From positions 8,434,001 to 8,498,000 of the forward strand of contig CM075994.1 in the NCBI GenBank assembly GCA_038087875.1: a DNA stretch of 64,000 bases, written 5' to 3'. Every line of letters begins with the position of its first letter. Position 1 is the stretch's first letter. Positions 1 through 64,000 of this stretch are shown here, piece after piece. The translations under genes and the position numbers were made by a program. Below the pieces are notes generated by a model. It worked only from the letters and a program-made list of their open reading frames with translations. It was not told the origin of the DNA and searched no databases. The DNA comes from Malacoraja senta (Eukaryota).

Positions 1-534
1 CAGCGGGTGGTGGGTGTCTGGAACGCGCTTCCAGGGGTGGTGGTGGGAGATACAATAGTGGCGTTTAACAGGCTTTCAGATGGATTTGGAGGGAAATGGA
101 TCGTGCTGGCAAATATCAATAGACAATAGGTGCACGAGTAGGCCATTCGGCCCTTCGAGCCAGCACCACCATTCAATGTGATCATGGCTGATCATCCACA
201 ATCAGTACCCCGTTCCTGCCTTCTACCCATATCCCTTGACTCCGCTATCTTTAAGATATCTATCTATCTCTCTTGAAAGCATCTGGAGAACCGGCCTCCA
301 CCGCCCTCTGAGGCAGAGAATTCCACACATTCACAACTCTCTGGGTGAAAACGTTTGTCCTCATCTCAGTTCTATATGACTTACCGCTTATTCTTAAACT
401 GTGACCCCTGGTTCTGGACTCCCCCATCATTGGGAACTGTTTTGGCATCATGTTCGGCACAGACATTGCGGGCCGAAGGGCCTGTTGCTGTGCTGTATTT
501 TCCACGTTCTCTGTTTATTCTAGAACATAGAACA

Positions 535-858
535 GGGCGGCCATGGTGGCGCAGCGGTAGAGGTACTGCCTTACAGCGCTTGCAGCACCAGAGACCCGGG
601 TTCGATCCTGACTACGGGTACTTGTCTGTACGGAGTTTGGTTGTACCTTCTCCCTGTGACCCGCGTGGGTTTTCTCCGAGATCTTCGGTTTCCTCCCACA
701 CTCCAAAGACGTGCAGGTTTGTAGGTCAATTGGCTTGGTGGATCAATGTAAAAAGTGTGTGTAGGATAGTGTTAGTGTGCGGGGATCGCTGGACGGAGCG
801 GACTCGTGGGCCGAAGGGCTTGTTTCCGCATTGTATCTGCAAGCTAAACTAAACTAAA
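535..858 (+). mobile_element. tRNA-derived V-SINE (HE1-like). Further copies at approx. 5270-5565(-), 7956-8270(+), 17529-17825(+), 21430-21735(-), 22907-23201(+), 26590-26935(-), 38075-38385(+), 53270-53528(-), 53580-53855(+), 56573-56897(+)
   Basis: Pol III A box (TGGCGCAGCGG) and B box (GGTTCGATCC), V-domain-like core (GGAGTTTG..CTCCCCGTG..GGTTTCCTCCCACA), CR1-like 3' end, (CTAAA)n tail. Confidence 0.88.
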
Positions 859-977
859 CAGTACTACACAGGAACAGGACCCTCGGCCACTATATTTGTG
901 CCGAACAGGTTGCAGAGTTAAACTAATTTCACAAGTGTGGCCTGACCAATGTGTCTGTATAATTTGTCTTGTTGTAG

Positions 978-1104
978 TTATTCGAACGAATGAACACCTA
1001 CGACCTTGGCTGCAGTTTTGGTGGAGGTTCGGACAATGTGCATGTCTTCATGGATGCTGGGCTGGCTTTTATTTCCAACAACGATGCCTCAAAGCTTCGC
1101 GAAG
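978..1104 (+). CDS. C4: C4 exon (~E15), beta chain: LFERMNTYDLGCSFGGGSDNVHVFMDAGLAFISNNDASKLRE
   Basis: ttgtag|TTA acceptor, G|gtgagt donor; resembles human C4 VFEAMNSYDLGCGPGGG. Confidence 0.93.
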
Positions 1105-1370
1105 GTGAGTGGAACTTGTGGAAGGGAAGATAGACACAAACAGCTGGAGTACCTCAGCGGGACAGGCAGCATCTCTGGAGAGAGGGAATGGGCGACGTCT
1201 CGGGTCTCGACACTTCTTCAGGCTGAGAGTCAGGGCAGTGGGAAACCACAGATATAGACGGTGGAGAGATACAGAACAAGTGAATGAAAGATATGCAAAA
1301 ATGTACCTTCTAGCTTTCTTCTCCCCCCCCCCCCCCGCCACACTATCAGCCTGAAGAAGGGTCCCGCCCC

Positions 1371-1896
1371 GAAACGTCTCCTATCCATGTTCTCCAGAGA
1401 TGCGGCCTGACCCTCTGAATTACTGCAGCACTGTGAAACGTCTTCTATCCATGTTCTCCAGAGATGCGGCCTGACCCCCTGAGTTACTCCAGCACTCTGT
1501 GAGACGTCACCTATCCATGTTCTCCACAGATGTTGCCTGGCCCGTTGATTTACTCCAGCACTGTGTGAGACGTCTCCTATCCATGTTCTCCAGAGATGCT
1601 GCCTGACCCGCTGAGTTACTCCAGCACTCTGTGAGACGTCTCCTATCCATGTTCTCCAGAGATGCGGCCTGACCCCCTGAGTTACTCCAGCACTCTGTGA
1701 GACGTCTCCTATCCATGTTCTCCAGAGATGCTGCCTGACCCGCTGAGTTACTCCAGCACTCTGTGAGACGTCTCCTATCCATGTTCTCCAGAGATGCTGC
1801 CTGACCCCCTGAGTTACTGCAGCACTCTGTGACACGTCACCTATCCATGTTCTCCAGAGATGCTGCCTGACCCGTTGATTTACTCCAGCACTTTGT
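1371..1896 (+). repeat. Tandem array of about 8 x 66-bp units derived from the PLE terminal region
   Basis: Units start at 1371, 1435, 1501, 1567, 1633, 1699, 1765 and 1831 (GAGACGTCTCCTATCCATGTTCTCCAGAGATGC...CACTCTGT). Confidence 0.95.
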
Positions 1897-2945
1897 GTTC
1901 TTGTATGCATCCGAGTTACCTCGTGGTATGAATATTGATTTCCCTAACTTCAAGTAACCCTTGCTTTCCCTCTCTCTTCATCACCTCCCCCATAGCTAGG
2001 TGAAAATGAGTTACAGACAATGAGACTCAACAAGACGACTTTGAAACCAGTACAACAACTTGGTAGGGGAGGGACGGAGAGAGAGGGAAGGCAAGGGTTA
2101 CTTGAAGTTAGAGAAGTCAATGTTCATACCGCTGGGGTGTAAACTACCCAAACAAAATATGAGGTGCTGTTCCTCCAATTTGCACTGGGCCTCACTCTGA
2201 AGTGACAGTGGCTTCAATGGATGTTATAAAAGAAATGAATGAAGATGGGGGGACCTCACTGAAACTTACCGAATAGTGAAAGGCTTGGATAGAGCGGATG
2301 TCGAGAGGATCTTTCCACTAGTGGGAGAGTCTACGACTAGAGGCCACAGCCTCAGAATTAAAGGACGTTCCTTTTGGAAGGAGATGAGGAGGAATTGCTT
2401 TAGTCAGAGGGTGGTGAATCTGTGGAATTCTTTGCCACAGAAGGCCGTGGAGGCCAAGCCAGTGGATATTTTTAAGGCAGAGATAGATAGATTCTTGATT
2501 AGTACGGGTGTCAGGGGTTATGGGGAGAAGGCAGGAGAATGGTATTAGGTGGGAGAGAGATCGATCATGGTTGAGTGGCGGAGTAGACTTGGTGGGCCGA
2601 ATGGCCTAATTCTGCTCCTAATTCCACATAATAAGGTCATAAGGGACAAGGGCATAATGTCTCCAGAGCCAGCACATCCTTCCTCAGATATGGTGCCCAA
2701 ATTTGCTCACACTTTTCCAAACACGGCCTGACCAGCGCCTTGCAGAGCCTCGGCATTACACCACTGTTTGTGTATGCAAGCCCTCTCGAAATAAATGTTG
2801 ACATTGAACTCACTTACTTTCACTCTGCGATGGGCCAAATGGCCTAATTCTGCTCCTCGAGCGTCTGTGGCGCTGTAAGGCGGCAACTCCACCGCTGCGC
2901 CGCCGTGCTGCCCGCTCTAACTCACTGTTTATTGCCTCCTGACAG

Positions 2946-3014
2946 GTTTGTCCTGCAAAACACTGGGGCGGATGAAAAGATCACTTGACCTCCAAAGGCA
3001 GTACATGGGAAAAC
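2946..3014 (+). CDS. C4: C4 exon (~E16) with beta/alpha processing site: [23 protein letters not shown]
   Basis: gacag| acceptor, C|gtaaga donor, phase 1-1; RMKR is a furin-type site (human RKKR). Confidence 0.9.
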
Positions 3015-4473
3015 GTAAGAAAAAACGCGATCTCGTTTATTTGCGTCTTTGGAGTGTTTTTAAAAATATGGCAATCTGAAACTGGACTGTCATATGAGGA
3101 AAGATTGAAAAGACTCGGCTTGTATTCACTGGAGTTTAGAAGGATGAGGGGGGATCTTATAGAAACATATACAATTATAAAAGGACTGGACAAGCTAGAT
3201 GCAGGAAAAATGTTCACAATCTTGGGCCAGAACCAGGGGCCACAATCTTAGAACAAAGGGGAGGCCATTTAAGACTGAGATGAGAAATAACGTATTCACC
3301 CAGAGGGTTGTGAATTTGTGGAATTCCCTGCCACAGAGGGCAGTGGAGGCCAAATCACTGGATGGATTTAAGAGAGAGTTAGATAGAGCTCTAGGGGCTA
3401 GTGCAATCAAGGGATATGGGGAGAAGGCAGGCACTGGTTATTGATTGGGGTCGATCAGCCATGATCACAATGAATGGCAGTGCTGGCTCGAAGGGCTGAA
3501 TGGCCTCCTGCACCTATTTTCTATCTTTCTATGAAATAAAAGCAAGGGGGGTGTGGATCACATGCGGGCAAATGAATGTAGTTTAACTCAACACGGTGGC
3601 GCAGCGGTAGGGTTGATGCCTCACAGCGCTGGAGACCCTGGTTCAATCCTGACTACAGATGCTGTCTGTATGGAGTTTGCACGTTCTCCCCGTGACCTGC
3701 GTGAGTTTGCTCCGAGATCTTCGGTTTCCTCCCCCACTCCAAAGACGCAAAGGTTTGTAGCTTAATTGGCTTTGGTAAAACTGTAAACCACTGCCCTTTG
3801 TGTGAAAAGTTTTCCCCTCAGATTCCTATTAAATCTTTTCCCCTTCACCTTAAACCTATGTCCTCTGGTCCTACATTCCCCGATTCTGGGCAAGAAACTC
3901 TGTGCATCTACCCGATCTATTCCTCTCATGATTTTATACACCTTTGCAAGATCACCCCCCAGCCTCCTGCGCTCCAAGGAATAGAGACCCAGCCAACTCA
4001 ACCTCTCCCTGTAGCTCACGCCCTCTAGTCCTGGCAACATCCTCGTAAGTCTTTTCTGAATCCTTTCAAGCTTGACAATATCTTTCCTATAACATGGTCC
4101 CGAGAACTGAACGCAATAATTTAAATGCGGCCACACCACGGCCGCGCAACTTCTGTGAACACGTTTAAGAAAGAACTGCAGATGCTGGAAAAATCAAAGG
4201 CAGACAAAAATGCTGGAGAAACTCAGCGGGTGAGACATGCAACGATTGCATGAGGCTGCCTCACCCGTTGAGTTTCTCCAGCATCTTTGTCTACCTTCTG
4301 TGAACACGTGCTTTGATGCCTGCGATCCGCGGCGGGATCCATGTGTACCCGTGATAGATGTGGTCCGTGGCGTGAAGGTTGTTCTCACGCCAACCCGCGA
4401 TGTCACAGACTAAAGAAGTCCCTCCCCTCATCTCCTTCCTCCTGGCGCAAGTGAACTGTTTTTTGTATTTTAG

Positions 4474-4668
4474 TGGGCCAGTACAAGGATGAAGCCATGA
4501 TGACTTGTTGCAAGGATGGTATCAGCTTGATCCCAATGAGGAGAAGGTGTGAGGATCGGGCCAAGAAGGTGCTGGATGAGAAGTGTCGGAAGACCTTCCT
4601 TGACTGCTGCCAGTACGCGATGGAGCTGAGAAGGAACCAGACCTATGCGGCGGATACCGTGGGGAGAT
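4474..4668 (+). CDS. C4: C4 exon (~E17), C4a anaphylatoxin: LGQYKDEAMMTCCKDG...CEDRA...CRKTFLDCC...TVGR
   Basis: tttag| acceptor, T|gtaagt donor; six-Cys anaphylatoxin pattern CC-C-C-CC ending at Arg. Confidence 0.95.
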
Positions 4669-6257
4669 GTAAGTGTGGGCGCATGGAACCAGCTGCCTGA
4701 GGGAATAGTTGAGGCAGGGACAAAAACACCATTTAAAATACACCTTTTTTGTTTTGAGATACAGGTTGCGTCGGCTGGGTCTTATTCCGTGGAGCGCAGG
4801 AGGAGGATGGGCGATCTTATAGAGGTGTATAAAATCATGAGAGGAATAGATCCGGTAGACGCTCAGAGTTTCTTGCCCTGAGTAGGGGAATCGAGGACCA
4901 GAGAACATAGGTTCAAGGTGAAGGGGAAAATATTTAATAGGAATCTGAGGGGTGACTTTTTCACACAGGTGGGTGTATGGAACAAGCTGCCGGAGTAGGT
5001 AGTTGAGGCTGGGACTATCCCAAAGTTTAAGAAACATTTGGACAGGTACATGGATAGGACAGGTTTGGGGGGATATGGACCAAGAGCAGGCAGGTGGGAC
5101 ATTGTTGGCCGGTGTGGGCAAGTTGGGCTGCAGGGCCTGTTTCCACACTGTATCACTCTATGACTCTATGACCTGGTCATGTATATGGATAGGAACGATT
5201 TAGAGGGATAAAGGCCAAACACGGGCAAATGGGACTAGCTTAGATGGGGCATATATTAATTGGTATCTATTTAGTTTAGGGATACAGTGCGGAAACAGGC
5301 CCTTCGACCCACCGTGTCCGCACCGACCAGCGGTCCCCGCACACTAACGCTATCCTAAACACACGAGGGACAATTTTTACTTTTATACCAAGCCAATTGA
5401 CCAACAAACCTGCACGTCTTTGGAGTGTGGGAGGAAACCGGAGATCTCGGAGAAAACCCTACTCAGGTCAAGGGGGGAAGGTACAGACAGCGCCCGTGGT
5501 CGGGATGGAACCGGGGTCTCTGGCGCTGTGAGGCAGCAACTCTACCGCTGCGCCACCGTGCCGCCAGAAGCATGGACATCTTGGTCGGCATGGACTGGTT
5601 GGCCTGCTTCTGTGCTGTATCATCTTAGAGAGTGTAGTGCATAAATTCATGAGGAGAATATTAGATAGGGTGAAAGCGCTGTCTTTTACCCAGTAGGGGA
5701 AACATAGAAACATAGAAAATAGGTGCAGGAGGAGACCATTTGGCCCTTCAAGCCAGCACCGCCATTCATTGTGATCATGGCTAATCGCCCCAATCAATAA
5801 CCCGTGCCTGCCTTCTTGCCAATGGAGAACTAGGGGACATAGGTTTAAGGTGAGAGGGGAAAGATTTAAAGGATCCTGATGGGAAGGTTTTCACACAGAG
5901 GGTGGTGGGTGTATGGAACGAGCTGCCAGAGGAGGTAGTTGAGGCAGGTACTACAGCATAACAGCATTTAAAAGACACTTGGATATGTACATGGATAGGA
6001 CGTTTAGAGGGAAATGGGCAAAATAGAAGCAAATGGGACTAGATTTGATGGGGCATAAATTTATTGATATCCATTCAGTTTGATAGTTTCAAGGTACAGT
6101 GTGGAAACAGGCCATTCGGCCAAACATGCCCACACCAGCTAACATGTCCCAGCTACACTAATCCCACCTGCCTGCGTTTGGTCCATATCCCTCCAACGGC
6201 CACTGTAGTCAATGAAAACCAATACGGTTTAGTTTAGTTTAGTTGAGAGATAACGAA

Positions 6258-6900
6258 AGGGCCTGTCCCACTTTGACGATTTTTTCGGCGACTGCCGGTG
6301 ACTCACAGTCGTAGCAGGTCGCCGAAAAACCGGCGACTGGACCCCCCCTACGACAATGTCTACGACAACCTACCAACTAGTCGACGGCAAGCTACCGACA
6401 ACCGGCGACCCATTAGGACGTCCACATACGACCACACCTATGACAACCTACGACCAGACAGGCGACAACCTACGACAACCGAAGTCAACCTACGTCCACC
6501 CGCGACAAGCTACGACAAGCAACGACCCTGTCGGCGACAACTGAAGACAACTGAAGGCAATTCAGTCGCCGGTACCTGTCGCCGGTTGACGTAGGTAGTC
6601 GCCAATGGAATTCACCGAAGTCAGCACCCGGCGACAACTTGCGTCATCCTGGCGACAACCTGCGTCATCCTGGCGACAACCTACGACAGCGCCTACGACA
6701 GGAGAACACAAGCTACGTCAAGCCCACAGTCGCTGAAACGCTTTGAACATTTCAAAATCCAGCGGCGACAAGAAAAAGGTTACGACTCTTTAGGCGACTT
6801 GAGGAGACAACACATGACCAAACAGGCGTCACCCTGCGACCATGTGGCGACAGCCTAGTCGCGTGTAGTCGCCGAAAAAATCACCTAAGTGGGACAGGGC
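6258..6900. mobile_element. Harbinger-type MITE with internal CGACAA/TACGAC repeats
   Basis: Terminal inverted repeats AGGGCCTGTCCCACT / AGTGGGACAGG, subterminal TTTTTTCGGCGACT / AGTCGCCGAAAAAA; non-coding and CpG-rich. Confidence 0.75.
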
Positions 6901-7050
6901 GGCATGGTGGCATAGCGGTAGAGTTGCTACCTTACAGTGCTTACAGCGCCAGAGACCCAGGTTCCATCCTGACTTGTTGAGATTAATTTGAGATTAATAG
7001 AATGAAACAAGGTTGTGAATTAAAACTCAACGGTGAAATCTTATCTTCAG

Positions 7051-7165
7051 CGGCAGGGAGTAACGAAGACAATTACTTCGATGAGATGCAAGTTCAAGTG
7101 CGCAGTAACTTTCCACACAGCACACTTTGGAAAACATGCCGAGACCTGGTGAAAGGGAAAAACAG
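7051..7165 (+). CDS. C4: C4 exon (~E18), alpha' N-terminus: SAGSNEDNYFDEMQVQVRSNFPHSTLWKTCRDLVKGKN
   Basis: cttcag| acceptor, AG|gtatgg donor; VRSxFP motif; phase 1-2. Confidence 0.9.
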
Positions 7166-7661
7166 GTATGGATCATAAACTCATAAGGTCAATGGTGATC
7201 GTAGCAGAATTAGGCCATTCGGCCCATCAAGTCTACTCCACCATTCAATCATGGCTGATCTATCTCACATTCCCAACCCGATTCTCCTGCCTTCTCCCCA
7301 TAACGCCTGACACCATCACTGATCAAGACTCTATCTATCTGCCTTAAAAACATCCATTGACTTGGCCTCAATTGCCTTCTGAGGCAATGAATTCCACAGA
7401 TTCACCACACTCTGGCTAAAGAAATTCCTCCTCATCTCCTTCCTAAAGGAACGTCCTTTAATTCTGAGGCTGTGACCTCTGGTCCTAGACACTCCCACTA
7501 GTGGAAATATCTAACATCCTCTCCAAATCCACTCTATCCAGGCCTTTCACTATTCATTAAGTTTCACTGAAGTCCCTCCTCATCCATTGAAAATGTATTG
7601 CCTTCACATGTGTGTCATTCCTGATATTTAATGGTGATTTATGTTTTTTGTATGTTCCCAG

Positions 7662-7732
7662 GGTGGAAGTTATCATTCCTAGTTCCATAACTACTTGGGA
7701 AATTCAAGCTGTTGGCATGTTTAAGAATAAAG
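7662..7732 (+). CDS. C4: C4 exon (~E19): RVEVIIPSSITTWEIQAVGMFKNK
   Basis: cccag| acceptor, G|gtgaaa donor; SITTWEI family motif; phase 2-1. Confidence 0.92.
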
Positions 7733-8312
7733 GTGAAAATCTTTTGGTTTGAGATTATGAACTCGAATGAAAGACATAGCATGGAAGCAGGTCCATGCCG
7801 ATCATTGATCACACACTATGTTCTATGTTGTCCTACTTTCTCATCCACTTCCTACACACAATTTGCAGAGGGACAATTGACCTAGTCCATCGATCGGCCC
7901 GTACACTAGCTCTATCCTGCACACTAGGGACTATTTTCATTTTACAGAACCAATTCGGTGGCGCAGCGGTAGAGTTGCTGCCTTACAGCGTTTGCAGCGC
8001 CAGAGACCCGGGTTCGATCCCAACTATGGGTGCTGTCTGTACGGAGTTTGTACGTTCTCCCCGTGACCTGCATGTTTTTTCTCAGAGATCTTCGGTTTCC
8101 TCCCACGCTCCAAAGACGAACAGGCTTGAAGGTTAATTGGTTTGGTATAAGTGTAAATTACCCCTGACGTGTGTAGGATAGTGTTAATGTGCAGGGATCG
8201 CTGGTCGGCGCGGACTCGGTGGGCCGAAGGCACTCTTTCCGCCCTGCATCTCTAAACTAAACTAAACTAAATGTGCTTTTCACGGTAGCTTGGTACATGT
8301 GACAATAAACTA

Positions 8313-9889
8313 CAGTGCCCTCCATAATATTTGGGACAACGACTCATCATTTATTTATTTGCCTCTGTACTCCACAATTTGAAATTTGTAATAGAAAAAA
8401 TCACATCTGGTTAAAGTGCACATTGTCAGATTTTAATAAAATACCATTTGGTTTAAGCATGTAGAAATTACAGCAGTGTTTATACATAGTCCCCCCATTT
8501 CAGGGCACCATAATGTTTGGGACACAGCAATGTCATGTCAATGACAATAGTCATGTTTAGTATTTTGTTGCATATCCTTTGCATGCAATGACTGCTTGAA
8601 GTCTACGATTCATGGACATCACCAGTTGCTGGGTGTCTTCTCTGGTGATGCTCTGCCAGGCCTGTATTGCTTGTTTTGGGGGCTAGTTCAATTCAGTTTT
8701 CTCTTCAGCATATAAAGTGCATGCTCAATAGAGTTCAGATCAGGTGACTGACTTGGCTACTCAAGAATTTTTAATTTTTTAGCTTTGAAAAATTCCTTTG
8801 TTTGGGATCATTGTCTTGCTGTTTTGAGGCATTTGTTTGAACTTGTGCCGATAGGATGTGTCTATACACTTCAGAATTCATTATGCTACTACCATCAGCA
8901 GTTGTATCATCAATGAAGATAAGTGAGCCAGTACCTTCATCAGTCATACATGCCCAAGCCATTACACCCCCACCACTGTGTTTCACAGGTGAGGTGGTAT
9001 ACTTTGGATCTTGGGCAGTTCCTTCTCTCCTCCGTACTTTGCTCTGGCCATCACTGTGATATAAGTTAATCTTCGTCTCATCTGTCCACAAGACCTTTCT
9101 CCAGAACTGTGGTTGCTCTGTTAAGTACTTCTTGGCAGACTGTAACCTGACCATCCTATTTTTGCAGCTAACCAGTGGTTTGCATCTTGCAGTGTAGCCT
9201 CTGTATTTCTGTTCATGAAGTCTTCTGCGGACAGTGGTCATTGACAAATCCACACCTGATTCCTGAAGAGTGTTTCTGATCTGTCGGACAGGTGTTTGTG
9301 GATTTTTCTTTATTATAGAGAGAATTCTTCTGTCATCAGCTGTGGGGGTCTTCCTTGGCCTGCCAGTCCCTTTGCGATTAGTAAGCTCACCAGTGCTCTC
9401 TTTTTTCTTAATGATGTTCCAAACAGTTGATTTTGGTAAGCCTAAGGTTTGGCTGATGTCTCTGTTTTATTCTTGTTTCTCAGTCTCATGATGGCTTCTA
9501 TTACTTCCATTGGCTCAACTTTGGTCCTCATGTTGATAAACAACAACAAAAGTTTCCATAGGTGATGGAAAGACTGGATGAAAGACTAAGTGCTGAGAGC
9601 TCCCTTATACCTGCATTATTGAGGCAATTAAACACACCTGAGCAATTACAAACGCCTGTGAAGCCGTGCCCCATACATTAAGGTGCTCTGAAATGGGGGG
9701 ACTATGTATAAACACAGCTGTAATTTCTGCACGGTGAAACCAAAATGTATAAAAATGCCCTTTAATTAAATCCAACAATGTGCACTTTAACCACATGTGA
9801 TTATTTTCTATTACAAATCTCAAATTGTGGAGTACAGAGGCAAATAAATAAATGATGGGTCTTTGACCCAAACATAATGGAGGGCACTG
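8313..9889 (-). mobile_element. Tc1-family DNA transposon (IR/DR type), full length with decayed transposase
   Basis: TA|CAGTGCCCTCCAT ... ATGGAGGGCACTG ends, ~215-bp TIRs with internal direct repeats; minus-strand WTDETK, QQDNDPK and SPDLNSIE (DDE) motifs with frameshifts. Confidence 0.93.
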
Positions 9890-10187
9890 CAAACTAAGCC
9901 AAAACCATATGAAGGTAGGTAGACACAGAAGGCTGGAGTATCTCAGCTACTCTGGAGAGAAGGAATGGGTGATGTTTCGGGTCGAGACCCTTCAGACTGA
10001 GAGTCGGGGGAGAGGGAAAAGAGAGATATAGAAAGTTATATAGACAGATACAGAAGAAATGAATGATGGATATGCAAAAAAGTGACGATGATAAAGGACA
10101 CAGGCCATTGTTTACGAAGATAGATACAAAATGCTGGAGTAAGTCAGTGGGGCAGTCAGCATCTCTGGAAGAAGTAAATATTGATGT

Positions 10188-11220
10188 TAACGGGTCCCTT
10201 TCAGAATGGCAGGCAGTGACTAGTGGGGTACCGCAAGGCTCGGTGCTGGGACCGCAGCTATTTACAATATACATCAATGATTTAGATGAATGGATTAATA
10301 GTTACATTAGCAAATTTGCAGATGACACAAAGCTGGGTGGCAGTGTGAACTGTGAGGAGGATGCTATGAGAATGCAGGGTGGCTTGGACAGGTTGGGGGA
10401 GTGGGCAGATGCAGTTTAATGTGGATAAATGTGAGGTTATCCACTTTGGTGGCAAGAACATGAAGGCAGGTTATTATCTAAATGGTATCAAGTTCGGAAA
10501 AGGGGAAGTGCAACGAGATCTGGGTGTCCTTATTCATCAGTCACTGAAAGTAAGCATACAGGTACAGCAGGCAGTGAAGAAAGCTAATGGCATGTTGGCC
10601 TTCATAACAGGAGGTGTTGAGTATAGGAGCAAAGAGGTCCTTCTGCAGTTGTACAGGGCCCTAGTGAGACCACACCTGGAGTATTGTGTGCAGTTTTGGT
10701 CTCCAAATTTGAGGAAGGACATTCTTGCTATTGAGGGAGTGCAGGGTAGGTTCACGAGGTTAATTCCCGGGATGGCGGGACTGTTATGTGTTCTAAGAAT
10801 GGAGCAATTGGGTTTGTATACACTGGAATTTAGAAGGATGAGAGGAATCTTATTGAAACATATAAGATTTTTAAGGGATTGGACACGCTAGAGGCAGGAA
10901 ACATGCTCCCGGTGTTGCGGGAGTCCAGAACCAGGGGCCACAGTTTAAGAATAATGGGTAAGCCATTTAGAACGGAGATCAGGAAACCCAGAGAGTTGTG
11001 AATCTGTGAAATTCTCTGCCTCAGAAAGCAGTGGAGGCTGGTTCTCTGGATACTATCACGAGAGAGTTAGATAGAGCTCTTAAAGATAACGGAGATAAGG
11101 GATATGGCGAGAAGGCAGGAACGGGGTGCTGATTGTGGATGATCAGCCATGATCACAGTGAATGGCGGTGGTGGCCCGAAGGGCCGAATGACCAACTCCT
11201 GCACCTATTGTCTATTGTTT
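10188..11220 (+). mobile_element. CR1-clade LINE 3' fragment
   Basis: [17 protein letters not shown] and LYRALVRPHLEY motifs; TCTATTG-type tail. Confidence 0.9.
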
Positions 11221-11643
11221 ATTGTTTTGGTTCGAGACCCATCTTTTAGCAATGTGCGAGCTGAAAGTGAGTTATTGACAATGAGACTTGACAAGATGAC
11301 TTTGAAACCAGTTCAACAACTTCTGTTCAGTTTAGTTTATTGTCACGTGTACCGAGGTACAGTGAAACGCTTTTGTTGCATGCGAACCAGCCAGCAGAAA
11401 GACTACACTTGATTACAATCGAGCCATCCACAGATACATGATAAGGGGATAACGTTTAGTGCAAGGTAAAGCCAGCAAAGTCCGATCAAGGATAGTCCGA
11501 GGGTTTCCAATGAGGTAGATAGTAGTTCAGGACTGCTCTCTGGTTGTGGTAGGTCGAGACTGGGTGGGGGAGGGACAGAGAGACAAGCGATGCCAGGGTT
11601 ACGTGAAGTTAGCATTTTAATGTTAATTTTTCTTACATTAAAG

Positions 11644-11783
11644 GTTTTTGTATTGCTGAACCCAAGGCATTGAAAGTTTTCAAACCAATGTTCGTATCTC
11701 TACGATTGCCCTACTCCGTTAAGAGAAATGAACAATTAGAAGTGAGGGTTGTATTATACAATTATGCGCCGTATGATCTTAAG
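11644..11783 (+). CDS. C4: C4 exon (~E20): GFCIAEPKALKVFKPMFVSLRLPYSVKRNEQLEVRVVLYNYAPYDLK
   Basis: aaag| acceptor, AAG|gtaagg donor; LPYSVxRxEQ...LYNY motif. Confidence 0.95.
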
Positions 11784-12170
11784 GTAAGGGAGAGTCCTTG
11801 CACCACAGGCAGTTCTACTGCAACACAATATTCGTGCTCTTAAGAGAAATTAGTTACACAAAATAACATGTCGGAAGGAACTGCAGATGCCGGTTTAAAT
11901 AGCAGATAGACACAAAATGCTGGAGTAACTCAGCAGGAAAAGGCAGCATCTCTGGAGAGAAGGAATGGGTCGAGGCTCTTCTTCAGACTGAGGAAGGGAA
12001 TCCAGAAATCGGAGGTGCAAAGGGACTTGGGAGTGCTGGTGCAGGATTCCCAAAAGGTTAATCTGCAAGTTGAATCGGTAGTAAAGAAAGCAAACACATG
12101 CTAGCATTCAAATAGAGAGGGCTTGTACACAATAACAGGGATGTAATGCTGAGGCTCTATAAGGCGCTGG

Positions 12171-14633
12171 GTGAATCAAATTGGCAAGGGTGCTGACGAA
12201 GAGGATTTCTTGGAATGTATGCGGGATAGTTTTCTAAACCAACATGTAGAGGAATCAACGAGAGAGCAGGCTATTCTAGATTGGGTATTGAGTAATGAGG
12301 AAGGGTTAGGTAGCAGTCTTGTTGTGCGTGGCCCCTTGGGCAAGAGTGACCATAATATGGTTGAGTTCTTCATTAGGATGGAGAGTGACATTGTTAATTC
12401 AGAAACAAGGGTCCTGAACTTAAAGAAAGATAACGTTCAGGGTATGAGAAGTGAATTGGCCAAGATAGACTGGCAATTGATTCTTAATGGGTTGACGGTA
12501 GATATGCAATGGAAGGTATTTAAAGACTGCATGGATGAACTACAACAATTGTTCATCCCAGTTTGGCAAAAAAATAAATCAGGGAAGGTAGTGCATCCCT
12601 GGATAACAAGGGAAATCAGGGATAGTATCAAAACAAAAGATGAAGCGTACAAATTAGCCAGAAAAAGCAGCCTACCAGAGGACTGGGAGAAATTCAGAGT
12701 CCAGCAGAGGAGGACAAAGGGCTTAATTAGGAAAGGGAAAATAGATTATGAAAGAAAACTGGCAGGGAACATAAAAACTGATTGCAAGAGCTTTTATAGA
12801 TATGTGAAGAGAAAAATATTAGTTGAAACAAATGTAGGTCCTTTGCAGTCAGAAACAGGTGAATTGAATATGGGGAAGAAGGACATGGCAGACCAATTGA
12901 ATAACTACTTTGGTTCTGTCTTCACTGAGGAAGACATAAATAATCTGCCGGAAATAGCAGGGGACCGGGGGTCAAATGAGATGGAGGAACTGAGTGAAAT
13001 CCAGGTTAGCCGGGAAGTGGTGTTAGGTAAATTGAATGGATTAAAGGCCGATAGATCCCCAGGGCCAGTTAGGCTGCATCCCAGAGTACTTAAGGAAGTA
13101 GCCCCAGAAATAGTGGATACATTAGTGATAATTTTTCAAAACACTTTAGATTCTGGAGTAGTTCCTGAGGATTGGAGGGTAGCTAATGTAACCCCACTTT
13201 TTAAAAAGGGAGGGAGGGGGAAAACGGGGAATTACAGACCAGTTAGTCTAACGTCGGTAGTGGGGAAACTGCTAGAATCAGTTATTGAAGATGGGATAGC
13301 AGCACATTTGGAAAGTGGTGAAATCATTGGACAAAGTCAGCATGGATTTATGAAAGGTAAATCATGTCTGACGAATCTTATAGAATTTTTCGAGGAAGTA
13401 ACTAGTAGAGTGGATAAGGGAGAACCAGTGGATGTGTTATATCTGGACTTTCAGAAGGCTTTCGACAAGGTCCCACATAAGAGATTAGTATACAAACTTA
13501 AAGCACAAGGTATTGGGGGTTCAGTATTGATGTGGATAGAGAACTGGATGGCAGACAGGAAGCAAAGAGTAGGAGTAAACGGGTCCTTTTCAGAATGGCA
13601 GGCAGTGACTAGTGGGGTACCGCAAGGCTCAGTGCTGGGACCCCAGCTATTTACGATATATAGTAATGATTTGGAAGAGGGAATTGAATGCAACATCTCC
13701 AAGTTTGCGGATGACACGAAGCTGGTGGGCAGTGTTAGCTGTGAGGAGGATGCTCGGAGGCTGCAAGGTGACTTGGATAGGCTGGGTGAGTGGGCAAATG
13801 CATGGCAGTGCAGTATAATGTGGATAGATGTGAGGTTATCCACTTTGGTGGCAAAAACAGGAAAGTAGACTATTATCTGAATGGTGGCCGATTAGGAAAA
13901 GGGGAGATGCAACGAGACCTGGGTGTCATGGTACACCAGTCATTAAAAGTAGGCATGCAGGTGCAGCAGGCAGTGAAGAAGGCGAATGGTATGTTAGCAT
14001 TCATAGCAAAAGCATTTGAGTATAGGAGCAGGGGGGTTCTACTGCAGTTGTACAGGCTCTTGGTGGGACCACACCTGGAGTATTGCATACAGTTTTGATC
14101 TGTTAATCTGAGGAAAGACATTCTTGCCATAGAGGGAGTAAAGAGAAGTTTCACCAGACTGATTTTTGGGATGTCAGGACTTTCATATGAAGAAAGACTG
14201 GATAGACTCGGTTTGTACTCGCTAGAATTTAGAAGATTGAGGGGGGATCTTATAGAAACGTACAAAATGCTTAAGGGGTTGCACAGGCTAGATGCAGGAA
14301 GATTGTTCCCGATGTTGGGGAAGTCCAGAACAAGGGGTCACAGTTTAAGGATAAGGGGGAAATCTTTTAGGACCGTGATGAGGAAAACATTTTTCACACA
14401 GAGAGTGGTGAATCTCTGTAATTCTCTGCCACAGTAGGTAGTTGAGGCCAGTTGATTTGCTATATTTAAGAGGGAGTTAGATGTGGCCCTTGTGGCTAAA
14501 GGGATCAGGGGGTATGGAGAGAAAGCAGGTACAGGATACTGAGTTGGATGATCAGCCGTGATCATATTGAATGGCGGTGCATGCTCGAAGGGCCGAATGG
14601 CCTACTCCTGCACCTATTTTCTATGTTTCTATG
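12171..14633 (+). mobile_element. CR1-clade LINE, 5'-truncated, with 565-aa open ORF2 segment (end of endonuclease plus RT)
   Basis: [27 protein letters not shown] and FADD motifs; frameshift near 13810; TTTCTATG tail ~48 nt before the E21 acceptor. Confidence 0.95.
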
Positions 14634-14681
14634 TGAGGTAAATCAATATTACGATATCAACCGTACACGTTTGCCTTGCAG

Positions 14682-14891
14682 GTTAAGGTGTATATGAATA
14701 AGGTGGATTATCTCTGCAGCCCTGCCACTGGGCAACTGAATGCAAGAATTGTGACTGTCAAAAGCAACTCGGCCTATTCCATCTACTTCTCCATCGTTCC
14801 TTTAGCCATCGGTAACATTCCAATCACAGTGTTCGCTGACGCCTTTGCACACAACGTTGTTGATGCAGTCAGGAAGCAACTCAAAGTGGTG
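14682..14891 (+). CDS. C4: C4 exon (~E21): VKVYMNKVDYLCSPATG...FSIVPLAIG...DAVRKQLKVV
   Basis: ttgcag| acceptor, GTG|gtgagt donor; 210 nt, phase 0-0. Confidence 0.93.
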
Positions 14892-15024
14892 GTGAGTAGA
14901 GATAGTCTGACATAAGGCTCATAAGGTTTGCGTTTAGAGATACAGCGTGGGAACAGGCCCTTCGGCTCACCGAGTACGCGTCGACCAGCGATCCCCGCAC
15001 ACCAACACTATCCTACACACACTA

Positions 15025-15573
15025 GTCAAGAGTGATTTATTGTCATATGTCCCAGATGGGACAATGAAATTCTTGCTTGCTGCAGCACAACAGAATATGT
15101 AAACATAATACATAATGGGGGAAGCAAAGTTCAATGTGTCTAAATACACATGCACACATACCCAATAAATAAACAGTTATAGTGCAACAATAATAATACT
15201 CTGTTGTAGTTCAGAGCTTATTTGCTGTCATGTTTAATAGCCTGATGGCTGCAGGGATGAGGCTGTTCCTGAACCTGGATGTTACAGATTTCAGGCTCCT
15301 GTACCTTCTTCCCGATGGCAATGGTGAAATGAGTGTGTGGCCAGGATGGTGTGGGCCTTTGATGATGCTGGCTGCCTTTTTGAGGCAGCGACTACGATAG
15401 ATCCTTTCGATGGCGGGGAAGTCAGAGCCGATGATGGACTGGGCAGTGGTCACAACTTTTTGTAGTCTTTTCAGCTCCTGGACGTTGAAGTTGCCGAACC
15501 AGGCCACGATGCAACCAGTCAGTATGTTCTCCACTGTGCACCTGTAGAAGTTCGAGAGAATCCTCTTTGACAC
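15025..15573 (-). mobile_element. Rex1/Babar-like LINE 3' fragment inserted in a SINE; related fragments near 25178-25460, 39495-39840, 53870-54250, 59800-60130, 63335-63620
   Basis: FYRCTVENILT..W.G...PHHPGH...LPSGRRYRS C-terminal motifs; SINE sequence resumes on both sides. Confidence 0.75.
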
Positions 15574-16498
15574 TCACTGGGGACAGTTCACAATTACACC
15601 GAGCAGATTAACCTACAAACCTGTACGTCTTTGGAGTGTGGGTGGAACGGGGAGAACGTAGAAAGTCCATACAGGCAGCACCCGTAGTCGGGATCGAACC
15701 CGGGTCTCCGGCGCTGCAAGCGCTGTAAGGCAGCAACTCTACTGCTGCCACACCGTGGCCCCCCTAGGTCTATGAGTGAAAGTAAGCATGTTCAATGCCA
15801 GCATTTATTTGAAGAGGGCTTGTATACACAAACAGGGATGTAACGCTGAGGCTCTGCAAGGCGCTGATCAGGCCGTGCTTGGAAAAGTGTGAGCAAATTT
15901 GGACAACACATCTGAGGAAGGATGTGCTGGCTCTGGAGAAATTATCCCTTGCCTCTTATGACATTATTATGTCTAGGAGCAGAATTAGGCCATTCGGCCC
16001 ATCAAGTCTACTCTGCCATTCAATCATGGCTGATCTATCTCTCACTCCTAACTCCATTATCCTGCCTTCTCCCCATAACCCCTGACACCCGTACTAATCA
16101 AGAATCCATCCATCCTTGGCCAGGACTAGAGGGTGTGAGCTACAGGGAGAGGTTGAGTAGGCTGGAACTCTATTCCTTTGAGCGCAGAAGGATGAGGGGT
16201 GATCTTATAGAGGTGTACAAAATCATGAGACGAATAGATCGGGTAGACGCACAGAGTCCCTTGCCCAGATTAGGGGAATCGAGGACCAGTGCCATGGGCT
16301 TAAGGTGAAGGGGAAAGATTTAATAGGAATCTGAGGGGTAACTTTTTCACACAAAGGGTGGTGGGTGTATGGAACGAGCTGCCAGAGGTGGTAGTTGAGG
16401 CTGGGACTATCCCAACGTTAAGAAACAGTTAGACAGGTACATGGATATGATAGGTTTGGAGGGGTATGCGCCAAACGTGGGCAGGTGGGACCAGTGTA

Positions 16499-17062
16499 AA
16501 CAAAATAGAGAGAGTACAGAGGAGATTTACTAGAATGTTGCCTGGGTTTCAGCAACTAAGTTACAGAGAAAGGTTGAACAAGTTAGGTCTTTATTCTTTG
16601 GAGCGCAGAAGGTTAAGAGGGGACTTGATAGAGGTCTTTAAAATTATGAGCGGGTTAGACAGAGTGGACGTGGATAAGCTTTTCCCATTGAGAGTAGGGA
16701 AGATTCAAACAAGGGGACATGACTTGAGAATTAAGGGACAGAAGTTTAGGGGGAACATTAGGGGGAACTTCTTTACTCAGAGAGTGGTAGCTGTGTGGAA
16801 TGAGCTTCCAGTGGAAGTGGTGGAGGCAGGTTCGATGTTATCCTTTAAAAATAGATTGGATGGGTATATGGACGGGAAAGGAATGGAGGGTTATGGTCTG
16901 AGTGCAGGTAGATGGGACTAGGGGGAAGTATTTTATTTTTTATTTAAAAAAAATAAAAAAAAATAAAAATAAAACAAAATGTAATGTTCGGCACGGACTT
17001 GAAGGGCCGAGATGGCCTGTTTCCGTGCTGTTATGGTTATATGGTTATATGGTTATATGGTT
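16499..17062 (+). mobile_element. Young CR1 3' fragment nested in an older CR1
   Basis: Open IERVQRRFTRM...RWD frame; (ATGGTTAT)n tail; host CR1 resumes afterwards. Confidence 0.85.
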
Positions 17063-17969
17063 ATAGCTGTGACACATTGGCCAGTGTGGGAAAGTTGGTC
17101 CGAAGGTATTGATTCCACACTGTATCACTCTATGACTGTATCAATCACTGCCTTAAAAATATACATTGACTTGGCCTCCACAGCCTTCTGTGGCAAAGAT
17201 TTCCACCGATTCACCACCCTCTGACTGAAGAGATTCCTCCTCATCTCCTTTCTAAAGTTATGTCCTTTTATTCTGGTCCTAGACTCTCCCACCAGTGGAA
17301 ACATCCTCTCCACATCCATTCTATCCAAGCCTTTCACTATTCGGTACGTTTCAATGAGGTCCCCCCTCATTCTTCTAAACTCCAGCGAGTACAGGCCAAA
17401 TGTACACATGATCGGCACGGTGGGGCAGCGGGTAGAGCCCCTGTCCCAAAGACGTGCGGGTTTGTAGGTTAATTGGCGCTCTGTAAATTGCCCCCCTAGT
17501 GCAGGATGGAACTAGGGCCTATTGTGTAGGGCGGCACGGTGGCGCAGCTGCCTCACAGCACCAGAGACCCGGGTTCGATCCCGACTACGGGTGCTGTTTG
17601 TACGGAGTTTGTACGTTCTCACCGTGACCTGCCTGGGTTTTCTCCACGATCTCCGGATTCCTCCCACGCTCCAAAGATGTGCAGGTTTGTAGGTTAATTA
17701 GTTTCGATTAGTTGTAAAATTGTCTCTAGTGCGTGTAGCATAATGTTGGTGTACGAGGTGATCGCTGGTCGGTGCGGACATGGTGGGCTGGAGGGCCTGT
17801 TTCCGCGCGGTATCCCTAAACTAAGAGTGCATTAGCATATGTTGAGCGTTTGACAGCACTGGGCCTGTACTCGCTGGAGTTTAGAAGATTGGGGAGGGGG
17901 ACCTCATTGAAACGTACTGAACAGTGAAAGGATTGCATTGAGTGGATGTGGAGGGGATGTTTCCACTAG

Positions 17970-20926
17970 ACAATAGACAATAGACAATAGACAATAGGTA
18001 CAGGAGTAGGCCATTTGGCCCTTCGACCCAGCACCACCATTCAATGTGATCATGGCTGATCATCCCCAATCAGTACCCCGTTCCTGCCTTCTCCCCATAT
18101 CGCCTGACTCCGTTATCTTTAAGAGCCCTATCTAGCTCTCTCTTGAAAGTATCTAGAGAACCGGCCTCCACCACCCACTGAGGCAGAGAATTCCACAGAC
18201 TCACCACTCTCTGTAAGAAAAAGTGTTTCCTCGTCTCCGTTCTAAATGGGTTACCCCTTATTCTAAAACTGTAGCCCCTGGTTCTGGTCTCCCCCAATAT
18301 CGGGAACATGTTTCCTACCTCTAGCGTGTCCAAACCCTTCACAATCTTATATGTTTCAATAAGATACCCTCTCAACCTCCTAAACTCCAGAGCGTACAAG
18401 CCCAGCCGCTCAATTCTCTCAGCATAGGACAGTCACGCCATCCCGGGAATTAACCTTGTGAACCTATGCAGCACCCCTTCAATAGCAAGAATGTCCTTCC
18501 TCAAATTAGGGGACCAAAACTGCACATAATACTCCAGGTGTGGTCTCACCAGGGCCCTGTACAACTGCAGAAGAACCTCTTTGCTCCTATACTCAACTCC
18601 TCTTGTTATAAAGGCCATCATGCCATTCGCTTTCTTCACTGCCTGCTGTACCTGCATGCTTACTTTCATAGACTGATGAACAAGGACCCCCAGATCCTGT
18701 TGTACTTCCGCTTTTCCCAACTTGACACCATTTAGATCGTAATCTCCCTTCGTTTTTGCTACCAAAGTGGATAACCTCACATTTATCCACATTAAACTTC
18801 ATCTGCCATGCATATGCACACTCACCCAACCTGTCCAAGTCACCCTGCATTCTCCTAGCATCCTCCTCACAGTTCACACTGCCTCCCAGCTTTGTGTCAT
18901 CTGCAAATTTGCTAATGTTACTTTAAATCCATCAAAATCATTGATGTATATTGTAAATAGCTGCGGTCCCAGCACCGAGCCTTGCGGTACTCCACTAGTC
19001 ACTGCCTGCCATTCTGAAAGGGACCCGTTAATCCCTACTCTTTGTTTCCTGTCCGCCAACCACTTCTCTATCCATGTCAGCACTACCCCCAATACCATGT
19101 GCCCTAATTTTGCCCACTAATCTCCTATGTGGGACCTTATCAAATGCTTTCTGAAAGTCCAGGTACAGTATATCCACTGGCTCTCCCTTGTCCATTTTCC
19201 TAGTTACATCCTCAAAAAATTCCAGAAGATTAGTCAAGCTTCGTAAATCCATGCTGACTCGGGCTGATCCTGTTACTGCTATCCAAATGTTCGACTATTT
19301 CATCTTTTATAATTGACTCCAGCATCTTCCCCGACACCGATGTCAGGTTAACTGGTCTATAATTCTCTGTTTTTTCTCTCCCGCCGTTCTTAAAAAGTGG
19401 GATAACATTAGCTACCCTCCAATCCACAGGAAGGGATCCTAAATCTATAGAACATTGGAAAATTATCACCAATGCATCCACGATTTCTCGAGCCACTTCC
19501 TTAAGTACCCTGGAATGCAGATCATCAGGCCCTGGGGATTTTTCAGCCTTTAGTCCCATCAGTCTACCCAACACCATTTCCTGCCTAATGTGGATTTCCT
19601 TCAGTTCCTCTGTCACCCCAGATCCTACTGGCCACTACTATATCAGGAAGTTTGTTTGTGTCCTCCTTAGTGAAGACGGATCCAAAGTACCTGTTCAACT
19701 CATTTGCCATTTCCTTGTTGCCCATAATAAATTCACCCTTATCAGTCATCAATGGTCCAACTTTGGTCTTAACTAATTTTTTCCTCTTCACATACCTAAA
19801 GAAGCTTTTACTATCCTCCTTTATATTCTTGGCTAGCTCACCTGCGCACGTCATCTTTTCTCCCCGTATTGTATTTTCAGTTATTTTCTGTTGCTCTGTA
19901 AACATTACCCAATCCTCTTGCTTCCCGCTCATCTTTGTACTTCTTCGCTTTAATTTTTATACTGTCCCTGACGTCCCTTGTCAGCCATGGTCGCCCCTTT
20001 CTCCCCTTCGAATCCTTCTTCCTCCTAGGAATGAACTGATCCTGCACCTTCTGTATTATTCCTAGAAATACCTTCCATTTTGTTCCACTGTCATCCCTGC
20101 TAGTGTATCTTTCCAGTCAACTTTGGCCAGCTCCTCCCTCATGACCCCTTAGTCCCCTTTATTCAACTGTAACACTGACACCTCCGATCTACTCTTCTCC
20201 CTCTCCAATTGTAGATTAAACCTGACCATATTATGGTCACTACCTCCTAATGGCTCCTTAACCTCAAGTTCCTTTATCAAATCCGGTTCATTACATAACA
20301 CTAAATCCAGAATTGCCTTTTGCCTGGTTGGCTCCAATACAAGCTGTTCTAAGAATCCATCACGAAGGCACTCCACAAACTGCATTTCTTGGGGTCCAGT
20401 ACCAACCTGATTTTCCCAGTCTACCTGCATGTTGAAATCTCCCATAACAACCGTAGCATACCTTTACTACATGCCAATTTTAACTCCTGATTCAACTTGC
20501 ACCCTATATCCAGGCTACTGTTTGTGGGCCTGTAGATAAGTCCCATTAGGGTCTTTTACCCTTACAATTCCTTAGTTATATCCATACTGACTCCGCAACT
20601 CATGTTTCAATGTCACCCCTTGCAAGGGACTGAATTTCATTCCTCACCAACAGAGCTACCCCACCCCCTCTGCCCACCTGTCTGTATTTTCGATAGGAGG
20701 TATACCCTTGAATATTCAGTTCCCAGCCCTGGCCCTCTTCAGCCATGTCTCTGTAATTCCCACAACATCATTGCCAATTTCTAAGTGAGCCTCAAGCTCG
20801 TCCACTTTATTTCTTATACTTCGCGCATTCATATACAACACTTTGACCTCCGTATTCACCTCCCCTCTCGCACCGCTCACAATTGGCACTGACCTTACTC
20901 TTTTATCCCTTCTCGAACTTTCCTTC
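17970..20926 (-). mobile_element. CR1-clade LINE (endonuclease plus RT, frameshifted) inserted into a + strand CR1
   Basis: GDFN, SDH and RT motifs on the minus strand; (CAATAGA)n tail on +; host CR1 split at CCACTAG|TGGGAG. Confidence 0.92.
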
Positions 20927-21288
20927 CTAGTGGGAGAGTCTAGGACTAGAGGTCACAGCCTCAGAATTAAAGGACGTTCTTTTTGGAAGGAGATGAGGAG
21001 AAACTTCTTTCGTCAGAGGGTGATGAATCTGTGGAATTATTTGCCACAGACAGCTGTGGAGTCCTAGGCAGTGGATATTTTTAAGGCAGAGATAGATAGA
21101 TTCTTGATTAGTACGGGTGTTGAGGGTTACGGGAAGAAGGCAGGAGAATGGGGTTGAGAGGGGTAGATAGATCAGGCATGATTGAAAGGCGGAGTAGACT
21201 TGATGGGCCAAATGGCCTAATTGGACTCTTATAACTTGTGAACTTGTGAAGGTGAAATTGTAAACTGTCTCGTCTCTTGTCCACTCAG

Positions 21289-21340
21289 GGAGAAGGTGTG
21301 ATGAAGACTGAGGAAACGAGCATCCTGGTCAATTCCAAAT
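21289..21340 (+). CDS. C4: C4 exon (~E22): GEGVMKTEETSILVNSK
   Basis: ctcag| acceptor, T|gtgaga donor; 52 nt; xEG motif at the start of the CUB domain. Confidence 0.88.
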
Positions 21341-21835
21341 GTGAGATTAAATTTTATCTACAAGCCGATGTTCCCTCATGGACTAGTAAAAATGTATTGT
21401 CCTAGTTGAAGTATAATATCGTTTTATTCGTTTAGTTTAGAGATACAGCGCAGGAACAGGCCCTTCAGCCCACTGAGTCCGCGCCGACCAGCGATCCCCA
21501 CACACTAACACTATCCTACACACACTAAGGATAATTTTACATTTAAACTCAAGCCAATTAATCTACAAACCTCCACGTCTTTGGAGTGTGGGAGGAAACT
21601 GAAAATCTCGGAGAAATCCCACGCAGGTCACGGAGAGAAGGTATAAACTCCGTACAGACAGCACCCGTAGTCAGGATTGAACCCGGGTCGCTGGCGCTGT
21701 GAGGCAGCAACTCTACCACTGCGCCACCGTGCCGGCCTGGTGAATGCATTATATCAAGGATGTGGATTCTTTGAGGCGGTGCCGAGAGAAAGCGAAAACA
21801 ATCTTGTAAAGGGGTTTGCCATTTTGAGACCTTAA

Positions 21836-22513
21836 AGGGCCTGTCCCACTTACGTGTCCGTGGCACGCAAATTAGGGCGCACGGGCATCGTATGGCCGCG
21901 CGGGGCCGGTCCCACTGAAAATCGCGGAGAGGTATGTAGTCGTGCTCCGAAATTTTTGTAGCGAACGAAATCTTCGCGCGCCCACGGCCTGTCGCGGAAC
22001 TGACGGCCAAAGTGGGACAGGCCCAAGACCCTGGCGCGACGCAACGTCTCACCTTCAACAGCAGCAGAAGCAGGCAAACGATCGCCGAACTCGGCCTGGG
22101 GCTCACGTCCGTTGCGGTCCGGATCCGCCCCCACTTCTAATCCCAAAGCGGGGCCAAGAAAATTGAAGGTAGACACAAAATGCAGGAGTAACTCAGCGGG
22201 ACCGGCAGCATCTCTGGAGAGAAGCAATGGATGACGTTTCGGGTCAATACCCTTCTTTTCAGACTGAAGAAGAGTCTCGACACGAAACATCACCCATTGC
22301 TTCTCTCCAGAGACGCAGCCGGTCCCGCTGAGTTACTCCGGCTTTGTGTCCGTCTTCAAATGACGTCACGCACTCCAGACGGCTGTGCGTACGTATGGAA
22401 TCGCGCTTCTAAGTTGGACCGGCCCCGCACAGCCATAGGGTGCCCGTGCGCCTCAACGCGACCACGAGGTCGCGTAATTTGCGTGCCAAAAACACGTAAG
22501 TGGTACAGGCCCT
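21836..22513. mobile_element. Harbinger-type MITE containing a palindromic PLE-derived insert
   Basis: AGGGCCTGTCCCACTTACGTG ... CACGTAAGTGGTACAGGCCCT with extended subterminal inverted repeats. Confidence 0.78.
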
Positions 22514-23204
22514 TTAGGCATTACATTTTAGAGATACAGTGTGGAAACAGGCCCTTCAGCTCAATTTTCCCACACTGACCAACATGTCCCATCTACACTA
22601 GTCCCACCTGCCTGTGTTTGATCCATATCCCTTCAAACCTGTCCTATCCATGTACCTGTCCAGATGATTCTTAAACGTTGGGATAGTCCCAGCCTCAACT
22701 ACCTCCTCTGGCAGCTTGTTCCATACACCCACCACCCATTGTGTGAAAAAGTTACCCCTCAGATTCCTATTAAACATTTTCCCCTTCACCTTGAACCTAT
22801 GTCCTCTGGTCCTCGATTCCCCTACTCTGGGCAAGAGACTCAGTGCGTCTACCCGATCTATTTGTCTCATGATTTTATATACGAGCATGGTCACGATTCT
22901 GTTAAGCACAGTGGCTGCTGCCTTACAGCACCAGAGACCCAGGTTCGATCCCGACTACGGGTGCTGTCTGTAGGGAGTTTGCACGTTCTCCCCGTGACCC
23001 ACGTGGGATTACTCCGAGATGTTCGGTTTCCTCCCACACTCCAAAGATGTGCAGGTTTCTAGGTTAATTGGCTTGATAACTGTAAAAATTGTCCCTAGTG
23101 GGTGTAGAATGGTGTTAGTGTGCGTGGATCTCTGGTCGGCACGGACTCGGTGGGCTGAAGGGCCTGTTTCTGCGCTGTATTTCTCAACTAAACTAAACTA
23201 AATT

Positions 23205-24312
23205 GGGAAGCCACCATCTCCGACATCTCCCACCCGTTTCTGGATCTCACCTTCTCCATCACGAGACAGACTATCGACTGACATCTACTACAAACCTACT
23301 GACTCCCATAGTTATCTTGACTACGTTTCTTCCCACCCTGCTTCCTGTAAAGACTCTATCCCTTACTTCCAATTCCTCCGTCTATGTCGCATCTGCGCAC
23401 TGGATGAGGTGTTCCATACTAGATCATCGGAGTTGTCCTTATTCTTTAGGGAACGGAGGTTCCCCTCTTCCATTATAGATGAGGCTCTCACTAGGGTCTC
23501 CTCGATATCCCGCAGCTCAGCTCTTACTCCCCCTCCACCCATTCGCAACAAGTACAGAGTCCCCCTTGTCCTCACCTTCCACGCCATCAGCCGTCACATA
23601 CAGCATATAATCCTCCAACGGGATCCCACTACTGACCACATCATCCTATTTCCACACCTTTCTGCTTTCCGCAGAGACCGTTCCCTCCGCAACTCCCTGG
23701 TCAACTCATCCCTTCCCCCCCCCGAACTACCCCCTCCCCAGGTACTTTCCCCAGCAACCACAGGAGATGCAACACCTGTCCCTTTACCCCCCCCCCCTCG
23801 ACTCCATCCAAGAACCCCAACGGTGTTTTCAGGTGAGGCAGAGGTTCACTTGCACTTCCTCCAATCTCACCTACTGTATCCGATGTTCCAGGTGTCAACT
23901 TCTCTACATCGGCGAGACCAAGCGCAGGCTCGGCGATCGTTTCGCTGAACACCTCCGCTCAATCCGTCCTAACCTACCTGATCTCCCGGTGGCTCAGCAC
24001 TTAAACTCCCGCTCCCATTCCCACACTGACCTTTCTGTCCTGGGCTTCCTCCAATGTCAGAGTGAGGCCCAGCGCAAATTGGAGGAACAGCACCTCATAT
24101 TTCGCTTGGGTAGTTTACACCCCAGCGGTATCAACATTGACTTCTCTAACTACAGATTGCCCTTGCTTTCTCTATCCATCCACTCCCCCTTCCTAGTTCT
24201 CCCACTAGTCTTACTGTCTCCGCCTACACTCTCTCTTTGTCCCGCCCTCTCCTGTGTCATCAGTCTGAAGAAGGATCTCGACTCGAAACGTCGCCCATTC
24301 CTTCTCTCCAGA
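23205..24312 (+). mobile_element. Penelope-like element fragment (RT C-terminus, GIY-YIG endonuclease, terminal region); related pieces at approx. 27375-27950, 40470-40891, 51200-51450(-), 52460-53250
   Basis: PFLDL/YYKPTD RT motifs; FTCTSSNL.YCIRC..C..LYIGET.RRL..RF.EH GIY-YIG motif. Confidence 0.9.
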
Positions 24313-24650
24313 GACAATAGGTGCATGAGTAGACCATCATGGCTGATCATTTCCAATCAGTACCCCGTTCCTGCCTTCTCCCCATATCCCCTGACTCCGC
24401 TATCTTTAAGAGCTCTATCTCGCTCTCCCTTGAAAGTATCCAGAGGACCGGCCTCCACCGCACTCCGAGGCAGAGAATTCCACAAACTCACAACTCTCTG
24501 TGTGAAAAAGAGATGCTGCCTGTCCCGCTGAGTTACTCCAGCATTTTGTGTCTACTTTCGATTTAAACCAGCATCTGCAGTTCTTTCCTACCATGTTGGG
24601 AGGGCTTTGTTTTAAGATTTGTATTTGCATCTCTGTGTTTTATTTAACAG

Positions 24651-24734
24651 CAATGAGCTCCTATCAAATTCATGAAAAAGTACCGACCAACATGGTGCCC
24701 GATACTGACGCGTACCTTTATATCCGAGCAAGAG
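24651..24734 (+). CDS. C4: C4 exon (~E23): SMSSYQIHEKVPTNMVPDTDAYLYIRAR
   Basis: aacag| acceptor, G|gtaaga donor; NMVPD motif; phase 1-1. Confidence 0.9.
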
Positions 24735-25964
24735 GTAAGATGGACTTACAACTGATAAAGCAGGAGCATTGAGAACAGTCACCTCCAGATTCAGGGACAG
24801 TCTCTTCCCAGCTTTAATCAGGCAACTGAACCATCTTACCACAACCAGAGAGATGGGGGAGAGGGGAACGAGAGATATAGACGATGATGTAGAGAGATAT
24901 AGAACAAATTAATGAAAGATATGCAAAAAAGTAACGATGATTAAGGAAACAGGCCATTGTTAGCTGTGGGCTAGGTGAAAACGAGTTAGTGACAATGAGA
25001 CTCAACAAGATGACAGTGAAACTAGTACAATGACTTGGGTGGGGGGGGGACGGAGAGAGAGGGGATGCAAGGATTACTTGAAGTTAGAAGAAGGGTCTCG
25101 ACCCGAAACGCCACCTATACTTTTCCTCCAGAGCTTTCACTTGGGTAGCTTACAATCCAGCGGTATGAACAAAATAATCACGCTGCCTCGGCAATGCCAG
25201 CAGCATAATCAAGGACCAGTCTCACCCCGGCCACTCCCTCTTCTCTCCTCTCCCATCGGGCAAGAGGTACAGAAGTGTGAAAACGCACACATCCAGATTC
25301 AGGGACAGTTGCTTCCCAGCTGTTATCAGGCAACTGGACCATCCTACCACAACCAAAGATCTGTCCTGAACTGCTATCTACCTCATTGGAGACCATCGGA
25401 CTATACTTTATTAGACTTTGCTGGCTTTACCTTGCACTAAACATTATTCCCTTATACACTGTACACTGTAAATGACTGTGAACCTTTCTTTCTTGCACAA
25501 GTGTGGACAGGTTCTAGAATAGGCCACCCGGTCCCTCGAGTCTACTCTACCTCTCCACAAAGTTTAGTTTAGTTTATTTTGGTTTATTGTCATGTCTACA
25601 GAGGTGCAGTGAAAAGCTGTTGTTGCATGCTAACCAGTCAGCGGAAAGACAATACGCAATTACAATCGAGTCGTCCACAGTGTACAGATACATGATAAAG
25701 GGAATAACTTTTACAGGTGAGGTGTTTTGAGTCTTAGCCTGCCCAGCCTCTCCCTGTAGCTCAGTCCCTCGAGTCCTGGCAATATCCAGGCTTCAAATAC
25801 AAGGGGGAATGAGCGCTGAGCCCATTAACACATGGCCTACTCTATCAAATAAAGAGCACTCCACTGTGGTGTCATACGCCACAGACTGAGGCCCTTCGGC
25901 CCATTACAGGCATGCTGCCCATTGAACACCAGTCCCATTTACCAGCATCTCCTCTGGTAGGTAG

Positions 25965-26320
25965 TTGAGTTTAGACAGTTTAGTTTTGTTTAGTTGTATT
26001 TAGTTTTGATTAGATAGTTTAGTTTAGTTTAGTTTATATAATTTAGTTTAGTTTCGTTTAGATTAGTTTATATAATTTAGTTTAGATAGGTTAGTTTAAT
26101 TTAGATAGATTAGTTTAGTTTAATTTATATAGTTTAGTTTATATAGTTTTGTTTAGATAGTTTTGTTTAGTTTAGATAGAACTTTAGTTTAGTTTATATA
26201 GTTTTGTTCAGAAGTTTAATTTAGTTTAGTTCAGTTTCATTGGCTGTACTTTAGTTTAAGATAGTTTAGTTTGGTTTAATTCACTTTAATTTAGATAATT
26301 TAGTTTAGTTTAGTTTATTC
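25965..26320. repeat. Degenerate (TTTAG)n microsatellite
   Basis: Direct inspection; reverse complement of the SINE (CTAAA)n tail motif. Confidence 0.9.
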
Positions 26321-28571
26321 TCGTCACTTTACAAGTTTACTATGGTTACAACTATCGCTACTGACCAATAATTCTTTCTGAATTAATACCACTGATTTTT
26401 TGTAATTAACTTTTGTTTATTGTCCAATCAGAATTGTCCTTAAACCTGTCCCCACCCCCATCGTTCCCCAAACCGCCCCCCTCTTCTCTCCCCCCCACTT
26501 GCCCCCATCTCTCCACTTTGCCCCTCCCGGTTTCGCACCTATTTCTCCCCTCCCCCTCCCCTTCCACCTACATTCCTAGACAATTAACAGTTTAGTTTAG
26601 AGATACAGCGCAGAAACAGGCCCATCAGCGAGTCCGCACCGGTCAGCGATCCCCGCACACTAACTATCCTACACACTAGGGACAATGTATGATTACACCA
26701 AGCCAATTAACCTACAAACCTGCACATCTTTGGAGTGTGGGAGGAAACGAAGGGCCGAATGGCCTACTGCACCTATTGTCTATTGTCTATTGTCTATTAT
26801 TGAAACCAAAGATCCTGGAGAAAACCCACGTAGGTCATGGAGCGAATGTACAAACTCCGTACAGACAGCACCCGTAGTGAGGATCGAACCCGAGTCTCTG
26901 TTGCTGCAAGGCAGCAAGCCCAACGCTGCGCCACCAAGCCATACTATTCAATCCTTTTCTCTCGCACCTTTTTTTCAGCTCTGGCCTTTGTTCCAACAAT
27001 CTGTCTATCAAATACTCTCCCCCTCTTCCCCGTGTTCACCTATCACCCGCCAGGCGTTGCCATGCCTCTTCTCATCAGTTCAATTCACTGCTCGTACATC
27101 CTCTTCTCAATGTTAGAAACATCTTACCTCCGCTCAGCCCACCAGAGTTGTGAATCTGTGGAATTCTCTGCCACAGAAGGCGGGGGAGGACAATTCACTG
27201 GATGTTTTCAAGACAGAGTTAGATTTACCCCTTACGGCTAACGGAATCAAGGGATATGGGGAGAAAGCAGGAACGGTGTGCTGATTCTGAATCATCAGCC
27301 ATGATCATATTGACTGGCGGTGCTGGCTCGAAGGGCCGAATGGCCTACTCCTGCATCTATTTTCTATGTTTCTACAGTACATAATCCTCCAACATTTTCG
27401 TCACCAACGGGATCCCACCACTAACTACATCTTCAGATCTACACCCCTTTCTGCTTTCCACAGAGACCGTTCCCTACGCAACACCCTGATCAACTCGTCC
27501 CTTCCCACCCAAACCACCCCCTCCCCCGGTATTTTCCCAGCAACTACAGAAGATGTAAGACTTGTCCCTACACCTCCTCCGTCGAGTCTGTCCAAGGACC
27601 CCGACAGTCTTTCCAGGTGAGGCAGAGGTTCATCTGCCCCTCCTCCAACCTCATCTACTGTATCCGCTGTTCCAGGTGTGGACTCCTGTACATCGGCGAA
27701 ACCAAGCGCAGGCTTGGCGATCATTTCGCTGAACACCTCCGCTCAGTCCGCCTAGACCTACCTGATCTCCCGGTTGCTCAGCACTTCTACTCCCCCTCTC
27801 ATTCCCACACTGACCTTTCTATCCTGGGCCTCCTCCACTGTCAGAGTGAGGCCCAGCACTAATTTGAGGAACAGAACCTCATATTTCGCTTGGGCAGCTT
27901 ACACCCCAGCGGTATGAACATCTAACTTCAAGTAACCCTTGCTTTCCCTCTCCGAGATCTTCGGATTCCTCCCACACTCCACACTCGTAACGGTTTGCAG
28001 GTTAATTGTCTTGGTATAAATCGAAATTGTCCCTAGTATGTGTAGGATAGAGTTAGTGCGCGGTCGATAGGATCTCGGTGGGCCGAAGAGCCTGTTTCCG
28101 CACTGTATCTCTAAACTAAACTAAACTTTCATGAGTCATCGGTGCTGGCTCTGCTTTGTTCTGTACCTTCCCATATCTCTGTGTCTCCCTCTCCCCTGAC
28201 TCTCAGTCTGAAGGAGGGTCTCGACCCGAAACGTCACCTATTCCTTCCCTCCAGAGATGCTGCCTGTCCTGCTGAGTTGCTGTGTCACTGAAGACTGTTC
28301 CTACATTTGAGCGTTTAGCAGCACTGGCCCTGGAGTTTAGAAGAATGAGGGGGGGACCTCATTGAAACTTACCAAATAGTGAAATACTTTGAAAGAGTGG
28401 ATGTGGAGAGGATGTTTCCACTAGTGGGAGAGTCTAGGACTAGAAGTCACAGCCTCAGAATATAAGGACATTCGTTTGGGAAGGAGATGAGGGGGAATTC
28501 CTTTATTTAGAGGATGGTGAATCTGTGGAATTCTTTGCCACAGTCGACCGTGGAGGCCGTCAGTGGATATT

Positions 28572-28576
<5 letters not shown>

Positions 28577-28602
<26 letters not shown>

Positions 28603-29415
28603 GATTTTATTTATATAGCGCTTTTCAGGACTCAAAGTCGCTTTACATTGAGAGTCAAGAATAAACAATACAAAATAGAGCAGTAAGACAGAGATGCAAA
28701 GGGGAGGGGAACATGGGACTAAGGGTATGCGGAGGTGAAGAGATGGGTCTTGAGGCGGGACTGGAGGATGGTGAGGGACTCAGAATTTCGGATCAATTGT
28801 GGGAGGGAGTTCCAAAGCCTGGGAGCTGCACTGGAGAAGGCTCTGTCTCCAAAAGTGCAGAGGTTGGATTTCGGAATGGAGAGGAGACCGGCTGATGTGG
28901 ATCTGAGGGACCGTGAGGGTTGGTAGGGGGAGAGGAGGTCAGTGAGATAAGGGGGGGGCAAGTGGTTGAGGGCTTTGTAGGTGAGGACCAGGCTTTTGTA
29001 GATGATCCGGTGGGAAATGGGAAGCCAGTGACGTTCTTTGAGAACTGGGGTGATGTGGTGCCAGGATTTGGTGTGGGTGATGAGTCGGGCGGCTGCATTC
29101 TGGACCAGTTGGAGTCGGTTGATGTTGCTGGAATTAATGCCAAAGAGAAGAGAGTTCCAGTAGTCCAATCGGGAGGAGATGAAGGCATGGGTGAGACTTT
29201 CAGCAGCGGGGGTTGTGAGAAAGGGTCTGATTTTGGCAATGTTGCGGAGGTGAAAAAATGATGTTTTGGCAACATGGCGGATGTGAGGCTCAAGGGAGAT
29301 GGTTGAGTCAAAGATCGCGCCAAGGTTGCGGGCCTGAGGAGATGGGGAGACAGTGGTGCCGTCAATAGTGAGAGTGGGGTTGTTAATTTTGGTAAGTGTT
29401 GAGTTGGAGCCAATG
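28577..29415 (-). mobile_element. L2-clade LINE 3' fragment
   Basis: DY.NSLL...LQLVQNAAARL...HITPVL...HWLPI motifs; (TAA)n tail at 28575-28601. Confidence 0.9.
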
Positions 29416-29887
29416 AGAAGAATGAGGGGGGGACCCTCATTGAAACTTACCGAATAGTGAAAGGCTTGGATAGAGTGGATGTGGAGAGGATGTTTCCACT
29501 AGTGGGAGAGTCTAGGACTAGAAGTCAGAGCCTCAGAATATAAGGACATTCTTTTAGCAAGGAGACGAGGAGGAATTTCTTTATTTAGAGGATGGTGAAT
29601 CTGTGGAATTCTTTGCCACAGAAGGCTGTGGAGGCCGTCAGTGGATATTTATAAGGCAGAGATAGATAGATTCTTGATTAGTACGGATGTCAGAGGTTAT
29701 GGGGAGAAGGCAGGAGAATGGGATTGAGAGGGAGAGATGGATCAGCCATGATTGAATGGCGGAGTGGACTTGATGGGCCGAATGGTCTAATTCTGCTCCT
29801 TGTCACTTATGACCTCATGACCCGCTGAGTGACTCCAGCATTTTGTGTCTATCTTTGCCGTCTATTCATTGACGCCATTTCCTCCAG

Positions 29888-30091
29888 GCGATGTGATGGG
29901 AGATACGGTGGAGAATTCCCTGGATGCGGAAGGCATCGATAAGCTCATCAATTTACCAACGGGATGCGTAGAGCAGACGTCTATAATGATGGCGCCTGCT
30001 GTCTACGCCATCAGGTACCTGGACAAGAGCGAGCAGTGGATCTCGCTGAAGCCTGAACGGAAGGACGAGGCGCTGCAATTCATCGAGTCAG
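29888..30091 (+). CDS. C4: C4 thioester exon (~E24): ...LINLPTGCVEQTSIMMAPAVYAIRYLDKSEQWISLKPERKDEALQFIES
   Basis: ctccag| acceptor, G|gtgggc donor; CxEQ thioester motif at 29965-29976; RYLDxxEQW motif. Confidence 0.96.
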
Positions 30092-30841
30092 GTGGGCACG
30101 ACTTTTAATGGCTCCCCTTCTCAAGCCTCACCACTCATTATCACAGTCGTGGAGTCACAGGCCACACAAACAGACCCCGCCGGCCGGGCTGGTCCGCGCC
30201 CACCACAATGTTCCCCAAGAGAGAGCGTGCTGTCAACAATGTAGTAAATGAGACCAAAAACCATCTTTATAAAAAAAATTAAAAAACATTCACTTATATA
30301 TTTAAATAGATAAATAAATAAACAAATAGATAAATAGACAAATAAACAAGCAGGCAGATAAATAGGTAGATAAATAAATAACTAGATAAATATATACACG
30401 CACACACACACATACACACACAGACACACACAGAGACACTCAGACACAGACACACACACACTTACACATAAACATACACACCTCTATATATTTAAATAGA
30501 CAGACACAGACAGAGAGACAGACACATAGATACACAGACACAGACAAACACACGCAAGGGTCTGAATATTTAATCAACGTTATTCCCTGCATCTAATGCT
30601 TGCATCCATGGCAAATCTGTCAGCATCGTGGCTGTGATTTTGACACAAATGACGAAGGGTCCAGACACGAAACATCACCCATTCCTTCTCTCCAGAGATG
30701 TTGCCTGTACCCGCGTAGTTACTGGACCAGATCTATCTTTGGTTTAACCGAGCGTCTGCAGTTCCTTCCAGCACACTGAAGGAGCTGATGTTTACTGTAT
30801 GTCTTGGGCTGCCTTCCTCACATCCAGTGTCTCGTTCACAG

Positions 30842-30896
30842 GCTACACGAGGCTCGTACAATTTAAAAGGCCGGATGGTTCTTACGGCAGCACCTG
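30842..30896 (+). CDS. C4: C4 exon (~E25), shortened: GYTRLVQFKRPDGSYGSTW
   Basis: cacag| acceptor, TG|gtaggt donor; phase 1-2; DGSY and STW motifs. Confidence 0.92.
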
Positions 30897-30934
30897 GTAG
30901 GTTTGAGTTGTCATGGGAACGGTTTTTACCCTAA

Positions 30935-31145
30935 TGGTCCTGTCCCACTTGGGCGTCATTTGCGCGTCATGCAGGTGGCGCGCGAGGATTTTGAGAATCC
31001 CCAAACCCTGGGGCGCCACGTGCGACAGCGCGTCACTGCCTACGCCACCACATCTCACCACATGCCATGCGCGCGTTGTGCATTGTGACGCGTAAATTAT
31101 GTCGCGTGAATGACACGCAAATAACGCCCAAGTGGGACAGGCCCT
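30935..31145. mobile_element. Harbinger-type MITE
   Basis: ~35-bp TIRs GTCCTGTCCCACTTGGGCGTCATTTGCG / CGCAAATAACGCCCAAGTGGGACAGGCC; flanks TAA/TGA. Confidence 0.8.
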
Positions 31146-32174
31146 TGAGAAACATAGAAACAAAGAAATTGGCCCTCCGATCCTGCACTGCCATTCATTG
31201 TGATCATGGCTGATCATCGACAATCAGCAACCCATGCCTGCTTTCTCTCCATACCCCTTGATTCCTAGCCCCTAGAGCTCTATCTAACTCTCTTGAATAC
31301 ATCCAGTGAATTGGCCTCCACTGCCTTCTGTGGCAGGGAATTCCACAAATACACAATTTTTTTCTCATCTCAGTTTTAAGTGGCCTTCCCTTTATTTTTA
31401 GACTGTGGCCCCTGGTTCTGGAGTTTAAACTTTTTAAAAGTTTATACTTTTGTTGCGTGCTATCCAGTCAGCGGAAAGACTATACATGATTACAATCGAG
31501 CCGTCCACAGTGCACAGATACATTATAACGGAATAAGGTTTAGTGCAAGGTAAAGCCAGTAAAAAGCAGCCCTGAACGACTATCTACCTCATTGGATACC
31601 CCCGGCCTATCTGATTGGACTTTACAGGTTTTATCTTGCATTGAACATTATTCAACGTTTTGTTTAAGAAGGAACTGCAGATGCTGGAAAATCAAAGGTA
31701 GACAAAAATGCTGGAGAAACTCAGCGGGTGAGGCAGCATCTATGGAGCAATGGAAATAGGCAACATTTCGGGTTGAAACCCTTCTTCAGACGTTGTTCAA
31801 CGTTATTCCCTGCATAGCCTTTCCGCTGTATGAACCAGCAGAAATACTACATAGGGAAGTACCAGATTACCTAATTTCAGGTAATCCTTACTTTCTCCTC
31901 CCCTTCTCAGCTCTCCCCCAGCCCACGGTATTCACCTCTTCCTTTCTTCCTCCCGCCTCCCCCCCCTCCCCCTCAACCCACACAGTCTGCAGAAGGGTCT
32001 CGACCTGCCTATTGCCTATTTCCTTCGCTCCATAGATGCTGCCTCACCCGCTGAGTTTCTCCAGCATTTGTGTCTACCTAGTCTTCCCGCTGACTGGTTA
32101 GCACGCAAAAAAAGCTTTTGACTGTACCTCGGTACACGTGACAATAAACTAATCCCAAGTCTCGGTCTCAGCCT

Positions 32175-32202
32175 CTGAAGAAGGGTCTCGACCCGAAACG
32201 TC
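32175..32202 (+). ncRNA. Putative minimal type I hammerhead ribozyme (PLE-associated), best-preserved copy
   Basis: CTGAAGA-A-GGGT(CTCG)ACCC-GAAA-C-GTC: core CUGANGA and GAAA, 4-bp stem II, palindromic ACGT in place of stem III, GUC triplet. Confidence 0.65.
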
Positions 32203-32343
32203 ACCCATTCCTTCTCTCCGGAGATGCTGCCTGTCCCGCTGAGTTGCTCCAGTATTTTGGTGTCAGTCTTCGGTTTTAAACCAGCATCTGCAGTTCCTTC
32301 CTTTCTCCAGCTCGAAAAACCTTTTGGTGTTCCACTTGTGCAG

Positions 32344-32500
32344 GTTAACAGCATTTATCGCTAAGATATTCTCAACTGTTCGCAATCATATCCAGATCGA
32401 GCATGAATACGTTCAGCGAGCTGTCTTGTACGTTATGGGATGGCAGAAGGAGCCTGGATACTTTGTTGATGACCAACCGATGTGGCATATGGATGTGAAG
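32344..32500 (+). CDS. C4: C4 exon (~E26), isotype/catalytic region: WLTAFIAKIFS...GYFVDDQPMWHMDVK
   Basis: tgcag| acceptor, AAG|gttgta donor; 157 nt; WLTAF motif; His codon at 32486-32488. Confidence 0.93.
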
Positions 32501-33568
32501 GTTGTATAAGCCTGCCGTTCTTTATCCGTCTGTCGCTGTAGAGAGTCATAGAGTGATACAGCATGATAACAGGCCCTTCAGCCCAACATTCCTACCCCGG
32601 CCAACAATGTCCCAGCTGCACTAGTCCCACCTGCCTGCGCTTGGCCCATATCCCTCCAAACCTGTCCTATCCATTGTATAAGGCGTTGGTGCAACTGCAT
32701 TTAGAATATTATGCCAATTCAAAACGAGTTGGTCTCCAGTTGTCGTCTTTTTTTAATCATATGGTGCAACACAATTGTAAAAGCTAACTCGTGACTGGGT
32801 GAGGGATGGTCAAGATTATAAATAAGATCTCATCAGTTCTTTTTCTTTTTCTTCCTTTCTTTTTTTCTTCTATTCTCTTTTTCTTATTTGTTTTATTCTT
32901 TAACTTCTTTAACTTTCTATTTTTCTTTTCCACGCACTATATATCTCACATTTTTCTATACTTCGTTATCTAATTTCTTTTTCTTTTTCTTCTTTATTAT
33001 ATATTTTTTTTAAATAAGAAGTTGTACATAAAATGTATTATGAAAATATGAGTGTATACAATTGTACTTACTTCTAATAATAATAAAAATAAAAACATAA
33101 AAATAATATTGTGTTCAGTTCTGGGCGCCATGTTACAGGAAAGATATTGTCAAGCTTGAAAGGGTTCATGGAATATCTTGTCTGTGTATGTGACAAATAA
33201 AGTTGACGACCCTCTGTGTGAAAAAGTTACCCCTCAGATTCCTATTCAATCTTTTCCCCTTCACCTCAAACCTATGTCATCTCGTCCTCGATTCCCCTAC
33301 TCTGGGCAAGAGACTCTGCATCCACCTGATCTATTCCTCTCATGATTTTATACACCTCTATAAGATCACGCCTCATCCTCCTGCGCTCCAAGGAATAGAG
33401 ACACAGCCTGTCCAACCTTTCTCCTGTTATCAATCTCACTGCATTCAGCAGAGGCCGCACTTCAGTTACAGTTTAGTTAATTGCCCCGTGTAAAGGCGGG
33501 TGGAATCGCTGGCCGGTTAGCGTGCAACAAAAGCTTTTCACTATACCTCGTTACCTCCCGCACACTAA

Positions 33569-33958
33569 AGGGCCTGTTCAACGTGGGTGACCTAATTGGC
33601 GCGTTTAGAAGAGTTTTGAAAAAAAAATCATGTTGAAGACCTCCTTCGACTTTGTAGAAGACACCCTTCGATCTACGACTAACATGCCGACCTACTTCGA
33701 CCTACTACAACTAAACTTACGAGTAAAAAAAGTATAGTTTTTTCCATGGCGATCTTTTTTTACTCGCGGGCATTTTTTTACATATTGAAAAAAAACGGCG
33801 CGACCTAGCTGAGGCCTCGAGTACACGAAGACCACTCTAGAGCACGAAGGAGAGTTACGAAGACCTTCTACGACCTTGTGTCGACCATGCTGCGAGTATG
33901 AGTCGAGGGCAAACTCGCCAGAACTGGCCAATTAGGTCGCCCAAGTGGGGCAGGCCCT
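33569..33958. mobile_element. Harbinger-type MITE with TAA target-site duplication, inside a V-SINE
   Basis: TAA|AGGGCCTG ... CAGGCCCT|TAA; removing it restores SINE sequence CACACTAACACTATCC. Confidence 0.88.
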
Positions 33959-34060
33959 TAACACTATCCGACACACACTAGGGACAATTTACAATTATAC
34001 CAAGACAAATAACCTGCAAACCTGGACATCTTTGGATTCATGTCTTGATGTTTATTTTAG

Positions 34061-34171
34061 GGTGGAGTTTCCGGGGTGGAGAAGCAAGTTTCCTTGACTG
34101 CTTTTGTGATTATCTCGTTCGTAAATTCGTTGCCATCCTTCCAGGATAACGTACACGGGAAACGACAAGTG
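34061..34171 (+). CDS. C4: C4 exon (~E27): GGVSGVEKQVSLTAFVIISFVNSLPSFQDNVHGKRQV
   Basis: ttttag| acceptor, GTG|gtaagg donor; GG...SLTAFV motif. Confidence 0.94.
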
Positions 34172-35105
34172 GTAAGGCGTGACCCACGGCATTTACAGTA
34201 CCGTCTTCAGCTGCGGGCACCGTGTCAAAGGAAAGATGTAGTCAGGCTGGGAAGGGTGCGGAGAAGATAAGACCCAAAAAGCCGCGGTAACTCAGCGGGA
34301 CAAGGACCGTTTCTGGAGAGAAGGAATGGGTGAGGTTTCGGGTCGACACCACTTCTTCAGTCTGAGAGCCAGGGGAGCGGGAAAGTCTGCAGAAGGGTCT
34401 CGACACTCAGGGGCTGGTCAATATTGTGCGCAATTTTGGGCCCCAGATCTGAGGAAGGATGTGCTGGCTCCGGAGAGGTTCCAGAGGAGGGTTACAAGAA
34501 AGATCCCAGGAATGAGTGGGTTAACCTATGATGAGCGTTTGTCGGCACTGGGCCTGTACTCGCTGAAGTTTAGAAGAATGAGGGGGGGGCTCATTGAAAC
34601 ATACAGAATAGTGAAAGGCTTGGATGTGGAGCTATGGGGAGAGGTTGAGTAGGCTGGGTCTCTATTCCATGGAGCTCAAGAGGATGAGGGGTGATCTTAT
34701 AGAGGTGTCCAAAATCATGAGAGGAATAGATCGGGTAGATGCACAGAATCTCTTGCCCAGAATAGGGGAATCGAGAACCAGGGAACACACTGGCCAAAAT
34801 GTCCCAGCTACACTGCCAGCATTTGGCCCATATCCCTCCAAATCTGTCCTATCCATGTACCTGTACAAATGTTTCTTAAACGTTGGGTAGTCCCAGCCTC
34901 AACTGCCTCCTCTGGCAGCTTGTTCCATACACCCACCACCCTTTGTGTGAAAAAGTTACCCCTCATATTCCTATTAAATCTTTTCCCCTACACCTTGAAT
35001 CTATGTCCTCTGGTCCTCGATTCCCCTACTCTGGGCAAGAGACTCTGTGCATCTCTTCGATCTATTCCTAAACTAGTCTATTACTAAATTAAACTTTTCT
35101 TCCAG

Positions 35106-35274
35106 GAGCAAAGCATCAACAAGGCTGTGGATTTCCTCTCTAGCAAGGTTGAAGACATTAAGAGGCCTTACGCAATGGCCATCACCAGCTACGCTCTGGC
35201 CTTGGTGGATGGGACTAGTTCTATAGCAAAGATGGCTTACGAAAGACTGAAGGGTTTTGACACTTATGACAAAG
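35106..35274 (+). CDS. C4: C4 exon (~E28): EQSINKAVDFLSSKVEDIKRPYAMAITSYALALVDGTSSIAKMAYERLKGFDTYDK
   Basis: tccag| acceptor, G|gtaaag donor; AITxYAL motif. Confidence 0.94.
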
Positions 35275-38200
35275 GTAAAGACCCAAGTCCCATTCGAATC
35301 TCTTGCAGTGACATATTGTAAAGAGGGAGATATCTCATTGAAACATCAAGATTAATTCAAGGCCTGGATAGAGTGGACGTGGAGAGGAAATTTCCATAAG
35401 TGGGAGATCTAGGACCAGAGGGTACGGGCTCAGAATTAAAGGATGTACCTTTAGCGAGGAGATCCCGGGGAATCCCAGGCATCCACAGGGAGAACGTGCA
35501 AACTCCGCACACTCAGACGCAAGGAACTGCAGACGCTGGTTTACACGAGAAGGGGACAAAGTGGTGGAGTTACTCAGCGGGGACAGGCAGCATCGCTGGA
35601 GAACGTGTATCGGCGATGTTTCGAGGTGGACACCCCTCTTCAGTCTGAAGAAGGGTCCCGACGTGAAACGTCGCCTCTCCACGTTCTCCAGAGATGCTGG
35701 CTGCCCCGCTGAGAAACACCGTGCACCAACACACACCACCCGAGGTCACGATCGAACCACGGTCTCTGGCGCTGAGAGGCAGCAGTTCGACCAGATGTAA
35801 ATCTATGGGGATTTCATTGAAACTTAACGAATAGTGAAAGACCTGGATAGAGTGGATGTAGAGAGGTTTCCACTAGTGGGAGAGTCTAGGACCAGAGGTC
35901 ACAGCCTCAAAATTAAAGGACGTTGTTCCTTTAGGAAGGAGATGAGGAGGAATTTCTTTAGCCAGAATCTATGGAATTCACTGCCACAGACAGTGGAGGC
36001 CAAGTTATTGTTATTTTAACGTGGAGATTGACGGTTTATTGATTAAGAAGGGAATCAAAGGTTATGTGACGGTTGCAGGAGAATGGGGTTGAGAGGGAAT
36101 GATAGATCAGACATGATTGAATGGCGGAGTAGACTCGATGGGCCGAATGGCCTAATTCTGTTCCTATGTCTCATGATCCTATCTCGAAAACTGGGAAGCA
36201 TGGGTTCAGGGCAAAGAGGAAGAGGTTCAGAAGAGGAACAAGAAGAATCTTGTCAACCGGAAGGTTCAATTCAATACAATTCACTTCAATTTAATAACAC
36301 TTAATGTATATAGGAACAGTGAACTTCGTAGAAAGGAACTGCAGATGCTGGTTTACACCGAAGATAGACGCAAAAATCTGGAGTAACTCAGCGGGACAGG
36401 CAGCATCCCTGGAGAGAAGGAATGGGTGACGTTTCAGGTCTATCTCTTCTCTCCGGAGATGCTGCCTGCCCCGCTGAGTTACTCCAGCGTTTTGTGTCCA
36501 TCTACAGTGGACTTCTTTGTTTTTGCAGACAATACAGGTTCACAAATTATAGGAGTAGAGTTAGCCATTCGGCCCATCGAGCCCACTGCGCTATTCAATC
36601 ATGGCTGATCTCTGCCTCCTAATCCCATTTTCCTGCCTTTTCCCCATAACCCTTGACACCCGTTCTAATCAAGAATTTGTCTATCTGTGACTTAAAAATA
36701 TCCACTGACTTGGATTCCACAGCCCTCTGTGGCAATGAATTCCACAGATTCACCACCCTCTAACTAAAGAAGTTCCTCCTCAACTCCTTTCTAAAAGAGC
36801 GCCCTTTAATTCTGAGGCTGTGTCCTCTGGTCTTAGACTCTCCCACCAGTGGAAACATCCTCTCCACATCCACTCTATCCAGGCCCTTCATTATTCAGTA
36901 AGTTTCAATGAGGTCCCAGTGCTTCTAAACTCCAGCAAGTAGAGGCCCAGTGCCATCAAATGCTCATCATATGCTAACCCACTCATTCTTGGGATCAATC
37001 TTGTAAACCTCCTCTGGACCCTCTCCAGAGCCAGCACATCCTTCCTCAGATATGGTGCCCAAAATTGTTCACAATATTCCAAATGCGGCCTGACCAGCAC
37101 CTTATAGAGCCCCAGCATTACATCTCTGTTTTTGTATTCCAATCCTCTTGATATAAATACCAGCATTGAATTTGCCTTCCTTACTAGGTAAGTAAGTAAA
37201 ACTTGCAGATTAACTTTTTGGGAATCCTGCACCAGCACTCCCAAGTCTCTTTGCACCTCCGATTTCTGGATCTCTCTCCATTTAGAAAATAATCTATGCC
37301 ATTATTCCTACTACCAAAATGCATGACTCTGCACGTTGCCACACTGTATTCCGTCTGCCACTTCTCTGCCCACTCTCCCAACCTGTCCAAGTTCTTCTGC
37401 AGAGTCCCTGCTTCCTCGACACTACCTGCCTCTCCACCTATCTTCGCATCATCTGCAAACGTGGCCGCAAAGTCTTCAATCCCCTCGTCCAAATCATTAA
37501 TATACAACGTGCAGAGTAGCGGCCCCAGCACCGACCCTTGTGGAACTCCGCCAGTCACTGGCAGCCAACCGGAAAAATCCCCCTTTATTGCCACTCTTTG
37601 CCTTCTGCACAAAGTTCACAAAGAGTTGGCAAGTTTCTATCACCAATAAGGTTACAAAATACTCATTAGAGTTAGGGTAGTCCCTCTTCTCTTCATGGTG
37701 GGTGTACGGAATGAGCTACCAGAGGAGGCTGGGACTATTGCAATGTTTAAGAGACATTTAGACAGGTACATGGATAGGACACGTTTGGAGGGATATGGAC
37801 CATACGTGGGCAGGTGGGACTAGTGTAGCTGCAACATGTTGGCCGGTGTGGGCAAGTTGGGTCGCAGGGCCTGTTTCCGCGCTGTATCACTCTGTCACAC
37901 AACACCCGAGGCTGGAATCGAACCCGGGTCCGTGGCGTCGTGAGGCAGCAGCTCTACCAGTGTGCTTTTTGATCAGAAGAGTTTGGAGGGGGTTTGGGCC
38001 AAATGCGGGCAAGTGCGCCGAGCCCGGAATGGATGCCGTGGGCCGAAGGCCCCGTTTCAATGCTGTACAAATGCGGGCGGCCACGGTGGCGGAGCGGTAG
38101 AGTTGCTGCCTTGCAGCGCCGGAGACCCGGGTTCGATCCCAACTACTGGTGCTGTCTGTACGGAGTTTGCACATTCTCTCCATGACCGGCGTGGGTTTTC

Positions 38201-38419
38201 TCCGCGATCTTCGGTTTCCTCCCACACTCCATGTTTGTAGGTTAATTGGCTTTGGTTTGTATACTTGGTATAAGTGTAAATTGTCCCTAGTGTGTGTAGG
38301 CTTGTGTTAGTGTGCGGGGATCGCTGGACGGCGAAGACTCGGTGGGCCGAGGGGTCTGTTTGCGCGCTGTATCTCTAATCTAAACCCTTTAAATCTATGA
38401 CTTGTGAATGGTGGAGCAG

Positions 38420-38616
38420 AAACGGATACTCGACATTGGAAGATTGACCAGAAAACGTGGATAGGCGGAGCACGGAAGGCCTTCGCAGTCGAGGTGGAAG
38501 CCACGGCTTATGCACTCCTGGCCGCGGTCACTATGGAAGACCTCCAGTACGCCAACGCCATTGTAAGGTGGCTGACGGAACAGCGGAACTACGGCGGCGG
38601 ATTCCAATCCACGCAG
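38420..38616 (+). CDS. C4: C4 exon (~E29): ETDTRHWK...VEATAYALL...RWLTEQRNYGGGFQSTQ
   Basis: VEATAYALL and GGFxSTQ motifs; CAG|gtaggt donor; acceptor gagcag| fits the phase but has no pyrimidine tract. Confidence 0.9.
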
Positions 38617-39050
38617 GTAGGTCCCGTGCCATGTTTTGGGAACCGCCTCCATCCAAGCCGACTAGACAATAGACAATAGGTGCAGGAGTAGGCCATTCGG
38701 CTCTTCGACCCAGCACCGCCATTCAATGTGATCGTGGCTGATCATCCCCAATCAGTACCCCGTTCCTGCCTTCTCCCCATATCCCCTGACTCCGCTATCG
38801 GTAAGAGCCCTATCTAGCTCTCTCTTGAAAGCATCCAGAGAACCCGCCTCCACCGCCCTCTGAGGCAGAGAATTCCACAGACTCGCAACTCTCTGTGAGA
38901 AAAAGTGTTTCCTCGTCGCCGTTCTAAATGGCTTACTCCTTATTCTTAAATTGTGGCCCCTGGTTCTGGACTCCCCCAACATCGGGAGCATGTTTCCTGC
39001 CTCTAGTGTGCCAAACCCTTAACAATCTTATATGTTTCAATAGAAACATA

Positions 39051-39143
39051 TAAATGACAGAGATAGACACAAGGTAGACAGAGATAGAAATGACAGAGAT
39101 AGACACAAGGTAGACAGAGATAGAAATGACAGAGATAGACACA
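39051..39143. repeat. Short tandem repeat, ~36-bp unit x 2.5
   Basis: AAATGACAGAGATAGACACAAGGTAGACAGAGATAG repeated. Confidence 0.85.
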
Positions 39144-40891
39144 AAAAGCTGGAGTAACTCAGCGGGTCAGGCAGCATTTCTGGAGAGAAGGAATTGGTCT
39201 TAAGAAGGGTCTTGACCTGAAACGTCACCCATTCCTTCTCTCCGGAGATGCTGCCTGTCCCGCTGAGTTAATCCAGCTTTTTGTGTCTATCGTTGGTTTA
39301 AACTGGCATCTGCAGATCCTTCCTATATATCACAGAGTTGTGGATGCAGCCCAGACCCTGATTTGTTCGGGCGTCAGGGGTTATGGGGAGAAGACAGGAC
39401 AATGGGGTCAGGAGGGAGATATAGATCAGCGATGACTGAATGGCGGAGTAGATACGATGGGCCGAATGGCCTAATTCTGCTCGTATCACTTGAGAACCAT
39501 CACACAAACCAACCTCCCTTCAATTGACTCGACCTACACCTCACGCTGCCTCGGTAAGGCTAGCAGCATAATCAAGGACCAGTCGCAGCCGGGCCACTCC
39601 CTCTTCTCCCCTTTCCCATCAGGCAAGAGGTACAGAAGTGTGAAAACGCACACCTCCAGAATCAGGGACAGTTTCTTCCCGGCTGTTATCAGGCAACTGA
39701 ACCATCCTACCACAACCAGAGAGCAGTCCTGAACTACTATCTACCTCATTGGTGACACTCGGAATATCTTTGATCGGACATTACTGGCTTTACCCTGCAC
39801 TAAAAGTTATTCCCCTTATCCTGTATCTGCACACTGTGGACGGCTTGTTTACATGGTCTCTCTGTGACCCCGTGGGTTTCTTCCCACATCTCAAAGACGT
39901 GCTGGTTTGTAGGTTAATCGGACCTCTGTAAAATCGCCCCCTAGTGGATGAGCAAGTTGGATAACGTGGAACTTGTGTGAACGGGCGATCGCTGGTCGGC
40001 ATGGACCCGGTGGGCTGAAAGGCCTGTTTCCATGCTGTATCTCTAAACTATACTAAATATTCTCAGACTGACCCCCCCCCCCCCGCCACCCCCTCTCTCC
40101 CCAGTGACCCACCTGGACTCGCACCTATTTCTCCCCTCTCCGTCCCCTTCCACAGACTCCTTCCTCCAGCTTCACAATTCGCAACTCATCGATCCCTTTG
40201 TCTCGCTCCTTCTGTCTTTACATCTTTGGCCTTTGTTGAACCGTCCGCCTATATCAACCGCTCCCCTCACCTGTATCTATATTACCTGCCAGAATTTGTG
40301 TCGCTCCCACCTCTCTTCCAGCTTTCCCCACCCCACAATCACTCAAGAAGGGTCCCGACCCAAATTGTAACCTATCCATTTTATTCTCCCGAGATGCTGC
40401 CTGACCCACTGAGTTACTCCAGCACTTTGTGTCCTGTTGTGCATTAACTAGCATCTACGCTAACTAGCACCCGAACCACGCCCACTCCGGGTACTTTCCC
40501 TTGCAACTGCAAGAAAAGCTACACTTGTTGCTTTACCTCCCCCCTTGACTACATCCAAGGACCCAAGCAGTCTTTCCAGGTGCGGCAGAGGTTCACCTGC
40601 ACCTCCTCCAACCTCATCTATTGCATCCGCTGCTCTATATGTCAGTTGCTCGACAACGGTGAGACCAAGCGTAAGCTTGGCGATAACTTCGCCCAACACC
40701 TCCGCTCGGTCCGCAAAAACCAACCTGATCTCCCGGTGGCTCAGCACTTCAACTCCCCCTCCATTCCGAATCCGACCTTTCTCTCCTGGGCCTCCTCCAT
40801 GGCCAGAGTGAGGACCACCGTAAATTGGAGGAGCAGCACCTCATATTGCCCTTGGGCAATTTGCACCCCAGCGTTATGAACATTGACTTCT

Positions 40892-43800
40892 TTTGTGATA
40901 TAATTTTTTATTAGAAGCAAACATATTATAATGTAGAGTAACATATTATAATAGGAGAAGAAAAAACTTTTCATATACATCAATCACTCATACATTATTA
41001 AATTTGTCAATTGTCAGTTAATTCTGCTTCTAGTGTTTTTTTTAATATAGATAGAAAAAGAAAAATAGAGAGAAAGAAGAATTACAATATCAAAAAAGAA
41101 AAAGAGGTGGAATGAATTACTTATAATACGTCATAGGAGATAAGTTCGTAGGTTATGAAATATAATTACATCTAATCCTGAGTTCAAGCTTCAGTTGGGC
41201 TTTTGCGCTGGGCCACTCTATCCCTTCAAATAGGCAATGAATGGAGCCCACATTTTAACAAAAAGTTCTTGCTTGTCCATTAAGACAAGTCTAATTCTTT
41301 CTAGATGTAGGGTCTCCGACATTTCCACAATCCACATTTTAATTGTGGGGGTTGTAGGGCCTTTCCAGAATGTTAATATTAATTATTTCCCAGTTATTAT
41401 GCTGTAGTCAAGGAAGTTTCTTTGGCTTGTTGTGAGTGTTAAACTTTGTTCTGATATCCCAAGTATTATTAATTTTGAGTCTGGAGCCAAATTGGTATTA
41501 ACAACTTCAGAAATTATTTGAAAAATATCAGTCCAGTAATTTTTAATTTTTATACAATTTGCAAATGTATGTGTTAAATTGGCCTCTAGATGCAGGCATT
41601 TATCACATATAGGAGAGATATGTGGGAAAATTCTATTTAGTTTTATTTTGGAGTAATGTAATCTGTGCAAGACTTTAAATTGTATTAAAGCATGTCTGGC
41701 ATTTAACGAACATTGATGTATATGTTGTAAACTTTCGTCCCAAATATCTTTCGTAATAGGATAACCTAACTCATTTTCCCATTTATGTCTATATAGTTCC
41801 ATCGGTGGTACCTCGTTATTTAGGAGAATGTTATAAATATAAGCTATTAATTTTACAGTGTTAGGATGCTTATTCAAACATTCATCAAGAATTTCTGGTT
41901 CCCTAGTCCTATAAACTTGTGTATTGGATTTAACATAGTCTCTAATTTGTAAATACCTGAAAAAGTTATTTGAGTGTAGTCCATGATTCTGTTGTAACAC
42001 TTGAAATGACAGAAAGATGCCTTCCGTATAAAGATGTCCAATCCTTTTAATTCCATAATTTTTCCATTGTATAAAACCTCTATCCAATATGGATGGCTTG
42101 AATAGAGGATTATTTACAATGGGAAGACATAGTGGTATATTATTCAGTTTTAAAGCCTTTTTTAATTGTTTCCAAATTCGTCTTCCACTATGTATTATAG
42201 GGTTTCCTTATAGTTTTTTTAATGCAATTTTGTGGTAGCAAATATAATCGAACCTATTTCAAAAGGTAAACAGTCTTCCTTTTCCATCCTTAACCATTCT
42301 GGTTGTTGGTCCATTTCTTCCAGCCAGAAATTCATGTTTTTAATATGGACTGCCCAAAAATAAAATACGAAATTTGGCAAGGCCAAACCTCCGTTGCTCT
42401 TTGACTTACATAAATGTTTTTTACTTATTCTATGATTCTTATAATCCCAAATAAAGCTTGTAACAATCGAGTCGACTTTTTTGAAAACGTTTTTTGGAAT
42501 ATATATCGGAATTAATTGAAATAAATATAGTAGTTGCGGTAAGAAAATCATTTTTATAGCATTAATTCTACCAAGCATTGAAATAGGAAGTGTTTTCCAG
42601 TACTGAATATGTTTGTGTAATTTATTGAGTAAGGATGGAAAATGTTGTTTAAATAAAGAGGTATATGTCTTAGTTACATAGATTCCTAAATATTTAAGTT
42701 TATCTTTAACTATTTTAAAAGGGGATTGTTGTATTGTATTTAAGTTGAATTTTGTTATTGGCATGATTTCACTTTTATTCCAATTAATTCTATATCCTGA
42801 GAACTGACCAAATTGTGTTATTATATTTAATAGGTTTGGAATACTAGTTTCTAACTTTGTAATATATATTAATACATCATCTGCATATAAGGACATTTTA
42901 TTCCTTGTATCTCTAGTGTTGTATCCATGTATTCCTGGATGGTTTCTAACGCTTTCTGCTAATGGTTCAATTGCAAGAGCAAATAATAGTGGGGATAGTG
43001 AACATTTTGCTTCGGAGTCACGTGAGTGACTACGTGAAGAACTCCGCCAGTGCGCCTGCGCGTCATTACGTCAGACGCCTTGACGCAAACGGACGTGAGG
43101 AGCAGAGCTCCTCGAGTGGATTTGTAGTTTTTCAACTACAAGGTAAGTAAAAAAAAATTCAGGTTTTCCAGGTCCGTTTACTGTGGGTCTATGGGGATTT
43201 TTTCCACAGACGCCATGGAAAAAACGGACAGGGGGAAGAGGCGAGCGACACAGCCGACAGAAGTCGGGAAAGTCGGGAGTCCGCGGTTAGAGACCAACCG
43301 CCTCTAAACCCCGGTACAGTCGCCAGCGGTGAGCATAGCGACTGTGGACCTGGGGCTGGTGAAAACACTGTCAGCGCCTGTCGGGCAAAAGACACAGTTT
43401 AAATCCCAACGGCCCACGGAGGGAGTCCCAGGCAATGTAAGTAGCTCCAGGGCTAGAAACTGCTTTCGAGCATATTGCCCAAATAGAAAGCCTTTTACAT
43501 AGGCTGTTGGAGCAAAGTTCACTCAGGGAGGAGTGTACTGAAAGCAAGCTGCTGGAAACAGCTCAAACAGCTCCTGGTACAGGGCTAGATACTGCTTTCG
43601 AGCATGTTACCCAAATAGAAAGCCTTTTACATAGGCTGTTGGAGCAAAGTTCACTCAGGAAGGAGTGTACTGTAATCCAAGCTGCAGGAGCAGCTTAACA
43701 GCACCTGGCTCAGGGCTGATGGAATGCACCCTCAGGAATGAGGAGCGTGCTACGGGTCATGAGATTTCAGACCCCGACTCTGACGGTGAGGCTGTAGAAG

Positions 43801-46800
43801 GCGATGAACGGCAGCTGCCAGATGTTCCACTCCTGGCAGTAGGATTCGCTGCCCCGTCAGGGTCAGGAGAGCCATTAGGAGAAGAACTGGCCTCCTTTAT
43901 AAATTACTTGGTTTACCATTAGCTGGAACAGCAGGAAATGGATGAGACTGCAAGAAGTAACTGTGGGCAGCAGTGAATCAAATTATCTGGAATCAGTTGC
44001 AGAGAATATTAAAGCTGCTGGGTTCTGGAATAACTGCTTTTGCCAGAATAGCAGAAAAAAGCCAAGAGATGACGGAGTTGCATCAGGAAACACTGGGGTT
44101 GCTATGCAGCACCCACTTCGAGACAATTGTCTGAGGAAAAGTGTGATACGGCCTACTATGAATCCAAAATTCGCAGCACTCTGCAAACCAAGTAATATAC
44201 AATTACCCAACTTACTCTTTGGAGAGGATCTCGGGAGACATATTAAAGAGTTGGAAGATGAAGCGAAAACAGGATTGATGAAGACATCAATGGTGTGAAG
44301 TCTGTAAAGAGGAAGTATCCTTTCAGACGTCATACGGATCCTGGACCAAGTCGCTCATCAACGCAGGGACGTAGTTGGCGGCCTGCAGCGGGAGTAAGAA
44401 CCAGTGGGCGTGCTTCCGGGAGAACCCAGGAATCTCAGGGTACTCAAATGACTCAAGAGGTAGGTGGACCTGGTTCTCATGGGAACATACTAACTGGATT
44501 AAGTCCAAAAGTTGGAGGCAAGTTACGTTTCTTTTATAATAATTGGAAGAAAATTACTTCAGAATGTGGTAATCCTGAATCATATACAAGGATTTTGAAT
44601 TGAATTCAATCCAAATTATGATTTGCCTGTTCAGCATGTTCCTAGCCGAACTCTGCACTTTGTACAAAAAGAAGTGATGGAGGTTCAGGTTGCACTTGAA
44701 ACCCTATATAAAAAAGGGGTTATTGAAAAAATCAGTCTACCAAAGTCACCAATTTGTGTGAAATATATTCCCTCGATCAAAAAAGGATGGAGGATGTAGG
44801 ATTATTCTAGATTTGACAAATCTGAATCCTTTTGTGCAATTTAGACATTTTAAAATGGAAACATTTGTGACTGCCAAACAGCTTATTTCAGAAGCATGTT
44901 ATATGGCAACTATAGACTTGAAAGATGCATATTATTCAGTGTCTGTTCATTCAGAGATAGGATATCTTAAATTTAAATGGATGAACCAGTTGTGGCAGTT
45001 CAAAGCTCTGCCTAATGGGTTAACATCTGCACCCAGAATATTCACAAAATTGTTAAAACCAATTCTGGGTTTGCTGAGAAGCCAGGGGCATGTACTCATG
45101 GCATATTTGGATGATGTCTTGATTATAGGAAAGACAAAACAGTCAACAGAAGCATCTGTTGCAGTTGTGAAATCAACTTTTGAAAATTTGGGGTTTCTAA
45201 TTCATCCAAAGAAATCTAGGTTAACACCATGTACCTCTATTAATTATTTGGGGTTTACAATTGATTCAGTCCAAATGAATATTACTTTGCCCAGGGAAAA
45301 AGGGTGGATTTGATTGAAGATTGTAGTAATCTCCTAAACGAGCAAAAACCCTCAATTAGACAGGTGGCTCGTGTACTGGGGAAATTAGTAGCAGCATTCC
45401 CAGCAGTTCAATTTGGACCATTACATTATCAACAGCTGCAGAGAATTAAAGAACAGGCGCTGAGAAAGCATGTTGGTCATTTTTGATAGAACCATGCAAC
45501 TAACAACAAATGCAGTTTCTGATCTGCAGTGGTGGATTCTACATGTCTCAAGCAGTTCCAGCAAAGGGCTGATTGAACAATCTTCCATGATATTAGAAAC
45601 TGATGCCAGTGCACTAGGATGGGGTGCAACTGACTTAACATCTAGCTGCGGAGGCAGATGGAATCAGGAAGAGTCATTGTTACTGCAGACATGGGGAATT
45701 AACTATTTGGAGCTTCTAGGATGTTTCTATGGGCTCCAGGCTTACTGTTCTAACACAACTAATAAACATGTTCAAGTTCAAATTGATAACACAACAGCAG
45801 TTGCCTATATTAATCATATGGGTGGAATATAGTAACCAGATTTGGAATGACCGACATCGACTTGAATCATCAGCTATCGAGATATGTCTCATGGAAACCA
45901 GATCCAGGAGCAGTGGCGATTGATGCTTTCTCGCTACATTGGGGTGGTATGTTTTCATATATATTTCCACCTTTCTGCCTCATAAGCCAATGTTTGCTTA
46001 AAATCAGGCAAGATGCTGCTTCAAGGGTGTTGGTAGTACCAGATTGGCCTATACAGCCATGGTATCTGTTGATATTAGAATTAACAACACAAATGTTCAT
46101 GAAAGTCCCAAAAAGGAGTAATTTATTGTTGTACTCTGTAACAGGGTAACAACATCCATTATACCATCGTTTGGATTTGTTGATTTGCAGGTTTTAAGAA
46201 TGCCTTTTCTGGGACGAGGACTGTCTGAGCATACTGTGGACATGCTTACGGCAGCCGGGAGGAAGAGCACTCAAAAACAGTACCTTTCTTATATTAAGAA
46301 ATGGGAAGAGTTCTGTGTACAAAAGAATGTGCAATAAAGTACTGCAGATATTTCAAATGTTTAGAATTTCTGCCAAAACTTTATTATGATGAAGGTCTGA
46401 GTTGTAATGCAATTAATTCAGCCAGAAGTGCATTGTCCTCATATTTGGTTCTGGATTCAGAAAGAAACTCAATTGGGTCACACCCAATTGTTTCCAGACT
46501 AATGAAAGGAATCTTTAATTCCAAACCACCGAAACCTAGGTACGTGACAATCTGGGATGTAAGTGTGGTACTGAAACTACTTCGTGAATGGTCATCAAGT
46601 GTGTCTTTACCTTTGGTCAAGCTCAGTATGAAAGTATTCATGCTTATGGCATGAGTGACAGCACAACGAGTGCAAACACTTGGAAAATTACAAAAAGACA
46701 GTATGGAAGTAACTGAAAACAAGGTTACATTCTATATCTATGACCTACTAAAGTAAATTAGGCCAGGTATGACAGGATTTAAAATTATGCTAGCAGCATA

Positions 46801-49384
46801 TCCAAATGATCCATGTCTCTGTATTAAGACATATTTATTAAAATACATTGAGGTCACAAAGAATTTGAGAATACGGAAACTGGGTTGTTGATCACACACA
46901 AGAAACCACACAAGAGAGTTTCAATACAGACTATTTCCAGATGGATAAAAGAAGTCTTAACAGCTGCTGGTATTAACACTTATGTTTTTACGTCTCACTC
47001 GCCTAGGGCAGCAGAAACGTCGGCGGCCAGGGCAAAAGACGGCCCCGTCGACCATATCCTCGCAGCCGCCGGCTGGTCCAATGAGTTGATGTTTCAACAT
47101 TTTTACCATCGGCCTATTGTTAATGCGGGGTTGTTTGCAGAAACTATTTTAAGTTCTGTGTAAATTCCTCTGGTTTAAAGGGGATCTGATTCATTTCATT
47201 ATTGAAATGAATTACTGCATTTGTGGTACAAATGTTATTATGAATGCATGATTGATTATTCTCGTTCCGAGTCAATCTATGCAGTGAGAAGCCGGGATTG
47301 ATCCACGGCATGAAATCACAAAGCTTTAAAATCTTCACGTAGTCACTCACGTGACTCCGAAGTAAAATAGTAAGATTAAACGAGAACTTACTTAAGTTTG
47401 AAGTTTGATCTTTATTTTATGAGGAGTTACGTAGGTGATTACGTGCCCACCACGACCCTACCCTCTATCATAAAGGTCAGATGGAAGTTCTTGTATTACT
47501 CGTTTTATTATGAGACTATATTACTTCGGTTGTTGTTTTTTGTGATTTCACACCGCTGCTTTGAAGATTGACGCGCAGGCGCACTGGTGGGGTTCTTCAC
47601 GTAATCACCCACGTAACTCCTCATAAAATAAAGATCAAACTTCAAACTTAGGTAAGTTCTCGTTTAATCCTACTATCCTTGTCTACAACCTCTAGAAAGA
47701 TTAAATTTGGCTGATAACATTTGATTTGTTAATATTCTAGCTGTTGGATTAGAGTATAACAATTTAACCCATGTAGAGTACTTCTCTCCCAATTGAAATT
47801 TTTTCATTACCGAAAATAAATATGTCCATTCTACCTGGTCAAATGCCTTTTCAGCATCTAACGAAATAATTGCTAGATCTGCATTTGGAATTCTATTTGT
47901 ATATATAATATTGAATATTCTTCTCAAATTATAAAATGAGTAACGTTTTGGAATAAAACCTGTTTGGTCCGGGTGTATTAATTTGTTAATCACTAAGCTC
48001 AATCTATGAGATAGGATTTTGGTTAATATTTTCTGATCAGTATTTAAGAGAGCTATTGCTCTATATGAACCTGGGTCTTCAGGGTCCTTATCCGGTTTCG
48101 GTATAAGTATGATTGTAGATTCATTTAGAGTTTCTGGAACTTTCTGTTGAGTATAAGCTTGTTTGTAAAGTCTCTATTGACGTGGAGAAATCAGATCGTA
48201 ATTTTTTTTATAAAATTCAGAGCTTAGACCATCAGGACCGGCGGCCTTCCCATTTTTTAAAGATCTAATTGACTCCTCGATGTCTTTTACCGTAAATTCT
48301 ACATCTAGTGATTCTCTCTCTTTCTGATCTAGACCTGTAAGATTACATTTCTGTAGAAATGTTTCCATTCCTACTGGTTGTTCTGTCGTTTTAGATGAAT
48401 ACAATTTTTGATAATATTGTAAAAATCTATCATTAATATCTTTAGGTAGTGTTAATGTTTCTCCCTTATCTGATCTAATTTTGTAAATTGTTTTTTCCCC
48501 GTCCTGTTTACGAAGTTGACGCGCCAATAGTTTTTGTGATTTATCTCCAAATTCAAAATTTAATTGTTTTGTACGTTGATATAGTTTTATTACTTGGTCT
48601 GAGTATATCTTGTTTAACTTATATTTCAGTACTGCAATTTTATTGTGTTTTACCATAGATCGTGCTATTGCATTTTCTATGTCTAATTGCCTTAATTCCG
48701 TTTCCAAAGACTGTTGTTTGGCCCTATTCTCTTTGTTAATAAATGATTGGGAGGAGATTAATGCTCCTCGCACAAATGCTTTAAATGTTTCCCAAAGAAG
48801 GGAGGCGGAGATTCCAGGGCTGTCATTAGCCTCGAAAAACATATTAATCTGTTTTACGAGGTATTCATTACATGGCTTTTCTTTCAAGATTTGGAGGTTA
48901 AGTCTCCATTGTGTCTTTGTCTCGGTCATTCCGTTTAGTTTAATCATAAATGTTAGTGGAGCATGGTCCGATATTATAATATTATGATATTGCGAATTAT
49001 AGGTAAATGGGATAAGTTTAGAGTCTACTAAGAAATAGTCTATCCTTGAGTAAGTTTTATGCACGGGTGAGTAGAATGAGTATTCTCGACCAGATGGGTT
49101 TTCAATTCTCCAAACATCCTTAATGTTGGTAGTATTAATATATGAATTTAGAAATTCACTTGACTGAGATTTTAATTTTCTTTGACTTGATGATCTATCC
49201 AAGTAAGCATCCAGTGTACAATTTAAGTCTCCACCGATAATTAAGTTATGTTGTGTACATTCCGGGATAATGTTAAGTATTCTCTTAAAGAAGAGGGGGC
49301 TATCAAAATTTGATCCATACACATTAAGGAGAGTCACTTAATGTGTATGAGTATAACTCCCCTACTAATAAAATATATCTGCTT
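40892..49384 (-). mobile_element. L1-clade LINE (5'-truncated ORF2: APE endonuclease, RT, C-terminal Cys motif), split by a DIRS element
   Basis: NVY, GDLN, SRIDY, SDH; LDAEKAFD, RGCRQG|CSLSP, YADD; CDKC...H...C; 15-bp TSD TGAACATTGACTTCT at 40877-40891 and 49385-49399; AT-rich. Confidence 0.92.
43005..47675 (+). mobile_element. DIRS1-type tyrosine-recombinase retrotransposon, structurally complete, ORFs decayed
   Basis: 5' TTTT start; inverted terminal repeats; internal complementary region 47332-47445; RT (DLKDAY, YLDD), RNase H (TDAS, DNTT), methyltransferase-like (DAF..W...Y.FPP) and recombinase (HSPR, GW, Y) remnants. Confidence 0.93.
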
Positions 49385-51054
49385 TGAACATTGACTTCTA
49401 CACCGAACAAGTTAGGTCTTTATTCTTTGGAGCGCAGAAGGTTAAGAGGGGACTTGATAGAGGTCTTTAAAATTATGAGCGGGTTAGACAGTTGACGTGG
49501 ATAAGCTTTTTCCATTGAGAGTAGGGAAGATTCAAACAAGGGGACATGACTTGAGAATTAAGGGACAGAAGTTTAGGGGTAACATTAGGGGGAACCTCTT
49601 TACTCAGAGAGTGGTAGCTGTGTGGAATGAGCTTCCAGTGGAAGTGGTGGAGGCTGGTTCGATTTTATCCTTTAAAAATAGATTGGATGGGTATATGGAC
49701 GGGAAAGGAATGGAGGGTTATGGTCTGAATGCAGGTAGATGGGACTAGGGGGAAGTATTTATTTTAATTTTTAAAAAAAATTCTAAATGGTTATATGGTT
49801 ATATGGTTACAGTAGGCATCTGCAGTCCCTACTTTATCCTCCTCTTCCCAGCTCTCCCTCAGCCCACTATCTCCACCTCTTCCTATCTTCCTCCCGCCCC
49901 CACCCTCACATCAGTCTGAAGAAGGGTTTCGACCTGAAACGTTGCCTATTTCCTTTCTTCCATAGATGCTGCCTCACCCACTGAGTTTCTCCAGCATTAT
50001 TTGTCTACCTTCGATTTTCCAGCATCTGCAGGTTCTTTCTTAAACAACAGACGTTTCTTTCTATTACTTTACTTTAGCTTTGTTTAGTTTAGTTTACGGA
50101 TACAGCGTGGAAACAGGCCTTCCCGCCCACCGAGTCCGAGCCGACCAGCCATCCCCGCACACTAACACTATCCTACACACACTTGGGACAATTTTGCATT
50201 TATACCAAGCCAATTAACTTACAAACCTGAGATAGACACAAAATGCTGGAGTAAGACAATAGACAATAGGTGCAGGAGTAGGCCATTCGGCCCTTCGAGC
50301 CAGCACCGCAAAACCAAAGCAAGACACCAAGTGATGGAGTAATTCAGCAGGACAGGCAGCATCTCTGGAGAGAAGGAATTGGTGACGTTTCGGGTCGAGA
50401 CTGATGTCAGGTTAGAGGGAGATACATAGATAAGGAAGTGTAAGATGTGAAAATAAGTGTATTTAATCTCTGTTTGCTTTGTCGTTGGCGCCTCCCCGCT
50501 AACTGATCTATTCTACATTTTCCTTGATCTCCATTCCCTCTGCCCTATTTTCACGCCTGACACTTCCTTATCTATGTATCTCACTCTCCCCTCACTCTCA
50601 GTTTGAAGAAGGGACTCAACCTGAAACATCGCCCAGAAATTCTCTCCAGATATGCTGCTTGTCCCGCTGAGTTACTCCAGCACTTCTTGTCTTCTTTTGT
50701 AAACCGGCTTTTGCAGTTCCTTGTGTCTACATTCTCAGGTTGGCTTGGTTGTGTGCTGCAGAGTTGTGGCAATCACATCATTGAATTGGAATGGGTCAAT
50801 TAATCGGTCAATGGCAGTTTAATTTGAATACTGAATGAATGAATAATACATTATAATCACAAGTGACAAGTCACAGCGAGATTCTTTGCTTTGCATTCCA
50901 TACACAAGGTATGCAATGAGTCACCACCTAAAGGGCGCCACAAAGTAACAAAGCATTCCATTTAGTCCCCAATGCTGGTTTATACCTAAGATAGACACAA
51001 AATGCTGGAGTAACTTAGCAGGGTAACCAGCATCTCTGGAGAGAAGATATAGGT

Positions 51055-51082
51055 GACGTTTCAGGTCGAGACCCTTCATCAG
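51055..51082 (-). ncRNA. Putative minimal hammerhead ribozyme, antisense to C4
   Basis: Reverse complement reads CTGATGA-A-GGGT(CTCG)ACCT-GAAA-C-GTC. Confidence 0.55.
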
Positions 51083-52264
51083 ACTGAGAGTCAGGGGAGA
51101 GGGAATCGAGAGATATAGATGGTGATGGAGAGAGATATTAAACAAATGAATGAAAGATATGCAAAAAAGTAACGATGAAACAGGCGATTGTTAGCTGATT
51201 GCTAGGTGAGAACGAGAAGCTGGTGCAACTTGGGTGGGGGAAGGGATGGAGAGAGGGAAAGCAAGGGTTACTTGAAGTTAGAGAAGTCAATGTTCATACC
51301 GCTGGGGTGTAAGCTGCCCAAGCGAAATATGAGGTGCTGCTCCTCCAATTAGCGCTGGGCCTTACTCTGACAGTGGAGGAGGCCCAGGACAGAAAGGTCA
51401 GTGTGGGAATGGAAGGGGAAGTTAAAGAGTTTGACAACTGGGAGCTCAGGTAGATCTACCTTTGTTGTCCTTTGTTCTCTCTCTCTGGGCTTTCCCCACT
51501 CCCGGTCCTCCCACATGGAATTGGAATGGATTAATGGGTCATTTGGAATACTGTGAGCAAATTTGAGCCCCATATCTGAGGAAGGATGTGATGGCTCTGG
51601 AGAGCGTCCAGAGGAGGTTTATGACAACGATCCCAGAAATGAGTGAGTTGAATGAATGAATAAGTTTATTGGCCAAGTATTCACATACAAGGAATTTGCA
51701 TTGGTACTCCGCCCACAAGTGACAACATGACATGATCCCAGGAAATGAGTGGGTTAGCATATGATGCGCGTTAGACAGCACTGGGCCTGTACTAGCTGGA
51801 GTTTAGAAGGTTGAGGGGGGGGGGTACCTCATTGAAACTCACAGAATAATCAAAGGCCTGGATAGAGTGGATGTGGAGAGAATGTGTCTACTGTTGGGAG
51901 AGTCTAGGACTAGAGGTCCTCATCCTGAGAATTAAAGTGCGCTCTTTTAGAAAGGAGGTGAGGAGGAACTTCTTTAGTCAGAGGGCAGCTAATCTGTGGG
52001 ATTCATTGCCACAGAGGGTTGTGGAGGCCAAGTCAGTGGATATTGTTAGGGCAGAGAAAATAAATTCTTGATTGGAACGGGTGTCAGGGGTTATAGGGAG
52101 AAGGCGGGAGAATGGGGTTATGAGGCAGAGAGCCATGATTGAATAGGGGAGTGAACTCGATGGGCCGAATGGCCTAATTCTACTCCTATAACTTGTGAAG
52201 TTGTGATTTCAATGGTGGCCCCATTGTAAAATAGTCTCTCCCTCTCTCTCCTTTGGTCGGCAAG

Positions 52265-52423
52265 GATACTGTGGTGGCCCTGGAAGCTCTGTCGGTGTAC
52301 AGCATAGCAACCTACTCCCCACAGGAGATCGCTATGCAGTTCAAGTTCACCAGCCCTGGGCGAATTTGGAGCAAGACCATCAAGATAGAGAGAAGCAACG
52401 CACTAATCCAGGAACAGCTGAAG
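52265..52423 (+). CDS. C4: C4 exon (~E30): DTVVALEALSVYSIATYSPQEIAMQFKFTSPGRIWSKTIKIERSNALIQEQLK
   Basis: caag| acceptor, AAG|gtggga donor; DTVVALEAL continues the STQ|DT motif. Confidence 0.94.
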
Positions 52424-55074
52424 GTGGGAACGCGATCCGAAGACAATGGAAACTTAGTTTAGCCGTCGCATGCAGCACAGAATCCTCCGACACTTTCGCC
52501 ACCTCCAACGGGATCTACCGGCCACATCTTCCCATCTCCACCCTTATCCACCTTCCACGCCGACCGTTCCTTCCGCAACTCCCTGGTCAACTCGTCCCAA
52601 ACCACCCCCTCCCCAGATACTTTCCCCTGCAACCACAGGAGATGCAACACCTGTCCCTTTACCTCCCCCCTCGACTCCATCCAAGGACCCCGACAGTCCT
52701 TTCAGGTGAGGCAGAGGTTCACTTGCACCTCCGCCAACCTCATCTAATGTATCTCCTTTTCCAGGTGTCGGCGAGACTAAGCGCACGCTCGGCGATCGTT
52801 TCGCAGAACACCTCCGCTCAGTCCGTCTAAACCTACCTGATCTCCCGGTGGCTCAACACTTTAACTCCCCCTCCCATTTCCACACTGACCTTTCTGTCCT
52901 GGGCCTCCTCCGCAGTCAGAGGGAGGCCCAGCGCAAATTGGAGGAACAGCACGTCATATTCCACTTGCCTCAGCTTACACCCCAGGGGTATGAACATTAA
53001 CTTCTCCAACGTAAAGTAACCCTTGCTTTCCCTCTCTCTCCATCCCTCCCCTTCCCAGTTCTCCCACCAGTCTTACTGTCTCCGACTACATTTTATCTCT
53101 GTACCGCCCACTCCCCTGACATCAGTCTGAAGAAGAGTCTCGACCTGAAACGTAACCCATTCCTTCTCTCCGGAGATGCTGCCTGTCCCGCTGAGTTACT
53201 GCAGCATTTGTGTCCATCTTCGGTTTAAACCAGCATCTGCAGTTCCTTCCTACACATTATGTCTACCTTAGTTTAGTTTAGAGATACAGCGTGGAAACAG
53301 GCCCTTTGATCCCCGCACACTAACACTATCCTACACACACTAGGGACAATTATATTTATGCCAAGCCAATTAACCTACAAACCTGTACGTCTTTGGAGAT
53401 TGGGAGGAAACCGAAGTTCTCAAAGAAAACCCATGCAGGTCACGGGGAGAAGGTACAGACAGCACCCGTAGCCGGGATCGAACCCGGGTCTCCACGGCAA
53501 CTCTACCGCTGCGCCACCGCGGCCGCCCGAATCGTTTGGATGCCGAGTGGATCTGTAGATTAATTAACATCAAAGCAATGGACAGCACGGTGGCGCAGCG
53601 GTAGAGTTGCTGCTTCACACCGTCAGAGACCCGGGTTTGATCCTGACTACGGGTGCTGTCTGTACGGAGTTTGCACGTTCTCCCCGTGATCGTGTGGGTT
53701 TTCTCCGGGTGCTACAGTTTCCTCCCACACTCCATAGACATGCAGGTTTGTAGGTTAATTGGTTTCAGCAAAAATTGTAAATTGTCCCAACTGTGTAGTA
53801 TAAGATTGCTGGTCGGCACCGACACAGTGGGCCGAAGGGCCTGTTTCTGCGCTATTACCTCCCAATCAATGGTCAAGAAAGCAAACGAACGTCTCTGCAT
53901 CCTTAGAAGGCTTAGGATGTTCGACATGTCCCCAAGTTGGTCATCTCACCACCTACAGATGCGTTGGAGATGCACTTTATCGGGATGCATCACAACTTGC
54001 TTTGAGAACAGCTCCATCCAAGACCGCAAGAAATTGTTGTGGACGCAGCCCAGACCATCAGTCAAACAAACCTCCCTTCCATTGATTCCATCCACACCTC
54101 ACGCTGCCTTGGCAAGGCCAGTAGTATAATCAAGAGCCAGTCTCACCCTGGCCAATCCCTCTTCTCCCCTCTCCTATCGGGCAAGAGGTACAGATTTGCA
54201 AATCATACAGTACCTCCAGATTCAGGGACAGTTTCTTCCCAGCTGTTATCAGGCACAGTGGCACAGCGGAAGAGTTGCTGCCTCACAGAGCCAGAGACGC
54301 GGATTTGATGCAGACTACTGGTGCTGTCTGTACGGAGTTTGTGCATTCTTGGTTAGTGCAGTCTCGGTGGGCCCTAGGACCAGTGTCCGCGCTGTATCTC
54401 TAAACTAACCTCAACTAAACGAACCTCTAAGATTACCCCTCAGCCTTGTGTTGCCAATATATAAAATTGTACAAAACAATACGATGCTAAACTGAACCAA
54501 CCTGACCTACCATCTACCTCATGGGAGACCCTCAGTCTACCTTTGATTGGACTTTGCTGGCTTTATCTTACATAGATAGATACATAGACAACAGGTGCAG
54601 GAGTAGGCCATCCGGACCTTCGAGCCAGCACCACCATTCAATACGATCATGGCGGATCATCCACAATCAGTACCCCGTTCCTGCCTTCTCCCCATATCCC
54701 TTGATTCCGTTAGCTCTAAGACCTATATCTAACTCTCTCTTGAAAATATCTAGTGAATCGACCTCCACTGCCTCTGAGGCAGAGAATTCCACAGATTCAC
54801 AACTCTCTGGGTGAAAAAGATTTTCCCAATCTCAGTCCTAAATGGCCGACCCCTTATTCTTAAACTGTGTGGCCCCTGGTTCTGCACTTAACGTTATTCT
54901 CTTTATCATGTATCCGTACACTGTGGACGGCTCGATTGTAATCATGAATTGTCTTTCCGCTGACAGGTTAGCACGCAACATAAAAGCTTTTCACTGCACC
55001 TCGGTACACGTGACAAAAAACTAAACTCACTATCTCACATAACTCACACCTATACCTTTTTCTTTGCGTTTCAG

Positions 55075-55134
55075 TTTCTGCTGGGTGATGTAATCAACGT
55101 GGAACTCACCGGTATAGGAAATGGAACACTTACT
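55075..55134 (+). CDS. C4: C4 exon (~E31): FLLGDVINVELTGIGNGTLT
   Basis: ttcag| acceptor, ACT|gtaagt donor; resembles human [20 protein letters not shown]. Confidence 0.92.
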
Positions 55135-55414
55135 GTAAGTAGAGAGTTTCCAACGTGTCTCGTATACATAATGAAGTGACCCCTGCCTAGACTGGTCAAC
55201 ACGGTAGCGCAGTGGTACTCACAGCGCCAGAGACCGGGGTTCGATCCCGACTACGGGTGCTGTCTGTACGGAGTTTGTACGTTCTGCCCGTAACCTGCGT
55301 GGGGTTTCTCCGAGAACTTTGGTTTCCTCCCACACTCTAAAGACGTACAGGTTTGTAGGTTTAATTGGCTTGGTGTATGTGTAAATTGCCCCTAGTGTGT
55401 GTAGGATAGTGTTA

Positions 55415-55626
55415 AGGGCCTGTCCAACTTTCATGACCTAATTCACAACCTTTTCTACTCGTGGACATTTTTCATCGTTGAAAAAACGCCCCGACCTACT
55501 TGCTGCACGAGTACCTACGACCTACCTGCGACTTCCTGCGACCTCGTGACGACCATGCTGCGAGTATGAGTCAAGGGCAAACTCGGCAGAGGTTGTGAAT
55601 TAGGTTCTGAAAGTGGGACAGACCCT
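55415..55626. mobile_element. Harbinger-type MITE with TTA target-site duplication, inside a V-SINE
   Basis: TTA|AGGGCCTGTCC ... GGGACAGACCCT|TTA; removing it restores SINE sequence GATAGTGTTAGTGTGCGGGG. Confidence 0.88.
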
Positions 55627-56452
55627 TTAGTGTGCGGGGATCGCTGGTCAAAGGGCCTTTTTCTGCGCTATATCTCTAAGCTAAACATCTCCATCAACCC
55701 CCCCCCCCCCACCCAATCTACCACTTATCTACACGCTCGAGGGCAATTAACAGAGGCCCAATTAACCTTTGAAGTTACTTTAGCCTTTGAAGATGCAGCG
55801 TGGAAACAGGCCATTCGGCCCAACGAGTCCGTGCCGACCAGCGATCACCCCATCCTCTACTTTTCCCCATAGATAACCCCTGACATCCGTACACATCAAT
55901 AATCTATCTATCTCTGCCTTAAAAATATCCACTGACTTGGCCTCCACAGCCTTCTGCGGCAATGAATCCAACAGATTCACCGCCCTCTGACTAAAGAAAT
56001 TCCTCCTCATCTCCTTCCTAAAAGAACGTCCTTTAATTCTGAGGCTGTGATCTCTAGTCCGAGACTCTCCCACGAGTGAAATCATCCTCCCCACATCTAG
56101 GGTAGCGGGGACATGTTGGCCAATGTGGGCATGTTGGGCCGAAGGGCCTGTTTCCACACTGTATCACTCTATGACTATGAGACTATCCACTCTATCCAGG
56201 CCTTTCACTATTCTGTAAGTTTCAGTGATGTCCCCCCCTCATTCTTCTAAACTCCAGCGAGTACAGGCCCAGTGCCGACAAACGCTCAGCAGAGGTTAAC
56301 CCACTCATTCCTGGGATCAATCTTGTAAACCCGTGGTGCTGCGAGACAGCAGCTCTACCCGCAACGCTACTGGGCCACGCATGTCACGGCGTTATAAACT
56401 CCAGGTGTAGTAGCTCACCATTTTAATTAGAATGTATTTGTGGAATTCGTAG

Positions 56453-56546
56453 ACGCTGAAGACGTATCAGGTTATCGAGGAGACTGGGAATACATGCGGC
56501 TATTTACAGCTTGAAGTTACCGTTCAAGGCAAGGTGGAGTACACAG
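56453..56546 (+). CDS. C4: C4 exon (~E32): TLKTYQVIEETGNTCGYLQLEVTVQGKVEYT
   Basis: cgtag| acceptor, G|gtgagt donor; resembles human [31 protein letters not shown]. Confidence 0.94.
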
Positions 56547-57767
56547 GTGAGTAACAAGACACACCTTGTTTGGGCGACAAGGCGGTGCAGCGATAGAGTT
56601 GCTGCCTTACATCGCCAGACCGTCCAGATCAATCCCAACCACGGGTGCTCGCTGTCTGCATGGCGTTTGTACGTTCTCCCCGTGACCTGTGTGGGTTTTC
56701 TCAGAGATCTTCGGTTTCCTCCCACACTCCAAAGACGTGCAGGTTTGTAGGTTAATTGGCTTGGTTTAAGTATAAATTGTCCCTAGTGTGTGTAGGATAA
56801 TGCTAGTGTGCGGGGATCGCTGGTCGGTGCGGACTCGGTGGGCCGAAGGGCCGGTTTCTGGCCTGTACTTCTAAACTAAACTAAACTAAACTAAACTGAA
56901 CCATCCTAGCGACCACTAGAGAGCGGTCCTGACGTACCATCTACCTCATTGGAGACCCTCGGACTATATTTGATCAGACTTTACCTTGCACTAAACATTA
57001 TTATCTTTGATCGGACTTTGCTGGCTTTATCTTGCACTAAACGTTATTCCCTTTAAACTGTATCCATACACTGTGGACGGCTCGATTGTAATCATGTATT
57101 GTCTTTCCGCTGACTGGACAGCACGCGACAAAAAAGCACTGTAGGATAGTGTTATCGTGCGGGCATCGCTGGTCTGTGCAGAGTTGATGGGCCAAAGGGC
57201 CTGCTTCCGCGCTGAAGGCCTTCCACGGATGCTTGTCGCCATGGCAGAGTCGTTGTGGATGGAGCTGAAAATGTTGCAGTCTGATGATGTTTGCAAACTA
57301 CTGGGCAGTTTTAATCTTTCCAATACATAGAGTCATAGATTCACACCTGTGGAAACAGGCCCTATGGACCAACTTGTCCACACTAGCCACCATGCCCCAT
57401 CTACACTAGTCCCACCTGCCTGCGTTTTGCCCATATCCCTCCAAACACGTCCAATCCATGTACCTGTCCATTTGTCTCTCAAACATTGTGATAGTCCCTG
57501 CCTCAACTACTTCCTCCGGCAGCTTGTTCCATACACCCACCACCCTTTGTGTGAAAAACTCACTACGGGTGCTGTCTGTACGGAGTTTGCACATTCTGCC
57601 CGTGACCCGCGTGGGTTTTCTCCGAGATCTCCGGTTTCCTCCCACACTCCAAAAACGTACAAGCATGTAGGTGGAATGTCTTAGTCGAAGTGTAAATTGT
57701 CCCTAGTGTGTATTTTAGGGGGTGATCACTGGTCGGTGCGGACTCGGTGGGCTGAAGGGCCTGTTTC

Positions 57768-58383
57768 TGCCTTCATAGCAAGAGGTGTTGAGTATAGGAG
57801 CAAAGAGGTCCTTCTGCAGTTGTACAGGGCCCTAGTGAGACCACACCTGGAGTATTGTGTGCAGTTTTGGTCTCCTAATTTGAGGAAGGACATTCTTGCT
57901 ATTGAAGGAGTGCAATGTAGGTTTACAAGGTTAATTCCCGAGATGGCGGGACTGTCATATGTTGAGAGAATGGAGCGGCTGGGCTTGTATACTCTGGAAT
58001 TTAGAAGGATGAGAGGGAATCTTATTGAAATATATAAGATTAATATTAAGGGATTGGACATGCTAGAGGCAGGAAACCTGTTCCCGATGTTGGAGGAATC
58101 CAGAACCAGGGGCCACAGTTTAAGAATAAGGGGTAAGCCATTTAGAATGGAGATGAGGACACACTTTTTCACCAAGAGAGTTGTGAATCTGTGGAATTCT
58201 CTGCCTCAGAAGAAGGCCGATATTCTGGAAGCTTTCAAGAGAGAGCTAGATAGGGCTCTTTAAAATAGCGCAGTCAGGGGATATGGGGAGAAGGCAGGAA
58301 TGGGGTACTGATTGGGGATGATCTGCCATGAACACTCGAAGGGCCAAATGGCCTACTCCTGCACCTATTGTCTATTGTCTATC
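57768..58383 (+). mobile_element. CR1 3' fragment; an opposite-strand CR1 copy lies at approx. 58790-59365 on the other side of exon E33
   Basis: LYRALVRPHLEY...RVVNLWNSLP motifs; TCTATTG tail. Confidence 0.88.
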
Positions 58384-58483
58384 TCTGAACTAAAGCTTTG
58401 TAACCTGTGATTATGTGAATAAAGGCTCTTTGTTGAGGAAAAGAATATGTCGTCAGTTGATAGTGTGCTTTCCATTGCAACAG

Positions 58484-58643
58484 CGCAAACGAATTACCAC
58501 GATGAACAAGATGCTCGGGAGATGATGGCAGCAGATCAGCCAGTAAGTGGGATAAACTGGTTCGATCTGCGATCTCGGAGAACGAAGAGACAGGCACCGG
58601 CTGAAGATTACGCTGAGATCCTTTACTACAAAATCTGCTACTG
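58484..58643 (+). CDS. C4: C4 exon (~E33) with alpha/gamma processing site: AQTNYHDEQD...INWFDLRSRRTKRQAP...YYKICYW
   Basis: aacag| acceptor, TG|gtcagt donor; RRTKR at 58576-58590. Confidence 0.93.
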
Positions 58644-60244
58644 GTCAGTGGGACCATTTTTAAGCCTGTACGGAGGCCAACTTATGCCCATCGCTAGCTT
58701 GCCTGGATCATAGTAGCCCTCAATAGGAGACCTCATTGAAACGTAACCGCATAGTGAAAGGCCTGGATAGAGTGGTTTAGTTAAGTTTTTAGACAGTAGA
58801 CAATAGGTACAGGAGTACGCCATTCGGCCCTTCGAGCCAGCACCGCCATTCATTGCGATCATGGCTGATCATCCCCAATCAGTACCCCGTTCCTGCCTTC
58901 TCCCCATATCCCCTGACTCCGCTATCTTTAAGAGTCCTATTTAGCTCTCTCTTGAAAGTATCCAGAGAACCGGCGTCCACCGCCCTCTGAGGCGGAGAAT
59001 TCCACAGACTCACAACTCTCTGTGTGAAAAAGTGTTTCCTCATCTCCGTTCTAAATGGCTTACCCCTTATTCTTAAACTGTGGCCCCTGGTTCTGGACTC
59101 CCCCAACATCGGGAACATGTTTCCTGCCTCTAGCGTGTCCAAACCCTTAACAATCTTATATGTTTCAATAAGATCCCCTCTCATCCTTCTAAACCCCAGA
59201 GTATACAAGCCCAGCCGCTCCATTCTCTCATATGAGCATATGACAGTCCCGCCATCCCGGGAATTAACCTTGTAAACCTACGCTGCACTGCCTCAATAGC
59301 AAGAATGTCCTTCCTCAAATTAGGACACCAAAACTGAACACAATACTTCAGGTGTGGTCTCACTAGCTTAATTTATTTTAATTTGCTTAATTAGGCTTAA
59401 TTAGCTTAATTTAGTTAAGTTTAGTTTTTAGCTTAGTGCGGAGTTTGCACATTCTCCCCGTGACCTGCGTGGGTTTTCTCCGGGTGCTCCGGTTTCCTCC
59501 CACACTCCAAAGACGTGCAGGTTTGCAGGTTAATTGGCTTTGTGTATGTGTAAGTTGTCTCTAGTGTGTGGGGGATAATGTTCGCATGCGGGGATCGCTG
59601 GTCGGTGCGGACTCGGTGGGCCGAAGAATCTTGTTGCCGCGCTGTATCTCTGAACTAATTTAAAAGAAACTAAACTACAAAGCCCTGCAAAGTCTGAAGA
59701 AGGGTCTCAGCCTAAAACGTCACTCCAGAGATGCTGCCTGTCCCGCTGTGTTACTTCAGCATTTTATGTCTATCTTCTGATTAAAGATAGCCTGGGGGTC
59801 ACCAATGAGGTAGATAGTAGCTCAAGACTGCTCTCTGGTTGTGGTAGGATGGTTCAGTTGCCTGATAACAGCCTGGAAGAAACTGTCCCTGGATCTGGAG
59901 GTGTGCGTTTTCACACTTCTGTACCTCTTGCCCGATGGGAGATGGGAGAAGAGGGAGTGGCCGGGGTGAGTCTGGTCCTTGATCATGCTGCTGACCTTGC
60001 CGAGGCAGTGTGAGGTGTAGATGGAGTCAGTGGAAGGGAGGTTGGTTTGTGCGATGGTCTGGGCTGCGTCCACAACTCTCTGCCATTTCTTGCAGTATTG
60101 GATGGAGCTGTTCCCAAACCAAGTTGTGATGCATCGCTGTTATTAAGCTGACGACCAAAACAGTTCTTCAGATTTTGCTTTCACTTTGCAACAATAAGTT
60201 TTGTTCCAGGTCCAATGCCAAGGGGCAATTATTAATTAAAACTT

Positions 60245-60980
60245 TATCTCCCTCCCCATCCACTACCACTTCCCCTTCCCCCCACCTCCCACCCACCCAC
60301 CCCCTACACTCTCAATCCCCCTGGCCTCTCTTCGTCCCTCTACCCGATCCCATTCCACCTCCCTTCCCCCTAACTCCCTATCATCCTCCCTCTCACCTAC
60401 CCATCCCCTCCTTTCCCAATCCCCTTCCCCCTCCCCTACCCATCCTCTCCTCCCCTCGCCTCTCCAATCCCTCTCCTCCTCTCTCCATTCCTCCCCTCCA
60501 AATCTCCCTCCACCTTCCTCTCCCCATCCCCTCCTTCACCATTCCTCCCCTCCCAAACCACCCACCTCCTCATCCCCTCAATCCCCCTCTCCCCCCTCCC
60601 CTCCTCCCTCCCCTCCTCCTCCCCTCCTCTCCTCTGCCTCCCCTTCTTCACTCCTCCCCTCCTCCCCTCCTCCCCTCCTCTCCTCGCCCCCTCCCACCTC
60701 CTCCCCCCCTCCTCCCCCCTCCCCTCCTTCCATTACTCCCCCTCCCCTCCTCCCTTCCTCCCCCTCCCCTGTCCCCCCTCCCCTCCTCCTCCCCCCGCCT
60801 CCCCTCCCCTTCCCCCTCCTTCCCCTCCCCTCCACTCCTCCCCCCTCCCCTCCTCCCCCTACCCCAATCCTCTCCTCACCCCATCGCCTCCCTCCCCTCC
60901 CCCTCCCCTCACCCCTCCCCTCCTCCTCTCCCCTTCCTCTCCTCTCCTGCTCCCCTCCCCGTCTTTCCCCACCTCTGTTC
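60245..60980. repeat. ~700-bp C/T-rich (polypyrimidine/polypurine) low-complexity tract
   Basis: Direct inspection: CCT/CCCCT runs with almost no G on the + strand. Confidence 0.95.
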
Positions 60981-60985
60981 CCCAG

Positions 60986-61088
60986 GCACATTGCTGATGG
61001 TGTCCAAGACCAGCGCCCCTCTGGAATGGCCATCGTGGACATTACCATGCTGAGTGGATTTGAGCCGGACAGCACAGACCTGGACAAG
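60986..61088 (+). CDS. C4: C4 exon (~E34), MG8: WHIADGVQDQRPSGMAIVDITMLSGFEPDSTDLDK
   Basis: cccag| acceptor, AAG|gtcagc donor; SGMAIxDxxxLSGF motif. Confidence 0.95.
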
Positions 61089-62832
61089 GTCAGCTCATCC
61101 CAAGTCAAGGGCAGCACGGGTGGCACAGCGTGTGGAGCTGCTGCCCCTCACAGCGCCGGAGACCCGGGTTCGATCCTGACCTCGGGTGTTGTCTGAGCGT
61201 TTAACAGCCCTGGATAGGACAGGTTTGGAGGGATATGGACCAAGCGCAGGCAGGTGGGACTAGTGTAGCTGGGACATGTTGGCCAGTGTGGGCAAGTTGG
61301 GCCGAAGGGCCCGTTTCCATGCAGTTTCACTCTAGAACTCTATGTCTCTATGGTGCAGGGTTCCCAAGATGTCAATCTGCAAGTCGAATCAGTAGTAAAG
61401 AAAGCAAACACAACGCTAGCATTTGTTTCAGAGGGCTTGTATACAAAGCAGGAATGTAATGCTGAGGCTCTATAAGGCGCTGGTCAGGCCGCTTTTGGAA
61501 TATTGTGCGCAATTTCAGGCACCGTATCTGAGAAAGGATGTGCCGGCTCTGGTGAGGGTCCAGAGGAGGTTTACAAGAACGATCCCAGGAATGAGTGGGT
61601 TAACCTATGATGAGCGTTTGTCGGCACTGGGCCTGTACAGAATAGTGAAAGGTATAGAGTTAGTGGGAGAGTCTAGGACCAGAGGTCACAGCCTCAGAAT
61701 TAAAGGGCGTTCTTTTAGAAAGGAGGTGAGGAGGAACTTCTTTAGTCAGAGGGTAGTTAATCTGTGGAATTCGTTGCCACAGAGGTCTGCGGAGGCCAAG
61801 CCAGTGGATTTTTTAAAGGCAGAGACAGACAAATTCTTCGTTAGAACAGGTGTCAAAGGTTATGGGGAGAAGGCAGGAAAATGGGATTAGGACGCAAAGA
61901 TCAGCCATGATTGAATGGCAGAATAGACTCGATTGGGCCGAATGGCCTAATTCTACTCCTATAACTTGTGTGTGTGGAGTTTGTACGCTCTCCCTGTGAC
62001 CGCGTGGGTTTTCTCCGTGTGCTTCGGTTTCCTCTCACACTCCAGAGAAAGATAGGTTTGTAGGTTAATTGGCTTGGTGTAAATGTAAATTGTCGCTATA
62101 GTGTGTAGGATAGTGTTAGTGTGCGGGTATCGCTGGTCATCGCGGACTCGGTGGGCCGAAGGGCCCATATTTGCAGTATCTCTAAAGTTTAAATCAGATA
62201 TACTATACATAAATACAATCATTTCAAACTCAAGTATATTAGGTAGAAAGGGGAAGATACAGAGTGCAGAATATAGTTCTCAGTATTTTCAGGAGCACTG
62301 GAAAATGAATGAATTAATAAGTTTATTGACCAAGTATTCACATACAAGGAATTTGCCTTGGTGCTCCGCCCGCAAGTGACAACATGACATACAGTGACAG
62401 TTACGAATGACACAAAAAACATTAAACATTAATAATAAAACATTATTGATTAAACATGTGAATTAAATAAAATACCAGAGTAAAAGGAGGCTACAGATTT
62501 TTGGTTATTGAGTGGAGCTACTACTCGTGGACAAAAGTTGTTTTTATGTCTGGCTGTGGCAGCTTTGACAGTCCGGAGTCGCCTTGTATTAGTGTATTAG
62601 TTTAGTCATGATTGAATGGGGGAGCAGACTTGATGGGCCGATTGGCCTAATTCTGCTCCTATCACTTATTGTCTTATGAAGAAGGGTCTGACCTGCTGAG
62701 TTACTCCAGCACTTTGTGTCTTTTCTTTTGTAAACCAGCATCTGCTGTTCCCCGCGTTCTTCACAAGGAAACACGTTCAATATGTGAATTATGGATGGGT
62801 CTGGTCATAATTGGAATATCTTTGTTTTTCAG

Positions 62833-62907
62833 TTATCGAAACTTGCTGATCGATACATCGATTCATACGAGTTCAAAAACGGCAGAGTTCTGCTTTATCT
62901 TCCCCAG
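62833..62907 (+). CDS. C4: C4 exon (~E35): LSKLADRYIDSYEFKNGRVLLYLPQ
   Basis: ttcag| acceptor, CAG|gtagtg donor; DRY...VLLY motif. Confidence 0.93.
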
Positions 62908-62916
62908 GTAGTGACA

Positions 62917-63265
62917 CAGTGTGTGCGTGTGCGTGAGTGTGAGTGAGTGTGTGTGCATGCGTGTGTGTGTGCATGCGTGTGTGTGCATGTGTGTGTGAGT
63001 GCAAAAGCGTGTGTGTGCTTGTGCGTGAGAGTGTGCGAGTGTCAGTGTGTGAGCGTGTGCATGTGTGTGCATGTGTGTGTGTCAGTGCGTGTGAGTGTCA
63101 GTGTGTGTGTGTGTGTGAGTGCGCTTATGCATGAGTGTGTGTGGGTGCGCGTGTGCATGTGTGTGAGTGTCAGTGTGAAAGCGTGCGTGAGTTTGTGTGG
63201 GTGCGTGTGTACGTGCGTGCATATGTGCCTTTGTGCATCTCCGTGAACATCACATGCGTGTGTGC
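62917..63265. repeat. Degenerate (TG)n/(TGCG) microsatellite; a (CA)-rich tract also lies at 30395-30555
   Basis: Direct inspection. Confidence 0.92.
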
Positions 63266-64000
63266 CCACCTGTCAGTGCGTTCACACGAATGTGCGAGTA
63301 TATGTACGTTTCAGTCGGTACATAGTTGGTACAGGTGAAAACGCACACCTCCAGATTCAGGGACAGTTTCTTCCCAGCTGTTATCAGGCAACTGATCCAT
63401 CCTACCACAACCAGAGAGTAGTGTGAACTACTAACTACCTCTTTGGTGACCCTGGGACTATCTTTGATCGGACTTTACTGGCTTTAGCTTGCGTTATTCC
63501 CTTATCATGTATCTGTACACTGTAAATGGCTCAAATGTAATCATGTATTGTCTTTCCGCTGACTGGATAGCACGCAACAAAAGTGTTTCTCTGTACCTCG
63601 GTACATGCGACAATAAACTAAACTGAACTAAGTGTGTAGGTAGGAACTGCAGATGCAGGTTTACACAGAAGAAAGACACAAAAAGCTGGAATAACTCAGC
63701 GGGACAGGCAGCATCTCTGAGAGAAGGAATGGGTGACGTTTCATCGAAACATAAAAAATAGGTACAGTAGGCCATTCAGCCCTTTGATTTCCTTTAGCCC
63801 TAGAGCTAAATCTAACTCTCTCTTGAAAACATCCAGTGAATTGGCCTTCACTGCCTTCTGTGGCAGATAATTCCACAGATTTTCACTCTTTGTGTGAAAA
63901 AGTGTTTCCTCATCTCAGTCCTAAATGGCCTATCCCTTATTCTGAAACTGTGACCCCTGGTTCTGGACTCCCCCAACATGAGGAACATCTAGCCTGTCCA

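Follow-up and report, generated by a model that had tools for sequence, protein, structure and literature searches.

A skate complement C4-B gene lacking the pre-alpha4 loop of its thioester domain

The 64,000-nt stretch of Malacoraja senta DNA analysed here (the window) contains 21 exons of a complement C4 gene in which an in-frame deletion of 21 nt removes the pre-alpha4 loop of the thioester domain (TED). By its sequence the gene is orthologous to shark C4 isoform B, and the genome has two copies of it. Loss of the loop is likely to change the stability or reactivity of the thioester bond with which the protein tags microbes, and we favour, with about even confidence, the reading that skate C4-B without the pre-alpha4 loop is a working variant in which a diversifying loop has been lost and the thioester behaves differently. 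The relevant features of the window are:

978-62907, plus strand: C4-B-type gene, 21 exons inside the window
29888-30091, plus strand: thioester exon, with the Cys-Val-Glu-Gln codons (29965-29976) intact
30842-30896, plus strand: loop exon of 55 nt, with the in-frame 21-nt deletion (pre-alpha4 loop, thioester domain)
30886-30888, plus strand: deletion junction, with one GGC left of the two GGC codons that stand 21 nt apart in long forms
32344-32500, plus strand: exon that encodes helix 4 plus the catalytic loop and has the His codon (32486-32488) in the column of the H-type C4 His
38420-38616, plus strand: TED exon carrying another in-frame deletion, 18 nt long relative to the genome's own duplicate, just after a predicted beta-hairpin

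A C4-B gene without its pre-alpha4 loop

The gene spans C18:8,384,143 to about 8,525,670, and its 21 window exons, which have canonical splice sites, join into a single stop-free frame of 869 codons. Every exon found in the gene is open, and a 200-N gap at C18:8,392,509 covers one 5' exon. An anaphylatoxin exon (4474-4668) is present, and the translation contains two basic processing sites, RMKR and RSRRTKR, as expected of the three-chain form. A FastTree phylogeny of 34 sequences joins the window gene to Amblyraja (1.0), nests the pair within batoid C4-B (1.0) and keeps it separate from C4-A. The same clade holds elasmobranch C4 isoform B (the H-type, represented by Triakis scyllium C4 isoform-B, P0013, and by c4b-H in the accessible text of PMC10751288), with which the window gene has in common the thioester motif, the His column, both processing sites and the anaphylatoxin exon. 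It differs from these proteins in the absence of the pre-alpha4 loop, in reading CVEQ instead of CAEQ and in having recent skate duplicates; its TED is about 59-63% identical to other elasmobranch C4-B, whereas those are 67-78% identical among themselves. The catalytic His aligns with that of the C4-B orthologues and CVEQ is intact, which leaves the suggestion, made in the sequence-only reading, that the thioester no longer forms unsupported at this level. The closest proteins among the matches listed are Amblyraja radiata P0001 and P0002, about 90% identical to the window gene over the TED; both differ from it in that their loop is complete and Ser occupies the His column, and P0002 also in being without the thioester Cys and Gln. 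The 18-nt TED deletion is found in P0001 and is absent from P0002 and from the genome's own duplicate. A short element, about 200 nt long and ending in terminal inverted repeats, lies just behind the loop exon, at 30939-31143, and loose ends in sequencing runs X8 and X17 place it in relatives too. The intron 38617-52264 carries, at 41386-49337 on the minus strand, long frames that we take to resemble LINE endonuclease and reverse transcriptase, interspersed with plus-strand frames that presumably belong to other mobile elements.

The loop exon is preceded by AG and followed by GTAGGT, runs from phase 1 to phase 2 and translates as GYTRLVQFKRPDGSYGSTW. Comparison with the Amblyraja radiata C4-like proteins and human C4 bears out the earlier description of a 55-nt exon with seven residues missing: exactly seven are absent between DGSY and STW, where the window gene has a single residue and both Amblyraja proteins and human C4 have eight. 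DGSY and STW both lie within this exon, so a missed micro-exon had rightly been discounted. A micro-exon or an alternative long exon was also rejected by searching, tblastn in the window and a DNA search of the genome each returning one match; the window sequence contains no N.

Among the 120 homologues listed, of 1957 matches, the loop has eight residues in 118 and nine in one invertebrate protein, and one Callorhinchus gene model has a non-homologous stretch at this position. None of the 120 has a short loop, which speaks against the possibility, raised beforehand, that short loops are common in fish C4. The other vertebrate C4 proteins compared have the loop at full length, and human CD109, A2ML1 and A2M have 10 to 12 residues at the same place. 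The loss also takes with it a conserved aromatic, as had been proposed: of the 116 homologues matched, 115 have F, W or Y in that column. Searching for shorter protein fragments yielded three matches, none from skate. A full-length pre-alpha4 loop with its aromatic is a conserved feature of C4, though not one that formally defines the family, and the window gene does not have it.

The TED-MG8 seal prevents C3 and C4 from reacting with water. In an alignment with mature C3 (8oq3_A) the window thioester Cys falls at residue 988, and an ungapped count from there puts the missing aromatic column at 1047; this residue is Phe in C3 and presumably lines the hydrophobic pocket that protects the thioester. 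The sequence-only reading had identified the lost aromatic with Phe1047 in this way, and its count was right, while for the pocket role in C3 we found no paper in the open literature. In a model of the sawfish orthologue TED (48 sequences, pLDDT 87.7) the equivalent residues, 85-91, are coil flanked by a beta-bridge and by the fourth helix (93-106), and the deletion is accordingly predicted to remove the coil before TED helix 4 and to cut no helix. By eye, the short connector looked like a copy of the barrel's later GGGF-x-STQ connector; profile comparison gave nothing (probability 0.1-1.4%), and since that region of the sawfish model is of low confidence the idea of a copy is a guess.

Support for a shielding role of the loop, as distinct from the C3 residue, comes from the accessible text of the papers on mosquito TEP1 (PMC3464232, 10.1101/550475). 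Trp915, Ser921 and Phe923 of TEP1 are spaced like the aromatic, Ser and Trp of C4; by this spacing the lost coil maps to the TEP1 pre-alpha4 loop, and the seven deleted residues would match TEP1 914-920. For TEP1 alleles that differ at 919, post-cleavage half-lives of 156 h and about 10 h are reported, a single pre-alpha4 substitution thus shifting the thioester half-life about 16-fold (10.1101/550475). By analogy, the C4 loop would pack against MG8 and set the thioester half-life, and its loss would weaken the seal, leading to faster spontaneous activation or to access for other acceptor groups.

Short and long forms in related organisms

Independent DNA for the loop exon was sought in sequencing runs of other organisms, in which the best share of the neighbouring exon in any listed run was 0.50, none of the runs listed for that exon being RNA. 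Eight of the 24 runs listed were examined (organism F is among those left out); of these, X1 did not cover the loop exon and X22 yielded 0 reads. In two of the eight, from two other organisms, gap-free bridging DNA contigs show an equally long deletion at this site: X5 (organism C; contig 30801-30919, depth 8) and X17 (organism G; contig 30785-30920, depth 14), each bridging with at least 31 letters on either side. Record 31 of X7 also spans the site gap-free and was left uncounted, since its left side aligns over just 22 nt. Long forms, which have an additional 21 nt behind 30885, occur in five of the eight runs (X2, X5, X7, X8, X10), so that both forms are found in the DNA of organism C. Organisms B, C, D and G apparently have two C4-B copies, with two contig types each; these contigs demonstrate presence and never absence, and with two copies per genome alleles and paralogues are not separable from them.

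An assembly error behind the window deletion is unlikely because a loss of the same length is bridged in the DNA of two other organisms. In its favour, the runs examined are those of other organisms, 0.50 being the best share of the neighbouring exon in any listed run, the window exon is identical to a long RNA contig of organism C over 30839-30888, and the region has several assembly gaps, one of them over the same exons of the duplicate. Against these points stand the two bridged contigs, the absence of N from the window, and the deletion itself, which keeps the frame and has a 3-nt direct repeat at its ends; we regard error as very improbable. The sequence-only reading had allowed for such an error, and the equally short form in independent DNA speaks against it. 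Loop loss is common to the window gene and other skate-like organisms, and probably recurrent.

All five long DNA inserts listed start with GGC and end with CCT directly before the window's GGC; the deletion therefore lies between two GGC codons 21 nt apart, and may have arisen by slippage or end-joining between them. The short forms of organisms C and G have in common seven substitutions that are absent from the window, and four of those in organism C also occur in the long form of organism E, whose loop opens with a G-initial codon. The window exon, in turn, shows zero differences from the organism C long RNA contig over the stretch just cited. From these patterns the short form of the window and that of C and G are on different backgrounds, and therefore the loss arose twice or moved by conversion. 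The loop would on this account have been deleted probably twice, or once with spread between duplicates via a very short conversion tract, and, if there were two deletions, the G at 30889 in C and G would be explained by an E-like allele having broken one base further along.

It is improbable, in our estimate, that the short form is silent or misfolded and amounts to a null or near-null copy, tolerated while the second C4-B copy provides cover. Such a reading draws on the one RNA-like run with cover of the exon (X10, from organism C, which has both forms in its DNA): its single contig is the long form, spliced to the upstream exon, and no short-form transcript was found in it. It draws also on the second C4-B of this genome and of Amblyraja, and on the apparent one of organisms B, C, D and G. 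Against it, all exons found are open and the splice sites in the window are canonical, the ratio of non-synonymous to synonymous change given below is well short of one, and the short forms of C and G remain in frame despite their seven common substitutions. The other copy, moreover, is split in this assembly, in intron 16.

This second copy is 88-97% identical to the window gene in aligned DNA, with its 5' half at 8.24-8.28 Mb (plus strand) and the rest at 8.61-8.69 Mb (minus strand). The split ends lie at C18:8,280,264 and 8,692,420 (window-equivalent 402 and 396), on opposite strands and with no N beside either break; the split reflects either a misassembly or an inversion, about 410 kb long, that takes in the window gene. 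The thioester and loop exons of the second copy fall in an assembly gap, and its catalytic His is kept. The catalytic loop itself varies, reading HMDV in the window gene, HKDV in the duplicate and SNDM in Amblyraja. A C4-A-type gene nearby has a full loop, and the genome contains three C3-like thioester exons. At C18:8,055,248-8,055,403 the C4-A-type gene encodes Lys in the catalytic column, as do stingray and manta C4-A proteins.

Selection on the gene and on its loop

The window gene is under purifying selection relative to its duplicate. There are 43 synonymous changes at 903 sites and 72 non-synonymous changes at 3219 sites between them (dN/dS 0.46, p=1e-4), totals that include two small exons that were mis-framed or mis-aligned; over the five TED exons dN/dS is 0.38. 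The skate long forms are hypervariable at the pre-alpha4 loop: the five long DNA loops encode five different proteins, with no synonymous codon difference in any of the 10 pairs, and the Amblyraja proteins add two further loops, giving seven different long loops.

Between the window and the short exon of organism G, 10 of 55 nt differ, nine of the changes being non-synonymous, as against no more than 1 of 57 nt of the upstream intron (Fisher p=0.004); set against a background of 9-12%, the 10 of 55 is a weak excess (p=0.03-0.13). The ratio of non-synonymous to synonymous change, 9:1 in the G exon and about 11:0 in the loop (the latter a hand estimate, with roughly 12% synonymous sites), is in neither case significant alone. 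The long form of organism E shows no excess in the exon over the intron (p=0.50). For organism C the same test gives p=0.012 and is biased, the contig ends being common sequence by construction. The four loop differences between the two Amblyraja proteins show no unusual clustering. Diversifying selection on the loop is only suggested by these data, because E shows no excess, the test in C is biased, the substitution ratios are not significant and an Amblyraja copy has lost its thioester residues.

This last observation belongs to the main rival reading, which we consider possible though less likely: that thioester chemistry is dispensable in the skate C4-B duplicates, the protein being kept for other surfaces with its thioester unformed or at once hydrolysed, while the loop drifts and the GGC repeat eases deletion. 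In P0002 the thioester Cys and Gln are replaced by Asn and Val, Ser occupies the His column of both Amblyraja copies, the substitution ratios in the exon are not significantly off neutral, and several other in-frame indels occur among the skate copies; the full-loop C4-A-type gene and the C3-like thioester exons are also available in this genome. However, the window gene keeps CVEQ and His and the duplicate keeps His, the TED exons are constrained at the ratio given above, and drift alone would not be expected to make the G short exon diverge further than the intron upstream of it.

Under the reading that we favour, of a working variant, the thioester of the loop-less C4 would be less well shielded or would differ in its selectivity, and the short form would likely be the extreme of a hypervariable loop under diversifying selection. 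The data would agree just as well with the loss of a surface to which a complement inhibitor of a parasite binds. A bolder form of the idea, which we think unlikely, is that skates, much like mosquitoes with TEP1, made the loop of one C4 lineage a diversifying site and twice deleted it, giving a natural vertebrate C4 with an unshielded, fast thioester that fires without C1s or a protein that escapes a parasite inhibitor.

Comparison with known thioester proteins

The nearest functional likeness is to the *S and *R forms of Anopheles gambiae TEP1, in which the pre-alpha4 and catalytic loops are both variable and which offer a working model of tuned thioester stability (PMC3464232; 10.1101/550475). 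The accessible text of these papers presents the TEP1 variants as substitutions and describes no loop deletion, whereas the skate variants include one; TEP1 also has no anaphylatoxin or C345C domain, unlike C4. Furthermore, TEP1 *S and *R are alleles, while the skate loop forms, known from sequence alone, may be paralogues. Human C4A and C4B and the H- and D-type C4 genes described in fish (PMC7768046) are likewise duplicated C4 genes differing near the thioester, although in the accessible text of PMC7768046 and PMC10751288 the isotypes differ by a substitution of the catalytic residue, and human C4 keeps the eight-residue loop.

Elasmobranchs are described as having several c4 genes that differ at the catalytic residue and are reported in the MHC region (PMC10751288). 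In this genome none of the 88 MHC class I matches falls on C18, most being on small contigs and many near-identical, and a search of the genome for MHC class II gave no match anywhere. No account of this deletion or of loop variation in skate C4 was found in the open literature, subscription papers (including Nonaka 2017) and supplements lying outside the scope of the search.

A C4 that has lost the loop and retains Cys, Gln and His, beside near-identical long forms, is a natural pair in which the contribution of the loop to thioester stability and to the choice of acceptor could be measured. If selection drives the variation, vertebrate complement would be tuned at the same loop that separates the mosquito TEP1 alleles. 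If instead the thioester is dead, the gene would be a case of a C4 losing its covalent chemistry and yet staying conserved.
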